A stretch of DNA of 64,000 bases from Minisyncoccota bacterium (GTDB lineage Bacteria > Patescibacteriota > Minisyncoccia > JAHIHE01 > JAGLIN01), in assembly GCA_041661265.1 (NCBI GenBank), contig JBAZUT010000001.1, positions 197,310 to 261,309 of the forward strand, written 5' to 3'. A model generated the notes under the pieces. The model was not told the DNA's origin. It saw only the letters and a list, made by a program, of their open reading frames with translations, and did no database searches. The position numbers and the translations under genes are program-made. Positions 1-64,000 of this stretch are shown here, one piece after another. Numbering within the stretch: the first letter of the stretch is position 1; each line of letters starts with the position of its first letter.

Positions 1-9102: not shown

Positions 9103-9185
9103 TTATCTTCCTCCATTGGACAATTTTAATTAATTATACCGGCAAAGTCAAATAAAAAAAAAGCAAGATGCGTTGATCCTGCTAT

Positions 9186-9305
9186 TTACGCTCCGCTATA
9201 GAAGCTTCTTCTCGCTTCCCCTACCGGAGAATCGTCTTTCTGATCCCATTCAAAACCTTTTTCAACAGCTTTTTCTTTTTCCTGTTCTTGTTTTCCGTTC
9301 TTCAT
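9186..9305 (-). CDS. small acidic ORF (39 aa) with strong RBS
   Basis: Not in the track because it is under 60 aa. AGGAGGAAT-N5-ATG. MKNGKQEQEKEKAVEKGFEWDQKDDSPVGEARRSFYSGA. Lies between two co-oriented small genes. Confidence 0.35.
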   Translation of the reverse strand: MKNGKQEQEKEKAVEKGFEWDQKDDSPVGEARRSFYSGA

Positions 9306-9317
9306 CACTCATTCCTC

Positions 9318-9554
9318 CTAGTACGCTATTCCCATGCTTTCCAGCTCATTCTTCGCCAAAATCAATTTTTTGGCAAGTTCTTTTCTATCCCTTTCGATCT
9401 CTTTCAGTTTTTCTTCTATCGCGTCTTTTTCTATTATCTTTTTATTTGTGCGAAGTATTCCGAGGATCTCCGGAAGCCTTTCTTTCCCGAAAAGATCCTC
9501 TATATCCCGTACATTCAAAGATAATAATTTTCCAAGACTGATGCAATTTGCCAT
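9318..9554 (-). CDS. hypothetical coiled-coil protein (78 aa)
   Basis: Charged heptad-like sequence. Its stop overlaps the RBS of the next small ORF. Confidence 0.45.
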   Translation of the reverse strand: MANCISLGKLLSLNVRDIEDLFGKERLPEILGILRTNKKIIEKDAIEEKLKEIERDRKELAKKLILAKNELESMGIAY

Positions 9555-9598
9555 TATTTATCCCTCCTGTTTTAAAGCAGCCCATCTTTTCCCGATGG

Positions 9599-9676
9599 AC
9601 CGCTTTTATGTGTTTAAAATGTTTTTTAAATACACAAAAACCGTCCATCCGGAACGGATGAGCTCAAACATGATGA
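9599..9676 (+). repeat. about 60-80 bp direct repeat copy A flanking the HAD phosphatase gene
   Basis: ACCGCTTTT..(hairpin)..CACACAAAAACCGTCCA..ATGATGA. Related copy at 10155-10217. Confidence 0.5.
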
Positions 9677-9716
9677 TAGGTTTTTGCGATCTAATGTCAT
9701 TTTATTATTTATGGGA

Positions 9717-10112
9717 TCAAGTTATTTCAAAATTCAGTTTGCCGGTAAATTTGGTCGCCTTGATATCTCTGTCGTCTATATAGTGATAGTTCCCTCCCCT
9801 GGGCTTTCCGAAGATGACTTTATGGAATTTGAACCCATGCGCCTTGAGCCATTTTTCGGTTACCCGCCTGTGCTCTTCGGTCCTGGAAGTGAAAAACGTA
9901 ACTATATGACCCTCATTGAACCATTCATTGATCTTCTCTTTCGATCCCTCGATTTCCCCCGCCGACGGCATCCTTTCGGGCTGTTCATTCGGAATATCTT
10001 CGCAGACGACTCCGTCAATGTCTATTATAATATTACTAAAACCGTCTTTAAGCCGCGGACTTTTGTTTTTGTCGGGACTTACAAGCACATCCGTACGATC
10101 CTGCATCTTCAT
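9717..10112 (-). CDS. HAD-superfamily phosphatase (small, 131 aa; nucleotidase/IIIA-like)
   Basis: Motif I IIIDIDGVVCED (DxDGV). Downstream FFTSRTEEHR and K..GKPRGG..Y.IDD motifs of HAD phosphatases. Confidence 0.6.
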   Translation of the reverse strand: MKMQDRTDVLVSPDKNKSPRLKDGFSNIIIDIDGVVCEDIPNEQPERMPSAGEIEGSKEKINEWFNEGHIVTFFTSRTEEHRRVTEKWLKAHGFKFHKVIFGKPRGGNYHYIDDRDIKATKFTGKLNFEIT

Positions 10113-10154
10113 TATTATATGTTATTTTTAAAAAACAGCTCACCTTCTTTGTGA

Positions 10155-10217
10155 ACCGCTTTTGCGTATCTTTTGATGTATGTCCTAGACACGCAAAAAC
10201 CGTCCAACTGATGATGA
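10155..10217 (+). repeat. direct repeat copy B flanking the HAD phosphatase gene
   Basis: ACCGCTTTT..(hairpin)..CACGCAAAAACCGTCCA..ATGATGA. About 70% identical to 9599-9676. Confidence 0.5.
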
Positions 10218-10360
10218 ACTGGATGACGAAGACAATATTAGTTTTCTTTCAATAGGGCTCATGGCTGAATGTTATTATGCATCGCATTAATATTCTACAC
10301 TTTCTATTGATCATGTCAAGTGATTTTTTGGAATTAACACACAGCGCTTATATTACAAAA

Positions 10361-10382
10361 GACACCGCAATAAAGCGGTGTC
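10361..10382 (-). terminator. intrinsic terminator (GACACCGC-loop-GCGGTGTC then T-run on the minus strand)
   Basis: 8-bp GC-rich stem followed by TTTTGTAAT on the minus strand. Sits 22 nt after the stop of the minus-strand small ORF. Confidence 0.55.
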
Positions 10383-10403
10383 TATCAATTTTCAAATTGG
10401 GTG

Positions 10404-10511
10404 CTACATGACGCTTGCAGAATATGCCACCACGCCATATAATGTCCCCGAAAGGACCATTATGGTTACGCTTAGCGCCATGTCCAGCATGGAATCAATG
10501 AATCTTTCCAT
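10404..10511 (-). CDS. cryptic small hydrophobic peptide (35 aa) MERFIDSMLDMALSVTIMVLSGTLYGVVAYSASVM
   Basis: Not in the track because it is under 60 aa. Single predicted TM helix. Own terminator downstream. Upstream palindrome GCATACAATAGATTGTATGC at 10533-10552. An alternative 38-aa ORF exists on the plus strand at 10408-10524. Confidence 0.25.
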   Translation of the reverse strand: MERFIDSMLDMALSVTIMVLSGTLYGVVAYSASVM

Positions 10512-10634
10512 ATTATTTGCTTAATTAATTAAGCATACAATAGATTGTATGCTCACCCGTGCAATAAGTATAGCACACTTTCATACATAAATCAATAGCC
10601 CATTAAGCTGATTCTAAGCTGATTCTTGCAGCAG

Positions 10635-10663
10635 TTGACATTATGATGTTTTTGTGCTATAAT
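10635..10663 (+). promoter_or_regulatory. sigma70-consensus promoter (TTGACA-N17-TATAAT) for the radical SAM gene
   Basis: TTGACA at 10635-10640 and TATAAT at 10658-10663. AGGAGG RBS at 10688-10693. Confidence 0.6.
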
Positions 10664-10703
10664 CAAACATCAAACAAAAATACTTTTAGGAGGTAAGAAT
10701 TAA

Positions 10704-11720
10704 ATGACTGCAGTAGAAACCATTCAGGCTGTATTGGAGGGTGGCGGAAACCTCCTCTACAATTATGCATGTTTCCGAATATTGCGAACCCCTTTGGTCT
10801 ACAATATCGAGATAACCGGCGATTGTCCGCTGGATTGCGAACATTGCTATTTCCACAGGGAATGGAACTGTGGAAAAAATAGAGACCTCGAGGACGAATA
10901 TTGGATGAAAGTCGTCAACGAGAATAGCGACAAACCTTTTGTTTTCACAGGAGGAGAGCCGGCGCTTCGCATGTCGCTCGTAAAAAAAGCTTTTGGAGTT
11001 CTTGGAAGAAGGTTGATATTGATCAGCAACGGAACCATAAAATTCCCGCTGGCGATTGAAACCAGGGTCTTCATAAGCCTTGATGCAGCCACAGAAGAGC
11101 TGCATGACAGTATAAGAAGAAAACCCGGCACATTTAAAAAGATCCTCAAAAACATCAGAGGAGATAAGCGAGTGATACTGGCTCCGACGATCTCAATGAC
11201 GAATTACAAAGAGATCGAGAAGCTGGTCCAACTGGCCCGCGAACTGGGAGTTTATGGCATAACTTTCAGCCTTTATACTCCTGAGAAGAAAAAACATCCC
11301 GCCGATCCGGATGATCAGCTGACACTTCAAGGCAAAGAACTTCTTGAAACAGCGGGAATGCTGAGAAAAGTTCTTCGGGAGAACCCTGATATTGTCTTTT
11401 TGACAGAAGGGATGATCGACCTGTTCGTCACAAAGGAGCATGTTCCGAACTGCAGCCTGAAAGCCAGTCCGGAAAAACCCGGATGGGTCAGATCGCGGAA
11501 TCCCGCGGATATGGATAAATATCCTTGCGTTATCGGAGGAAATGTAGACTGCGAGAAATGCGGCTGCAACATTCCGATAAACATGGCTGATCTGAAAGAC
11601 CAGGCATGGAGGATGCTGACCTTCAGAAAGAACGATGCCAAAAACATCGTAAGAGTGGCAAAAATGTTCACTCTCCAGAAGGAATATATCTCTCCATCAG
11701 ACGAAACAGATCCTGCTTAA
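10704..11720 (+). CDS. radical SAM enzyme with C-terminal Cys-rich SPASM/twitch-like domain
   Basis: CPLDCEHCY (CxxxCxxC) at residues about 41-48. GGEP glycine-rich SAM motif. C-terminal Cys cluster YPCVIGGNVDCEKCGC. 338 aa. Confidence 0.8.
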   Translation: MTAVETIQAVLEGGGNLLYNYACFRILRTPLVYNIEITGDCPLDCEHCYFHREWNCGKNRDLEDEYWMKVVNENSDKPFVFTGGEPALRMSLVKKAFGVLGRRLILISNGTIKFPLAIETRVFISLDAATEELHDSIRRKPGTFKKILKNIRGDKRVILAPTISMTNYKEIEKLVQLARELGVYGITFSLYTPEKKKHPADPDDQLTLQGKELLETAGMLRKVLRENPDIVFLTEGMIDLFVTKEHVPNCSLKASPEKPGWVRSRNPADMDKYPCVIGGNVDCEKCGCNIPINMADLKDQAWRMLTFRKNDAKNIVRVAKMFTLQKEYISPSDETDPA

Positions 11721-11755
11721 CAGCGGGATCCTTTTTATTTATGAAATATCGGCAT

Positions 11756-12340
11756 CTAATTTTTTATTTCTTCCCTTATTGACTTAGCGAGAAACCCAAA
11801 CTCGACATAACCTGAATCCCTGTTAATATGACCCGCATTCCGGAGAACTGCCGGCTCAACGTTCAGATCTCTTGCGAGGTCTATCCCCTTTTGGACCGGA
11901 ACATATGGATCATTGTCTGAATTGATGACATAGAAATGCATGCAGTTGCGCTTTATTTTGTTCCAATCAAAAGCCTTCACCGTAAAAGTTCTATTCAGTA
12001 CGTCAAAGTCGGGATTATCGAGAAGTCCCGTAAAGCCCGCAACAAAATATGCGGCTCTGACCGGATGATCGATCCTTTCTAGCACTGAAAGCAGGAACGC
12101 GGTTCCAAGGCTATGCCCGACAATAATGGCATCCTTGTTCAGATATCGTTCATATTCGTTGAAAATTTCCAGCCACTTTTCAAGAGACTGGCCCAGGGGC
12201 GTCGGAAATCTCGGGACAAAAACCTGGCACCCATATCCTTCAAGTTCCGACTTGAGCCATGGAAACCAATTACCTTCGGGGCTTCCCCCTGTACCGTGAA
12301 CTATGACAACATTCGCCATCGATAAAAGATTAATTTGCAT
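11756..12340 (-). CDS. alpha/beta serine hydrolase, RBBP9/YdeN-like
   Basis: VIVHGTGGSPEGNWFPWL near the N-terminus, nucleophile elbow GHSLG, and a C-terminal HINRDSGY-type motif. 194 aa. Confidence 0.6.
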   Translation of the reverse strand: MQINLLSMANVVIVHGTGGSPEGNWFPWLKSELEGYGCQVFVPRFPTPLGQSLEKWLEIFNEYERYLNKDAIIVGHSLGTAFLLSVLERIDHPVRAAYFVAGFTGLLDNPDFDVLNRTFTVKAFDWNKIKRNCMHFYVINSDNDPYVPVQKGIDLARDLNVEPAVLRNAGHINRDSGYVEFGFLAKSIREEIKN

Positions 12341-12452
12341 TATATGATAATTCTATAATCAAGGGACCGAACGGTCAAACTTTGTGCGGAACTCCGAAAT
12401 TCAACGCGCACAAAAACATGTCCCGGGCATCCGAATAAGAAAAAAAGCGCTT

Positions 12453-12776
12453 TTATTCTTGCGCTTCGATCATCTTTGGAAAATATTTTTTCAATATAGC
12501 ATACACAATAATGGCTATTAGCGATAACAGGTAGAAGCTCCTTGAGAGCTGGGATCCCTTTATCGCGAACAGGATCACCGACAATATCGCAAGCAGCAGG
12601 CACAGGTCTTTCAGAACCGCCGACATCTTTCTTTTTAAATCGTCTTCGGCAGGCAACATCATTATAAAAACGATGATTATGATAAAATAAACCGTCTCTA
12701 ATATTGCCGCGACCTGCTGCATGTCTACCGTATTCGGGATGCTATATGCCAAATCCATTAATTGCGAAAGGTCCAT
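12453..12776 (-). CDS. membrane protein, hypothetical (107 aa)
   Basis: Two or three hydrophobic helices. No motif recognised. Confidence 0.45.
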   Translation of the reverse strand: MDLSQLMDLAYSIPNTVDMQQVAAILETVYFIIIIVFIMMLPAEDDLKRKMSAVLKDLCLLLAILSVILFAIKGSQLSRSFYLLSLIAIIVYAILKKYFPKMIEAQE

Positions 12777-12853
12777 ATGTCAAACCTCCTTAAGACCAAG
12801 ATCGATTATAGTCCCCTGTCGGATATTGTCAATCACGGAGATTTTCTCCGGAT

Positions 12854-13381
12854 CTAATACAGATCAGCGTTTTTGAAAGGTATGAGCGCAAGAACCACCG
12901 CTTCCGAATAATATTTCGTCCTGTCTATCGCATTTCCGGTCAATATGCCTACAGCTCCGTTCTGCTGTTTGGAATTATTCCTTTTGAAAACAATGTCATC
13001 CGCCTCCCCCAATTCTCTTCCTTCTTTGATAAGTTTCACAACTTCTTTCGGCAGAAAAAAAGTTCCCGTCCTGGATTTTCCATATTTTTTTGACGACCTT
13101 ATAACCACCCACGCGAAAGCTTCCATCTCTTTGCCGACCGGTTCGATCCCGCCCTCAATGCCGACATAGAGATCCGCAGACCTATCCTCGGCGAATGCAT
13201 TATCAACTCTGTTTGTTGCGCCCCTCAGAGTTTCCTCATTATCAAACGGCTGATCCTTGACCCCGGAAGGAACCGAGACTCCGACAAACTCGAACTTCTC
13301 GCCGATAAACATTTTTTCAAATCCCTGCCTTACCGCTTCGATCTTAACCGGATTTTTCGAAGCAATGACAACTTTTTTCAT
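12854..13381 (-). CDS. yjjX: inosine/xanthosine triphosphatase (YjjX-like non-canonical purine NTP phosphatase)
   Basis: Alignable by eye to E. coli YjjX: ASKNPVKIEAV, SGV.DQPF..EET..GA.NR, WVVI, ILTGN...R...Y..A..LAL.PF.N. 175 aa. Confidence 0.7.
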   Translation of the reverse strand: MKKVVIASKNPVKIEAVRQGFEKMFIGEKFEFVGVSVPSGVKDQPFDNEETLRGATNRVDNAFAEDRSADLYVGIEGGIEPVGKEMEAFAWVVIRSSKKYGKSRTGTFFLPKEVVKLIKEGRELGEADDIVFKRNNSKQQNGAVGILTGNAIDRTKYYSEAVVLALIPFKNADLY

Positions 13382-13449
13382 GATCTTTTTATTATAATGA
13401 TTAAATGCGCCCGGAAAGCCAAGTTACATGCGATCCATTGAAAATATTA

Positions 13450-13932
13450 TTAAATTCTCATTGAGAAAACCAATGAGTCTTTCTTCGCCCAGTTATTTTT
13501 AATATATCCGCACTTCTTAAAGCCTTTTTTGAGATGAAATCCTATCGAGGCTTCATTGTCGATATCGCAATCGCTCATGATCTCCCTTATCCCCTGTTTT
13601 TTCGCGATCTTTTTCATGTTTTCAAATAACCGCGAGGCCAGACCCGTCCTCCGGCATTTCTTCTTTACGAATATATCTTGAAGATGGATCTTGTTCCAGA
13701 GTCGTCCCCAGACGCAATATGCGACCACCCGGCCGCCGGAAACCGCGATAAGGGATCTTTTCTCCTTAATGCATTCTTTTATGTGCATTTCGCCTGATGT
13801 CATGTTCCTGCTCCACCATTCGGGCCATGACTCCATGCTTAATTTGACGCAGGTTTCAGCGTCTCTTTCTTCGGCTATTTTGATCCTATATGGCGTTAAA
13901 CTGTTTTTCATGGTTCCGAGCTTATTGATCAT
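13450..13932 (-). CDS. GNAT family N-acetyltransferase
   Basis: RRTGLASRLFENMKKIAKKQG acetyl-CoA-binding motif (R/Q-x-x-G-x-A/G). 160 aa. Confidence 0.65.
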   Translation of the reverse strand: MINKLGTMKNSLTPYRIKIAEERDAETCVKLSMESWPEWWSRNMTSGEMHIKECIKEKRSLIAVSGGRVVAYCVWGRLWNKIHLQDIFVKKKCRRTGLASRLFENMKKIAKKQGIREIMSDCDIDNEASIGFHLKKGFKKCGYIKNNWAKKDSLVFSMRI

Positions 13933-13940
13933 ATTATAGC

Positions 13941-13971
13941 AAAAAACCGCCTGGTTAAAAAGCGGTTTTTC
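13941..13971 (-). terminator. intrinsic terminator (AAAACCGC..GCGGTTTT)
   Basis: Hairpin with a flanking T-run on the minus strand, downstream of the cytochrome b5-like gene. Confidence 0.55.
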
Positions 13972-14014
13972 GTGTGAGTAAACTTGCTATTTCTAAGCTT
14001 TCCAATAATTTCAT

Positions 14015-14929
14015 CTACATGACATAGCGGCCCCCTGCCCGTTCTCCGCTTCTTGACGCCCTTGGCTGATCTCTTTCTTCATCGCCATATTCATCTTCCT
14101 GATCATCTTGCTCATCCTCTTTTTCTTCTTCCATATATTCGCTGTCATCTTCATCGTCATTGTCTTCATTGTTTCCGAATATTTCTTCACAGCGTTTTTT
14201 CAACAGGTCCGTATCAGATACTGCCTGCGGACCGGGAGAAACGGCAGGGACCGGCAATGGCTGGTTCTCCTTGACTGTGACCGAGGCAGTCGATCTGGTC
14301 TGTTCGCTTGAAGCTGTGATCAATACAGATCCCGGGCTTTGCGCATGGAATGATCCGCCGTCATCGATATTCCCGACGCTGGCATCAGAGCTGGAATATG
14401 TAATCACAACTCCCGCCATCGGCTTATTGTTCTGATCATAGGCTGTGGCCCTGAACAACTCAGTATCTCCTGCTTTCATTTCGACTATCGCCGGCGAAAT
14501 AATGATCTTTGTTAGGACCGGGGATATTTCGGGAGGCGGGGGCGGTTGTGGGGCCGGACTTGGAGGAGGAGGCGGAACGACTCCGATATCCCCTATATAA
14601 TATGCACTCAGGGCGGCAAGATCGCTCCCCGGGTGGGGCTTACCCGAAAAAGCCGCCGTAGCGTCTTTTCCGCAATATGGGGTGATAGCGGAAGCCCCAC
14701 CTGAATGCCGGCTCAGAAAATTAGTGACATTATAAACTTTATTGTTAATGGCGAGCCAGCAGTCGCCGGGAGCGTTATGCTTTGCCATATTTGCAGGATC
14801 TATAGTTTGCGCATTTATCCGCCTGGCACTTCCAATATCCAGCATCGGATATACCAGAAGGAGGGATCCTAAAGTTAAAATGCCTAAAGCCATCCTTCTT
14901 AGTCTTGTTTTTTTTTCCATAATATTCAT
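14015..14929 (-). CDS. secreted/anchored protein with cytochrome b5-like heme-binding domain, Pro-rich linker, Big_2-like Ig domain and polyacidic C-terminal tail
   Basis: N-terminal signal/TM. Cyt-b5 motifs DCW..I...VY.V..F...HPGG. PPPPPSPAPQPPPPP linker. An Ig-like beta region. C-terminus EDNDDEDDSEYMEEEKEDEQDDQEDEYGDEE. Confidence 0.55.
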   Translation of the reverse strand: MNIMEKKTRLRRMALGILTLGSLLLVYPMLDIGSARRINAQTIDPANMAKHNAPGDCWLAINNKVYNVTNFLSRHSGGASAITPYCGKDATAAFSGKPHPGSDLAALSAYYIGDIGVVPPPPPSPAPQPPPPPEISPVLTKIIISPAIVEMKAGDTELFRATAYDQNNKPMAGVVITYSSSDASVGNIDDGGSFHAQSPGSVLITASSEQTRSTASVTVKENQPLPVPAVSPGPQAVSDTDLLKKRCEEIFGNNEDNDDEDDSEYMEEEKEDEQDDQEDEYGDEERDQPRASRSGERAGGRYVM

Positions 14930-15148
14930 GTTAGTGATAAACTTCGCGCGATCTTATAAAATTTTATCGATCGTTTACCTGCCCACCAAAGCAAAGACGC
15001 ATCGTTTAAAAAATAATTACAAAAAAGATCCATGTAATGAAACATGAATCCGGACAAATAAAAAGGTATTTATAGGAACTGAGAATGTCAGATGATAATT
15101 CCGGCAATACAGTTATTCTCGATCAATCCGCAGATGATCCACAGGGCC

Positions 15149-15886
15149 TTATAACAAAACAATTTCTTTTTGCGGATCCGTAGTTAGAACAATTTCGTTA
15201 TTATCCGAAATAAAAAAGTCTATTTCGCTTCTTATACCGAATTTATCCTTAAGATAGATCCCCGGCTCAATAGTATATGCCAGATTTTTTACCAGCCTTC
15301 GCTTATTTCTTTTATAGATCCAATTCGGCTTGGGACCATGATCCTCCCGTGTTCCGATCGAATGTCCGAGTTCATGCAAGATGTTCTTTTCATATCCCCC
15401 CTCTTTGATTATCCCGAAACCAACCGATTCTATGTCGTTTCCGGTGGGAATTTCATTGTTTTTCAACCGATCAACAATATAGCCCAGGGAACTGTCCCTG
15501 GAGTCTATCACAATATCGAATACCTTTTTAATTTCCGTGGGGACTTTTTTACCGCTAAAGGCGACCCAGGTTATATCCGCAAAAGGAGCACCCTCCGTCC
15601 CCATCCTTGCCCAAAGATCAATGAGAACAAGGGTGTTGTCTTTCAGTTTTTCAGAAATTTTTTTGGGATAATATAATGGAATTGCGGAATTTTTATTAAA
15701 TGCCACTATGGGCGGATATTTATCGGTTTCCAGACCGTACTCATTATATTTCCCGATTATGAATTGCTGCGTCTCATGCTCGGAAATGGATCTATCTCTT
15801 CTGAGAAGATCAAACGTCAGATCTTTTATTTTGATAAGCGATCTCGCCGCTTTTTTATGATATTCTATTTGTTGTTTTGTCCACAT
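15149..15886 (-). CDS. M24 family metallopeptidase (pita-bread fold, prolidase/creatinase-like), compact
   Basis: HELGHSIG...EDHG metal-ligand region. D..D motif upstream (VLIDLWAR..., TIEPGIY). Only 245 aa. Confidence 0.55.
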   Translation of the reverse strand: MWTKQQIEYHKKAARSLIKIKDLTFDLLRRDRSISEHETQQFIIGKYNEYGLETDKYPPIVAFNKNSAIPLYYPKKISEKLKDNTLVLIDLWARMGTEGAPFADITWVAFSGKKVPTEIKKVFDIVIDSRDSSLGYIVDRLKNNEIPTGNDIESVGFGIIKEGGYEKNILHELGHSIGTREDHGPKPNWIYKRNKRRLVKNLAYTIEPGIYLKDKFGIRSEIDFFISDNNEIVLTTDPQKEIVLL

Positions 15887-15939
15887 AGAATTGATCTATT
15901 GAAGCTGCATAAATGAATTATAGGACTGCCCGACTGATA

Positions 15940-16269
15940 TTATTTCGAAAAATTCTTATAGACCCTGACGATGAACACTGAGGCGATGCCCCAAAGAAGC
16001 GGAAGCCATATGGGTATATTGAAAACATCCGGGTTCTCATAGGTCCACGCCCCAAGGCTTATCGCAATATATTCGGCGATCGAGCCGAAGATCGAACAGA
16101 GAAGAAAAGTTTTCACCTCTTCTTTTGATCTTTCGATCGAGAGCATCAGCACTGCCATAACAAGCAAAACCGCAAATACCATTAAACTGCTCCTCCACAT
16201 CACTGCGACGCTCGTCAGAGAGATCACCGCAAAAATATTCGTAAGCCTGTATCTGTTTTTTCCGGACAT
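15940..16269 (-). CDS. membrane protein, hypothetical (109 aa)
   Basis: Three hydrophobic helices. Confidence 0.4.
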   Translation of the reverse strand: MSGKNRYRLTNIFAVISLTSVAVMWRSSLMVFAVLLVMAVLMLSIERSKEEVKTFLLCSIFGSIAEYIAISLGAWTYENPDVFNIPIWLPLLWGIASVFIVRVYKNFSK

Positions 16270-16312
16270 ATTATTGATATTTATTTGTTATTATTCATTA
16301 ATATTTCAGCAT

Positions 16313-17083
16313 CTATCGTTCGCGCAAACCATTAGACTTTCGCATAGATTTTTCCGGCCTATTCACATCATATGCTGAATACGCCCAGAATAAAAGCGTT
16401 GGAATGAATGCAAGGGGTGTTATAAAAAATAAATAGAAATCAATTGCCCAAACAAGAGATCCCATAAAAAGAAAAATTGCTCCGCGCCTGCGCTTTCCGA
16501 CAGCAAAATGACCGGTGCCCGGTATGCCCATAGACATTGCAAGCGGAATTATTTTTTCCAGACCGTTTTTTTCATCCAGAAGCGATTTATAGATATAATA
16601 ACCGGAAACCAGCACGACTCCGGCCCACATCATTAAAATGGATATTAGGAATGAAACAAGCAATATGGGCGGCCATCCGGTCTGTGACAAAACGTAAGCA
16701 AAAATAAAATAATCATACTTCGGGGTCGTCGGATAAAATATAGTCCATCCTGCATAAAGACAGAGCGCAATGAACCAATTGGCTATCCTTAGTCTTTTCG
16801 CAATTACCGAATTTTTATATGCCCACAAAAAACTTAGTGCCACTATGACGGGCTGGGCAAAGATCCAAATTTGTCCGCGAAAATCAATATTGAAAAGTAT
16901 CCAGGGGATGTCCCCCCACACATGTCCGTCATTCGTGAGGAGCTCGCTTATTCCCGTCTCGATCGCCCATCCGGAAAGATCGGCCTGATCGATCTCGGCT
17001 CCGCCGAACACCGGATAAAAGATAAAAAAAAGTACGATGATCCTCGCAAAATCCCAATAAAAAAGTTTCTTTTTGTTTTCCAT
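16313..17083 (-). CDS. polytopic membrane protein, hypothetical (256 aa)
   Basis: Six or more hydrophobic helices. No motif recognised. Confidence 0.45.
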   Translation of the reverse strand: MENKKKLFYWDFARIIVLFFIFYPVFGGAEIDQADLSGWAIETGISELLTNDGHVWGDIPWILFNIDFRGQIWIFAQPVIVALSFLWAYKNSVIAKRLRIANWFIALCLYAGWTIFYPTTPKYDYFIFAYVLSQTGWPPILLVSFLISILMMWAGVVLVSGYYIYKSLLDEKNGLEKIIPLAMSMGIPGTGHFAVGKRRRGAIFLFMGSLVWAIDFYLFFITPLAFIPTLLFWAYSAYDVNRPEKSMRKSNGLRER

Positions 17084-17097
17084 AAATAATTCTGACT

Positions 17098-17736
17098 CTA
17101 AATAACCGACGCCTTCACTTGATCTATACCATTATATAAAAATGCCCGAATTCCAAATCTTGACGCAACATCGATGTTATTTTGGATATCGTCGAAATAT
17201 ACGACCTCATCAAGCTTCAGTTCCGGGAATTCCTTTTTCAGTTCCGCCGCCACCTGATCCCAGAATTCTTCATGGCATTTCCGAAATCCGATGCGACATG
17301 AGATAAAATGACCGTCAAAGATATCCCCGAAGCCCATCTCCCTCAAAAGAAATTCCGCCCTGTTTGCCATCTGATCAGTGCATAAATAGCACTTCACTCC
17401 CCCGCCCCGGAGTTCTGCCACCAGAGAAACCAGATCCTTGTCCAGATATTTCCTCTCGAAATCGAACTGCCGCTCAAAATAATCCCCGGCCGATCCGGTC
17501 CATCCGAATTTTTCAAGATATGGCATAATGCATATTTGCGCATCAGCCTTCCCCTCTGAACATTGCCGGCTGTCCTCTCCCTGATAGAATGCATTCAGAC
17601 TCTCTTGAGCATCCTCATATCCCTGCCTCTGCAATTCTTTACTGAAATAGTGAGGGAGATTTATCAAAACTCCATCGACATCGAATAGTACGACCTTGGT
17701 TCCATTCATAATGTTTTTTGCAGAAGATTTGATCAT
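17098..17736 (-). CDS. HAD-superfamily hydrolase
   Basis: Motif I VVLFDVDGVL. C-terminal VVYFDD..N motif IV. Likely start MIKSS at 17736, forming an ATGA overlap with the stop of the upstream gene. Confidence 0.6.
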   Translation of the reverse strand: MIKSSAKNIMNGTKVVLFDVDGVLINLPHYFSKELQRQGYEDAQESLNAFYQGEDSRQCSEGKADAQICIMPYLEKFGWTGSAGDYFERQFDFERKYLDKDLVSLVAELRGGGVKCYLCTDQMANRAEFLLREMGFGDIFDGHFISCRIGFRKCHEEFWDQVAAELKKEFPELKLDEVVYFDDIQNNIDVASRFGIRAFLYNGIDQVKASVI

Positions 17737-17993
17737 TTCTTTTTGCCATATAAGATCCTTTGAATGAACAAAACGAACCATAGGGTTCCATTTAAGATCG
17801 AAATTGCGGCGGAAGAATATAATCCGAGACTCCAGAAAGCAATGGACATGGCGAACAGGCCGACAAAGGTCGGGATCGAGGCTTGGAACTTTATGGGTCC
17901 AGTTTTTTCCTTAAAGCCATAATAAGCCTGAAAGATCAGTGAAACGGAAAAAAGCACGTTTGCAACTGATATAACACCGTCTTGCCAGATCAT
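17733..17993 (-). CDS. small 3-TM membrane protein, possibly PQ-loop/SemiSWEET-like
   Basis: 86 aa with three helices. TM1 ends LIFQAYYG, resembling the PQ-loop motif. The family call is tentative. Confidence 0.4.
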   Translation of the reverse strand: MIWQDGVISVANVLFSVSLIFQAYYGFKEKTGPIKFQASIPTFVGLFAMSIAFWSLGLYSSAAISILNGTLWFVLFIQRILYGKKK

Positions 17994-18184
17994 ATTTTTT
18001 TGGTTATTGGTAAATAAAAAATCTCTGCTGCTGCTCCATATATATTATATCGCAATAACGTATCGGTTTCAAACAAAACCATCACAAACATCATAAAATA
18101 TGGATCATGAAGACTAAACCTGTGACTTAGATCATTGACATCGTTTCCTTTTCCTGCTTTATTTATTATATTTCCAATATAAAA

Positions 18185-18448
18185 TTGGAAAAAGGAGGAA
18201 TCAACATACAAACCAAAGAAGAAAGACTTCTCAACACGATTAGTGAAATGTTTTATGCCGCACCGGCGCTTCTGCACCCGCTTGTGAGAAAATGCCATGA
18301 CGAAAACTTCGAAATACCCGCGGATATAAAAAATATTCTGGAAAAAAAAGGATTCATTATCGATGGAACAGTGCCCGAAAATATCAAGCAATTCATCGTC
18401 AAAAACATAAAAATAACCGGAAAAAACAGAATTTCCATGACAATGTAA
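18185..18448 (+). CDS. hypothetical protein (about 87 aa)
   Basis: Protein-like ORF (TTG start in the track). The overlapping minus-strand 189-aa ORF is Phe-rich antisense noise. Terminator at 18453-18484. Confidence 0.4.
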   Translation: MEKGGINIQTKEERLLNTISEMFYAAPALLHPLVRKCHDENFEIPADIKNILEKKGFIIDGTVPENIKQFIVKNIKITGKNRISMTM

Positions 18449-18452
18449 GAGA

Positions 18453-18484
18453 CCTTTGATATTATCTTTCAAAGGGCTTTTTTT
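18453..18484 (+). terminator. intrinsic terminator
   Basis: CCTTTGA-loop-TCAAAGG followed by T7. Confidence 0.55.
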
Positions 18485-18542
18485 GAAGAACACAAAAAAT
18501 ACCGCTCTCGTCATAGTGTGTCTTGTATGATAAGCTATTGAT

Positions 18543-19406
18543 ATGAAAAAGAAATGCAAAATCCGGCTGGCTTTGATCCTATTCGCAATTGCGGCGTTTT
18601 TATCCGCGTTCTTTGTGCTGTCCTATGATCCTCCGGAAAAAATAACCATAAATTACGACAATGGGGACAGAGGCAAAATAATTAAAAACAGTCCGCAGGG
18701 CGACAAGCCCTCCGGAGATAGCATTAAAAAAGAAAATACCGAGACGATCGATCGGCAAGCTACTGTTGAAAAATGGAAGGGAGAGGACATTTCCCGGATC
18801 AAGACGGATAAAAAATTCATCGCGCTGACATTTGACGGCGGAGCGAACGCGGATGGAGCTGGAAAGATATTATCTATTTTGAAAGATAACGGCATAAAAG
18901 GAACATTCTTCCTCACGGGAAAATTCATCGAAAAATATCCCGGTGAAACCGCAATGATATTCGCAAGCGGCGGCAATGTCGGAAATCATAGCTATTCCCA
19001 TCCGTATTTTACGAAATTAACAGGCGAGGAGATCAACACCGAGCTTGAAAAAACCGAAAATGCCCTTTTGAAATTGAATTTGGAATTCCATCCTTTTTTC
19101 CGCTTTCCATACGGCGACAGGAATAGGGAGACAATTTACGCCATAAATGGCAAAAATTACATCAGCATAAGATGGACAGTCGATTCCCTGGGATGGGAAG
19201 GAACCTCCGGCGGAATGACAAAGGAATCGGTCGAAAGCAGGGTCCTTTCAAAAGCCGCTGCCGGCGCAATCGTCCTGATGCACCTTGGGACCAATCCCGA
19301 CGACAAAACCCAACTTGATTCCGAGGCCCTGCCCGGAATAATCAGCGCATTAAAAACGCAAGGTTATGAATTTATGACAATGACGGAAATGCTTAATTAT
19401 AAATAA
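18543..19406 (+). CDS. polysaccharide deacetylase (CE4 / NodB homology domain)
   Basis: TFDGG (motif 1), GNHSYSHP (motif 2), LMH. N-terminal signal anchor. 287 aa. Confidence 0.75.
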   Translation: MKKKCKIRLALILFAIAAFLSAFFVLSYDPPEKITINYDNGDRGKIIKNSPQGDKPSGDSIKKENTETIDRQATVEKWKGEDISRIKTDKKFIALTFDGGANADGAGKILSILKDNGIKGTFFLTGKFIEKYPGETAMIFASGGNVGNHSYSHPYFTKLTGEEINTELEKTENALLKLNLEFHPFFRFPYGDRNRETIYAINGKNYISIRWTVDSLGWEGTSGGMTKESVESRVLSKAAAGAIVLMHLGTNPDDKTQLDSEALPGIISALKTQGYEFMTMTEMLNYK

Positions 19407-19976
19407 ATGGGTGCTTTACCGACATCATTTTACGATCGCCCTACTGAAATTGTTGCCAAAGAACTTCTTGGCAGTTTTTTATGCAGAGAAATAGGCGGCA
19501 AGGTTGTTAAGGGCAAGATCGTAGAAACGGAAGCGTATCTGGGAGTAAAAGATCTCGCCTGCCACACCTCAAAGGGAAAAACTCCGAGAAATGAGGTTAT
19601 GTTCGGACCTCCTGGACGCGCCTATGTTTATTTCATATACGGCATGTATCACTGTTTCAATATTGTCTCAGAAAAAGAAGGAAATCCGTGTGCGGTTTTA
19701 ATAAGAGCGCTAGAACCGACAGTCTTCTGCTCCGACAACACAAAATATAAACAACTGAATGGTCCTGCAAAACTTTGCAGAGAATTTAAAATAGATAAAG
19801 AGTTGAACGGCTGGGACCTGACATCCGGAAAAAAGCTTTGGATCGAAGATGGCGAAAAAATAGGACCAGATCGGATAAAAAAATCCAAGCGTATCGGCGT
19901 GGATTATGCGGGAGCCTGGAAAGATAAATTGCTGAGATTCTATATCAAAAATAATGAGTATGTTTCAAAAAAATAA
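19407..19976 (+). CDS. mpg: DNA-3-methyladenine glycosylase (Mpg/AAG family)
   Basis: FYDRPT..VAKELLG, ETEAYLG..D.A.H, RN..MFGPPG.AYVYFIYGMYHCFN. ATG immediately follows the stop of the upstream gene. Confidence 0.75.
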   Translation: MGALPTSFYDRPTEIVAKELLGSFLCREIGGKVVKGKIVETEAYLGVKDLACHTSKGKTPRNEVMFGPPGRAYVYFIYGMYHCFNIVSEKEGNPCAVLIRALEPTVFCSDNTKYKQLNGPAKLCREFKIDKELNGWDLTSGKKLWIEDGEKIGPDRIKKSKRIGVDYAGAWKDKLLRFYIKNNEYVSKK

Positions 19977-19999
19977 AGGCTTGGAGATCAAGCCTCTTT

Positions 20000-20218
20000 T
20001 TAATTTATGTAGCCAAGGTCTTTCCATGCAAAATAGGTATCGCACATGAACCATAGAGCGAAAACTCCCATAAAAACTATTCCCATTACCGCTTCTTGGA
20101 CTGATATATAGCCGATATTCAGCGCAAACTGCGCTCCCAAAACAAAAAGGCCATTTATCAGAACTACCATAATCAACAACGTCCTCATAATACTCTCACC
20201 TCTATAAAATTTTACCAC
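20000..20218 (-). CDS. small membrane protein (about 60-72 aa)
   Basis: Two hydrophobic helices. Start uncertain. Confidence 0.35.
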   Translation of the reverse strand: MVKFYRGESIMRTLLIMVVLINGLFVLGAQFALNIGYISVQEAVMGIVFMGVFALWFMCDTYFAWKDLGYIN

Positions 20219-20343
20219 TTAAACAACGAAAGTCAATGGACCCTGCTCTGCTAAGCTGCGAAGTACCGGCCCGTATGGTTCCGATAATGAAATAAAAAAG
20301 CGCGCTTATTGCCCGCTCTGTGTTCTGCAAAACCGATATGGTT

Positions 20344-20736
20344 TTATTCCATAAATACCTTTATAACATTCTTGATGTCCTCCTTCGTTTTTCCCCTTAT
20401 TTCTTTCGATACCTCGATCCTGGCCATAACACCCTTAAGGTATGCCTTAACCTCATTTTCATACCTTATCTCGGAAAGCGTATTCAGGATGTTCCTCAAG
20501 ATCTGAACATTCAGCATGCTTTCTTTCGTTTCATATATTTCCCTCTCAAGAATTTCTTCATGAAGCTCGATCAGGGTTTCAAGGCGCATGCATCTTTGTT
20601 CCCGATATCCCTTCAGCAGGATGCCGGTTATATTTCCTCCGCTTTTCACATTTTTGTTTATTTTCAGGTTCTGATACAGCAGATCCAGAACTTTATCTTT
20701 CAGTTCCGGAGGCGCATATTTGATCACTTCGATCAT
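20344..20736 (-). CDS. hypothetical protein (131 aa)
   Basis: RBS GGAGG then ATG (MIEVIKY). No motif recognised. Confidence 0.5.
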   Translation of the reverse strand: MIEVIKYAPPELKDKVLDLLYQNLKINKNVKSGGNITGILLKGYREQRCMRLETLIELHEEILEREIYETKESMLNVQILRNILNTLSEIRYENEVKAYLKGVMARIEVSKEIRGKTKEDIKNVIKVFME

Positions 20737-20919
20737 AATTTTCCTCCAAAAAGACAATAACAGTGAAATTGTATCCTGTCAACAATCCCAAAATATGCAA
20801 GGTCTTTCTCTCGATGACTTCATCGCTTCAATTCCGACGGATGTTCCCAGATTATAATCCCCCGGTAATCCTTGCCTTATGCTTTATTTGTGTTACAATG
20901 GCGAAAAAGGAGGGACTTA

Positions 20920-21123
20920 ATGCCGAGAGAAGAAAGTTTTGAAGACTGGTGGAACAGGACATATTTGGAAAATATCGAAGAAAAGATCAAGAACGGAACT
21001 CCGCTATCTGAATTGGAATGGAGCATCCATTCAACAAACCAAGATTGCAGAGGATCAGCAATCGTTTTTATAATATCATTTATAATAACCCCGCTTCTCC
21101 TCTATATCATCGTAATGACCTAA
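20920..21123 (+). CDS. small tail-anchored membrane protein (67 aa)
   Basis: RBS AAGGAGGG then ATG (MPREESFEDWW). C-terminal TM AIVFIISFIITPLLLYIIVMT. Confidence 0.4.
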   Translation: MPREESFEDWWNRTYLENIEEKIKNGTPLSELEWSIHSTNQDCRGSAIVFIISFIITPLLLYIIVMT

Positions 21124-21280
21124 TCAAGCACGGAAATAGCACCGTGCTTTTTCTATTTTTTAAAGACAGACCACATTAAAAAAACAAGTCATACGAATAA
21201 TATTACTCACGGTTTCCAATGAAGAAAGGATATCATTTTTCCATTCGCCTTGTGATATGACATAAACGCCAGTGAATCGC

Positions 21281-21856
21281 CTACTTTCGTCCAAGCTCTT
21301 TCAATGCCATCTTAATTCTTTCGCCGACATCCTTTATCTCGGGAGAAATTTCCGACAGCGCTTTCTTCGCCTGGAATGAGCTGTATCCCAGACTCACCAA
21401 AGCCTCAAAGGCATCAGAATGGTCGCTGATCTCCTTGCCTTTCTCCTCCGATCTGTCGACATCGGAAATTGAGAATTTGTTCTTGAGCTCCAAAATGATA
21501 CGCTCCGCCGTTTTTTTCCCGATCCCGGAAACGCGAGTCAGGATGCTTGAATCCTCTTTCGCGATCGCGATCTTGATCGTTCTCGAATCCGCAAGAGACA
21601 GTACACCGAGAGCCGTTTTCGGTCCGATCCCCGAAACAGAGATCAGATGCTCAAAAAGCTCCAGATCCCCATAATCCGGAAACCCGTAAAGAGTGAGCGC
21701 ATCTTCCCGGACGTTCAGATATGTGAAAAACTCCACCGTGTCTCCAATCTTGCTTGAATCGGACAAAGCGAACACCTTATATCCTATGTTTCCCGTAGAC
21801 ACAATGACAAACTTTTCTTTTTTCAGAATAACTTGCCCTTTTACGTATGAGATCAT
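21281..21856 (-). CDS. ruvA: Holliday junction DNA helicase RuvA
   Basis: OB-fold N-terminus, two HhH motifs (GIGPKTALGVL, VSGIGKKTAERIILELK) and a C-terminal domain. 191 aa. Confidence 0.85.
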   Translation of the reverse strand: MISYVKGQVILKKEKFVIVSTGNIGYKVFALSDSSKIGDTVEFFTYLNVREDALTLYGFPDYGDLELFEHLISVSGIGPKTALGVLSLADSRTIKIAIAKEDSSILTRVSGIGKKTAERIILELKNKFSISDVDRSEEKGKEISDHSDAFEALVSLGYSSFQAKKALSEISPEIKDVGERIKMALKELGRK

Positions 21857-21964
21857 GTGCGTGAGTTAGGAATTACAGATTAAAAATCGGAAAATTGGAA
21901 CTGCACAAACGATCACCGTTTCATGTTCCATGTTTCACGTTTCATGTTTATATGATAATGCCAT

Positions 21965-21993
21965 TTGACAATTCCAGCAAATTGTAATAGTAT
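21965..21993 (+). promoter_or_regulatory. sigma70-like promoter for rpsT (TTGACA-N17-TAGTAT), preceded by phased GTTTCAYG repeats
   Basis: TTGACA at 21965-21970. Three roughly 11-bp periodic repeats at 21917-21950. Confidence 0.4.
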
Positions 21994-22060
21994 GCAATTA
22001 ACGTAAACGCTGGAATTTACACGAAATTAACCTAAATAATAATCTTAAAACTACAGAATT

Positions 22061-22360
22061 ATGCCAATGACACAATCTGCAAGGAAAGCCCTGAAGCAAA
22101 ACATAAAGAAAAGGGAGCGGAATCTCGCAAAAAGCAATCATATAAAAAAGCTCATGAAGGATCTCAACACATTTTTAAATAGTCTTGAAAAATCCTCGAA
22201 AAAAGTCACCGCCGAAAACAAGAAGGAAGCCTATGCGAAACTGTCGGAAGTATATCAGGCAGTCGACAAGGCCGTGAAAAAGGGAGTTTTGAAAAAGAAT
22301 ACCGCTGCAAGAAAGAAATCAAACCTCGCCCAGAAGATCAATAAGATCGAGAAAAAATAA
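22061..22360 (+). CDS. rpsT: 30S ribosomal protein S20
   Basis: SARKALKQNIKKRERN N-terminus and KKGVLKKNTAARKKSNLAQKINK C-terminus match the S20 pattern (KGLIHKNKAARHKANL..QINKL). Confidence 0.75.
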   Translation: MPMTQSARKALKQNIKKRERNLAKSNHIKKLMKDLNTFLNSLEKSSKKVTAENKKEAYAKLSEVYQAVDKAVKKGVLKKNTAARKKSNLAQKINKIEKK

Positions 22361-22471
22361 TAAGGCAGTTATAATATAGAAAACAAAAAGACGTACCCAA
22401 AAAAACAAAACGAGGAATAGACCCAAACAAACCGCCCAAAAGGCGGTTTGTTTTATATCCAAAAATATTTT

Positions 22472-23560
22472 TTATGCGATCGATACGACCAGAAGATCAA
22501 GGGCCAATCCGGACTCCATCTTCCCCGTCTTTATGGCGACATCGGCGTCATAGAGCTTCCGATAGATCTTCTTCAGGTCCGGCAGCTTGAAATTACGGCA
22601 CTGCTCGATGGTTTTTTTCACGACAAAGGGATGCATTTTGGCTCTCTGGGCCACCTGAGAATCAGAAAGACCTTCTTCCAAAAGATCTTTTATGATAAGC
22701 AGATTCCGGAATTGCCTGATCAGCATTGTCAAAATGTATATCTCATTCACTCCCTTCTCGATCTGCATATTAAGCATGAGTATCGCTTTTTGCCTGTCTC
22801 TCCGGCTTATGCTGTCTGTCAGGCTGAAAATATTCATATCCACCTTGGACCTCACAAGAAGTTCGACATCCTCTTTCGTGATATCCCTTTCTTCGGCAAA
22901 GCAAACGAGCTTCCCGATCTCGTTGTCCGCCTCCCAGAGATTATAGGACTGCGTGACCTTCTTGTTCCTGTCGCGCTGGGAAAAGCCTTTTCCGAGCGAT
23001 ACGGAAAGAATGTCCAGAGCGTCTTTCTTGATATTTCCTCCGCTTTTTTCTATCCTTTGCCAGATCCACGCGTCAAAACTGCGATCAACGGGAAGCAGGA
23101 ATTCCTTCAATTCCGCCATCCCCTCTTTTTCAAGACGCACAAGCTCTTTGTAGGTTTTTTTTCTCTGGTCCACGCTCTCCTCGATGATGAACAGTTCGAT
23201 GCCGTCTTTGGGTTTTGCAAAATATTTCAGTATCATATCGTCTTTTGCACTGCCTTTATCTTCATCCGTTTCATCCTCAGAATATCCTTTTTCTTTCTTC
23301 TTCTTTGAAACTGAAAGGACATTTTTCAGGATCAGCAGTTTATCGGAACTGAAAAGCGAATCGGATGAAAGGCCGACCTGGAGCCGGGACATCTTTTCCC
23401 GCTCATCGGCAGAGTCATATTTCCAATCGATCTGGTAAATATTCATAGCGCCATGTTTTTTTGCAAAATCGGCTTTCCTTTTTGCGAGTTCTTCGGAAAT
23501 ACTAAAATCGTCCTCCCCGAACCAGAAATGAATTGTTTTTTTATCTTCGTCCTTTGGCAT
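22472..23560 (-). CDS. holA: DNA polymerase III delta subunit
   Basis: N-terminus IHFWFGEDDFSISEE. Clamp-loader delta C-terminal region HPFVVKKTIEQCRNF...L..Y..L...D...KTG. Confidence 0.7.
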   Translation of the reverse strand: MPKDEDKKTIHFWFGEDDFSISEELAKRKADFAKKHGAMNIYQIDWKYDSADEREKMSRLQVGLSSDSLFSSDKLLILKNVLSVSKKKKEKGYSEDETDEDKGSAKDDMILKYFAKPKDGIELFIIEESVDQRKKTYKELVRLEKEGMAELKEFLLPVDRSFDAWIWQRIEKSGGNIKKDALDILSVSLGKGFSQRDRNKKVTQSYNLWEADNEIGKLVCFAEERDITKEDVELLVRSKVDMNIFSLTDSISRRDRQKAILMLNMQIEKGVNEIYILTMLIRQFRNLLIIKDLLEEGLSDSQVAQRAKMHPFVVKKTIEQCRNFKLPDLKKIYRKLYDADVAIKTGKMESGLALDLLVVSIA

Positions 23561-23845
23561 AATAATATATCTTTATAGGATTTCTATATCTTCCATCCAT
23601 TCCATAAAAAATCAAAATGTAAATATCAAAAATAAAAATGACAGATCAAAATGATAAAAAGCTTGCATTTAATAACCAATAATCAAGAAACAAACACCAA
23701 ACAAACTTCAATTACCAAATGAACATAATGCGGAGGGTTTGATTATTACAAATTGGTTATTGTCTGATTATTGTATCTTGATGTTTGGTGATTTTAAATT
23801 TTACATTATCATTTTCCATTTTGATATTTGATCTTTTCATTTTCG

Positions 23846-24919
23846 TCACTCGACGCTCCACGCCACTTTCTGATTCGGCTGGACGACCTGGATCCAGATC
23901 TTGCCCCTCACAAACTTAACTTCTTCTCCGGATTCGTTATAGAAAAATATCTTGCTTTTTTGGTCTCCGCTGTCTTTCTTCCACGTGCCCTTTATTTCCC
24001 ATCCGTTCTGATAGATGATTGCATCCCCCTTTCCTTCTATGTCCATGTCATTATATTGCCCATCAACCTGCCTGGACGCTGCGAACATGATCACAACATC
24101 CTTCGCTTCGATCTGCTGCCCGGTCAATTTGTCCACATCTTTTTTATCCCCCTTGAACCTGAAATATGAATTTGTCTTGGAATCATAATCATAATCAACC
24201 TTGAAAATGGAAGGGTATCCTATGGTCAACTTTCCGTTTTTCCCCTGCGGATTCTCTTCATCATAGAATTTATAGCTTTCAAAAATGCTTTCCTGCCGAT
24301 AGCCCATTCTTTTCGCATAATCCGCCATCCTTTCAATGGTCGTAAATCCGTCATGGGGCTTTGGAGGCCCCGCTTTCCTATAGAAAACGCTTCCATCGAG
24401 ATAAAGGGCGTTGATATTGTCCATGATCTTATTGTCCAGTTTTTCCAAAGCCAGATAGGATCCTCCCCAATGCGCATATATGGCATCGAATCCCATGGCA
24501 AGCGGTATGAAATCATGCCGGGAACTTCTTATGCTTCCGATCTCTTTGGGATCATTGCAGACAAAAACAGCCATGTATCTTGTTATGCTGTCGGTGATCA
24601 CCGGCATTTCAACAACAATGTCAGCATCGGCGATCCCCGAGAGAGGCCACGCCTCAAGATCCCCCGCCATCATGACCGCAAAGGGGCGCCTCTTCGCGTT
24701 GTCGCACTCGGTTCCCGTGTAGGGATTGGCATCCTTTTTCGGTTCCTCGGCCTCGTCTTCCTCCGGATTCGGATTTTGCGCCGGCGTATCCGTGCCGTCA
24801 TTCTCTATGCTGATCGATCTGTCCCCCATCCAGCTTTGCGGATTGGAGGCGAAAACACCGGTTGCAAGAAGCGCAAAGGAAGCCAAAACTATCATTATCT
24901 TTTTCTTTTTCTCCGCCAT
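23846..24919 (-). CDS. DUF3048-family secreted/lipoprotein (YerB-like)
   Basis: Signal peptide. RRPFAVMMAGD motif typical of the DUF3048 N-domain. 357 aa. Confidence 0.5.
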   Translation of the reverse strand: MAEKKKKIMIVLASFALLATGVFASNPQSWMGDRSISIENDGTDTPAQNPNPEEDEAEEPKKDANPYTGTECDNAKRRPFAVMMAGDLEAWPLSGIADADIVVEMPVITDSITRYMAVFVCNDPKEIGSIRSSRHDFIPLAMGFDAIYAHWGGSYLALEKLDNKIMDNINALYLDGSVFYRKAGPPKPHDGFTTIERMADYAKRMGYRQESIFESYKFYDEENPQGKNGKLTIGYPSIFKVDYDYDSKTNSYFRFKGDKKDVDKLTGQQIEAKDVVIMFAASRQVDGQYNDMDIEGKGDAIIYQNGWEIKGTWKKDSGDQKSKIFFYNESGEEVKFVRGKIWIQVVQPNQKVAWSVE

Positions 24920-25203
24920 TTTTTTATTTAAAACTTATTTTATATAAGTAGTTCCTATTGAAATAGTATGATGTTGGCTGTATTGCGAGGAGGTACGATC
25001 CCGATATTCATCGGGACAAGCTCCGCAATCTCTGAGATAAGCCGAAAAAATTATAGAATAAGGCATAATTTGCATAGTATCGGGATTGCCACGGCTCTGC
25101 TGAGCCTCGCAATACACTTGAAATCATCATTATTTCAACAGAAACTAATTTATTATTACTTCTATATTATATAATAGGCCATGGACAAATACAACCTGAA
25201 AAG

Positions 25204-27981
25204 CTAAACCTCCTCCATTTCTTCCCAATTATCCCCGATCTTAACATCCACCTCGATCGGCACCGGAAAATCTATTTTCTTTCCGTCAAGCTCAAGGTGG
25301 CCGTTTTCCATGATGCGCTTTATATCCGTGCTTGCCTCATCCGCATTTTCATTCTTGATCGAAAATACGAGCTCATCATGCACCTGCAGGAGCATCCAAA
25401 CCGCATCTTCATTTTTCCGGTTGTAGTCTTCGATCCATTTATCCAGCTTTATCATGGCGATCTTGATGATGTCAGCCGCGGTTCCCTGGATCGGCATGTT
25501 GATGGCCATCCTTTCCGCCGCATTCTTCACGATCGCATTCGGAGATTTAAGTTCCGGAAGATATCTCCTTCTGCCCCAAAGCGTTTCGGCATAGCCTTTT
25601 TCCCTCGCATCCGTTTTTGATCTCTCGATATATTTTGCAACCGCCGAAAATCTTTTCATATAGCTGTCAATGAATTTTTTAGCCTTGGCGCGATCGATCC
25701 CCGCCGATTGGGAAAATCCATAAACGCTCATTCCATAGATCACGCCGAAATTCAGCGCCTTTGCCGCCCTCCTCATTTCAGGAGTGACCTTGTCTATCGG
25801 AACTTCGTTGACCTCGGCCGCCGTTGCTGCATGAATATCAAGCCCCTTGTTGAAAATATCTTTCATTATCCTGTCATCCGCGATCATGGCGATGATCCTG
25901 AGCTCGATCTGCGAATAATCGCAGGAAACCAGTTTTCTTTTCGGTTCCGCAATGAAAGCCCTCCTGATCCTGCGCCCTTCTTCCGTCCTGACGGGAATAT
26001 TCTGAAGATTCGGGTCCGAGGAAGAAAGCCTGCCGGTGGATGTGACATCCTGATTGAATGTCGTGTGAAGCCTTTTCGTCCTCTTGTTCACAAGCTTCGG
26101 CAGGGCGTCGATATACGTATTCTTCAGTTTCGTGAGCTCTTTGTATTGCGATATGAAATCAATGATTATATGTTTGTCGCGCAGCTTTTCCAGCTCGGTG
26201 GAAGCGACCGAATATCCCGTCGTAGTCTTTTTGATATCTGCTGTCGGAAGCTTCATTTTTCCGAAAAGGACCTCGGAAAGCTGCTGAGAGGAATTTATGT
26301 TGAAAGTATCATCGCCGGAAAGCTTGTGGATGTTTGCGGAAAGCTTGGTTACTTTCTCTTCAACCTCATTTGAAAGATTCTTGAGTATCACCGAATCTAT
26401 CTTCACACCCCTAGCCTCCATTTTTGAAAGTATTCTTAAGAGTGGCATATCGATCTTGTGAAAAAGATCCTTCATCCCCGCCTTCTCGAGTTCGCTTTCG
26501 AGCTTTTCCATAAGTTCAAATGAAACCCCAAGATTTGCGGTCTCTTTGGATTCGCCTTTTTCCGTTTTTCCTTTTTTCTCAAAGATGATCTCGCCCGAAG
26601 GCACAGTTTCAAGATAGCTGAAAATGATCTTATCCTCGCCATAGTCCCTTTTTCCCGGATCAAGGAGATAGGCTGCGATCTTGGAATCGAAATACAGGCC
26701 ATCAATCGCAATTCCGTTTTCAAGAAGCGTTTCTATGTCCGGTTTCAGGAAAAATCCTATCTTTTTCAACCCGGCATCTTCCAGAAAAGGCTTCAAGGCG
26801 CCCAGATCGCCGGGCAGCTCTCCTTTGGAAGCCGAGAAAAGATCAAGCTTATTCTCCGATTTCTTGATTGGTATCTTATAAGCTTTGCCTTTTCCAAAAT
26901 AAAAAGATATGGATATGATATCCCCGCCCGAAGTTCCGTCTTCGCGCTCGGTTCTCATGGCAATATTTTCCTGTTTTTTGAGCTCATCGAGGAAGCGCTT
27001 GAACTCAGTATCGCTTTCAATCAAAACGCATTTTATATTTTTTGAACTTGCTGTCTTTTCCTTGGGCCTTTCAGATCTTTCCAGGGTATTCACATTCTCG
27101 ACTCTTTCGATGAGGCTGTAGAACTCAAGCTCTTTAAAAAGCTTATTGAGCTCGTTTTTGTCGTAATCGCCCCAAACCGCTTTTACAAGGTCCAATTCCA
27201 CATCAACATCCCTCTTGATCGTGGCAAGCTCCCTGCTCATCATAGCTTCCTTTTTCTGAGCGACGAGCTTTTCCCGGACTTTCGGCTTAATAAGATCCCC
27301 ACTCTTTCCTTTTTCCAGGGCTTCATAGATCCCCTCCATAGTTTTGAATTTTTTCAGAAGATCTGTCGCCCCTTTTTCGCCTATTCCCTTTACGCCGGGA
27401 ATGTTGTCGGAAGGGTCTCCGCGCAATCCCTTGAAATCAATGATCTGGTCCGGCGTAAGGCCGTATCTTTGACCAACCGCCGCGGCATCATAAATGACCG
27501 TATCTTTGATCCCCTTTCTCAAAGTGTAAACTTTCGTATTGTCATTGATCAGCTGAAGAACATCGAGATCCCCCGTAACGATCATTGTCTCGAGTTTTTC
27601 CTGTGCAGCTTTTTTGGCCAGCGTTCCGATGATGTCATCAGCTTCAAATCCTTTCTTTTCGACGATGGGAATATTCAGAACCCTCACCACATCTTTTATC
27701 TTAGGTATCTGGTCATAGAATTCCTGGTCCGGCTTCACCCTTCCCGCCTTGTATTTGTCATATATCTTGTCGCGGAAAGTTCCTCCGGCCACATCAAAAG
27801 CCGCAACCATATAATCCGGTTTCAGTTCCTTTATGACCCCCAACAGCACCGATGTGAACCCGTATACCGCATTGACCAGCTCGCCCTTTCTGGTTGTGAG
27901 GGGCGGAAGCGCATGATATGCTCTGTGCATCAGGGCGTTACCGTCAATTAAAATTAATTTTTTACTCTTCATCTTCGTCAT
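25204..27981 (-). CDS. polA: DNA polymerase I
   Basis: 5'-3' exonuclease domain (LILIDGNALMHRAYHA). Polymerase motifs DYSQIELRI, QVHDEL and Klenow-like palm. The track ORF extends to 28056; start likely MTKMKSKK at 27981 or 27972. Confidence 0.9.
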   Translation of the reverse strand: MTKMKSKKLILIDGNALMHRAYHALPPLTTRKGELVNAVYGFTSVLLGVIKELKPDYMVAAFDVAGGTFRDKIYDKYKAGRVKPDQEFYDQIPKIKDVVRVLNIPIVEKKGFEADDIIGTLAKKAAQEKLETMIVTGDLDVLQLINDNTKVYTLRKGIKDTVIYDAAAVGQRYGLTPDQIIDFKGLRGDPSDNIPGVKGIGEKGATDLLKKFKTMEGIYEALEKGKSGDLIKPKVREKLVAQKKEAMMSRELATIKRDVDVELDLVKAVWGDYDKNELNKLFKELEFYSLIERVENVNTLERSERPKEKTASSKNIKCVLIESDTEFKRFLDELKKQENIAMRTEREDGTSGGDIISISFYFGKGKAYKIPIKKSENKLDLFSASKGELPGDLGALKPFLEDAGLKKIGFFLKPDIETLLENGIAIDGLYFDSKIAAYLLDPGKRDYGEDKIIFSYLETVPSGEIIFEKKGKTEKGESKETANLGVSFELMEKLESELEKAGMKDLFHKIDMPLLRILSKMEARGVKIDSVILKNLSNEVEEKVTKLSANIHKLSGDDTFNINSSQQLSEVLFGKMKLPTADIKKTTTGYSVASTELEKLRDKHIIIDFISQYKELTKLKNTYIDALPKLVNKRTKRLHTTFNQDVTSTGRLSSSDPNLQNIPVRTEEGRRIRRAFIAEPKRKLVSCDYSQIELRIIAMIADDRIMKDIFNKGLDIHAATAAEVNEVPIDKVTPEMRRAAKALNFGVIYGMSVYGFSQSAGIDRAKAKKFIDSYMKRFSAVAKYIERSKTDAREKGYAETLWGRRRYLPELKSPNAIVKNAAERMAINMPIQGTAADIIKIAMIKLDKWIEDYNRKNEDAVWMLLQVHDELVFSIKNENADEASTDIKRIMENGHLELDGKKIDFPVPIEVDVKIGDNWEEMEEV

Positions 27982-28103
27982 TCGGGAATAATATTGATAA
28001 TGATTAATTATAGCTTTTTTTATCCATCGGAGCAAAAAAATATTGCCAATTTTCATTTTTTCCCATACTATTATGAGCAGTATTTATGAATATAGGGGGG
28101 TAT

Positions 28104-28130
28104 TGACAAAATTTGTGGATATGATATAAT
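28104..28130 (+). promoter_or_regulatory. sigma70-like promoter (TTGACA-N15-TATAAT) with about 170-nt structured leader
   Basis: TTGACA at 28104-28109 and TATAAT at 28125-28130. The leader 28131-28302 contains several inverted repeats. Confidence 0.45.
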
Positions 28131-28302
28131 AAGCAGTTGATTTATGATCTTTGAATACAGTGCAATTTATAGCAGATTTAGAGCCCGCACAGGAAACGAG
28201 CTATAAAGCTGCTATAAATCTATGCATAGTAGCGGTTTAATCCCGAATCCTAGGAAATTGGGATTAAGCAATTGTATATGAAAAATTACGGAGGAAATGT
28301 AT

Positions 28303-28710
28303 ATGAGCAATGTAATATCAAGACTATTGGAACTGTTGTTTGGAAAGAAATTTGGCTTAAAAGAAGCCCGGCTACTGCAAGAAGCATTGGAAGATGGCAA
28401 GAAAGTGAGCATTGACACAGTAACTGCAATGCTTAACATTCTCGACGTCGAAAACACTGTTAAAGCAGACATCCAGAAGGAAGTTGCCATGATGACCAAA
28501 GAGGTCTCTGAGCTAAGCACGGCAAATACCCAGATAACAACTGCGGAAGAACAGGCAGAAAAAGCTCTGCTAGAACAGATCGAGCAGCTCAGGAAAGCAA
28601 GAGAGGAAGCTGCAACGGAAGCAGAAGAAGTTGTTGCTGCCAACACAGCAGCCAAGAAAGATCTCCAAGAAAACATCGAGGAGACGAACAGTCTAGCCAT
28701 ATATGGCTAA
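28303..28710 (+). CDS. hypothetical coiled-coil protein (135 aa)
   Basis: RBS GGAGG then ATG (MSNVIS). Ala/Glu-rich heptads. Confidence 0.5.
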   Translation: MSNVISRLLELLFGKKFGLKEARLLQEALEDGKKVSIDTVTAMLNILDVENTVKADIQKEVAMMTKEVSELSTANTQITTAEEQAEKALLEQIEQLRKAREEAATEAEEVVAANTAAKKDLQENIEETNSLAIYG

Positions 28711-28792
28711 ACCAAACAAGTAATAAGACCTTCTCAAAGAATGAGAAAACCACCTTATTACTTTTTTCATATCCAAAAAAAATGAGGAAATC

Positions 28793-29254
28793 CTATTCCT
28801 CTTTTTTATTATATTCTTTTTTGAAATACTCCTTCAGTTCAAGCTCACCCTTGTCTGTCATGTGAATAATTTGCTCAGCCGGATATTCCACGATTTTAAC
28901 AAGGCTATTATTGATCAGGAAATCAACTGTGCCAGGAGGAGCATTGTTCTCGAAGTCAGACTTTTTCATCCCCTTTCTGTTGTTCCCGATCTCCATTCTG
29001 TTCTTTATGTTTTCCAAAACGATCATCGACCGGTATTCGGTGACATATTCCTGCACTTTGGCGGAAATCTCGATCTTGGAGTCTTCGCCTGGCGCAGCTA
29101 TCCAGCCCAGTTTATCCTTAATCAGGAAGATCAGCCCGTCGGACGCCTCTTTTCTTAGGGAAGCAAGAGTTAATTCTCCATCTCTTATCCGGACAACAAG
29201 CCCGATAGCCTCCGGAAATGAAATATTTTCATCTATCTTATTAATTTCGTGCAA
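28793..29254 (-). CDS. hypothetical protein (153 aa)
   Basis: ORF in an operon-like array downstream of tsaE. No motif recognised. Confidence 0.5.
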   Translation of the reverse strand: MHEINKIDENISFPEAIGLVVRIRDGELTLASLRKEASDGLIFLIKDKLGWIAAPGEDSKIEISAKVQEYVTEYRSMIVLENIKNRMEIGNNRKGMKKSDFENNAPPGTVDFLINNSLVKIVEYPAEQIIHMTDKGELELKEYFKKEYNKKEE

Positions 29255-29332
29255 TCAAATCACATCCTCTTAAGTCGCCCTTAAGTAATGTAAAATTATC
29301 AAAACATCGGGTCCTTGTCAATGACTCCCGAT

Positions 29333-29641
29333 TCAAATTTCGTCCGGAGTTATCGTGTCAGGCTCTTCTTTGCTCTCTTTCAATTCTTCCTTAGACTCCC
29401 GCACTGCCCCTGCTCCCGGAACAGAACCTTCCAGCCTTTCAATTCTCCCCTTCAGTGACCCGATCTCATCGAGCAGGCTTCCATCAACTTTTTTTTCTTC
29501 CAGCACCTTGAGATCGTCCTTCAGTTTCGCTACTTCGGATTCCCTTTTTTGAACAGCCTGACTGATCTTAATATCGATCCTCTTTTCCAGCTTTTCTTCA
29601 AGGTCGCTTAATCTCCCGTCAAGATATGCTTTTGTGATCAT
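29333..29641 (-). CDS. hypothetical coiled-coil protein (102 aa)
   Basis: Leu-heptad coiled coil. Possible division/structural protein by composition only. Confidence 0.45.
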   Translation of the reverse strand: MITKAYLDGRLSDLEEKLEKRIDIKISQAVQKRESEVAKLKDDLKVLEEKKVDGSLLDEIGSLKGRIERLEGSVPGAGAVRESKEELKESKEEPDTITPDEI

Positions 29642-29722
29642 AAAAAATCATTTTAACCTATTAGCATTTTAACATGTCGGCATGCTGATACAATAAAAAT
29701 AATATCATTTGTCTCAGTTTCA

Positions 29723-30187
29723 TTATGAAAGTTCGATTCTCCTGGTGTTTTCGTCAACGACCTCGAATTTCAAATTCAATCTTTTTCTGGGCAATGCTTC
29801 TTTGATCTTTTCGGGCCATTCAATGATGACTATATTGTTTTCTCCATGCAATATCTCTTCAAAACCGAGATCCGAGACTTCCTTCGCCTCCCGAATCCTA
29901 TAGCAATCAAAATGATAAAGCGTATATTTCTTATTCTTTTTTGAGGAATATTTTTTCATTATCACAAAAGTCGGACTGTTTACGATCCCCCCGACTCCAA
30001 GTTCTTCGGCAAGCGATTTCGTAAATGCAGTTTTCCCGGAACCAAGTTCCCCCGAAAGGCAGATGAGCCAATTGGAGTTTTTTTTCTTGTTCGCCTCAAG
30101 CCATCCGCGAAGAAGGATCTTCGCCAGGACCCGCGTATCTGCCGGACTTTCCGAGAAAACGATTTTTCTTTTCATAATCTTTTTCAA
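29723..30187 (-). CDS. tsaE: tRNA threonylcarbamoyladenosine biosynthesis protein TsaE
   Basis: LSGELGSGKTAFTKS Walker A, SPTF, LYHFDCYRI, IEW motifs of the YjeE/TsaE family. Confidence 0.75.
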   Translation of the reverse strand: MKKIMKRKIVFSESPADTRVLAKILLRGWLEANKKKNSNWLICLSGELGSGKTAFTKSLAEELGVGGIVNSPTFVIMKKYSSKKNKKYTLYHFDCYRIREAKEVSDLGFEEILHGENNIVIIEWPEKIKEALPRKRLNLKFEVVDENTRRIELS

Positions 30188-30377
30188 TAGATTTATTCCG
30201 TAACTCAGCCATAATCATCCCGTTAAACGGATATTTGTGGCTATGCTAATTATATCACTTCCTCAATGAATATATCAATCTGCAGCCTGGGCATACGCAA
30301 ATCCTCGCAAAATCCGCACCCCCTTGACGAATGCTTGCCGATGTAATAGAATGTTTAGATTTAGACACAAATGGCTA

Positions 30378-30406
30378 TTGACACCCGAAAAATATGCTGT
30401 TAGAAT
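30378..30406 (+). promoter_or_regulatory. sigma70-consensus promoter (TTGACA-N17-TAGAAT)
   Basis: TTGACA at 30378-30383 and TAGAAT at 30401-30406. Confidence 0.45.
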
Positions 30407-30442
30407 GTTTAATCAACCGATATAATACCTCTAATTAACGCT

Positions 30443-31579
30443 ATGGCGCTTTCACCAAAAGAACAAATAATAGACCAGATCAACAAGAGCGAGACCATTT
30501 TGATATGTACCAGCAAAAACCCGAATGGTGATGCCCTAGGCGCTGCCTTGGGTTTTTATTTGGCCCTGAAGAAACTCGGGAAGAAAACCGATATAGTAAG
30601 CCCCACCGGAATAGTGAGCAAATATCTGTTCCTTCCGTCTGCGAACCTCATCACTCACAAACTGGAAGGCGCAAAGGACTATGTCCTTTCTTTGGACATA
30701 GATAAAGAGAAGCTGCAACAGCTCAGATACGAGGTCAGTGAAAAGAAACTGAGGATCTATATCACTGCAAAAAGCGGAGAATTGAAAGAAAACAACATAT
30801 CGATCGAGTCTGCAAGATTCAAATATGACCTCATTATCGTCGTTGGAACGGGAGATCTTGAGAACCTGGGAACTATCTATGATGACAATTCGGAGCTCTT
30901 TTATGAAGCTCCGGTTGTTAATATAGATCACAATCCGTCAAATGAATATTTCGGAAAAATAAACCTTGTGGATGTCACGGTTTCATCCAGTTCGGAAATA
31001 ATTTTCAACCTGATATCATCCATCGACGAAAAACTATTTGACGAAAACATATCGACAAATCTGCTTGCGGGAATCATCTCCGAAACAGAAAGCTTCCAGA
31101 ACAAAAATACGACGCCAAAAGCATTCCTGGCGGCCGCATCGCTTGTTTCATTCGGGGCGAATAAACAGAATATAACCAGATTCCTATATAAGACGAAATC
31201 CATTTCACTCCTGAAACTGATGGGCAAGGTCATGTCCAATTTGAAATACAACAGCCAATACAAACTCGGATGGTCCGTCATCAATGAAGAGTTCGCGTCC
31301 GACGACGCGCAATTGGAAAACCTGCGGACAGCGATAAAAGAACTCGGCAGCAGTTCTCCGGAGTTCAGTCTTCTTTTTGTTCTTTTTAAGCAGAACAATG
31401 CGATAAAGGGAATTATAAATTTTTCGGAAAAAGCCCCCATAGACTCCCTCGCCAGATCGTTTGGCGGAGAAGTTGACAATGGACAGATCGTATTTGCCAG
31501 CAAGGAACAGCTCATAGAGAATGCGGAAAAAGAAACATTGAAAAATATCAAGGACTGGGCCGATGGCCTGAAAGGATAG
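30443..31579 (+). CDS. DHH-family phosphoesterase (NrnA-like) with DHH1 + DHHA1 domains
   Basis: NGDALGA (motif I) and NIDHNPSNEYFG (motif III, DHN variant of DHH). C-terminal DHHA1-like region with a G-rich tail. Confidence 0.65.
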   Translation: MALSPKEQIIDQINKSETILICTSKNPNGDALGAALGFYLALKKLGKKTDIVSPTGIVSKYLFLPSANLITHKLEGAKDYVLSLDIDKEKLQQLRYEVSEKKLRIYITAKSGELKENNISIESARFKYDLIIVVGTGDLENLGTIYDDNSELFYEAPVVNIDHNPSNEYFGKINLVDVTVSSSSEIIFNLISSIDEKLFDENISTNLLAGIISETESFQNKNTTPKAFLAAASLVSFGANKQNITRFLYKTKSISLLKLMGKVMSNLKYNSQYKLGWSVINEEFASDDAQLENLRTAIKELGSSSPEFSLLFVLFKQNNAIKGIINFSEKAPIDSLARSFGGEVDNGQIVFASKEQLIENAEKETLKNIKDWADGLKG

Positions 31580-31664
31580 ATCCGCTTCCAAACTATTATC
31601 ATATCGGTATCCGGCCTCGTGGCGGGGTATTTTTTATTTGTCATTTTTTTCTCAATAAAGTAAA

Positions 31665-33428
31665 ATGAAGACAGATAACCATTTATCGTTCAATCATATG
31701 CAGCACACAACCAAACAAGACGGTACATCCGCAGAAAGCACAAAGGTCAAAGATAAGATACAAGAAGAAACCCTTAAGCGGCTATACCACAAGAGCGAGG
31801 AAGAAAAAGCGAATGGAGTCGCCACCAGATTCAAACTGCCATATGTTGATTTGAGCCTGATCCCGGTTACGGACGATGCAGTTAATGCGATATCCGAGGA
31901 AGAAGCAAAAAAAGCGAACCTTGCAGTGATCTATAAGGTCGGCAAGAAATATCAGGTTGCCGTAACGGATCCCGAAAATTACGAAACGAAAAAGCTTCTG
32001 GAAAAAATAAAAAAAGATGAAGGCATAAACTACAGCCTGGTCATTGTCTCCAGCGACAGCCTGAACAAGGCATGGTCAAGCTATGGCAAGGGCAGCGTCT
32101 CCGAAACCTACGAAAACCAGGGAATGTCATTGAAACAGGAAGATCTCACGGAATTCGAAAAAGGCATAAACAATCTCATTGAACTGAAAAAAAGGATAGC
32201 CGAAATACACACGACTGAAGTTTTTAATATAGTCATGGCAGGAGCCATAAAGACCAAGGCAAGCGACGTGCATATAGAACCGCAAGAGAATCAGATAAGA
32301 TTGCGGTATAGGATCGATGGCGTGCTCCAGGATATAATCAATTTGCCGAAACAAGTCCATAAAACCATAGTTTCCAGGCTAAAAATGCTTTCAAAAATGA
32401 AATTAAACGTGTCAGATGTCCCCCAGGATGGACATTTCAGCATCGAACTTGAAAATACTACTGTCAACATCAGGGCCTCGATCCTCCCCACCAGTTTCGG
32501 AGAAAGCATCGTAATGAGGCTTCTCTCGGAAAGCTCTATAGGCCTGAAACTGGATGAGCTTGGCTTCAATCAATATTATCTCGAGTTCATCGAAGAACAA
32601 ATGCTGAAACCGAATGGAATGGTCCTCACTACCGGACCGACCGGAAGCGGAAAAACCACGACGCTATACGCCATGATACATCGCCTCAATGAGCCGAGTG
32701 AAAAGATCATAACTCTGGAAAATCCGGTGGAATATAAAGTGGAAGGCATAACCCAGACCGAGGTCGGAGAAAATATGCAGATAACATTTGCCGAGGGCCT
32801 GAGATCGGTCGTCAGGCAAGACCCTGATATCATAATGGTCGGAGAGATCAGAGATGCCGAAACTGCCGAAACTGCCGTTCAGGCCGCTCTAACCGGACAT
32901 CTGGTGCTCTCGACGCTACACACGAACAGCGCTGCCGGCGCGATTCCAAGGCTTCTCCATCTCAAAGTGAATCCCGCCTTGATCGCACCGTCCATAAACG
33001 CGATAATCGCCCAGAGACTCGTCAGAAAACTCTGCACGCACTGCAAAGAAGAATATGTACCTGCCCAAGAAACAATAGACAAGGTCAAGGAAATAATCGA
33101 CCAGATCCCAAAAAATGACGGCTTGGGCATTCCGACGGAAATCAAGGTTCTCTACAGGAGCAGAGGATGCGCAAAGTGCAACTTCATCGGATATTCAGGA
33201 CGAATCGGAATATATGAAATGTTCGGCATGTCGCCCGGCATAGAAAAGATCATCTTGGGCGATACATCGTCATCTCAAATGCTTGAAGCGGCTCGAAAAG
33301 ACGGAATGATAACCATGAAAGAAGACGGGATACTGAAAGCGCTGAATGGCGTAACTTCGCTCGAAGAAATAAGAAGGGTCACCGGAGAAATTTTCAGCAA
33401 AAAGGAACTGATGAATAAAGAATTATAA
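31665..33428 (+). CDS. pilB: type IV pilus assembly ATPase PilB (GspE family)
   Basis: Walker A GPTGSGKTTT. Asp box, Walker B DPDIIMVGEIRD, His box LVLSTLHTN. Tetracysteine C.C...C.KC zinc motif. 587 aa. Confidence 0.85.
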   Translation: MKTDNHLSFNHMQHTTKQDGTSAESTKVKDKIQEETLKRLYHKSEEEKANGVATRFKLPYVDLSLIPVTDDAVNAISEEEAKKANLAVIYKVGKKYQVAVTDPENYETKKLLEKIKKDEGINYSLVIVSSDSLNKAWSSYGKGSVSETYENQGMSLKQEDLTEFEKGINNLIELKKRIAEIHTTEVFNIVMAGAIKTKASDVHIEPQENQIRLRYRIDGVLQDIINLPKQVHKTIVSRLKMLSKMKLNVSDVPQDGHFSIELENTTVNIRASILPTSFGESIVMRLLSESSIGLKLDELGFNQYYLEFIEEQMLKPNGMVLTTGPTGSGKTTTLYAMIHRLNEPSEKIITLENPVEYKVEGITQTEVGENMQITFAEGLRSVVRQDPDIIMVGEIRDAETAETAVQAALTGHLVLSTLHTNSAAGAIPRLLHLKVNPALIAPSINAIIAQRLVRKLCTHCKEEYVPAQETIDKVKEIIDQIPKNDGLGIPTEIKVLYRSRGCAKCNFIGYSGRIGIYEMFGMSPGIEKIILGDTSSSQMLEAARKDGMITMKEDGILKALNGVTSLEEIRRVTGEIFSKKELMNKEL

Positions 33429-33485
33429 TATCCCCTATCAAAAATACCCCGCCACAGCGGGGGTTTTTTGTGCTATTATATATGA

Positions 33486-34481
33486 TTACTTAAAAGCTTC
33501 GTACTTCCCGAAATATTCGCTTGCCATTCTCTCGTTGCCTATTTTCCTGAATACGCTGCCCAGCCAGAAAAACGTTTCTCCATTATGACCGTCAAGCTTA
33601 AGTGCTCTCGCCAGATCATCCAGCGAGGATGCGTAATCTTCGGTCATAAAATGCGATTTTCCGAGCATGATCCATGCGTCTCTGTATGACTCGTCGGAAG
33701 TGACCGCTTTTTGGGCCCTGTTTATAGCGAGGTAAGGTTCCTGCAAAGAGTTGTAAAGAGAAGCCGCCATAATATCGCTAAAACCGTTATTATATTTGCT
33801 GTTATATTTTCCGATAAAATTGTCTATCTCCCTGACCTTCCACCCGTATTCATCGGAAGACCTGATCTCATCCAAATATGAGTTTGGGGATATGTTCCTA
33901 TCGAACTCAAGAAGACCAACATTATACAACAATTCCTCGTTGCCCTTGCCCTCCGGAATTTCCGAATAGAGACTTCTCAGGATGTTTCCGGCAATATCCA
34001 TTTCCCCCTTGGCCATGAAAACCTTGGACCTCTTTATGCCAAGATCCAATTTAGTTTTCGGACCATCATTATATTGAATGGCATTATTATAAAAACTTAT
34101 AGCCCTATCAAGATCTTTTTTCTTATAATACAGGCTTCCCAAAAGCCCATATGCTTCATATCTTCTCTTTTCTTCTATTATGGCCTGCGTAAATTCTTTT
34201 TCAGCCTCATCTAATTTTCCAAATTTAAAAAATATCTCCCCTCTTCTGATCTTTGAAAGATAGGAAATTTCTCTGCCATCATCAAGCTTGTCGGCGTAAT
34301 AATAGTCCCTAAGAGCTCCGTTGTAATCCGAACCTGCCAGCTTCGAGTTGCCTTCATTGATATAGCCGTTTGCAAATCCTTCCGTCCATCTTTGGAATAC
34401 GGCCAATAGCAAAAAAACCAGCAATGCCGCCAAAAATAATCTCTTATTTATCTTGTATTTAAGTTCTTTTGCCGATATCAT
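33486..34481 (-). CDS. tetratricopeptide-repeat protein with N-terminal membrane anchor
   Basis: N-terminal TM. Multiple TPR-like A/Y/L patterns (AISFYNNAIQY, AWIMLGKSHF, etc.). Confidence 0.55.
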   Translation of the reverse strand: MISAKELKYKINKRLFLAALLVFLLLAVFQRWTEGFANGYINEGNSKLAGSDYNGALRDYYYADKLDDGREISYLSKIRRGEIFFKFGKLDEAEKEFTQAIIEEKRRYEAYGLLGSLYYKKKDLDRAISFYNNAIQYNDGPKTKLDLGIKRSKVFMAKGEMDIAGNILRSLYSEIPEGKGNEELLYNVGLLEFDRNISPNSYLDEIRSSDEYGWKVREIDNFIGKYNSKYNNGFSDIMAASLYNSLQEPYLAINRAQKAVTSDESYRDAWIMLGKSHFMTEDYASSLDDLARALKLDGHNGETFFWLGSVFRKIGNERMASEYFGKYEAFK

Positions 34482-34538
34482 GATATTTTTTAACTGATAT
34501 CAGTATAGCATATCGAAGACATAAAAAAAATCGCCGGG

Positions 34539-34859
34539 CTATTTAACTTTTTTTGATAAATATCTCCTGCGACAAGAAGCGTATGTCCTCCTTATAAATG
34601 GCACCAGATCCACATATGCCAGCCATATGATCGAAACCGCTCCAAGAAGCAGGATCGAAATAAATCCGACGCCGAATCCCAACCGGGTCCTTCCGATAAA
34701 GATCGTGGAAAGCGCACACAATATGGCGACGATAAAAACAATGGCGCAGAGCTTGAAAATAACTGTTTTTTCGAACTCAAGCTGACGATCTGTCCTTTCC
34801 AATGCCCACTTCAAGCCGCTGTCCCGGATATGACTGAACTTATTTTCACCTTCTTTCAA
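34539..34859 (-). CDS. membrane protein, hypothetical (106 aa)
   Basis: Two hydrophobic helices. Confidence 0.4.
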   Translation of the reverse strand: MKEGENKFSHIRDSGLKWALERTDRQLEFEKTVIFKLCAIVFIVAILCALSTIFIGRTRLGFGVGFISILLLGAVSIIWLAYVDLVPFIRRTYASCRRRYLSKKVK

Positions 34860-35077
34860 TGTGCCTCACCTCTGGAAGGAATCATAACAGATTGATTAAA
34901 ACGGTCAAACAAAACAAAAAAGCTCAATAATTTGTAGGCAGCTAGGTTCTCAATTTAAAATAAAATTAAGACTGGAGAAATTACCGAGGAATAGACCAGC
35001 AAAAACCAGACTACCCAAATCTGGGACAATTGCCCCGACTACCTACAAGTTACCGAACTTTTTGTAAAATAAAGCAC

Positions 35078-35146
35078 TATTCGAGTTAACATTGAATATT
35101 AGCAGACATTCGAATAGTTGTCAATACCCTGTATTTTGGCTATAAT
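35078..35146 (+). promoter_or_regulatory. ruvB promoter (TTGTCA-N17-TATAAT) with upstream inverted repeat CTATTCGA-N24-TCGAATAG abutting the -35
   Basis: TTGTCA at 35118-35123 and TATAAT at 35141-35146. Inverted-repeat arms at 35078-35085 and 35110-35117. Confidence 0.45.
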
Positions 35147-35219
35147 GGCTATATGCGGTGATGCTAAAAGAGCCCTTTTAAAAAGCTCCGGCTCTATTAT
35201 ATATAAACGTTATAAATAC

Positions 35220-36233
35220 ATGGAAATTACAGATCCAATCGAAAAAGATGATGACAAAAAATTCGAATATACGCTTAGGCCTTCGAAATTGGACGAATTT
35301 ATCGGCCAGCAGAAGATCAAGGATAACATCGACATCTCGATAAGGGCGGCCAAGAAAAGGAACGAGCCGATCGATCATATCCTATTCCACGGACCGAGCG
35401 GCCTTGGAAAAACAACGCTTTCCCACCTTGTCGCGAACGAAATGGGAAAGAACATAAAGATCACATCCGGCCCGTCAGTCGAAAAAGTCGGTGATATAGG
35501 AGCGATCCTGACCAACATGGAGGACGGTGACATTCTTTTCATAGACGAGATCCATCGCCTCAACAAATTGATCGAGGAGGTGCTCTATCCTGCAATGGAA
35601 GATTACGCGCTGGACATAATAATCGGCAAAGGACCTTCAGCAAGAACTATCAGACTGGATCTTCCGAAATTCACGCTGATCGGCGCAACAACCAGAATCG
35701 ACCTCATCTCTTCTCCCCTCCTGAATCGTTTCGGACTGACCCATAGACTGGATTATTATGAGAACAATGAGATAAAAAAGATAATCACCCGCTCATGCAA
35801 GATCCTGGACATTGAGATCGACGACATTTCAGCTGAGATCATTGCATCGAGTTCAAGACAGACACCAAGGATCGCCAACAGGCTCCTGCGAAGAGTCAGG
35901 GATTATGCCCAAGTCAAAGGAGACGGGATCATAGATGAAAAGTCCACGGTCGAAACATTGAAGCATCTGGAGATAGACCGTTACGGACTAGACCCGACAG
36001 ACAGAAAAATACTTGAAATAATAATCAACAAATTCGATAACAGCCCCGTAGGCCTGTCCACGCTTGCGGCCAGCATCTCGGAAAATGAAGACACCATAGA
36101 AAATGTCTACGAACCGTATCTGCTGAAACTCGGTTTTATCATGAGAACGCCCAGGGGAAGAAGAGTTACCAAACTGGCATATGAACATCTGGGAATAGAG
36201 ATGCCGGAAGACAAACAAAATGCTCTGCTTTAA
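35220..36233 (+). CDS. ruvB: Holliday junction DNA helicase RuvB
   Basis: Walker [10 protein letters not shown]. Walker [11 protein letters not shown]. Sensor motifs and C-terminal winged helix. Start ATG at 35220 (MEITDP) fits the promoter; the track ORF begins at 35118. Confidence 0.9.
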
Positions 36234-36251
36234 TCCAGCTCACAAAACAGC

Positions 36252-36524
36252 ATGACAAATTTTATTATCAACGGAATTGTATTTGTCCTTATGCCGCTAG
36301 GGATATATTTCATCCTGGGCTACCTTGTATTCTACCATCTGCGGGCCTATGGATTAACGGGAGATCAAACAAAAAATACTGCTTATAAATTCACCGCCGT
36401 CCTTATTCTGATCACAATTATGATAGTTATCGTGTTCCTTTCGATAGACTGGAATGCCGGAAGCGCCGAGGATTTTTTTTCAAGATCAAGTAAAATTTTA
36501 AATGGAGAAAATTATGAGCAATAG
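36252..36524 (+). CDS. small membrane protein (90 aa)
   Basis: Two hydrophobic helices. Confidence 0.4.
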   Translation: MTNFIINGIVFVLMPLGIYFILGYLVFYHLRAYGLTGDQTKNTAYKFTAVLILITIMIVIVFLSIDWNAGSAEDFFSRSSKILNGENYEQ

Positions 36525-37098
36525 CAACAAAGCAGAATCGTTTGAAGGCTATTCCTTCCCGGGACAAAGAAACGGAGAAACGATAAAGCTTATCATAAGA
36601 AGGCATGTTCTCATTTTAGTTTCTTATTTTGCCTATCTTTTCGTCATGGCCGCAATGCCGATTATTTTCTATCTGTTGGCGGTCCCGAACATGCTGCCGG
36701 CCTTTTATGAATATCCCTATGACAGGATGTTCGTCCTGCTCTGTCTTATATATTACGGATTCATCTGGATCGTAGCCTTTGTCATCTGGACCGACTATTA
36801 TCTTGATATATGGATAATAACAGACCAAAGACTTATCGACATCGAACAGGTAGGGTTCTTCTCGAGAGTGGTCTCTGAATTGGACTTGAAAAGGATTCAG
36901 GATATTACAAGCGAAGTGAAGGGAATGCCCCAAACGATGTTCGGATTCGGAGATGTTCATATACAAACAGCATCGGAACATACAAAATTCGACCTCACGT
37001 CTATCCCTCACCCCGTAATCACGAGAAGGGCCATCGTTGATCTTTATGAAGCGGCGAGAGAGAAGGACAGATTTATCTTTAAAGACAGGGACGAATAA
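36514..37098 (+). CDS. bacterial PH-domain membrane protein (YdbT/bPH_2-like)
   Basis: Two TM helices followed by a soluble domain with the ITDQRLI and GDV.I.T motifs typical of bPH_2. RBS GGAGAAA then ATG at 36514. Confidence 0.5.
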   Translation: MSNSNKAESFEGYSFPGQRNGETIKLIIRRHVLILVSYFAYLFVMAAMPIIFYLLAVPNMLPAFYEYPYDRMFVLLCLIYYGFIWIVAFVIWTDYYLDIWIITDQRLIDIEQVGFFSRVVSELDLKRIQDITSEVKGMPQTMFGFGDVHIQTASEHTKFDLTSIPHPVITRRAIVDLYEAAREKDRFIFKDRDE

Positions 37099-37441
37099 AT
37101 ATCCGACGTAAATTGCGGCTTGCCGATATCGCATCCCGGTATTTATTTTTGAAGCATTGATGCGCGGAAAATTTCCACAACACAAAAAGCTTGCTCATCC
37201 CGCCGTCCGGCCTGTCCGAAAGACAGGTTCTGAAAAAAATAAAAAGGCTTAACGCCTTTATTTTATCTTCGATCCAAAAAATCGAATAATTCTCTTTTTT
37301 TATTTATCTCCTCCTTCTTTTTATTTTTTTTGCCTTTATCACTGTCTTTTGTGTCATTTGTATTTTCCGAATTTTCATCTTTCATACTATCGCATCCGAC
37401 ATAATCCGATCCTTTGAGATATTATATAGCCACACCGAAAT

Positions 37442-39547
37442 ATGTCAATGATCAAAAAATTCATAATGATCCTGCTACTGCCAGCTTTGCTTTCCATGGC
37501 GATCTTTTTCATATCGAGCCGGAAACTCAGCGATAATATCGTTTCAATATACAAAAATGGACAATCGGAGATAATGGCGGATAGAAATTCGGGAAAGATC
37601 CTGATAAAAGAGAACCCGTCCGGTTATTTCGCCGAATATTCCGAAGATGTTCCGGATAATTTCAAGGGATACCTTATCGGAAAAGAAGATAAATATTTCT
37701 ATTATCACCGGGGAATAAACCCCATCAGCAGCTTCAGGGCCGCTTTCAATTATTTGTCGGGAAAGAAAAATCTTGCCTCCAGCACGCTCACCCAGCAGCT
37801 TGCAAAAATACTTCTCAAAAACGAAAATGACCGCAGTCTGAAGAATAAGATCACGGAATCCATATATGCTCTCAGCATGGAGATCAACCTCAGCAAGGAT
37901 GACATATTGGAAATGTATGCAAATACCGTCTATTTTGGAAACAAAGCCCAGGGCATAAACGAGGCCAGCAGGCTCTATTTCGGCCTTTCCCCCGGCATGC
38001 TTAGCAAGGAACAGACCCTTCAGCTGATCTCGACGATAAGCGGGCCATCCATCAATAATCCGTTCCTGGTTGAAAACGCATCTTCCTCCAATGATCTGGC
38101 GGGATATCTGAAAATAGAAACTCAAAACATCGAGCCGCTGACAACGGAAGAAATCGCAGCAAAGCGAAAACAGTTCAATGATTACGTGAACGGGACGAAT
38201 CGCTTCGAAATGGAATCTTTGGGGGTCGATTGCGCCGACAGCTGCAACCTTACGATCGACGGCAGCCTAAGCGACAAGGTCAGGGAGATCCTGAAGAGAA
38301 ATCTTCTCTCCTCCAGCGACAAAAAAGTTACGAACGGCGCAGTGGTCGTCATAAAACTTCCTGAAAACGAACTTCTTTCGGTCATCGGTTCTCCGGATCC
38401 AAGATTTGGAGATTACGGCTATCAGATAAATATGGCAAAAGAGCCCAGGCCGATCGGATCAACGATAAAACCGTTTATCTATCTGAAGGCTTTTGAAAAA
38501 GGACTGAGGCCCTACACTCTGGTCGAAGACAAAGAATATAAGTATATGATCGGGTCGGGATTTCCCCTTTATCCCAAGAACTATGACTATCAATATCACG
38601 GCATCGTAAACCTTCACTATGCCCTTTCCAACAGCTTGAATGTCCCGTCCGTTATCGTACTGGAGGACGTGGGCCTGGATAATTTCTATAAATTCATGCT
38701 CGACGATCTGCAGCTCAAACCGGTTCAGGACATGGAGAATTATCAGCTTGGGATCGCCCTCGGAGAATTGGAAACAGACCTTCTTAGCCTCTCCTACTAT
38801 TTCACGATCTTCCCAAGCGGAGGACAATTGCACCCGCTTAAAATATATAAAGATAAGAACGACTTCAAATACAATCTCAAAACCGATTTTTCCCTGAATA
38901 AAACAATTTCCAAAGAGAGCTATGTCCAGCTGATCAACAAGGTTCTCAGCGACAGAAAAACAGGCGTAGAACAGTTCGGGATAAAAAGCAGCCTCAATCT
39001 TCCATATGATAATTACGCGGTCAAGACCGGAACATCAAGAGAGTTTCACGACAGCTGGACGATCGGTTATACTCCTGATTTTCTGGTGGGCGTCTGGGTC
39101 GGAAACAGCGACAACACGCCCATGGATAATGTTTCCGGACAAAGCGGCGCGGGTTCGGTCTGGAACGAGGTCATGTCGCTTATGATGAATTCCGCATATA
39201 ACAAAAAAACTTCCTTTAATTTCAGATACATCAAAGATTATTACGAGAACGATTTCATTGAATATGGACTTGCCGGAGATGACTATGAAAAGCAGAAGAT
39301 GATGCTCATGAAATATAAATTGATCGCAAGCCCTCACGATAACGATACTTTCCTTTTTGAAAATAACACGCAGATCCCCTTGAAGTCGAAAGAGGAAAGC
39401 AAATGGTATATAAATGACGAGCTTCTCGGTTCGGGGAAAGAAATCATATTTGTTCCCCAAAATTACGGAATATACAAAATAGAGGCAGCATCCACTGAAA
39501 GTGAAAAAAAAGAATCCATTTCAATACGCCTCGAAAAAGACCGATAA
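37442..39547 (+). CDS. class A penicillin-binding protein (GT51 transglycosylase + transpeptidase)
   Basis: GT51 motifs EDKYFYYHRGIN, TLTQQLAK, YFGN. Transpeptidase motifs STIKPF (SxxK), SNS, KTGTS. N-terminal TM. 701 aa. Confidence 0.8.
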   Translation: MSMIKKFIMILLLPALLSMAIFFISSRKLSDNIVSIYKNGQSEIMADRNSGKILIKENPSGYFAEYSEDVPDNFKGYLIGKEDKYFYYHRGINPISSFRAAFNYLSGKKNLASSTLTQQLAKILLKNENDRSLKNKITESIYALSMEINLSKDDILEMYANTVYFGNKAQGINEASRLYFGLSPGMLSKEQTLQLISTISGPSINNPFLVENASSSNDLAGYLKIETQNIEPLTTEEIAAKRKQFNDYVNGTNRFEMESLGVDCADSCNLTIDGSLSDKVREILKRNLLSSSDKKVTNGAVVVIKLPENELLSVIGSPDPRFGDYGYQINMAKEPRPIGSTIKPFIYLKAFEKGLRPYTLVEDKEYKYMIGSGFPLYPKNYDYQYHGIVNLHYALSNSLNVPSVIVLEDVGLDNFYKFMLDDLQLKPVQDMENYQLGIALGELETDLLSLSYYFTIFPSGGQLHPLKIYKDKNDFKYNLKTDFSLNKTISKESYVQLINKVLSDRKTGVEQFGIKSSLNLPYDNYAVKTGTSREFHDSWTIGYTPDFLVGVWVGNSDNTPMDNVSGQSGAGSVWNEVMSLMMNSAYNKKTSFNFRYIKDYYENDFIEYGLAGDDYEKQKMMLMKYKLIASPHDNDTFLFENNTQIPLKSKEESKWYINDELLGSGKEIIFVPQNYGIYKIEAASTESEKKESISIRLEKDR

Positions 39548-39901
39548 TGCTTCCTCGTTAACCATCCGCTAACACATCCCCGCCATTGAAAAAAGAAAAT
39601 GCTACACGACATTTTTTTTGTTTTCTCGCCTTTAAACACGGGTTATTGCTCAGAAAATACAGCATATCGTAATACGCAACAGCCATCCAAAGCAATACCC
39701 CCGTCTCCTTCAAAGACCCTTTCTGTCTTTTTTCCGCCCATAATCGGGCCAGTATATTCAAGTCCAAATTGCATATTTCTCCATCTCATGATCTTTTTGC
39801 TTTCCACAATAATAAATAATGAACGTATTCGTCTCAAAAAAAATACCACGCCTGTAGTATGTTTCAACGATGATCGAAGTTGAATCCGAGCCCGGACGAC
39901 A

Positions 39902-41839
39902 CTACCCTCCAAGCCCGAACCCTCTCACAAACAAAGGCGCCGCTTGATCCGATGTTTTGCCATCGGAATCTATCGGGACCTGTGAAATATTTTTCGGCCA
40001 TGGCAAGGGCAGCTTCCCCGTGAACGGCACATCGCCAAAAATAACATCAGCCACGCCTCTTCCTTCGCTTCCGGGCAACCAGGCGGCAACCAGCGCATCC
40101 CAGTCGCTTATCAGATCCGAAATAATGAGCGGGCGCCCCGAAACGATGATCACAACCACCCGTTTGCTCTTCTTTCTAAGATTGTTAATAGCGTCGATAT
40201 CGGATCTGTCCAAGGTCGGATTAGCATTATCTCCCCAGCCTTCCGTATAAGGTTTTTCACTGACCACGGCAATGCCGATTTCAGCCTGTCCCGTCTCCCC
40301 CGCAAAATTCCCGGAAGCATCAAAAACCACCTCGGTCGACGAAGCCACCGACTCCTTTATTCCTTTCAGGATCGAAGTTGATCCGGGAAGCCAATTGCCG
40401 TCAATTCCCTGCCATTCCACCGTCCATCCGCCGCATTGCCGTCCCACATTATCGGCGCCGCTTCCGGACACAAGGATCTTATTGATATTTTTTGAGAGGG
40501 GCAATAAGCCGTTTTCATTCTTCAGGAGAACCAGCGACTTACTTACGGCTGTCCTTGCCAACGCCCGATGAGCATCAGATCCGATAACGGACAGATCATG
40601 CTTAGCATCTTTTTGATCGAACAGTCCGGCCGCGAATTTTACGCGCAAGATCCTGCTCACGGCGTCATTGATCCTCTCCTCACTGATCTCGCCTCTTGCC
40701 ACCGCCTTGTTCACGTTCCTGATGAAAGGCTTATATTCCAAGGGAAGCATAACCATGTCAACTCCGGCATTTATCGCCCTAACAGCCGAACGATAATCGT
40801 CATTTTTTACAATCTCATAAACGCCATACCAGTCGGAAACGACAAATCCCTTGAAGCCAAGTTCTTTTTTCAGAACGTCTGTGATCAAGTATTCATTCGC
40901 CGCCAGCTTTTCACCTCCCCAGCTGTTCAGCCCGACCATAACCGTCAGCGCACCCGAGTTCACAGCTGAGGCGAACGGAGGCAAATACTCCTTCCGTAGC
41001 GCATTTTCATCGGCAGGAGTCGCTCCCTGATCTATCTTAAATTTTTTATTCGTTGAAGTGCCCCAAAGCGCCGCGCCTGTTCCCAGATAGTGCTTGGGTG
41101 TGGCCAGGATCATCAGACCGTCCTGGCGGTTTGTCTGCAATCCGGTAATGAACGCCGAGCTTAAATTTTCAACCAATAACGGATCGTCTGAAAAAGCCTC
41201 ATAGGTTCTGCCCCACCGGAAATCTTTCGGCATATCCAGAGTGGGAGAAAAGATCCAATTCACTCCCGTAGCTCCAACTTCCTCTGCTGTCGCTCCGGCT
41301 ATCTCGCTCACCAGCTTCGGGTCTGAAGCGGCGCCAAGACCTATGAAGTGAGGATATATTACGGCGCCCGGAACATTTCCATGGCCGTGATTTGCGTCAA
41401 TGCCATATAAAAGCGGTATGCCGAGGCGCGTCTGTAATGCCGCATTTTCCAGCTCAGTCACCATTTCAAGCCATCCTTCCGGCGTGTTTTCTTTTGGTTT
41501 CCCTCCGCCGCCGCTCAGCATTGCGCCCAGGCCATACTGTGTTACATCATTGCTATCTTTTACACTATTCTTCTCCATCAAAGCCATCTGTCCGATCTTT
41601 TCCCTCAGACTCATTCTCCTGAGAAGATCATTTACCCTGTCTTCGATAGGCAGCCCGGCCTGACGATAAATTGCATTGGCTTCAGGAGGGAGTAGTTCCG
41701 GAGAAAAATCAGTGCGGTCTATCATCGTCAGCGCCACTGCCGCCAATATCAGCAAAACCGCTATAGTTAAAATAAAATCCCGATGTCCTATCATCGTTTT
41801 ATTTTTCCGAACATTGGAATTATGCCTGAAAATACTCAT
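39902..41839 (-). CDS. glycoside hydrolase family 3 (beta-glucosidase/beta-hexosaminidase-like)
   Basis: KHYLGTGA. GFVVSDW (catalytic Asp region). Two-domain GH3 layout. N-terminal TM/signal. 645 aa. Confidence 0.8.
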   Translation of the reverse strand: MSIFRHNSNVRKNKTMIGHRDFILTIAVLLILAAVALTMIDRTDFSPELLPPEANAIYRQAGLPIEDRVNDLLRRMSLREKIGQMALMEKNSVKDSNDVTQYGLGAMLSGGGGKPKENTPEGWLEMVTELENAALQTRLGIPLLYGIDANHGHGNVPGAVIYPHFIGLGAASDPKLVSEIAGATAEEVGATGVNWIFSPTLDMPKDFRWGRTYEAFSDDPLLVENLSSAFITGLQTNRQDGLMILATPKHYLGTGAALWGTSTNKKFKIDQGATPADENALRKEYLPPFASAVNSGALTVMVGLNSWGGEKLAANEYLITDVLKKELGFKGFVVSDWYGVYEIVKNDDYRSAVRAINAGVDMVMLPLEYKPFIRNVNKAVARGEISEERINDAVSRILRVKFAAGLFDQKDAKHDLSVIGSDAHRALARTAVSKSLVLLKNENGLLPLSKNINKILVSGSGADNVGRQCGGWTVEWQGIDGNWLPGSTSILKGIKESVASSTEVVFDASGNFAGETGQAEIGIAVVSEKPYTEGWGDNANPTLDRSDIDAINNLRKKSKRVVVIIVSGRPLIISDLISDWDALVAAWLPGSEGRGVADVIFGDVPFTGKLPLPWPKNISQVPIDSDGKTSDQAAPLFVRGFGLGG

Positions 41840-41964
41840 ATCCGGACAATGATAATGAAATTTGCGCCGATATGCTAAAATATAATCCTGAGAATAACAA
41901 TGAATTAAACTGCTTCATATCGTCAAAAACATCCGGAATGTTCTGATTATCCAGTCCATGGAAA

Positions 41965-43344
41965 CTACCATCCGAATTGTCTCCCGACCTCTTCCGGAGT
42001 TTCTCTTTTTCGAGCCATCGTCAGGATCCCGTTCTGAGCAATGACCTTGGCCGGAGAAGAGAGCAGACAATGATGCGAACTCAGCGCATCCTGATAGGCT
42101 CCCGTATCGAAAACAGCCAGATATTGCGGCTCTTTTGGATCACCCTCTTCCAGACCAGGAAGCAGGACATAATGCCCGCCTGCAGTATATTTGTCATCGG
42201 AATCACAGCTTGATCCCGCAAGCCAGACTCTGTTGAATTTTTTCGCGTTCATGTTATTGACCGGAGTCACGTGCCACTTCTGATGTATCGCCCACGTATC
42301 CGAAAGATCATTAATGAAACTTCCGTCTATTATATACCATTTCTTCGCGGGCCCTTTTTCGATGTTCTTCTGGTGGATCACTTTGAAGATGGTGATCTGC
42401 GCCGGAGCGACAAGGAACCTCCCCCACTCGACGATAATATCCGGAGGCTCGATGTTTTCCTTTGCGGATATCTCGCTCAAGGTTTTGATTATATTCTTGA
42501 CGACCCCCTCCGTCGGATACATTTTCTTTTTCTCATAAGGCACTGCGAATCCTCCTCCGATATCAACCGCATCAAGCGATGGGTTGACTTTTTTCAGCTT
42601 GACATACAGATCCATCATACCTTTGAGGAGAAGCACGAGATCCTTTGATTCTTCGATCTGCGAACCGATATGGCAATGCAGTATCTTCAGATTCTTTATC
42701 CTTCCGACATTCGTTATTTCCGATTCGGAAAAACCGAACCGATTGAATTTTTTATCCCATCTCGATTTCACTTTCACATCTACGTCTATCCTGATCCCAA
42801 GGTCGCCCACCAGTTTCGCGCACTTCGGATCAGTAAAATAGGCCAATTCATCTTCGTCTTCGATTATTGGAATGATGTGAAGTCCCCGCGATTTGAGATC
42901 GGAGATCAATCCCAGATATGCCTTCGTTTTCGGACCGTTGCATATGACCCTGATCTTGGAGCTGAACTGATCCTGTTCCCACAATTTTTTCACAAGCCAC
43001 AATTCATTCGCAGAGCTTACTTCGAGATTTCCCCCTTCGCTGATGATCGGCAGAACAAACTCCTTGTTCTGATTGACTTTCATCGGATAGTGATAAAGAA
43101 ACCGGCCATGATAGTTATAGAACTTTATGTACCGGTTGAACTCATCGAACAGATTATTCAGCCTTCTCTCGATCACAAACGGAAAGGTCACCTCAAGCGG
43201 ACTTCCGAAACGCTTTATAAGGTCCATTGCGTTATATTGGTAGTTCCCTTCCCTGATAATCAGTTCTCCTGATTTGTTGATATCGAAAATTTCGGTATTG
43301 AACTCTTTCTTTCCGAATTTCCAGAACTTCTTATAATTTTTCAT
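41965..43344 (-). CDS. PLP-dependent Orn/DAP/Arg decarboxylase family 2; arginine decarboxylase-like (compact)
   Basis: N-terminus W.FG...F.I...G.L..R matches the SpeA pattern. YHYPMKVNQ (PLP lysine). HCHIGSQ. DIGGGF. GAYQDA. 459 aa. Confidence 0.6.
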   Translation of the reverse strand: MKNYKKFWKFGKKEFNTEIFDINKSGELIIREGNYQYNAMDLIKRFGSPLEVTFPFVIERRLNNLFDEFNRYIKFYNYHGRFLYHYPMKVNQNKEFVLPIISEGGNLEVSSANELWLVKKLWEQDQFSSKIRVICNGPKTKAYLGLISDLKSRGLHIIPIIEDEDELAYFTDPKCAKLVGDLGIRIDVDVKVKSRWDKKFNRFGFSESEITNVGRIKNLKILHCHIGSQIEESKDLVLLLKGMMDLYVKLKKVNPSLDAVDIGGGFAVPYEKKKMYPTEGVVKNIIKTLSEISAKENIEPPDIIVEWGRFLVAPAQITIFKVIHQKNIEKGPAKKWYIIDGSFINDLSDTWAIHQKWHVTPVNNMNAKKFNRVWLAGSSCDSDDKYTAGGHYVLLPGLEEGDPKEPQYLAVFDTGAYQDALSSHHCLLSSPAKVIAQNGILTMARKRETPEEVGRQFGW

Positions 43345-43452
43345 CTTTTTGGATAATTATTATGCTATGAATAACAATATAGAACTATTTGGACATTTTG
43401 TAAACATCGAAAAACGCCAGGAGCTGTTCCTGACGTTTTTTTTTGCGGATCA

Positions 43453-46400
43453 CTACTTTATTTCAAAGTAATCTCCCCTTGTACGCCCGAAATTTTCCGG
43501 AAAATACATTTCGGAAACTACGGCCGGGAGGTGATGGAACTTTCCGGGAACCAGAACCCTGACATAATAGTCGTACTCATATTCACCCTCGCTTAATCCT
43601 TCAGTGAAAAGGAATAGCCGGTCATTCCTGTATTCAACCATATCCGGATGGAGTTTGCCGTCATTATAGTAATCCCACCAATAGTTGTCCCTGTTATTGT
43701 TCCCGTCCTCTGCGATCAAAGACTGATCCTCGGTAGCCAGATTGAAATTGACAAGCTCTGTTCCTGCCGGTATGAAATCCTCGACAGAGACAAAATTCCT
43801 TTGTGCCGGAACAAGGAGCTTTATATGTCCCCTGAGAACGTCTCCGACCTTCGCTTCTTTTATCGGATTCTCATTCTTCTTGTCATCGATCGCAAAGAAA
43901 TCCCTTTCGATCGTGAAGCCCTCGTCCCGAGGAGGTATCTGATTGATGGGGAGAAAATATTTCAGCGAGATGTCATAATAGAAATTATTATTCAACTCAT
44001 TGTTGTCCTTTTTCCGGAACAATATGCTGCCGATCGAACCGAATTTCATTTCACCGACAGGCACTTCAAGGCTGTTTTGGCTGAGAACGGTTTCAGGCGT
44101 ATAACCGAATGACTGCTTCTCAACTCCATCCAGAAGGATCGTAAGATCGAAATTGGACTCATTCTCCTTCTGCCAATTTATATAATCCGTAAACGCATCG
44201 ATCACCGAAAGCGTGTTGTTCGTCGATCCCCACGCTCCATCTTTGCTCCTCGAGCGGAGGAGCCATCTCATCAGACGGTCCAGGATCTCATTATCTTTCT
44301 TATCCTCGACCAGGACCTTGAGAAGCATCGCCGTATCCTTGATCGGCGTTGCATAATATTGCCAGGTCACATTCTTCGCAGGCGGAAGGAAAGCGCCCCT
44401 TGAATCGATATCGATCCTGTTCTCCAGGATATTGAAGACCTTCGCTTTATAATTTTTTCCGAATGCCGCCTCATTCTCAACGAGAATGGAAGCCAGGGTC
44501 ACAAGCGAAGTGTTGCTTATCTCTTCGTTCAGATATTTGTCATCGTTATTTATCGCCTTGATATAACTCGTCAGATTGTCGCTTATCTTCCCGTAATCAC
44601 TAAGTTTTGTCAGAGTGCCGAAGGCAAGTATCATAAAATCTCTGTCTTTCTGGAGATCCGTATCATAGCTGACCTTGTTGTTGATGTAATTAAAGGACCG
44701 CCTCAAACTATCCTCGTTTACCGCATAGCCGGCATCCTTCAGACTTTTTATGGTACTTGCAACATGCAAAGTCAGATAAACATTAGGCAAGCTGTCCGGA
44801 TAATAGCCGAAGCTTCCGTCGCCTTTCTGATTCAGATAGAGCCTTGAAAGTCCAATATCAACAACTTCATCGACCGTATATTCCCTCTGATCGAATTCTA
44901 TATTCTTGAGATTGAATTTGTCCCCGATGTTCTTGAGATTCAGCCCGCGCTTCACCACTGCGATAGAATCGAGTTTGCTGGCAACCTGCTCGCTGCATCC
45001 ATAGGGATAGCCGAGAAGATAATTAAGGGCATCAGAAATGAAGACTGCAAGGGTCGCGCTCGTCTTTATCGTCATCTCTCCCCTGTCCTTGACCACATTA
45101 TCCGGGAGATATGAGAACTCGAAGACTTCCGGATCCTTGGAGTATCCGCTCGTAGCCGTGGCTTCATACGTCTCGTTTCTCGCCACCTTGATCGTATTCT
45201 CAACGGTATCCTCATAGTCCTTACTCTTGGCGGCCAGCGTAAATGTGTGAGTTCCATCCTGTTTATCGGAAGATGCCGCTACATTGAAATATATCGTATT
45301 GGATTCTTTAGCGGCAAGCGTTATATCCTTTACACTTTGATCATTTTTAAGCGCAAGCGTTTCGCTGGAAAAGCTGACAGAAAGATCCAGCGCATTATTC
45401 GTCTGATTGAAGATCTTTGCGCCGATCATAAATTCATCTCCTGGGATCGCAAAACGGGGCTTGAGAGGCACCACCATTAGGTCTTTGCGGCTCGTGAATT
45501 CGCTGTAACCCACTCCAAGCTTCGTATCTTTGGTTATACCGATGGATTCAACCTGCCACGAAGTGAGATTGTCCGGTAATTTGAACTTAACCTGAGCCTT
45601 TCCATCGGCGTCCGTAACAACGACTGCCTGCCAGAATGCCGTATCTTTGAATTCGCCTCTTTTTTTCTTTGCAAGATCCTCCGGCTCTCCTCCGCCTCCG
45701 CCCTTGGTCTCGCCCGGCACATTCACTTCATACAATATATCTTTCATGCTGCTTGAGGTTGAGATCGTGAGCGGAAATCCTCCATAAAAGAACACTACCG
45801 GATTCTTCTTCGGATTGCCCTTCAAAGCAAGAACGCTGAGGTCCGCAACGGAAACCGAAAATTCGGTTTCAGCCGGCCTGCCCTCAAAGTCCTTGGATTC
45901 AAAATCTATGGTCACTTCTTCGCCCGGAAGATATTCGGTCTTGTTGGTCTTGGCCGATATATCCAATTCTTTCTTTTCGGTGTCCACCTGAAAATCAAGC
46001 TTGGCGAACCTTACCTCCGGATCCGGTGAAATGAGGATCGCGGTCACGAAGAAGTTGGGAATATATTCCGGAAGAATGTCGAACTTATAGTCGAAAAGGT
46101 TCTGATTCACATCGATTATTTTGTAATCGAATATTTTTCCTCTTTCGATGCTTATAAGCACCTTTGCCCTTTCATAAGGAGATTTGATGACGATCTCGCC
46201 CTGGTCGCCCACCTTCAGACTGTTCTTTGCTGTGATCATTTCGAGCGCATTGTCATTCGAAACCCTAACATCGACTTGCGCCTCCCCATAAACATACATG
46301 TTGTAATTGCTCTCGATCGAATTGCCCTTGGCATCCTGGCCCGAAACCGTAAGCTCATATTCCCCTTCCTCGGCAAGCGACAGCGAATCCTTCCAGTTTC

Positions 46401-49400
46401 CGTTCTGATCCGTACCGATCTCCTGTTCGCTCACGGAAGTAAGTTTCCTTTCCCAATTGTTATAATATCCTCCATCGACTTCCTGCCTCTTGTTCTGCAC
46501 CCATTCCACTTTGCTCACTTTCAATTTCACGCCGCCGATCTGGACATTCTTTCCCATGGTATCCACCGATTTCACTTTCACATCGAATCTCTGATTCTTT
46601 CCCACAAAATAGTCGCTCGCACTTATTCCGAGATAGAAGTCCCCTTTATGCACAATGAAAGATTTCTGGCTCGAAACGGACTGGCCGTTCCTGTTCTTCA
46701 CCGTGATATACGCAACGATTATTTTGCTTTTCGTATTTTTTTCGTCCTTGAAGATCTTCTCAAGGTCCAGATTGTAGGATATCTTCGCTTTTCCGGCCTG
46801 ATCCAAGCTGGCCTTGCTTCGAAGGATGAATTTGTTGCCATAACTGCAATCCCAGTAGCAATAATACCAGGGCATGCCGAAGTTGAAATATTCATCCTGA
46901 TATCTGTCGAAATAGTAATCTTGGCTGGCAAGCTCATATTCAACCTCCCCTCCTTCAAGGGGAGCGCCAAAATAATAACTGGCATCAATGTTCAGATTCA
47001 TCGTATCCTTAGAGACATATTCCTCTTTGTCGCTTATCACGTCAACTTTGAACGGAGCCGGAACATATTCCTCCACGTCGAAAAAGGCGCTGCTCCCCTT
47101 GGCGTCCATCCTATAAGTTCCGAGCGGAGATTTTTCATCAAGTATGATCTTCGTATTGAACGTTCCAAAATCATTTACATCCAGGTCCTGGTTGAATATT
47201 TCCTCGCCTTTGCTGTTATAGATCTTGAAAGGCATCTTGCTGTCTTTGATTATCTCATAATTCGCGTCATAACCCAGCCTGTAAAGCCCTTTGATGTTCA
47301 CCTCGTCCAGCGGTTTATAGATGGGCCGATCGGTATACATATATATTTTCTGCGACTGCATGGCGGTCGAACCATATTGGAATTTGTCATAGGAGCTCGT
47401 TCCGGTTATGACAGTACTGTCACTTCCCTTTGTCACAATGGCTCCACTGAGGTTGCTTACAGCTCCCATTTCCGCAATTCCCTGGCCGTTCGTCACAAAT
47501 GAACTTTCTTTCTTCAGGGCCAAATTATTGATCTGAGAATACAACTGGATATTTGCGCCCTCGATCGCTCCAAGCGTTTTCATATCAGTCACCCAATAGA
47601 CATTCTTGAGCCCCTTCTTCTGATCGTCCGTAAGATCGCTGTTGCTGTAATAGTTTCCGGAATCAACCTCAACCTTCTTTTCCACTATGCCCATATTGGT
47701 GACGGAGAGGTATGTTCTTTCATAGACCATCCTGTTCTCTCCCCATCTTTCCCTGTATTTCGGATTTGAGAAGGTCAGGATATAATGTCCCATAGGATCT
47801 GAGACATAATCGCCAAGGTCGATCTTGAAATAGTTCTTTATCCAATATTTTTTGGGCAGGGTTATCTTCTTGTTTATGCTGTCATCGCAGATGGATCCTG
47901 GAGTGGGGCTCGTGTAATTTAGACCATGTCCGGACATATGATCAAGAATGGTTTCCGCGCTTATTTCGCAGATATTCATATCCACATAGTCCATATTCTC
48001 AACGGCATATGTGAGCTTCGTTTTGTCGGGAGTTGTCACATTGTGATTCTGCTGATAATGGAAAAAATTCAGATAATCTTCGGGAATCGGTCCTGTTTTG
48101 AAATTTCTTTTCACGACCGTTTCGCGCGAGAAATTATCAACTGCCTTGATCTCGACCGAATAATCGGTTTCCGGCATGAGGCGATATCCGATCCTCGTTT
48201 CAAACTCCCCCGCCTTGCAGATGTAATAACCCCAATTCTGCTCAGGAACAAGAACAGGATTCTGCCAATTCCGGAATTCATATTCAGGAGAGATATTCAG
48301 ATATGAAGCCGCATCTGCGGCGCTTACGGAATTGATGGGACTGTTGGCGCAGATCACAAATTCGTTAAGGCTTGTTCCATTGGCCCAATCACCGGGCACC
48401 GTGCTCAGGACCCTGAGATCAGGAATGACATTTATGTCTTCGATGATCGGAGAATTATTCAGAACAAGGCCGCTTGTGTTCTTCACTGCGTTCAGATATA
48501 TTTTCAACACATCATAATTCTTTATATTCGCAGAATCGAAAGTGAAATATATTTTTTTCAGGTCTGTCTCTTTTTCGCAATCCTGGCCGGAATCAGCAAG
48601 CGCCTGATCAGCGTCCTCTTTGCACTTTTCGCCATAATTCATACTGATCTTTTTGTCGGCATCGATGACGCTGTTGGTCAGGTCGATATCTTCATAGAAC
48701 TCGATCCAGAGCTTTCCCTGCGAATCGAAAAATGTCGGGGTTGTGAAACTTGACCTGTCGGATGTGGCGCTGATGCCGCTTATTATATCCGTGACCTGGA
48801 TGACAGCTTCCCTCGGCTCTTCAAGATTTATATCTCCTTCCTGGGGATAGGCGCGCGCGATCGACACCCGATAGGAATTTTTGAAATCCCAAAGCTTTTC
48901 GCGTCCGAACTGGTCAAACTTGTTGTACACGAATACCCTCGATTGATTGATCACGCGATCGTATTTTTTCGTCTCTTTATTATAGACATTGTCATATCCG
49001 TATTCAGCGATGAATTCCGCCTCTTTGTTGTCGGTTAGATCCATGACCTTTATTTCCGCTGCCGTCCTCGCGAGATCGACCGGCTGATTGAAATCTATGG
49101 ACACGGGATCGCTATAGACCGTAATCCCCTCGGAGATCCCGTTATACCTCAATACTCTGGTCTTGAACTGACTCTCAAAGCCTTCGATGTTTAAACCGTC
49201 CAGCGAATAAAATTCCGGCCTGACCTTTACATCATAATTTGATGAGCGAACGAGCCTCTCCGTCGGAATGAATTGCAACGTCCTTGTCCCGATCCATTTG
49301 AACTTTCCTTCGGTCTTCGGAGTTATCTCGATCGGAATATCGAAACTTTCAAGAACATCGAGTGTTGTGATCGGAACCATTGGTCTGTTGAACATCACGG

Positions 49401-49902
49401 TAATTTCCGACTCTTCATTGGTCTCGGAATCTTTTTTGGGGAATACGGTCAAAACCTTCGGATCATCCACGACCAGGAAATCGCTTCCTATCGTTTTTCC
49501 GTCTATCTTCATCAGAACCGAATAATACCTCCCGAGCCTCATTTCGGATCTTTCCGGACTGAATACGATCTTATCGGGGCTTCCGCTCTCGATCCAAATT
49601 CCTTTCACCGCCGGAAATATTTCGACGCTTTTTTGCGCCTCTTCCTTCGTAACTTTCAGATTCGGCGGAAGGTTAATGGCAATATTCGCGCTCTGGGATA
49701 TCTTGTCGCTGGTCAAAGCGAATATATTGGCATACTCCACTTTGGGAATAGAATAACCCGATTCCGGTTTTCCGCGCAACAAAAAAAGCGCTCCGGCGAT
49801 CGTGATGACAAACAGCGCCATCAGGATCGCAAAAGCCCTTTTCCTGCTTTTATTTTTTCCTGATAAAAAACTTTTAAAACCTGCGAACAAATCAATGTTC
49901 AT
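43453..49902 (-). CDS. alpha-2-macroglobulin family protein (2149 aa) with N-terminal membrane anchor and thioester motif
   Basis: GYPYGCSEQ (CxEQ thioester). Many beta-rich MG-like repeats. TED-like helical region (AWGSTNNTLSVIDAF). N-terminal TM. Confidence 0.75.
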   Translation of the reverse strand: MNIDLFAGFKSFLSGKNKSRKRAFAILMALFVITIAGALFLLRGKPESGYSIPKVEYANIFALTSDKISQSANIAINLPPNLKVTKEEAQKSVEIFPAVKGIWIESGSPDKIVFSPERSEMRLGRYYSVLMKIDGKTIGSDFLVVDDPKVLTVFPKKDSETNEESEITVMFNRPMVPITTLDVLESFDIPIEITPKTEGKFKWIGTRTLQFIPTERLVRSSNYDVKVRPEFYSLDGLNIEGFESQFKTRVLRYNGISEGITVYSDPVSIDFNQPVDLARTAAEIKVMDLTDNKEAEFIAEYGYDNVYNKETKKYDRVINQSRVFVYNKFDQFGREKLWDFKNSYRVSIARAYPQEGDINLEEPREAVIQVTDIISGISATSDRSSFTTPTFFDSQGKLWIEFYEDIDLTNSVIDADKKISMNYGEKCKEDADQALADSGQDCEKETDLKKIYFTFDSANIKNYDVLKIYLNAVKNTSGLVLNNSPIIEDINVIPDLRVLSTVPGDWANGTSLNEFVICANSPINSVSAADAASYLNISPEYEFRNWQNPVLVPEQNWGYYICKAGEFETRIGYRLMPETDYSVEIKAVDNFSRETVVKRNFKTGPIPEDYLNFFHYQQNHNVTTPDKTKLTYAVENMDYVDMNICEISAETILDHMSGHGLNYTSPTPGSICDDSINKKITLPKKYWIKNYFKIDLGDYVSDPMGHYILTFSNPKYRERWGENRMVYERTYLSVTNMGIVEKKVEVDSGNYYSNSDLTDDQKKGLKNVYWVTDMKTLGAIEGANIQLYSQINNLALKKESSFVTNGQGIAEMGAVSNLSGAIVTKGSDSTVITGTSSYDKFQYGSTAMQSQKIYMYTDRPIYKPLDEVNIKGLYRLGYDANYEIIKDSKMPFKIYNSKGEEIFNQDLDVNDFGTFNTKIILDEKSPLGTYRMDAKGSSAFFDVEEYVPAPFKVDVISDKEEYVSKDTMNLNIDASYYFGAPLEGGEVEYELASQDYYFDRYQDEYFNFGMPWYYCYWDCSYGNKFILRSKASLDQAGKAKISYNLDLEKIFKDEKNTKSKIIVAYITVKNRNGQSVSSQKSFIVHKGDFYLGISASDYFVGKNQRFDVKVKSVDTMGKNVQIGGVKLKVSKVEWVQNKRQEVDGGYYNNWERKLTSVSEQEIGTDQNGNWKDSLSLAEEGEYELTVSGQDAKGNSIESNYNMYVYGEAQVDVRVSNDNALEMITAKNSLKVGDQGEIVIKSPYERAKVLISIERGKIFDYKIIDVNQNLFDYKFDILPEYIPNFFVTAILISPDPEVRFAKLDFQVDTEKKELDISAKTNKTEYLPGEEVTIDFESKDFEGRPAETEFSVSVADLSVLALKGNPKKNPVVFFYGGFPLTISTSSSMKDILYEVNVPGETKGGGGGEPEDLAKKKRGEFKDTAFWQAVVVTDADGKAQVKFKLPDNLTSWQVESIGITKDTKLGVGYSEFTSRKDLMVVPLKPRFAIPGDEFMIGAKIFNQTNNALDLSVSFSSETLALKNDQSVKDITLAAKESNTIYFNVAASSDKQDGTHTFTLAAKSKDYEDTVENTIKVARNETYEATATSGYSKDPEVFEFSYLPDNVVKDRGEMTIKTSATLAVFISDALNYLLGYPYGCSEQVASKLDSIAVVKRGLNLKNIGDKFNLKNIEFDQREYTVDEVVDIGLSRLYLNQKGDGSFGYYPDSLPNVYLTLHVASTIKSLKDAGYAVNEDSLRRSFNYINNKVSYDTDLQKDRDFMILAFGTLTKLSDYGKISDNLTSYIKAINNDDKYLNEEISNTSLVTLASILVENEAAFGKNYKAKVFNILENRIDIDSRGAFLPPAKNVTWQYYATPIKDTAMLLKVLVEDKKDNEILDRLMRWLLRSRSKDGAWGSTNNTLSVIDAFTDYINWQKENESNFDLTILLDGVEKQSFGYTPETVLSQNSLEVPVGEMKFGSIGSILFRKKDNNELNNNFYYDISLKYFLPINQIPPRDEGFTIERDFFAIDDKKNENPIKEAKVGDVLRGHIKLLVPAQRNFVSVEDFIPAGTELVNFNLATEDQSLIAEDGNNNRDNYWWDYYNDGKLHPDMVEYRNDRLFLFTEGLSEGEYEYDYYVRVLVPGKFHHLPAVVSEMYFPENFGRTRGDYFEIK

Positions 49903-50103
49903 ATGTTTATTTTAGGGTGTTTATATATATTTATTATACAATAAATCCCCTGAATTGATAAGTTTTCAATGTGGACAAAACTTTGATATTTTTTCCATGG
50001 AACGACTATCCGGATCATAATTTTTGATATTTAGATATAATATGTTAAATTATTTATGTGGACACTGTATCAACGTCTCAGATAATTCTTAATATAAGAA
50101 TTC

Positions 50104-50712
50104 ATGCCAAAGAATATAGAACTTGAGATCAGGGCCATTGTCGAAAAGAAAGATTTCGGCGAGAGGCTGAAAAAACTTAAAGGCCGAGGAAAACTGGCTT
50201 CCAAGACGAACAGGCTGACAGTCGCCTTTTATGGAACATGCGAAAAAAATAATTTTGCCATAAGCATCAGGGTCACTGACGGAAAATCGGAAGTGGTCAT
50301 AAAAAAGGGAGACTTCCACACTCACAACCGCACAGAATATTCCCAAAAGATCCCAAATGGCAGATTCATTGAAATGGTCAGGATATTCTCTCAGCTTGAT
50401 TTCTATGGAAAAGTGTTCGAAAGGACCACATATAACTATCGGTTTCCGGGAAATATCACGGTTTCGCTCGTGACGGTCAGCGATTATTCCTATATCGAGA
50501 TCGAAAAAATGACGGACAGAAAAAATGAAAAGAAAGTTAAACTGGAACTCATGAAAGTTGCCGGTGGACTCGGGCTTAAGATAATAAAGACAAAGAAAGC
50601 ATATTACGACTATTGCGATATGCTCACGGAAAAAGTAGATTGGAGATTCTTCGGAACGAAAAAGGATTTTGCGAAATTGGAACGGATTTTGAGACAAAAG
50701 GTGGCTAAATAA
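50104..50712 (+). CDS. CYTH-domain protein (class IV adenylate cyclase / triphosphatase-like)
   Basis: N-terminal ELEIRAIV (ExExK/R signature of CYTH). Beta-barrel-like alternation. 202 aa. Confidence 0.45.
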   Translation: MPKNIELEIRAIVEKKDFGERLKKLKGRGKLASKTNRLTVAFYGTCEKNNFAISIRVTDGKSEVVIKKGDFHTHNRTEYSQKIPNGRFIEMVRIFSQLDFYGKVFERTTYNYRFPGNITVSLVTVSDYSYIEIEKMTDRKNEKKVKLELMKVAGGLGLKIIKTKKAYYDYCDMLTEKVDWRFFGTKKDFAKLERILRQKVAK

Positions 50713-51030
50713 ATTCTTTTTTGAGTAGCGTGAAATATTTAACTCCTTCCTATTTACTGGAGGCTAGGTAGTGTACAAATCGCAGTCAACTGCTCTGGGT
50801 GTCCGAACACAAACAACGCAAAAAGTTATTGCCGCACATCCTTAAAACAAGATCAGGATTAAATTCAACTTTTATGCCCATAGCTGTTATTTAGTGATTG
50901 ATGAATTTGAGTAAATGCACACCTGCCTTTCTCTCCCCTTTTGTAATCAAAGGGGGAGAAAAAAGAGATAATTTTAATTCCACCCTTCAAAAGATAAAAA
51001 CCGCTCGATCAAGCAGTTTCGTGATAGATA

Positions 51031-51639
51031 CTATGATAAGTTCTTGAATAACCCATTAAGCTCTTTCTCTGAATATCTTAGATAGTATTCGAAACATTCC
51101 TCCTCGCTTGTCGAATTTACCGGTTTCGCATTCCCGCATAATCCGAATATATCATTCAGCGGATACTTCCCTTCAATCCTTTTTACAGCCTGTGAACTGC
51201 CAAGAAACCTGAATGGTATCTTGGTTATACAAGTTCTGCTTTTTTTAGGACTCAGAACATTCAAAGCGAATGCCCTGGCAAGTTGAACGGTATCCCCGAC
51301 CGAAATCAATTTTCCCGAAAGGATCGAGCCTGTCAGTTCCTTGGAATGACTGCTCGCCCTTTTCTTTCCGGGAAGAATCAATCCGTCATCAATTCCAAGA
51401 ACCGCAATTATATTTGGGATTTTCTTTTTTATGACGATCTTTTCAAAAAAGTCCGCTTTCTGTTTTGCCCTATTGACGATCGTCCCCTTCTCCTTCACAT
51501 CTTCGATGACATTAAGATCATATAGACTAGAATATTTATATTTATTCAATCCGAGCCGAGTTAATATTCCCGACACGATTTCGAATTTATCCCTATTCCT
51601 TGTCGCGATCAATATGGTTTTATGTTTTTCCATATCCAA
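51031..51639 (-). CDS. Ham1/RdgB-like non-canonical purine NTP pyrophosphatase (divergent)
   Basis: ILIATRNRDKFEIV aligns with RdgB VVLATGNVGKVREL. IDDGLIL aligns with ADDSGL. FGLCGNAKP aligns with FGYDPIF. 202 aa. Confidence 0.45.
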   Translation of the reverse strand: MDMEKHKTILIATRNRDKFEIVSGILTRLGLNKYKYSSLYDLNVIEDVKEKGTIVNRAKQKADFFEKIVIKKKIPNIIAVLGIDDGLILPGKKRASSHSKELTGSILSGKLISVGDTVQLARAFALNVLSPKKSRTCITKIPFRFLGSSQAVKRIEGKYPLNDIFGLCGNAKPVNSTSEEECFEYYLRYSEKELNGLFKNLS

Positions 51640-52030
51640 ATATTTTATCTATAAACTTCTCATCTTTGATTATTTTTTTGGACTTTATGTCCTCTTTTGA
51701 AAACCAGTGTATCTCGTGCTTTTCTGGCGAAGAAATAACTGGTTTTTCGTCCAATCCTTGGATGTAATTAAGAAAAACGCTGTGGCGCTTTTTATTTTTT
51801 GATATATAGTTCCAGACACTGAACAATTCGGGTTCTCCCTCGGGAGAATAAGCAAGCTCTTCCTCGAGCTCCCTTTTCAATGCCTCGAAGATCGATTCTC
51901 CCCACTCCATCCTTCCTCCCGGAAAATCAAACACTCCGTCGCCATGCTTCAGCATCAATATTTCATCTTTGCATTTAAATATGATCTTCACCGTAACATT
52001 TGGGTATTTTTTCATAGATGGCTTTATCAA
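51620..52030 (-). CDS. NUDIX hydrolase
   Basis: Nudix box GGRMEWGESIFEALKRELEEELA. 136 aa. Confidence 0.7.
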   Translation of the reverse strand: MIKPSMKKYPNVTVKIIFKCKDEILMLKHGDGVFDFPGGRMEWGESIFEALKRELEEELAYSPEGEPELFSVWNYISKNKKRHSVFLNYIQGLDEKPVISSPEKHEIHWFSKEDIKSKKIIKDEKFIDKIFGYGKT

Positions 52031-52043
52031 ATTTTTTTACCGC

Positions 52044-52376
52044 TTATCTGATTATTTCAATTTTAATATACTGCTCCTGAAATCTGGTTTTTGAAATTAT
52101 TTCTCCGTCTGTAATATTTTCCAGTTCTTCCGGTATAACGATCAGCTTATCGTCATCATCGTTGAGACGGTGAATTATCGCTATGCATTTTCCTTCGAAT
52201 TCTTTCACAGGTTCATCAACCCCAATGACATAAACATCCAGTTCTTCTCCATCTCCACTTATCGTATCCGGAATAAATCCATAATTCAACTCATATCTGA
52301 AACCATGCTTCGGATGCAAACTGTCCAACGGTCTGCCTATAACAACTTTAACGATGGTGTTCAAGTATTTTTTCAT
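52044..52376 (-). CDS. inorganic pyrophosphatase-family protein, N-terminally truncated (110 aa)
   Basis: YELNYGFIPDT (YP.NYGFIP.T), DGEELDVYV (DGDPLDVLV), IAIIHRLNDDDDKLIVIP (L.M.DE..D.K..AVP). Lacks about 60 N-terminal residues of family I PPases. Confidence 0.5.
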   Translation of the reverse strand: MKKYLNTIVKVVIGRPLDSLHPKHGFRYELNYGFIPDTISGDGEELDVYVIGVDEPVKEFEGKCIAIIHRLNDDDDKLIVIPEELENITDGEIISKTRFQEQYIKIEIIR

Positions 52377-52385
52377 ATTCTTGAA

Positions 52386-52901
52386 TTACTCCAGACCTTT
52401 AAAAAACGGCAGACTCGCTTTTATCAATGGATAGCTCACTATCGATAATTTTTCGATCTGGTCGATCGTGAACAATCCCCGCTCAAAACACTCCTCGGCG
52501 GAACATTCGCAAGGCTCGCTGTCGGATATCGCAATGAAATGAGGATTATAGCTGATTGGAAACGGATACTCAAAGTTCCTGTCATTTTTAACTTTTTTCT
52601 TCGATGTGATCTTTCTGTATCCGAAAAGCTTGTATCGGTCCGCCGTGAATCCCCCCTCCTCAAGAGCTTCCCGCTTAAACGTTTCCTCAATGGTCTCACC
52701 TTTCTCAATGTGGCCTCCGAGAATTTCCCAGCCCCTATGATTTCTTGTAAGCACGATCTTGCCTTTATACATCGCAATACAGCATGCTGCGGGACAAAGC
52801 TCTGCCGGCGGCATATTTTCAGATAAATAAAACTCCCAGGAAGTGTTGTCATTCCAGCTTCCGGACAGGATCTTCTTTTCAATGTTTGGCTTGATTATCA
52901 T
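52386..52901 (-). CDS. NUDIX hydrolase
   Basis: Nudix box GGHIEKGETIEETFKREALEEGG. 171 aa. Confidence 0.7.
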   Translation of the reverse strand: MIIKPNIEKKILSGSWNDNTSWEFYLSENMPPAELCPAACCIAMYKGKIVLTRNHRGWEILGGHIEKGETIEETFKREALEEGGFTADRYKLFGYRKITSKKKVKNDRNFEYPFPISYNPHFIAISDSEPCECSAEECFERGLFTIDQIEKLSIVSYPLIKASLPFFKGLE

Positions 52902-53087
52902 ATATATTCAGAATATTCTTATATTAATATTATATCTTAATCCAAACAGTTTGATAAATCCATCGCATTGACGCTTTTTTATAAGGAGCTTAGCTTCCTT
53001 CAGGAAGCTAAGCTCCTTGTACTCAAAATTCTGCGCTTAATTCTTCGAAGAATCTTACGTTTTTAAAGAGTCTCTGCAGAGGTTTGT

Positions 53088-53408
53088 CTAGGCGAAAAGA
53101 CTCAATGGCCAACCGAACATAAAGCTTGATAACAGCCAGAGCCCGAATGCGATCAGGGAGATATCATTGGCATTTTTGGCTTTGACCGGAAAACTTTTTT
53201 TCCAGCCATAATAGAAAATAATTCCCGCCCACAGAGGATTCATTATCGCAAATGCATAGGCTTTCTTTTTTTCATCGCTCGTCAGTGGGTCTTGCGACAC
53301 CTGCCCAGCTTGCAATTTGACTTTTGTCTTTTTCATCAGGCCATACGAACCGACGATCGAGGTCAGGCCGCCTGCGATCATTATAAGATCAAGTATCGGA
53401 CTATTCAT
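53088..53408 (-). CDS. small membrane protein (106 aa)
   Basis: Three hydrophobic helices. Confidence 0.4.
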   Translation of the reverse strand: MNSPILDLIMIAGGLTSIVGSYGLMKKTKVKLQAGQVSQDPLTSDEKKKAYAFAIMNPLWAGIIFYYGWKKSFPVKAKNANDISLIAFGLWLLSSFMFGWPLSLFA

Positions 53409-53667
53409 TTAATATATTTAAATTTTAATAAAAACATCTTCGACCTTTATATATAACCCATATCTATGCTTAGGATTTTTCATCTTTATTATACCACTGA
53501 TCGTTCGTTTTTATAAAAGATATTCAGGAGCCGATGATTTTATCCAAATATTCCCCTCTTGAGAGCCTGCCTGCTCGCCTCGCTGTCAGCCTTAGGCGAA
53601 GCGGGCCGATATGCAGGGGATAAGAAATGTATAATACAAAATTACGCTAATCCAACACACCTCTAAA

Positions 53668-53691
53668 TCTCCTCTCAAGAGGAGACTTTTT
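53668..53691 (+). terminator. orphan plus-strand intrinsic terminator (TCTCCTCT-CAAG-AGGAGA + T-run)
   Basis: Perfect 7-8 bp stem then CTTTTT. No annotated plus-strand gene upstream, which implies a small transcript. Confidence 0.45.
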
Positions 53692-53762
53692 AAAATTAGA
53701 TAAAAATCAGCAGACCTCATCTATAAAAAAATACCGCCTTGATTTCGCGGTTTTTGATTGTT

Positions 53763-54050
53763 TTATAATACCAGTGGAGAAAGCCTGTCCCTCACGACAT
53801 CCTGATGCAGGAACTCGGGAAGCGCGACACCGTTGACCACGGTGAAGATCGTCGCGCATTCATCCATAGTCTGCGGATTTGTAAGGTCCAGAAGCCTCAG
53901 GCATTCTTTTCCAAACTCGACTGCCTTGATGCTGTTTCCATTTCTCTTGGACTTCATGGCGATCACATAGGCCAATTCAGCTGCTTTCTTGGGGTTTTTG
54001 TCTTTCATTTTGTTATATCTTTTTTCGATCTGTCTGAGTCTCAATTCCAA
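53763..54050 (-). CDS. hypothetical protein (95 aa)
   Basis: ORF with no motif recognised. Confidence 0.4.
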   Translation of the reverse strand: MELRLRQIEKRYNKMKDKNPKKAAELAYVIAMKSKRNGNSIKAVEFGKECLRLLDLTNPQTMDECATIFTVVNGVALPEFLHQDVVRDRLSPLVL

Positions 54051-54128
54051 TGCCTCCTTTCTGTTTCCGATTCTTTATATAAATCTAGCAGAACCAAAGA
54101 CATTGTCAATAAAAAAAGAGATAATCTT

Positions 54129-54437
54129 TCAGGTGTTCCCGAATTTATTATCTCCGCGTCTGTTTTCTTTATATTCTTTTATCTTGGCTCTTATCCTCCG
54201 GATATTATTTTCCCCCGCTTTTATATTTTCGGACGTATCCGAATGTCTTCTCCGGCTTTCGAGGGACATCTTTTCCCACTTCAAGGCCAGATCGAGATCG
54301 CTCAGCTCCATATTCTCGAACCTTTCTTTTCCGGACCATTCTTCATATATTTCGGACATTCTGTGATAGGCGTCAGCAAGTTTTATACTCGCCGCATTAT
54401 ACGCTTCGTTCACCGGATCGATCTTCTTTCTCATCAA
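54129..54437 (-). CDS. hypothetical protein (102 aa)
   Basis: Charged ORF with no motif recognised. Confidence 0.4.
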   Translation of the reverse strand: MMRKKIDPVNEAYNAASIKLADAYHRMSEIYEEWSGKERFENMELSDLDLALKWEKMSLESRRRHSDTSENIKAGENNIRRIRAKIKEYKENRRGDNKFGNT

Positions 54438-54654
54438 TAATCACTTCCTTTTTTTGTTTATAGTATAATCGATATTTTGCCGGCTGTTAATATCAATGGA
54501 CCCATTTCCATACAACTACAAAAAAAACGGCCGGATGCCGATTGTTCGGAATATCACCGCCTTGATCTTTCAGTCATATCGATCTAACGAAGATAATTGA
54601 CATTTTAATTTATATATACTATTCTTGTGGTTATCGTCAGGGAGGCAGAAATTA

Positions 54655-55068
54655 ATGGAGAACATAGAAGAATTGGAAATTCCAACTTGCATTCCAACTT
54701 TGGGAACAAAAAAAACCAGAAGGCTTAAGCGGCTTATAGAAAGAGCAAGGCATCTGAAACAAATGATCAAGTTTGGCCATGGAAGCGCAGGCAGTTTGGG
54801 CTATTACGAAGGAGAACTCGTGGCTCTCAGGTGGGTAATAGGATATATTCTCATCAAAGAGAACGTACTTGATGCGGAAGAAATGGGAACAAAAAAGGGA
54901 AAGAGACTTAAGCGGCTTAAGAGAAGGGCGAAATACTTGGAGCTAAAGATAGAGCATAATAGAGGAAGCGAAAACAGTTTGCGCTATGGCAGAGGAGAAC
55001 TTTCAGCTCTAAAGTGGGCAATTGAATATGTCTATACAAAAGAAAGCACGATTAGCGCAAGAGAATAA
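54655..55068 (+). CDS. hypothetical protein with two tandem copies of an unrecognised basic module of about 55 aa
   Basis: RBS GGGAGG then ATG (MENIEE). Repeat 1 LGTKKTRRLKRL..RA..L......GS..SL.Y..GEL.AL.W.I.Y. Repeat 2 MGTKKGKRLKRL..RA..L......GS..SL.Y..GEL.AL.W.I.Y. Confidence 0.45.
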   Translation: MENIEELEIPTCIPTLGTKKTRRLKRLIERARHLKQMIKFGHGSAGSLGYYEGELVALRWVIGYILIKENVLDAEEMGTKKGKRLKRLKRRAKYLELKIEHNRGSENSLRYGRGELSALKWAIEYVYTKESTISARE

Positions 55069-55163
55069 AACAGATCCATAATAACATATCAGTTAATAAG
55101 GCCGGCCTTTCGAGAAGGCCTTTTTTTAATATTTCAAAAACCTCAGCACCCTTCCCAGGACTG

Positions 55164-56069
55164 CTATCTCTTAAAAATAAAAAGTTCGATATATCCGAGG
55201 TTATCCAAAAGTTCCGTTCTTATCTTTCCCTTAAAACCAGGATCGATGAGCGGCGAGATCAAGTGCCTTTTCCCACCGTCATAAGAACCTGTGTTAATGA
55301 CACCGCAGACATTTTCCCCAAGCTCCACCCTTGGAGTTTCCCCTAGATAGAAATCGGAGTCATCTTCTTCCGGCACAGGTTTCAGGGCGTCCTCAAGGTC
55401 TTTCCTGCTTCCTATGTTAAGCGGCTTATCATCCTTCGGAATATGCAGTTTCTTTTTCATGGGGAAAACTATCATTATGTCCTTCATGCTCTCCCGGAAC
55501 TTTTCGTTCTTCATGTTCAACTGGATCAATTCATCATTTTCGGAATCATAATCAGCACCGGCGATGAACCAATCCTTTCCCTCCTCCCCTTCAATCTTAA
55601 TATCGCTCAAAACCGCATCCCGCAATTCCTTTCCCCTGAGCCTGTTCTTTTCGTTCGTCCAGAAAAAACGCGTCGCCTCCCCTTCAAACTCGATCGCACG
55701 ATCTCCATGATTTTCGATCATAACAGGGAACGGCACTTCCTCACCCTTATTTATCCTCTCAATGTCATCCTGAGTAACCCTGTCATAATCTATCCTGATC
55801 TCGATTCCCGACTGCGCCAGCCGGCTCCTTGTGGAAAGGCTCAATCTCCGGAGCACGCCCCAATCCGCTTCAACGGGAGGAAAGTTCTCCTTAGTCAGAA
55901 TAACCTCCGAGAAGATCAGGCTCTTTGGCTCGACCAGCTGCTTTTCCCTCATCGGAATATCCCGTCCGCTCCAAAAACCGGGAATTCCTTCCTTGAGCTT
56001 TTCGTATCCCTTTTCGGACATGACAGCCTGCCTTGCCATCTTTTCAAATTGTTCGCTTTCAAGTGACAT
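55164..56069 (-). CDS. protein with C-terminal dCTP deaminase/dUTPase-like beta-barrel motif and unassigned N-terminal 240 aa
   Basis: C-terminus FYLGETPRVELGENVCGVINTGSYDGGKRHLISPLIDPGFKGKIRTELLDN aligns with Dcd FYLHPGE...GRSSLARLGL..IDPGWSG.IVLEF. Confidence 0.45.
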   Translation of the reverse strand: MSLESEQFEKMARQAVMSEKGYEKLKEGIPGFWSGRDIPMREKQLVEPKSLIFSEVILTKENFPPVEADWGVLRRLSLSTRSRLAQSGIEIRIDYDRVTQDDIERINKGEEVPFPVMIENHGDRAIEFEGEATRFFWTNEKNRLRGKELRDAVLSDIKIEGEEGKDWFIAGADYDSENDELIQLNMKNEKFRESMKDIMIVFPMKKKLHIPKDDKPLNIGSRKDLEDALKPVPEEDDSDFYLGETPRVELGENVCGVINTGSYDGGKRHLISPLIDPGFKGKIRTELLDNLGYIELFIFKR

Positions 56070-56091
56070 ATCAAGTGATTATTGTAACACT

Positions 56092-56748
56092 CTAATTAAA
56101 ATTCATAATCGATCTTTCGTCAAAGTCCAAAAGAGAATCGATGACAAGATCCGCTTTTTCCATGGCACTATCCCCTTCAACTCCTGCCGACGGTACTGCA
56201 ACGCATCTCATGCCTGCCGATTTTGCAGAGATCACGCCATTAGGAGAATCTTCAAACGCAACGCAGCTTCCAGCCGATATCCCGAGTTTTTTTGACGCTC
56301 CGATATAGACCGCAGGATCCGGCTTTCCGAAAAGTTCGTCTTGCGCCGAATGGACCACTCTTATGTACGGCGCTATCAGAGTCCTTTCCAAAACCGAATT
56401 TATTATGTCTATCGGCGAAGATGAAGCAATGGCCATCGGCATATCCATTTTCCTGAACGTCTCAAGAACTTCCCTGGCACCCGGCATCAGTTCTCCTTCC
56501 CTTTTTATCATCAATATAACTCTCCTGATGATATCCAACTCAACTTCTTTCTTGCTGGGACCGCTCCAAGGATAGCGTTTGAACCAATATTCCACAAGCG
56601 CATCGATCCTCACCCCCATGGTCTCGCTGGTGATCTCCTTCTTCACCGGAATTCCGATCTTTTCAAGAGCTCCTTTTTCCGCTTCGCGCCAAAAAGGCTC
56701 GCTGTCGATGAGAAGCCCGTCCATGTCGAATATGACCGCTTTTATCAT
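56092..56748 (-). CDS. HAD-IA hydrolase (beta-phosphoglucomutase-like)
   Basis: Motif I VIFDMDGLLIDSE. Cap domain. Motif IV GDS.ND equivalent (FEDSPNGV). 218 aa. Confidence 0.7.
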   Translation of the reverse strand: MIKAVIFDMDGLLIDSEPFWREAEKGALEKIGIPVKKEITSETMGVRIDALVEYWFKRYPWSGPSKKEVELDIIRRVILMIKREGELMPGAREVLETFRKMDMPMAIASSSPIDIINSVLERTLIAPYIRVVHSAQDELFGKPDPAVYIGASKKLGISAGSCVAFEDSPNGVISAKSAGMRCVAVPSAGVEGDSAMEKADLVIDSLLDFDERSIMNFN

Positions 56749-56887
56749 ATGTTATTTTATCTGTTATAATGATCTTCACAAAAAAAGCATCGTTCAAAAA
56801 ATGCTCTTTGGGATAAATTTTCAACATTATTTTGCTATACGCAAGAAACTTCCGTCCAACAGGCCTTCTTTTTCGTACCGCACAGCC

Positions 56888-59878
56888 TCATTGCGGCTGA
56901 ACCGGACTTATTTCCATCTCTCTTGAATTGCTTTCATAGAGATTCCCATCTTGATCTTCCGCCGTCACGAAAAGCTTATACTTTCCCGGTATGACATATT
57001 CCCTATCCTCGTCCCAGAGAGCCTGATAAAGGTTATTCTCCCCGGGCACCGGCGACGTGGCTTTCTGGATCAAGCGCCTGCTGCCCGGTTTTTCAATAAG
57101 CTCTCCGTTCGTATCATATATGCTCTCGAGCTGGGAATAGAAACTGATATTCGTGAATTTTTCTCCCGCCGTAACGACGCTCATAACATATGGGAAAGAG
57201 TCGTTCGTGACCGGCATGAAATATATGGAAATGTCATTTCCCGTAACGACAGAGATCCTGTCTTCCGAGGAATTGAAGATCTTGTCATAGATCCTTGCGG
57301 TTATGGCATGAATATCTTTTTTCGTTTCCTGAGAGATATTATAAAATGCCTCAAAGGGAGGAAATTTGTCTATCCCGACAAGTTCATTGTCAAAATAGAA
57401 CTCGATCTGCTCGATGCCAAGGTTCGCAAAACCTTCTGCCTCGATCTTGATGTTATTCTGGTTGATAATAGCGTCATTCTGAGGATTGAGGATCTTTACG
57501 GACGGCAGATCGTCTTTACTCCTCGCGTTGCAGACTTCAGTCGGAGCGATGTTCGCGATCTTATCCGCCATATTTTCCTTCGCCCATGTCTGAACCGCAT
57601 CTTCCCACGCTCTGAACTGCGGGTCATCCTCGGGACTTTCAGGAGGATCCCCTCTCGGGTCATCTTTTTTCACATAATACAAAATATCATGGATCTCGAT
57701 AAAGGTCTTCTCTTCGATCTGGCTTTCCGGAGTAAGTTCGCTCGCCAGCCTGTCGGTGCAAGCTTTGTCTGTTTTCACAATGACCTCATTCTCCGCCTTT
57801 CCGTCCAGAATAGGCTTTCCGGCCTCGATCTCCTGCGGAACAGGAAACTTCTCGACCGGATCCAGAGCCAGCACCCGCGTCATGAAGTCATTCCAGATCG
57901 GAGCCGCGATCTTGCTGCCATCCGCTCCGCGCTTCATTTCATCACCATTACTGTTTCCCGTCCAAACTCCTGAAACAAGGCTGGGCGTATATCCAACCGT
58001 CCATGCATCCTTGAAACTGCTTGTGGTTCCTGATTTCGCCGCAACAGGCCTGTCTTTGATGTAAAGCTTGCTCGCCGGGCCGAAAGTTTCGGCTCTCGCA
58101 TTATTGTCGGAAAGGATGCTGTTTATATTTCTCGCGATCTCTTCATCCAGGACGCGCGTCTCGCTTTGCGAAGCCTCCTTGAGGATCTTTCCATCCGCGT
58201 CTTCGATCTTCAGAACGGAGATTGGCAAGCTCCTGACCCCGTCGTTCGCAAAAACTCCATAAGCGGAAACCATGTCTATCAGCTTCACCTCGCCCGTTCC
58301 GAGAACCAGGGACAGGCCGTATCTTCCGGGATTATTCAGCGTCGTTATCCCGAGATCGTGAGCGGTGTCTATGCTCTCTTTTATTCCGGAAAGATAAAGA
58401 GCCTTGACCGCCGGTATGTTGAGCGACCGCGCCAGCGCCTGCCTCATTGTCACAGGACCTGAATATTTCATATTGTAATTATTCGGAATATATTCTTTTC
58501 CGCTGCCGTCCTTTCCAAAATTCGTTTCAACGTCGAACAGGATCGTGTTGGGAGTGTATCCTTTTTTGAAAGCGGTCGCATAAACAAAAGGCTTGAATGA
58601 AGATCCTGGCTGAAGCGGGGCTATGGCCGCATTCACATTCCCGTCTTCTTTGATATTGAAATAGTCTTTGCTCCCGACCATAGAAAGGATCTCTCCGTCC
58701 TTGGGATCCATGGCGATAAGTGCGGCGTCTCGTGCGTTATATTTTGCAAGATTTTCTTCCGTCATTTTTTTTATCGCATCCTCGGCGATCATCTGCATAT
58801 CGTAATTCAGGGTCGTATAGACCTTCAGCCCGCCTTTTTCAACTTTTTCCTCCCCGAACTCATCGACAAGCTGCTGCTTCACATACATCACGAAATGAGG
58901 AGCCTCGATTTTCTCCACAAAAGCCCTTACTCTCTTGATGATCTCCACATCCTTGGCATTCTTGGCTTCCTCTTCGGTTATATATCCCTGTTCCTTCATC
59001 TGATCGATGATGAACTTATATTTCGCGATCAGTTGGTCCTGATGAGTGCCATAGGGGGAATAGTATGTCGTAGCTTTCGGAAGAGCCGCAAGAAGAGCGG
59101 ATTCCGGAATGTCCAGGTCCTTGGCGGACTTTCCGAAAAAGGTCTGCGCCGCAGCCTCGGCCCCATATGCATTCGAGCCATAGGGTATCTGATTCATATA
59201 CATTTCAAGGATCTGATCCTTGGAAAATTTTTGTTCCGTCTCGATCGCCAGAATTATTTCTTTTATTTTTCTTGTGACCGTCCTTTCTGACGTGAGAAGG
59301 GAATTTTTTATTAACTGCTGAGTGATGGTCGATCCGCCCTGCTCCGTTCTCATATTCCTCACGTCGGTATAAATCGCTCTTATTATCCCGACAAAATCAA
59401 TGCCGTGATGCTTATAGAAATTCTTGTCCTCGGTTGCGATAGTTGAATTTATAAGATTTTTCGAGATTTGGTCCAAGTTTACGATTGTCCTCTTTTCTTC
59501 TCCATGGATCTCATAAAGAAGGTGCTGCCCGGTCCGGTCATAGATCTTGGTCGACTCCCATACGCTTCTTTTTACGATCTTATCGGGACTCGGAATATCT
59601 TTGGAAAAATATATGAACGCTCCGGCCGTTGCGATCGCCCCCAGGATCAAAAAAAGCACACCCAGCTTCAGGAAGACATAAAAGATCTTTTTCAGCCCCC
59701 TAGTCTTCACCTTTCTGTACTTCATTGCCCCACGGAGCAACCCCGGCTTTATGCGCTTGGTTATCAATTTCTTTTTTTCCCTGATTTTCGGCAAACTAAA
59801 AACAAGCTTGCTCAATATTCCAGCTTTTTTTCTGCTTTTTTGGATTGTTTGCACCCTGTATTTTCTTCTTATAGGCAC
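56888..59878 (-). CDS. class A penicillin-binding protein (GT51 + transpeptidase) with long C-terminal extension
   Basis: GT51 motifs EDKNFYKHHGID, TITQQL, YMNQIPYG. Transpeptidase motifs SSFKPF (SxxK), SLN, KSGTT. Basic N-terminus plus TM. 996 aa. Confidence 0.8.
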   Translation of the reverse strand: MPIRRKYRVQTIQKSRKKAGILSKLVFSLPKIREKKKLITKRIKPGLLRGAMKYRKVKTRGLKKIFYVFLKLGVLFLILGAIATAGAFIYFSKDIPSPDKIVKRSVWESTKIYDRTGQHLLYEIHGEEKRTIVNLDQISKNLINSTIATEDKNFYKHHGIDFVGIIRAIYTDVRNMRTEQGGSTITQQLIKNSLLTSERTVTRKIKEIILAIETEQKFSKDQILEMYMNQIPYGSNAYGAEAAAQTFFGKSAKDLDIPESALLAALPKATTYYSPYGTHQDQLIAKYKFIIDQMKEQGYITEEEAKNAKDVEIIKRVRAFVEKIEAPHFVMYVKQQLVDEFGEEKVEKGGLKVYTTLNYDMQMIAEDAIKKMTEENLAKYNARDAALIAMDPKDGEILSMVGSKDYFNIKEDGNVNAAIAPLQPGSSFKPFVYATAFKKGYTPNTILFDVETNFGKDGSGKEYIPNNYNMKYSGPVTMRQALARSLNIPAVKALYLSGIKESIDTAHDLGITTLNNPGRYGLSLVLGTGEVKLIDMVSAYGVFANDGVRSLPISVLKIEDADGKILKEASQSETRVLDEEIARNINSILSDNNARAETFGPASKLYIKDRPVAAKSGTTSSFKDAWTVGYTPSLVSGVWTGNSNGDEMKRGADGSKIAAPIWNDFMTRVLALDPVEKFPVPQEIEAGKPILDGKAENEVIVKTDKACTDRLASELTPESQIEEKTFIEIHDILYYVKKDDPRGDPPESPEDDPQFRAWEDAVQTWAKENMADKIANIAPTEVCNARSKDDLPSVKILNPQNDAIINQNNIKIEAEGFANLGIEQIEFYFDNELVGIDKFPPFEAFYNISQETKKDIHAITARIYDKIFNSSEDRISVVTGNDISIYFMPVTNDSFPYVMSVVTAGEKFTNISFYSQLESIYDTNGELIEKPGSRRLIQKATSPVPGENNLYQALWDEDREYVIPGKYKLFVTAEDQDGNLYESNSREMEISPVQPQ

Positions 59879-60127
59879 AAGAATTTCTTAAAAATGAAAT
59901 TGGGAGTACGATAATGCCGATGATTTTCCAATCTCAGATTTTTATCTTTGTTCTATCCCTCCCCATGATTACATTTTTCAATTAGGTACATTTGTTATTA
60001 TACAGATTATTTCCCGTTTTGAAAAGAATTTTGCGCATCCTGTCAACGTTTCTCCGGCAAAAGTGTCTTAAACAAGGCAAATTCCTTGTCATAAACACCT
60101 TCCTATGTTAGATTAAAACTGTCATAA

Positions 60128-60152
60128 CAAATAAAATAGGGACTAGTCCCTA
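60128..60152 (-). terminator. intrinsic terminator: perfect palindrome ATAGGGACTAGTCCCTAT + T-run on the minus strand
   Basis: 18-bp perfect palindrome overlapping the stop of the 60150-60641 gene, followed by TTTATTTG on the minus strand. Confidence 0.5.
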
Positions 60153-60641
60153 TGTATAGATTCTTTCCCAATTTGCCAGTTTTTTCGCATCTTTCGGCTT
60201 GGTCGGGCATCTCCAGATGCTTCTTTTCCTTTTTCCTTCCTCTTTTTTGTTCCGTACCGGCACCGGTTTTATTTCACCCTTGCTTTCAAGATCAACCTCG
60301 AAATTGATTGAAACTGATACTATCGACCACGATTCGCGATAATTAGTTTTTGCGCTGATCGAGAATCTTCCCTTTTTGAACTTTTCTATCGCATCTATCA
60401 GCGTTTTAATTTTTTCTTCTTTTTCACGGTTATCGTGAATAGCCTTGAGATCCATTTCGTATTTCGCGTTATCGCTAAGCTGCAATACTAGACATCCATT
60501 TTTGATCTCGATCACGGCTTTGCCCGCGTTCACTTCACCGGCCAATGATTGGCAAAATTTTTGTTCAGATTCCGTTTCTTGAGGATATACATACAATGAC
60601 CTAATCATGTATATATCCCAGTACAGTACGCCAAATTCCAT
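60150..60641 (-). CDS. hypothetical protein (163 aa)
   Basis: RBS AAGGAGG then ATG (MEFGV). No motif recognised. Confidence 0.5.
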   Translation of the reverse strand: MEFGVLYWDIYMIRSLYVYPQETESEQKFCQSLAGEVNAGKAVIEIKNGCLVLQLSDNAKYEMDLKAIHDNREKEEKIKTLIDAIEKFKKGRFSISAKTNYRESWSIVSVSINFEVDLESKGEIKPVPVRNKKEEGKRKRSIWRCPTKPKDAKKLANWERIYT

Positions 60642-60685
60642 TCAATTAACCTCCTTTTGAGTCACCATAATCAATTTAATAACAT

Positions 60686-61915
60686 ATGTCAACAATCATG
60701 AGCAATATAAATACAGATCCTGAAAAGATCGAAAAGCTTCTTTCAAAAAACGCGGAAGAAGTAATCATCAAAGATGATTTGGAAAAAAGGCTTGTATCCG
60801 GCAAGAAACTCCGCGTCAAGCTCGGATGCGACCCCTCAAGGCCGGACCTGCACCTCGGACATTCGATCGTGCTCCGGAAGCTCAAAGAATTCCAGGATCT
60901 GGGGCATCAGGTCGTTTTTATAATCGGAGATTACACTGGAATGATCGGAGATCCTTCCGGAAAATCAAAAACAAGGCCTGCGCTCTCAAGAAGCGAGGTA
61001 TCGAAGAACGCAAAATCCTATTTCGAGCAGGTCGGGAAGATCCTCGACACAAAAAAAACGGAAATCCGGTTCAATAGCGAATGGTTCTCAAAAATGAGCT
61101 TTGAGGATGTCCTAAAACTGACAGCGAAATTCACAGTCGCAAGGATCCTGGAACGGGATGAATTTTCGAACAGGCTGAAAAGCGGCACCGATATTGCGGT
61201 TCATGAGATAATGTATCCGATCATGCAGGCATATGACTCCATCGCGATCGATGCGGACGTCGAGATCGGAGGCACCGACCAGAAGTTCAACATGCTCGCA
61301 GGACGGGACCTTCAGAGAAAAATGGAAAAACCGGAACAGAATGTCCTCACTTGTCCCCTGCTTGTCGGCCTGGACGGAAAAGAAAAAATGAGCAAAAGCC
61401 TGGATAACTATATCGGTATCACCGAAAAACCGGACTCAATGTTCGGGAAGATCATGTCCATTTCCGACGGAATGATCTATTACTATTTCAAACTTCTGAC
61501 GGATATTCCGGAAGATGATCTGAGGAAGATCGAAGCCGACCTCAAAGACCAGGCCAAAAATCCAAGAGACCTGAAAGTGAGGCTGGCAAAGGAAATCATC
61601 GCGATATATCACGGAAGAGATGAGGCTGAAAAAGCAGAAAGTGAATTCAACAAGATCTTCCGGGATAAGCAGAAGCCTACGGAAATGAAAGAACAAGAAT
61701 TTAAGATCGGAACATACAAAGCTGTAGATTTCTTGCTTGGAGTGGGATTCGCTGACAGTAAAGGTTCGGCTAAAATAATCATTCAACAGGGTGGGTTCAA
61801 AATAAATGACGTTATTCAAAAGGATTGGAATAAGGAATTTGAGGCCAAAGATGGAGACAGCATGGTGATTCAAGCTGGAAAAAGAAATTTTAGGAAAATT
61901 TTCTTTAAAAAATAA
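60686..61915 (+). CDS. tyrS: tyrosyl-tRNA synthetase
   Basis: Class I HIGH (HLGH) and KMSKS motifs. GDPSGKS. C-terminal S4-like domain (GGFKINDV). 409 aa. Confidence 0.85.
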   Translation: MSTIMSNINTDPEKIEKLLSKNAEEVIIKDDLEKRLVSGKKLRVKLGCDPSRPDLHLGHSIVLRKLKEFQDLGHQVVFIIGDYTGMIGDPSGKSKTRPALSRSEVSKNAKSYFEQVGKILDTKKTEIRFNSEWFSKMSFEDVLKLTAKFTVARILERDEFSNRLKSGTDIAVHEIMYPIMQAYDSIAIDADVEIGGTDQKFNMLAGRDLQRKMEKPEQNVLTCPLLVGLDGKEKMSKSLDNYIGITEKPDSMFGKIMSISDGMIYYYFKLLTDIPEDDLRKIEADLKDQAKNPRDLKVRLAKEIIAIYHGRDEAEKAESEFNKIFRDKQKPTEMKEQEFKIGTYKAVDFLLGVGFADSKGSAKIIIQQGGFKINDVIQKDWNKEFEAKDGDSMVIQAGKRNFRKIFFKK

Positions 61916-61917
61916 TT

Positions 61918-62412
61918 ATGCCAAAAATAATAATTAAGCCTCAAAGAGTTTCCGAAGCCAAAAGATTCTATCAAATCCTGAATAATCCGAATTTTATTTT
62001 TCTGAGGATCAGAATGAATGGCTTCAGGGACGAAATTGCCTTCATGAAGAAAAACGCCGAAAAGAGAAGAAATAATTTTGAACATAACTACACCATATTT
62101 TGTGATGGCAAGATCGTCGGCGCGATCGGAATGAAAATAAACCAGCACAGGCCGTTCACCGGAGAGATCGGATATTTCGTTGATGAAGAATATTGGGGTA
62201 AGGGAATAGCATCGCTTGCGGTGAAACAACTTGAAAAAATAGGATTCACTAAACTGAAACTGAAACGGATCGAAATTGTCATGGACATAAGACATCCAGC
62301 CAGCGAGAAAGTCGCGATAAAGTGCGGATATAAAAAAGAAGGCATCATGAAAAAAGCAATAGAAACAGATGGCAAATATTGCGATGCATATCTTTATGCA
62401 AAGACAAAATAG
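61918..62412 (+). CDS. GNAT family N-acetyltransferase
   Basis: GKGIASLAVKQLEKIGF acetyl-CoA motif. 164 aa. Confidence 0.65.
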   Translation: MPKIIIKPQRVSEAKRFYQILNNPNFIFLRIRMNGFRDEIAFMKKNAEKRRNNFEHNYTIFCDGKIVGAIGMKINQHRPFTGEIGYFVDEEYWGKGIASLAVKQLEKIGFTKLKLKRIEIVMDIRHPASEKVAIKCGYKKEGIMKKAIETDGKYCDAYLYAKTK

Positions 62413-62439
62413 CAAGTTATAATAACCGATCAAATACAT

Positions 62440-63246
62440 ATGGCGAACGGAATGAAAAAATATCTGACGCTCATCGAGGTCACTTGGCAGCGGGCCCTGA
62501 CCTATCGCTTCACTGTGTTCGCATACAGGATCGGGGAAATGCTTGAGGTGATCATACTTGTTTTTATGTGGTCAGCTATCTATGAAAGCCAGCCTGTGAT
62601 CAAAGGCTACACTCTCAGTGAAATGATCTCGTATGTCCTGATCGGAAACTTGATAGACGTGGCGATAAGGAACTGGATGCCGAATGTCATCGCCAGTGAC
62701 ATTAAGAACGGAACTCTTTCCGCGTTCCTCACAAAACCGATCAACTATATGTACTACATGTTCTTCAAAGAAGCCGGGAGAAATTCCTTTGCGTTCATTT
62801 TTTCATTCATAACACAGATAATGATAATCCTGTTCTTCCTGGACAAGGTGATCATAAATTTTAATTTGCAGATCACCGCCGTTCTGCTTGTGATGGTCCT
62901 GTTCGCATTCATAATCGAGTGGCAGATCTCATATCTTGTGGGGCTCATCGCTTTCTGGACCGATGAAGTGGACGGCATCTATGCAACAGTCACCCAGGTA
63001 AGAAAATTCTTTGCGGGAGGATATTTCCCGCTGAGCCTTCTTCCGCCTCTTTTCGTAAGCATGAGCTTTGCGCTTCCGTTCGCCTATTCCTTTTTCGTTC
63101 CCACCCAGCTATATCTCGGAAAAATAGGGATTGAAACGGGGATCAAAGGACTTTTTGTGCAAATAATCTGGATAATACTGCTGAACTTCATCATCAAACT
63201 TGCGTGGCAGAGAGGCTTGAAGCGATATGAAGGAGTCGGAATATAA
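62440..63246 (+). CDS. ABC transporter permease (ABC-2 type)
   Basis: 268 aa with about 6 TM helices. Immediately upstream of the ABC ATPase gene. Confidence 0.55.
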   Translation: MANGMKKYLTLIEVTWQRALTYRFTVFAYRIGEMLEVIILVFMWSAIYESQPVIKGYTLSEMISYVLIGNLIDVAIRNWMPNVIASDIKNGTLSAFLTKPINYMYYMFFKEAGRNSFAFIFSFITQIMIILFFLDKVIINFNLQITAVLLVMVLFAFIIEWQISYLVGLIAFWTDEVDGIYATVTQVRKFFAGGYFPLSLLPPLFVSMSFALPFAYSFFVPTQLYLGKIGIETGIKGLFVQIIWIILLNFIIKLAWQRGLKRYEGVGI

Positions 63247-63255
63247 TATAAACAT

Positions 63256-64000
63256 ATGCCTGCAATCGAAATAAAGGACCTGAGCAAAACCTATGAATAC
63301 TACAAGAAGCCTCCCGGATTGAGAGAGGCCGTCAAGAGTTTTTTTATAAGAAAAAGGCTGTTTTCAAAAGCCGTGAAGAATGTCAGTTTCAACATAAACG
63401 AAGGAGAGCTTGTCGGATTTTTGGGGCCGAATGGCGCGGGGAAAACGACCATTCTGAAAATGTTGTCAGGAATAATATGTCCGACCGGAGGAAGCGTCAG
63501 GGTGCTGGGATTCGACCCATGGAAAAGACAGAGTGAATATCAGAAACAATTCGCCTTGGTCATGGGCCAGAAAAATCAGCTCTGGACCGATCTTCCCGCA
63601 ATGGAAAGCTTCGTTCTGAACCGCGACATATACCAGATACCGAAAAAGGAATTCGACAAAAAACTCGATGAACTGGTCGAAATGCTCGGCGTGAAAGACT
63701 GCCTTGATGTGCAAGTGAGAAAACTCTCGCTGGGCCAGAGGATGAAATGCGAACTGATCGCCGCGCTCCTGCACAATCCCAAAGTCCTGCTTCTGGACGA
63801 GCCGACGATCGGACTCGACGTGGTCGCGCAAAAAAATATCAGGGACTTCATCAAAAGACAGAATGAAAGGGAAAGAACAACGATCATACTCACCTCTCAC
63901 TACATGGAAGATATAAGCCAGCTCTGCAAAAGGATAATAATCATCAACCTCGGAGAGATAATCTATGACGGCGAACTGGAAAGCCTCATCAGAAAATATG
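63256..64000 (+). CDS. ABC transporter ATP-binding protein (3' end truncated by the window edge)
   Basis: Walker A GPNGAGKTT. Q-loop. ABC signature LSLGQRMK. Walker B LLLDEPT. H-loop SH. The ORF runs off the window end. Confidence 0.8.
   Translation, partial: MPAIEIKDLSKTYEYYKKPPGLREAVKSFFIRKRLFSKAVKNVSFNINEGELVGFLGPNGAGKTTILKMLSGIICPTGGSVRVLGFDPWKRQSEYQKQFALVMGQKNQLWTDLPAMESFVLNRDIYQIPKKEFDKKLDELVEMLGVKDCLDVQVRKLSLGQRMKCELIAALLHNPKVLLLDEPTIGLDVVAQKNIRDFIKRQNERERTTIILTSHYMEDISQLCKRIIIINLGEIIYDGELESLIRKY

What the first reader, a model, noticed from the sequence alone, without database searches (positions are those of the whole stretch)
10361..11720. Stand-alone radical SAM / SPASM-twitch enzyme with cryptic small hydrophobic peptide ORFs and a palindrome just upstream: candidate peptide-modification locus
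The 338-aa protein has a canonical CxxxCxxC cluster plus a C-terminal Cys-rich (CxxCxC) auxiliary-cluster region, as in SPASM/twitch peptide maturases. It is driven by a textbook TTGACA-N17-TATAAT promoter and a strong RBS. About 200 bp upstream lies a 35-aa hydrophobic ORF on the minus strand (10404-10511). It has its own strong intrinsic terminator (10361-10382) and is preceded by a 20-bp palindrome (10533-10552). An alternative 38-aa ORF sits on the plus strand at 10408-10524, co-oriented with the rSAM gene. Neither peptide has Cys, so this would not be a sacti/ranthipeptide. Possible alternatives are epimerisation, cross-linking of non-Cys residues, or an unrelated small membrane toxin.
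Basis: partly seen in the sequence, partly recalled or inferred. Interest (0 to 1): 0.6.

Follow-up and report, generated by a model that had tools for sequence, protein, structure and literature searches.

The report
Stand-alone radical SAM enzyme, separate mini-gene
An uncultured Paceibacterota (CPR) bacterium carries a lone radical-SAM enzyme of an unstudied family next to a real 35-residue membrane-peptide gene, but nothing beyond adjacency in three close strains links the two, so this is probably not a peptide-modification locus.

Summary
The 338-aa protein is a radical SAM enzyme. Its C-terminal Cys motif (C250, C275, C283-x2-C286-x-C288) aligns with the first cysteines of the SPASM motif, but about 30 residues are missing. 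It is therefore a compact, one-cluster, twitch-like domain. It matches no curated family. Its best structural matches are BlsE, SkfB and anSME.

The gene is monocistronic, with its own consensus promoter and terminator. It belongs to an uncharacterised family of about 300-aa proteins found on bacterial and archaeal contigs. Across 26 family loci no neighbour recurs, no similar small ORF is present, and two loci leave no room for one. The protein has no RiPP recognition element.

The 35-aa minus-strand ORF is a real gene. Its promoter hexamers, 5' hairpin and terminator are conserved in three strains. Substitutions pile up at third codon positions, and dN/dS is 0.11. It is an orphan and is transcribed divergently from the rSAM gene.

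Best reading: two independent transcription units. The rSAM substrate is unknown and not encoded next door. The RiPP reading keeps about 8% probability.

The parts
10704..11720 (+). Radical SAM gene, 338 aa. SAM-cluster motif C41/C45/C48. Compact twitch-like auxiliary-cluster motif C250, C275, C283, C286 (invariant or nearly so in 66 relatives) plus C288 (56 of 66).
10635..10663 (+). Sigma-70 consensus promoter of the rSAM gene: TTGACA-17-TATAAT with an extended -10 TG.
   Evidence: 12/12. The hexamers are identical in L012 and L099 while the spacer varies.
10688..10694 (+). Shine-Dalgarno AGGAGGT, 9 nt before the ATG.
   Evidence: Conserved in L012 and L099 within an otherwise 21-33% diverged 5' UTR. 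SD motifs are rare in this window: 5 of 33 genes.
11709..11730 (+). Intrinsic terminator of the rSAM gene, overlapping its stop codon. This makes the gene monocistronic.
   Evidence: 9-bp stem, 5 GC pairs, tail CTTTTTATTT.
10404..10511 (-). Small protein gene, 35 aa: MERFIDSMLDMALSVTIMVLSGTLYGVVAYSASVM. It has an acidic N-terminus followed by one hydrophobic, transmembrane-like segment.
   Evidence: The peptide is identical in L012 and 89% identical in L099, with four conservative changes. dN 0.051, dS 0.449. It is an orphan: only two 90%-identity clusters among 5.8 billion proteins.
10360..10383 (-). Intrinsic terminator of the small gene.
   Evidence: The stem is invariant in the three strains; the only two changes are in the loop.
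10567..10595 (-). Promoter of the small gene: TTGATT-17-TATACT with an extended -10 TG. In L099 the -10 box is TATAAT.
   Evidence: Hexamers are conserved and the spacer is variable.
10532..10553 (-). Stem-loop at the predicted 5' end of the small gene's mRNA.
   Evidence: In L099 the apex changes and loses 1 nt while the 8-bp stem is kept. That pattern fits an RNA hairpin better than a dimer operator.
10519..10534 (.). Perfect 16-bp palindrome GCTTAATTAATTAAGC, 7 nt upstream of the small ORF's start. It carries TAA in all six reading frames.
   Evidence: Invariant in the three strains. Function not established.
10408..10524 (+). Alternative 38-aa ORF. It is most likely the antisense shadow of the minus-strand gene, with which it shares third codon positions.
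   Evidence: (dN/dS 0.23 against 0.11 for the minus frame; six aa changes in L099). No plus-strand promoter was found, and the terminator hairpin lies 25 nt upstream of its ATG. Codon usage alone mildly favours it.

Best explanation
The region holds two independent, back-to-back transcription units in a Candidatus Paceibacterota genome.

(1) The rSAM unit is monocistronic and carries strong expression signals. The enzyme belongs to an uncharacterised family of about 300-aa proteins scattered over CPR bacteria and archaea. Mechanism, inferred from the superfamily:
- The C41/C45/C48 [4Fe-4S] cluster reductively cleaves SAM.
- The resulting 5'-deoxyadenosyl radical abstracts a hydrogen atom from the substrate.
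- A single auxiliary Fe-S cluster sits in a shortened SPASM-derived (twitch-like) domain, held by C250, C275, C283 and C286, with C288 spare. It either accepts the electron or anchors the substrate.

The substrate is not encoded next door. From the enzyme's size, the lack of a peptide-binding domain, the basic pI of the family and the nearest folds, I infer a soluble or macromolecular substrate made elsewhere in the cell. My first guess is a nucleoside, nucleotide or sugar type of compound. An RNA or a protein is the second guess.

(2) The second unit is a transcript of about 200 nt running from about 10560 to about 10355 on the minus strand. It encodes a 35-aa single-pass membrane peptide. 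It begins with a stabilising 5' stem-loop and ends at a strong terminator. Its role is unknown, and no evidence ties it to the enzyme.

Shown: the gene structures, the selection on them, the homology and fold class, and the absence of conserved context. Inferred: cluster binding, the chemistry, the substrate class, and translation of the peptide.
For: Organism and annotation:
- Bacterial markers in the window are PolA, RuvA, PBP1A and PilB. NCBI labels the protein as from a Candidatus Paceibacterota MAG.
- Pfam gives only PF04055 and Fer4_12. No NCBIfam model comes near its cutoff. The same holds for all 66 relatives scanned.

The family:
- An exhaustive HMMER search found 30 representatives at E<1e-30 and 596 at E<1e-10. 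Most are about 300 aa and most match roughly residues 25-300, which include the Cys region.
- C250, C283 and C286 are invariant in 66 sequences. C275 is present in 65 of 66 and C288 in 56 of 66.
- Aligned with PF13186-containing proteins, C250 and C275 fall on the CX9-15GX4C pair and C283/C286 on the CX2C. The roughly 30-residue segment between them is absent. The motif definition is from PMC6231123.
- The AF2 model has pLDDT 90.5. It places C250 before and C275 after a short beta element, with a helix at 289-305.
- Nearest folds are BlsE, SkfB, anSME, SuiB, ChlB, CteB, viperin and MoaA.

Separate units:
- The rSAM gene has its own promoter and terminator.
- In 26 family loci no neighbour cluster occurs in more than 3. 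The Pfam tally of neighbours is heterogeneous.
- No small-ORF homologues were found near other family members.
- Median family pI is 9.07.
- The small gene has conserved promoter hexamers, hairpin stem and terminator stem. Its substitutions show third-position periodicity, and its dN/dS of 0.11 resembles the rSAM's 0.09.
- The spacer between the two promoters (10601-10634) is 53-56% diverged and contains an indel, so there is no shared operator.
Against: - The linkage of the two genes is kept in all three available strains (window, L012, L099). These strains are close (rSAM 92-93% aa identity), so this says little either way.
- The two closest outgroup lineages (P0002 at 42% and P0007 at 35% identity) have an M50 membrane protease directly downstream on the same strand. 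This recalls the rSAM-protease pairing of some RiPP operons.
- The top fold hits include RiPP maturases (SkfB, CteB, SuiB).
- No positive evidence identifies the substrate. The basic pI and the fold neighbours are weak indicators.
- Codon usage slightly favours the plus-strand ORF.
- Translation of the 35-aa ORF is not demonstrated. It has no Shine-Dalgarno motif, but 28 of 33 genes in this window also lack one.
Confidence: 0.62

Rival explanations
1. RiPP-like pair. The rSAM modifies the divergently encoded 35-aa hydrophobic peptide, or the 38-aa plus-strand product. The chemistry could be epimerisation or a non-Cys cross-link. The product would be a membrane-active peptide.
For: - Adjacency from back-to-back promoters is kept in three strains.
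- The enzyme belongs to the SPASM/twitch lineage, and the top fold hits include SkfB, CteB and SuiB.
- The closest outgroup homologues are followed by an M50 membrane protease.
- From memory, the B. subtilis epipeptide operon pairs the rSAM YydG with a membrane protease, YydH. This was not checked here.
- The enzyme is similar in size to YydG, which also lacks a separate large N-terminal domain.
Against: - There is no RRE: only about 27 aa lie before beta-1. SkfB, CteB and SuiB all have one (PMC6231123).
- No similar or recurrent small ORF lies near 25 other family loci, and L020 and L021 have no room for one.
- The profile comparison with a YydG-family protein aligns only the rSAM core, residues 31-190.
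- The window has no protease or transporter. The M50 of the relatives has no homologue in the 64 kb, and it gets only weak generic M50 hits.
- The small gene has its own promoter and terminator, and the inter-promoter spacer is unconstrained.
- The peptide looks like a plain transmembrane helix with no leader/core organisation.
Confidence: 0.08
2. The small unit is a type I toxin-antitoxin-like toxin or a non-coding small RNA. It would not be a structural small membrane protein, and it would be unrelated to the rSAM.
For: - The product would be a short hydrophobic peptide from a highly structured transcript. The folding z-score is -3.3, with 1 of 200 shuffles as stable.
- The unit has a 5' hairpin and a strong terminator.
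- Against L012 the synonymous divergence is low: dS 0.14 against 0.38 for the rSAM. This hints at constraint at the RNA level.
- The ORF has no Shine-Dalgarno motif.
Against: - No plus-strand (antisense) promoter overlaps the unit.
- There is a single copy in 64 kb.
- There is no Rfam match.
- Against L099 the ORF behaves like an ordinary coding gene: dS is 0.45, about equal to the rSAM's 0.46, dN/dS is 0.11, and 8 of 12 changes are at third positions.
- The peptide's C-terminus lacks the charged tail that I recall as common in type I toxins.
Confidence: 0.15
3. The rSAM is an accessory, horizontally moving enzyme that acts on a nucleotide, for example in a viperin-like antiviral role. It would not be a core metabolic enzyme.
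For: - The family is patchy and rare. Within the limits of the tools' sensitivity, neither the 5.8-billion-protein search nor the scan of 185,579 species genomes found more than a handful of relatives closer than about 35% identity.
- In relatives the gene is inserted into housekeeping neighbourhoods: hpf-[rSAM]-secA, and rpmB...[rSAM]-M50.
- The gene is a stand-alone cassette with its own promoter, SD and terminator, in a genome that rarely uses SD.
- Weak pVip hits cover the core.
- Viperin, MoaA and BlsE, all nucleotide or nucleoside enzymes, are among the nearest folds.
Against: - The viperin model scores 28.5 bits against a cutoff of 180.
- From memory, viperins have no auxiliary-cluster cysteines.
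- There are no defence-system neighbours in PADLOC.
- There is no phage-specific signal.
- Nothing identifies the substrate.
Confidence: 0.1

Closest known systems
SkfB (B. subtilis sporulation killing factor sactisynthase; twitch-domain rSAM; PDB 6efn)
   Different: SkfB has an N-terminal RRE of about 100 aa and sits in an operon with its precursor SkfA. The window protein has neither. SkfB's last two ligands follow helix alpha-2'. Here the CxxCxC triad directly follows the hairpin and the helix segment is missing.
BlsE (cytosylglucuronate decarboxylase, blasticidin S pathway; PDB 7vob)
   Different: Identity is only 20%. The NCBIfam BlsE model scores 30.7 bits against a cutoff of 400. BlsE lies in a biosynthetic gene cluster, and none is present here.
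SPASM-domain rSAM enzymes (anSME, CteB, SuiB, PqqE; Pfam PF13186)
   Different: There are 5 cysteines, not 7. About 30 residues between the GX4C and the CX2C are missing. PF13186 does not match the window protein or any of 66 relatives. The domain can therefore hold one auxiliary cluster, not two.
YydG/EpeE epipeptide epimerase with its yydFGHIJ operon
   Same: It has a similar length (about 320 aa) and no large N-terminal domain. From memory, an rSAM-plus-membrane-protease pairing exists there, as in relatives L006 and L013.
Bacterial small membrane proteins and type I toxins (under 50 aa, one transmembrane helix)
   Same: The product is 35 aa with one hydrophobic helix. The unit is an independent promoter-terminator cassette with a structured leader.
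   Different: No antisense RNA promoter was found. There is a single copy. There is no known family, and the C-terminus is uncharged.

Membership tests
Radical SAM superfamily (PF04055) | CX3CX2C cluster motif in a partial TIM barrel, plus the GGEP SAM-binding motif | tested here: met
   C41-x3-C45-x2-C48 and G83-G84-E85-P86 are invariant in 66 relatives. PF04055 E 2e-14, 54.5 bits against a cutoff of 29.5. The fold was confirmed.
SPASM domain (PF13186 / TIGR04085) | Seven-Cys motif CX9-15GX4C-gap-CX2CX5CX3C-gap-C that binds two auxiliary clusters (PMC6231123) | tested here: not met
   Only 5 C-terminal Cys are present. PF13186 gives no hit at E<=1 for the window protein and none at E<=0.01 for 66 relatives. 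The gap segment is deleted.
Twitch domain (truncated SPASM, one auxiliary cluster) | A Cys before and a Cys after a beta-hairpin, plus two further Cys, giving ligands for one Fe-S cluster. The domain is homologous to the first part of SPASM. | tested here: met
   C250 and C275 align with the SPASM CX9-15GX4C pair, and C283/C286 with the CX2C. All four are invariant or nearly so. The model shows a beta element at 262-265 between C250 and C275 and a helix at 289-305. The layout is atypical because no alpha-2' helix lies between the Cys pairs.
Twitch domain (truncated SPASM, one auxiliary cluster) | Actual binding of an auxiliary Fe-S cluster | not testable with these tools
   This needs Fe/S analysis and EPR or Moessbauer spectroscopy on a variant lacking the SAM cluster.
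RiPP radical SAM maturase locus | An N-terminal RiPP recognition element (winged helix-turn-helix, about 80-100 aa), or a stand-alone PqqD-like partner | tested here: not met
   Only one helix (residues 2-27) precedes beta-1 at 32-36. No PqqD-like neighbour was found.
RiPP radical SAM maturase locus | A precursor-peptide gene adjacent to the maturase and conserved across the enzyme family | tested here: not met
   The small ORF lies next to the rSAM only in three strains of at least 92% identity. There is no homologue or recurrent small ORF in 25 other loci. L020 and L021 have under 45 bp of flanking space.
RiPP radical SAM maturase locus | An accompanying protease, transporter or immunity gene | tested here: not met
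   The window neighbours are a HAD-like phosphatase, a serine hydrolase, a small membrane protein, an NTPase and a GNAT. An M50 protease occurs only in the P0002 and P0007 lineages and is absent from the window.
YydG/EpeE peptide epimerase family | Full-length homology that includes the C-terminal cluster region | tested here: not met
   hhalign covers residues 31-190 only.
Prokaryotic viperin (pVip; NF038283) | A score above the family cutoff, and a C-terminal NTP-binding extension without auxiliary Cys | tested here: not met
   28.5 bits against a cutoff of 180. The PADLOC pVip hits are core-only, E 4e-8.
MoaA / BlsE / HpnH / AhbD / NirJ and other curated rSAM equivalogs | A score at or above the NCBIfam curated cutoff | tested here: not met
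   The best hit is AhbD at 48.8 bits against a cutoff of 500. All hits cover only residues of about 30-195.
Type I toxin-antitoxin | A small hydrophobic toxin ORF plus an overlapping antisense RNA with its own promoter | tested here: inconclusive
   A hydrophobic 35-aa ORF is present. No plus-strand promoter-like site overlaps it. There is no paralogue in the window. Toxicity is not testable here.
Bona fide protein-coding small gene | Purifying selection with codon periodicity, plus its own expression signals | tested here: met
   10 of 14 variable sites are at third positions. dN/dS is 0.11. The promoter hexamers and the terminator stem are conserved. The strand assignment (minus) rests on the signals and on the lower dN/dS. 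Translation itself was not shown.

The most novel reading that the evidence does not exclude
The compact five-Cys 'mini-twitch' rSAM family is a functionally new enzyme class shared by CPR bacteria and archaea. In this Paceibacterota lineage its substrate is the divergently encoded 35-aa hydrophobic peptide. Modification without an RRE, for example epimerisation or a C-C cross-link of aliphatic residues, would give a membrane-active product. This would be a new RiPP class, and the first from the Candidate Phyla Radiation that I am aware of (no literature check was made for this).
Probability: 0.07. Interest if true: 0.65.

Novelty: new member of a known kind. Interest (0 to 1): 0.3.

Why it matters
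The enzyme belongs to an unnamed radical SAM family of several hundred 50%-identity clusters. No curated model or studied member turned up in the libraries searched. Its auxiliary-cluster domain is a shortened form of SPASM, found mainly in uncultured CPR bacteria and archaea. Defining the family's Cys signature, C-x(20-28)-C-x(5-7)-C-x2-C-[G]-C, gives rSAM enzymologists a tractable target of about 300 aa. It also shows that a SPASM-like Cys motif next to a small ORF is not sufficient evidence for a RiPP locus. The 35-aa gene is a well-supported small-protein gene in a CPR genome. Beyond that the locus is ordinary: two unrelated neighbouring genes.

Tried and rejected
- Archaeal origin. I suspected this at first from the GC content and the long intergenic regions. 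I rejected it because PolA, RuvA, PBPs and PilB are present and NCBI labels the protein as Paceibacterota.
- Known RNA family in 10100-10720. Rfam gives only sub-threshold hits.
- Conserved gene neighbourhood. All-against-all clustering of neighbours in 26 loci and Pfam tallies show nothing recurrent. Methylmalonyl-CoA mutase/B12 genes appear in 3 related loci only, and M50 in 2 lineages only.
- Small-ORF conservation. blastp-short and tblastn of both peptides against all family loci give only chance-level hits.
- Paralogues of the small gene or of its palindromes in the window. None were found.
- Base-pairing of the small transcript with the rSAM 5' UTR. It is not better than shuffles (p about 0.07).
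- Defence-island or prophage context. PADLOC and PHROGs give only generic rSAM-core hits.
- YydG-like epimerase. Only the core aligns.
- Codon-usage scoring to pick the coding strand. It mildly favours the plus ORF, but it is low-powered at 35 codons and is contradicted by the promoter and terminator orientation and by dN/dS.
- The genome-contig scan found no close homologue in 185,579 species genomes.
- The afdb50 fold library was unavailable.
- I had no access to the model coordinates, so Cys-Cys distances could not be measured.
Full report
OBSERVATION

- The 338-aa ORF at 10704-11720 (+) carries C41-x3-C45-x2-C48 and a C-terminal C283-x2-C286-x-C288.
- A 12/12 sigma-70 consensus promoter, TTGACA-17-TATAAT with an extended -10 TG, lies at 10635-10663. 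AGGAGGT lies at 10688-10694.
- The 35-aa minus-strand ORF (10404-10511) and the 38-aa plus-strand ORF (10408-10524) both exist, and neither has Cys.
- The hairpin at 10360-10383 has a 9-bp stem with 6 GC pairs and is followed by a T-run on the minus strand.
- The palindrome AGCATACAAT-AG-ATTGTATGCT lies at 10532-10553. Only 1 of 100 shuffles gave a match, even with up to 3 mismatches allowed.

I add three features:
- an overlapping perfect palindrome, GCTTAATTAATTAAGC, at 10519-10534;
- a minus-strand promoter, TTGATT-17-TATACT with TG, at 10595-10567;
- an intrinsic terminator for the rSAM gene at 11709-11730.

The rSAM gene is therefore monocistronic. The small ORF has a complete promoter-leader-ORF-terminator cassette of its own, transcribed divergently.

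ORGANISM

The window encodes bacterial DNA polymerase I, RuvA, class A PBPs, PilB and TyrRS. The exact rSAM protein is in NCBI as 'MAG: radical SAM protein [Candidatus Paceibacterota bacterium]'. Bacterial promoter and terminator logic therefore applies. Shine-Dalgarno motifs are rare here, in 5 of 33 genes checked. The missing SD of the small ORF is thus not informative, and the strong SD of the rSAM gene is unusual for this genome.

THE ENZYME

Pfam finds only the Radical_SAM core and Fer4_12, with no SPASM hit even at E<=1. The best NCBIfam hit, AhbD, scores 48.8 bits against a cutoff of 500, and all hits cover only residues of about 30-195.

Word-indexed searches of 5.8 billion proteins found five relatives with significant matches along most of their length. 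An exhaustive HMMER search then revealed a wider family. It has 30 representatives at E<1e-30 and 596 at E<1e-10. Most are about 300 aa and most match roughly residues 25-300. In a 66-sequence alignment C41, C45, C48, C250, C283 and C286 are invariant. C275 is present in 65 of 66 and C288 in 56 of 66. The family signature is C-x(20-28)-C-x(5-7)-C-x2-C-G-C. None of the 66 matches PF13186 or reaches the cutoff of any curated family listed.

Aligned with PF13186-bearing proteins, C250 and C275 fall on the CX9-15GX4C pair of the SPASM motif and C283/C286 on its CX2C. The roughly 30-residue segment that separates them in SPASM proteins is absent. PMC6231123 defines SPASM by seven Cys and two clusters, and twitch as a truncated SPASM with one cluster. 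PMC9012708 gives the same definitions. By these, the domain is a compact twitch-like domain.

CONTEXT ACROSS THE FAMILY

I collected 25 further family loci.
- Clustering all neighbouring ORFs shows no neighbour family in more than 3 of the 26 loci.
- The Pfam tallies are heterogeneous. They include bacterial SecA and archaeal-type S3Ae and aRF1, so the family spans both domains.
- In L015 the gene sits between hpf and secA. In L006 and L013 it sits between tRNA/rpmB and a small M50 protease. In L014 it follows 2-phosphoglycerate kinase and iPGM.
- In L020 and L021 it is flanked within 45 bp on both sides by unrelated genes: FKBP and a 1091-aa protein, and a dehydrogenase and a 111-aa protein.
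- Neither small peptide has a homologue, and no small ORF family recurs, within 900 bp of any other family member.
- The M50 protease of the two nearest lineages has no counterpart in the 64-kb window and gives only weak generic hits.
- A profile comparison with a YydG-family epimerase aligns only the core.
- PADLOC and PHROGs give only core-level rSAM hits.

THE SMALL GENE

Two diverged strains carry the same arrangement. They are L012 (rSAM 93% aa identity) and L099 (92%, found through the peptide search).

Divergence is strongly patterned.
- Spacers and UTRs are 17-56% diverged.
- The small ORF is 2.8% diverged against L012 and 11.1% against L099.
- Its leader with the palindromes is 2.2% and 8.9% diverged.
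- The terminator changes only in its loop.

Both promoters keep their hexamers while the spacers vary. In L099 the minus-strand -10 box becomes a perfect TGnTATAAT.

Of 14 distinct variable sites in the ORF, 10 are at third codon positions (p about 0.004, my binomial calculation). The minus and plus ORFs share third positions, so the periodicity cannot assign the strand. The minus frame has the lower dN/dS: 0.051/0.449 against 0.076/0.327. It shows four conservative replacements (R3K, T23A, A29V, V34I). It is also the only frame with a promoter and a correctly placed terminator. Codon usage mildly prefers the plus frame, and I weight this least.

The 10532-10553 palindrome changes only at its apex in L099, including a 1-nt deletion, while keeping an 8-bp stem. 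This fits a 5' RNA stem-loop rather than a spacing-sensitive operator. The transcript folds more stably than shuffles, with z = -3.3.

The peptide has an acidic N-terminus followed by 24 hydrophobic residues. It is an orphan, with two 90%-identity clusters in 5.8 billion proteins, both from this lineage. It is single-copy in the window.

INTERPRETATION

The evidence best fits two independent transcription units. The first encodes an uncharacterised, one-auxiliary-cluster (twitch-like) radical SAM enzyme whose substrate is encoded elsewhere. The second encodes a genuine 35-aa membrane peptide of unknown role.

The chemistry is inferred from the superfamily and was not shown here: SAM cleavage at the C41/C45/C48 cluster, hydrogen abstraction, and an auxiliary cluster acting as electron acceptor or substrate anchor. 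My guess of a nucleoside, nucleotide or sugar substrate, or RNA, rests only on four weak indicators: the size, the lack of an RRE, the basic family pI (median 9.07) and the fold neighbours.

The RiPP reading is not excluded. Adjacency holds in three strains, the enzyme has RiPP-maturase fold relatives, and an M50 protease follows the nearest outgroups. It fails three of the defining tests, so I give it about 8%. A type I toxin or sRNA role for the small unit gets about 15%. A mobile nucleotide-modifying accessory role for the enzyme gets about 10%.

NOVELTY AND VERDICT

The enzyme is a new, unnamed member of the known SPASM/twitch radical SAM kind, with an unusually compact Cys domain. The small gene is a credible orphan small-protein gene. 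The proposed functional coupling is unsupported. Interest is modest (0.3).

Noticed in passing
window 9555-9665 and 10113-10290 (minus strand): Two consecutive minus-strand genes, the 78-aa ORF at 9318-9554 and the HAD-like 131-aa ORF at 9717-10112, are preceded by a shared leader element. It consists of a hairpin, then GGACGGTTTTTG(T/C)GT, then AAAAGCGGT(C/T)CA, then GCTG(C/T)TTT, then the ATG. The first two boxes can pair with each other, giving an attenuator-like alternative structure. The copy at 10113-10290 is only 4.5-6% diverged between strains, although neutral sites are about 40% diverged. There is no Rfam match.
   Followed up: partly
window 8800-12776: Shine-Dalgarno motifs are rare in this window (5 of 33 genes). 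Many genes have a TATAAT-like box within about 25 nt of the start codon, which suggests short-leader or leaderless mRNAs. Four of the five SD-led genes cluster here: the 100-aa ORF at 8800-9102, the 78-aa ORF at 9318-9554, the rSAM gene, and the 107-aa membrane protein at 12453-12776. This may be an acquired or specially expressed islet.
   Followed up: partly
window 10605-10626: An 11-bp tandem duplication, AAGCTGATTCT x2, lies just upstream of the rSAM -35 box. It is single-copy in strains L012 and L099. The surrounding spacer (10601-10634) is the most variable stretch of the region, at 53-56% divergence.
   Followed up: partly
window 10519-10534: The invariant palindrome GCTTAATTAATTAAGC contains TAA in all three frames of both strands, so it is a six-frame translational stop. 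It sits 7 nt upstream of the small ORF's start codon. Whether this matters is unknown.
   Followed up: no
window 10459-10486 (minus strand): A second promoter-like site, TGGACA-16-CATAAT (10/12), lies inside the small ORF on the same strand. It could give a shorter RNA of about 95 nt ending at the same terminator.
   Followed up: no
L006 1394-3143, L007, L008, L013 819-2620: In the two nearest outgroup lineages the rSAM gene is followed on the same strand by a small M50 intramembrane metalloprotease of about 210 aa. It is preceded by rpmB (L28) and a stretch between about 460 and 870 in L006 that looked tRNA-like but was not scanned for tRNAs. The rSAM promoter region there (TTTGTGCTAAAAT) resembles that of the window (TTTGTGCTATAAT).
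   Followed up: partly
window 4557-7568 and 43453-49902: Two very large predicted surface proteins are present. One is a 1003-aa S8 subtilase with fn3, MAM-like, Big_9 and cadherin-like repeats. The other is a 2149-aa ORF.
   Followed up: no
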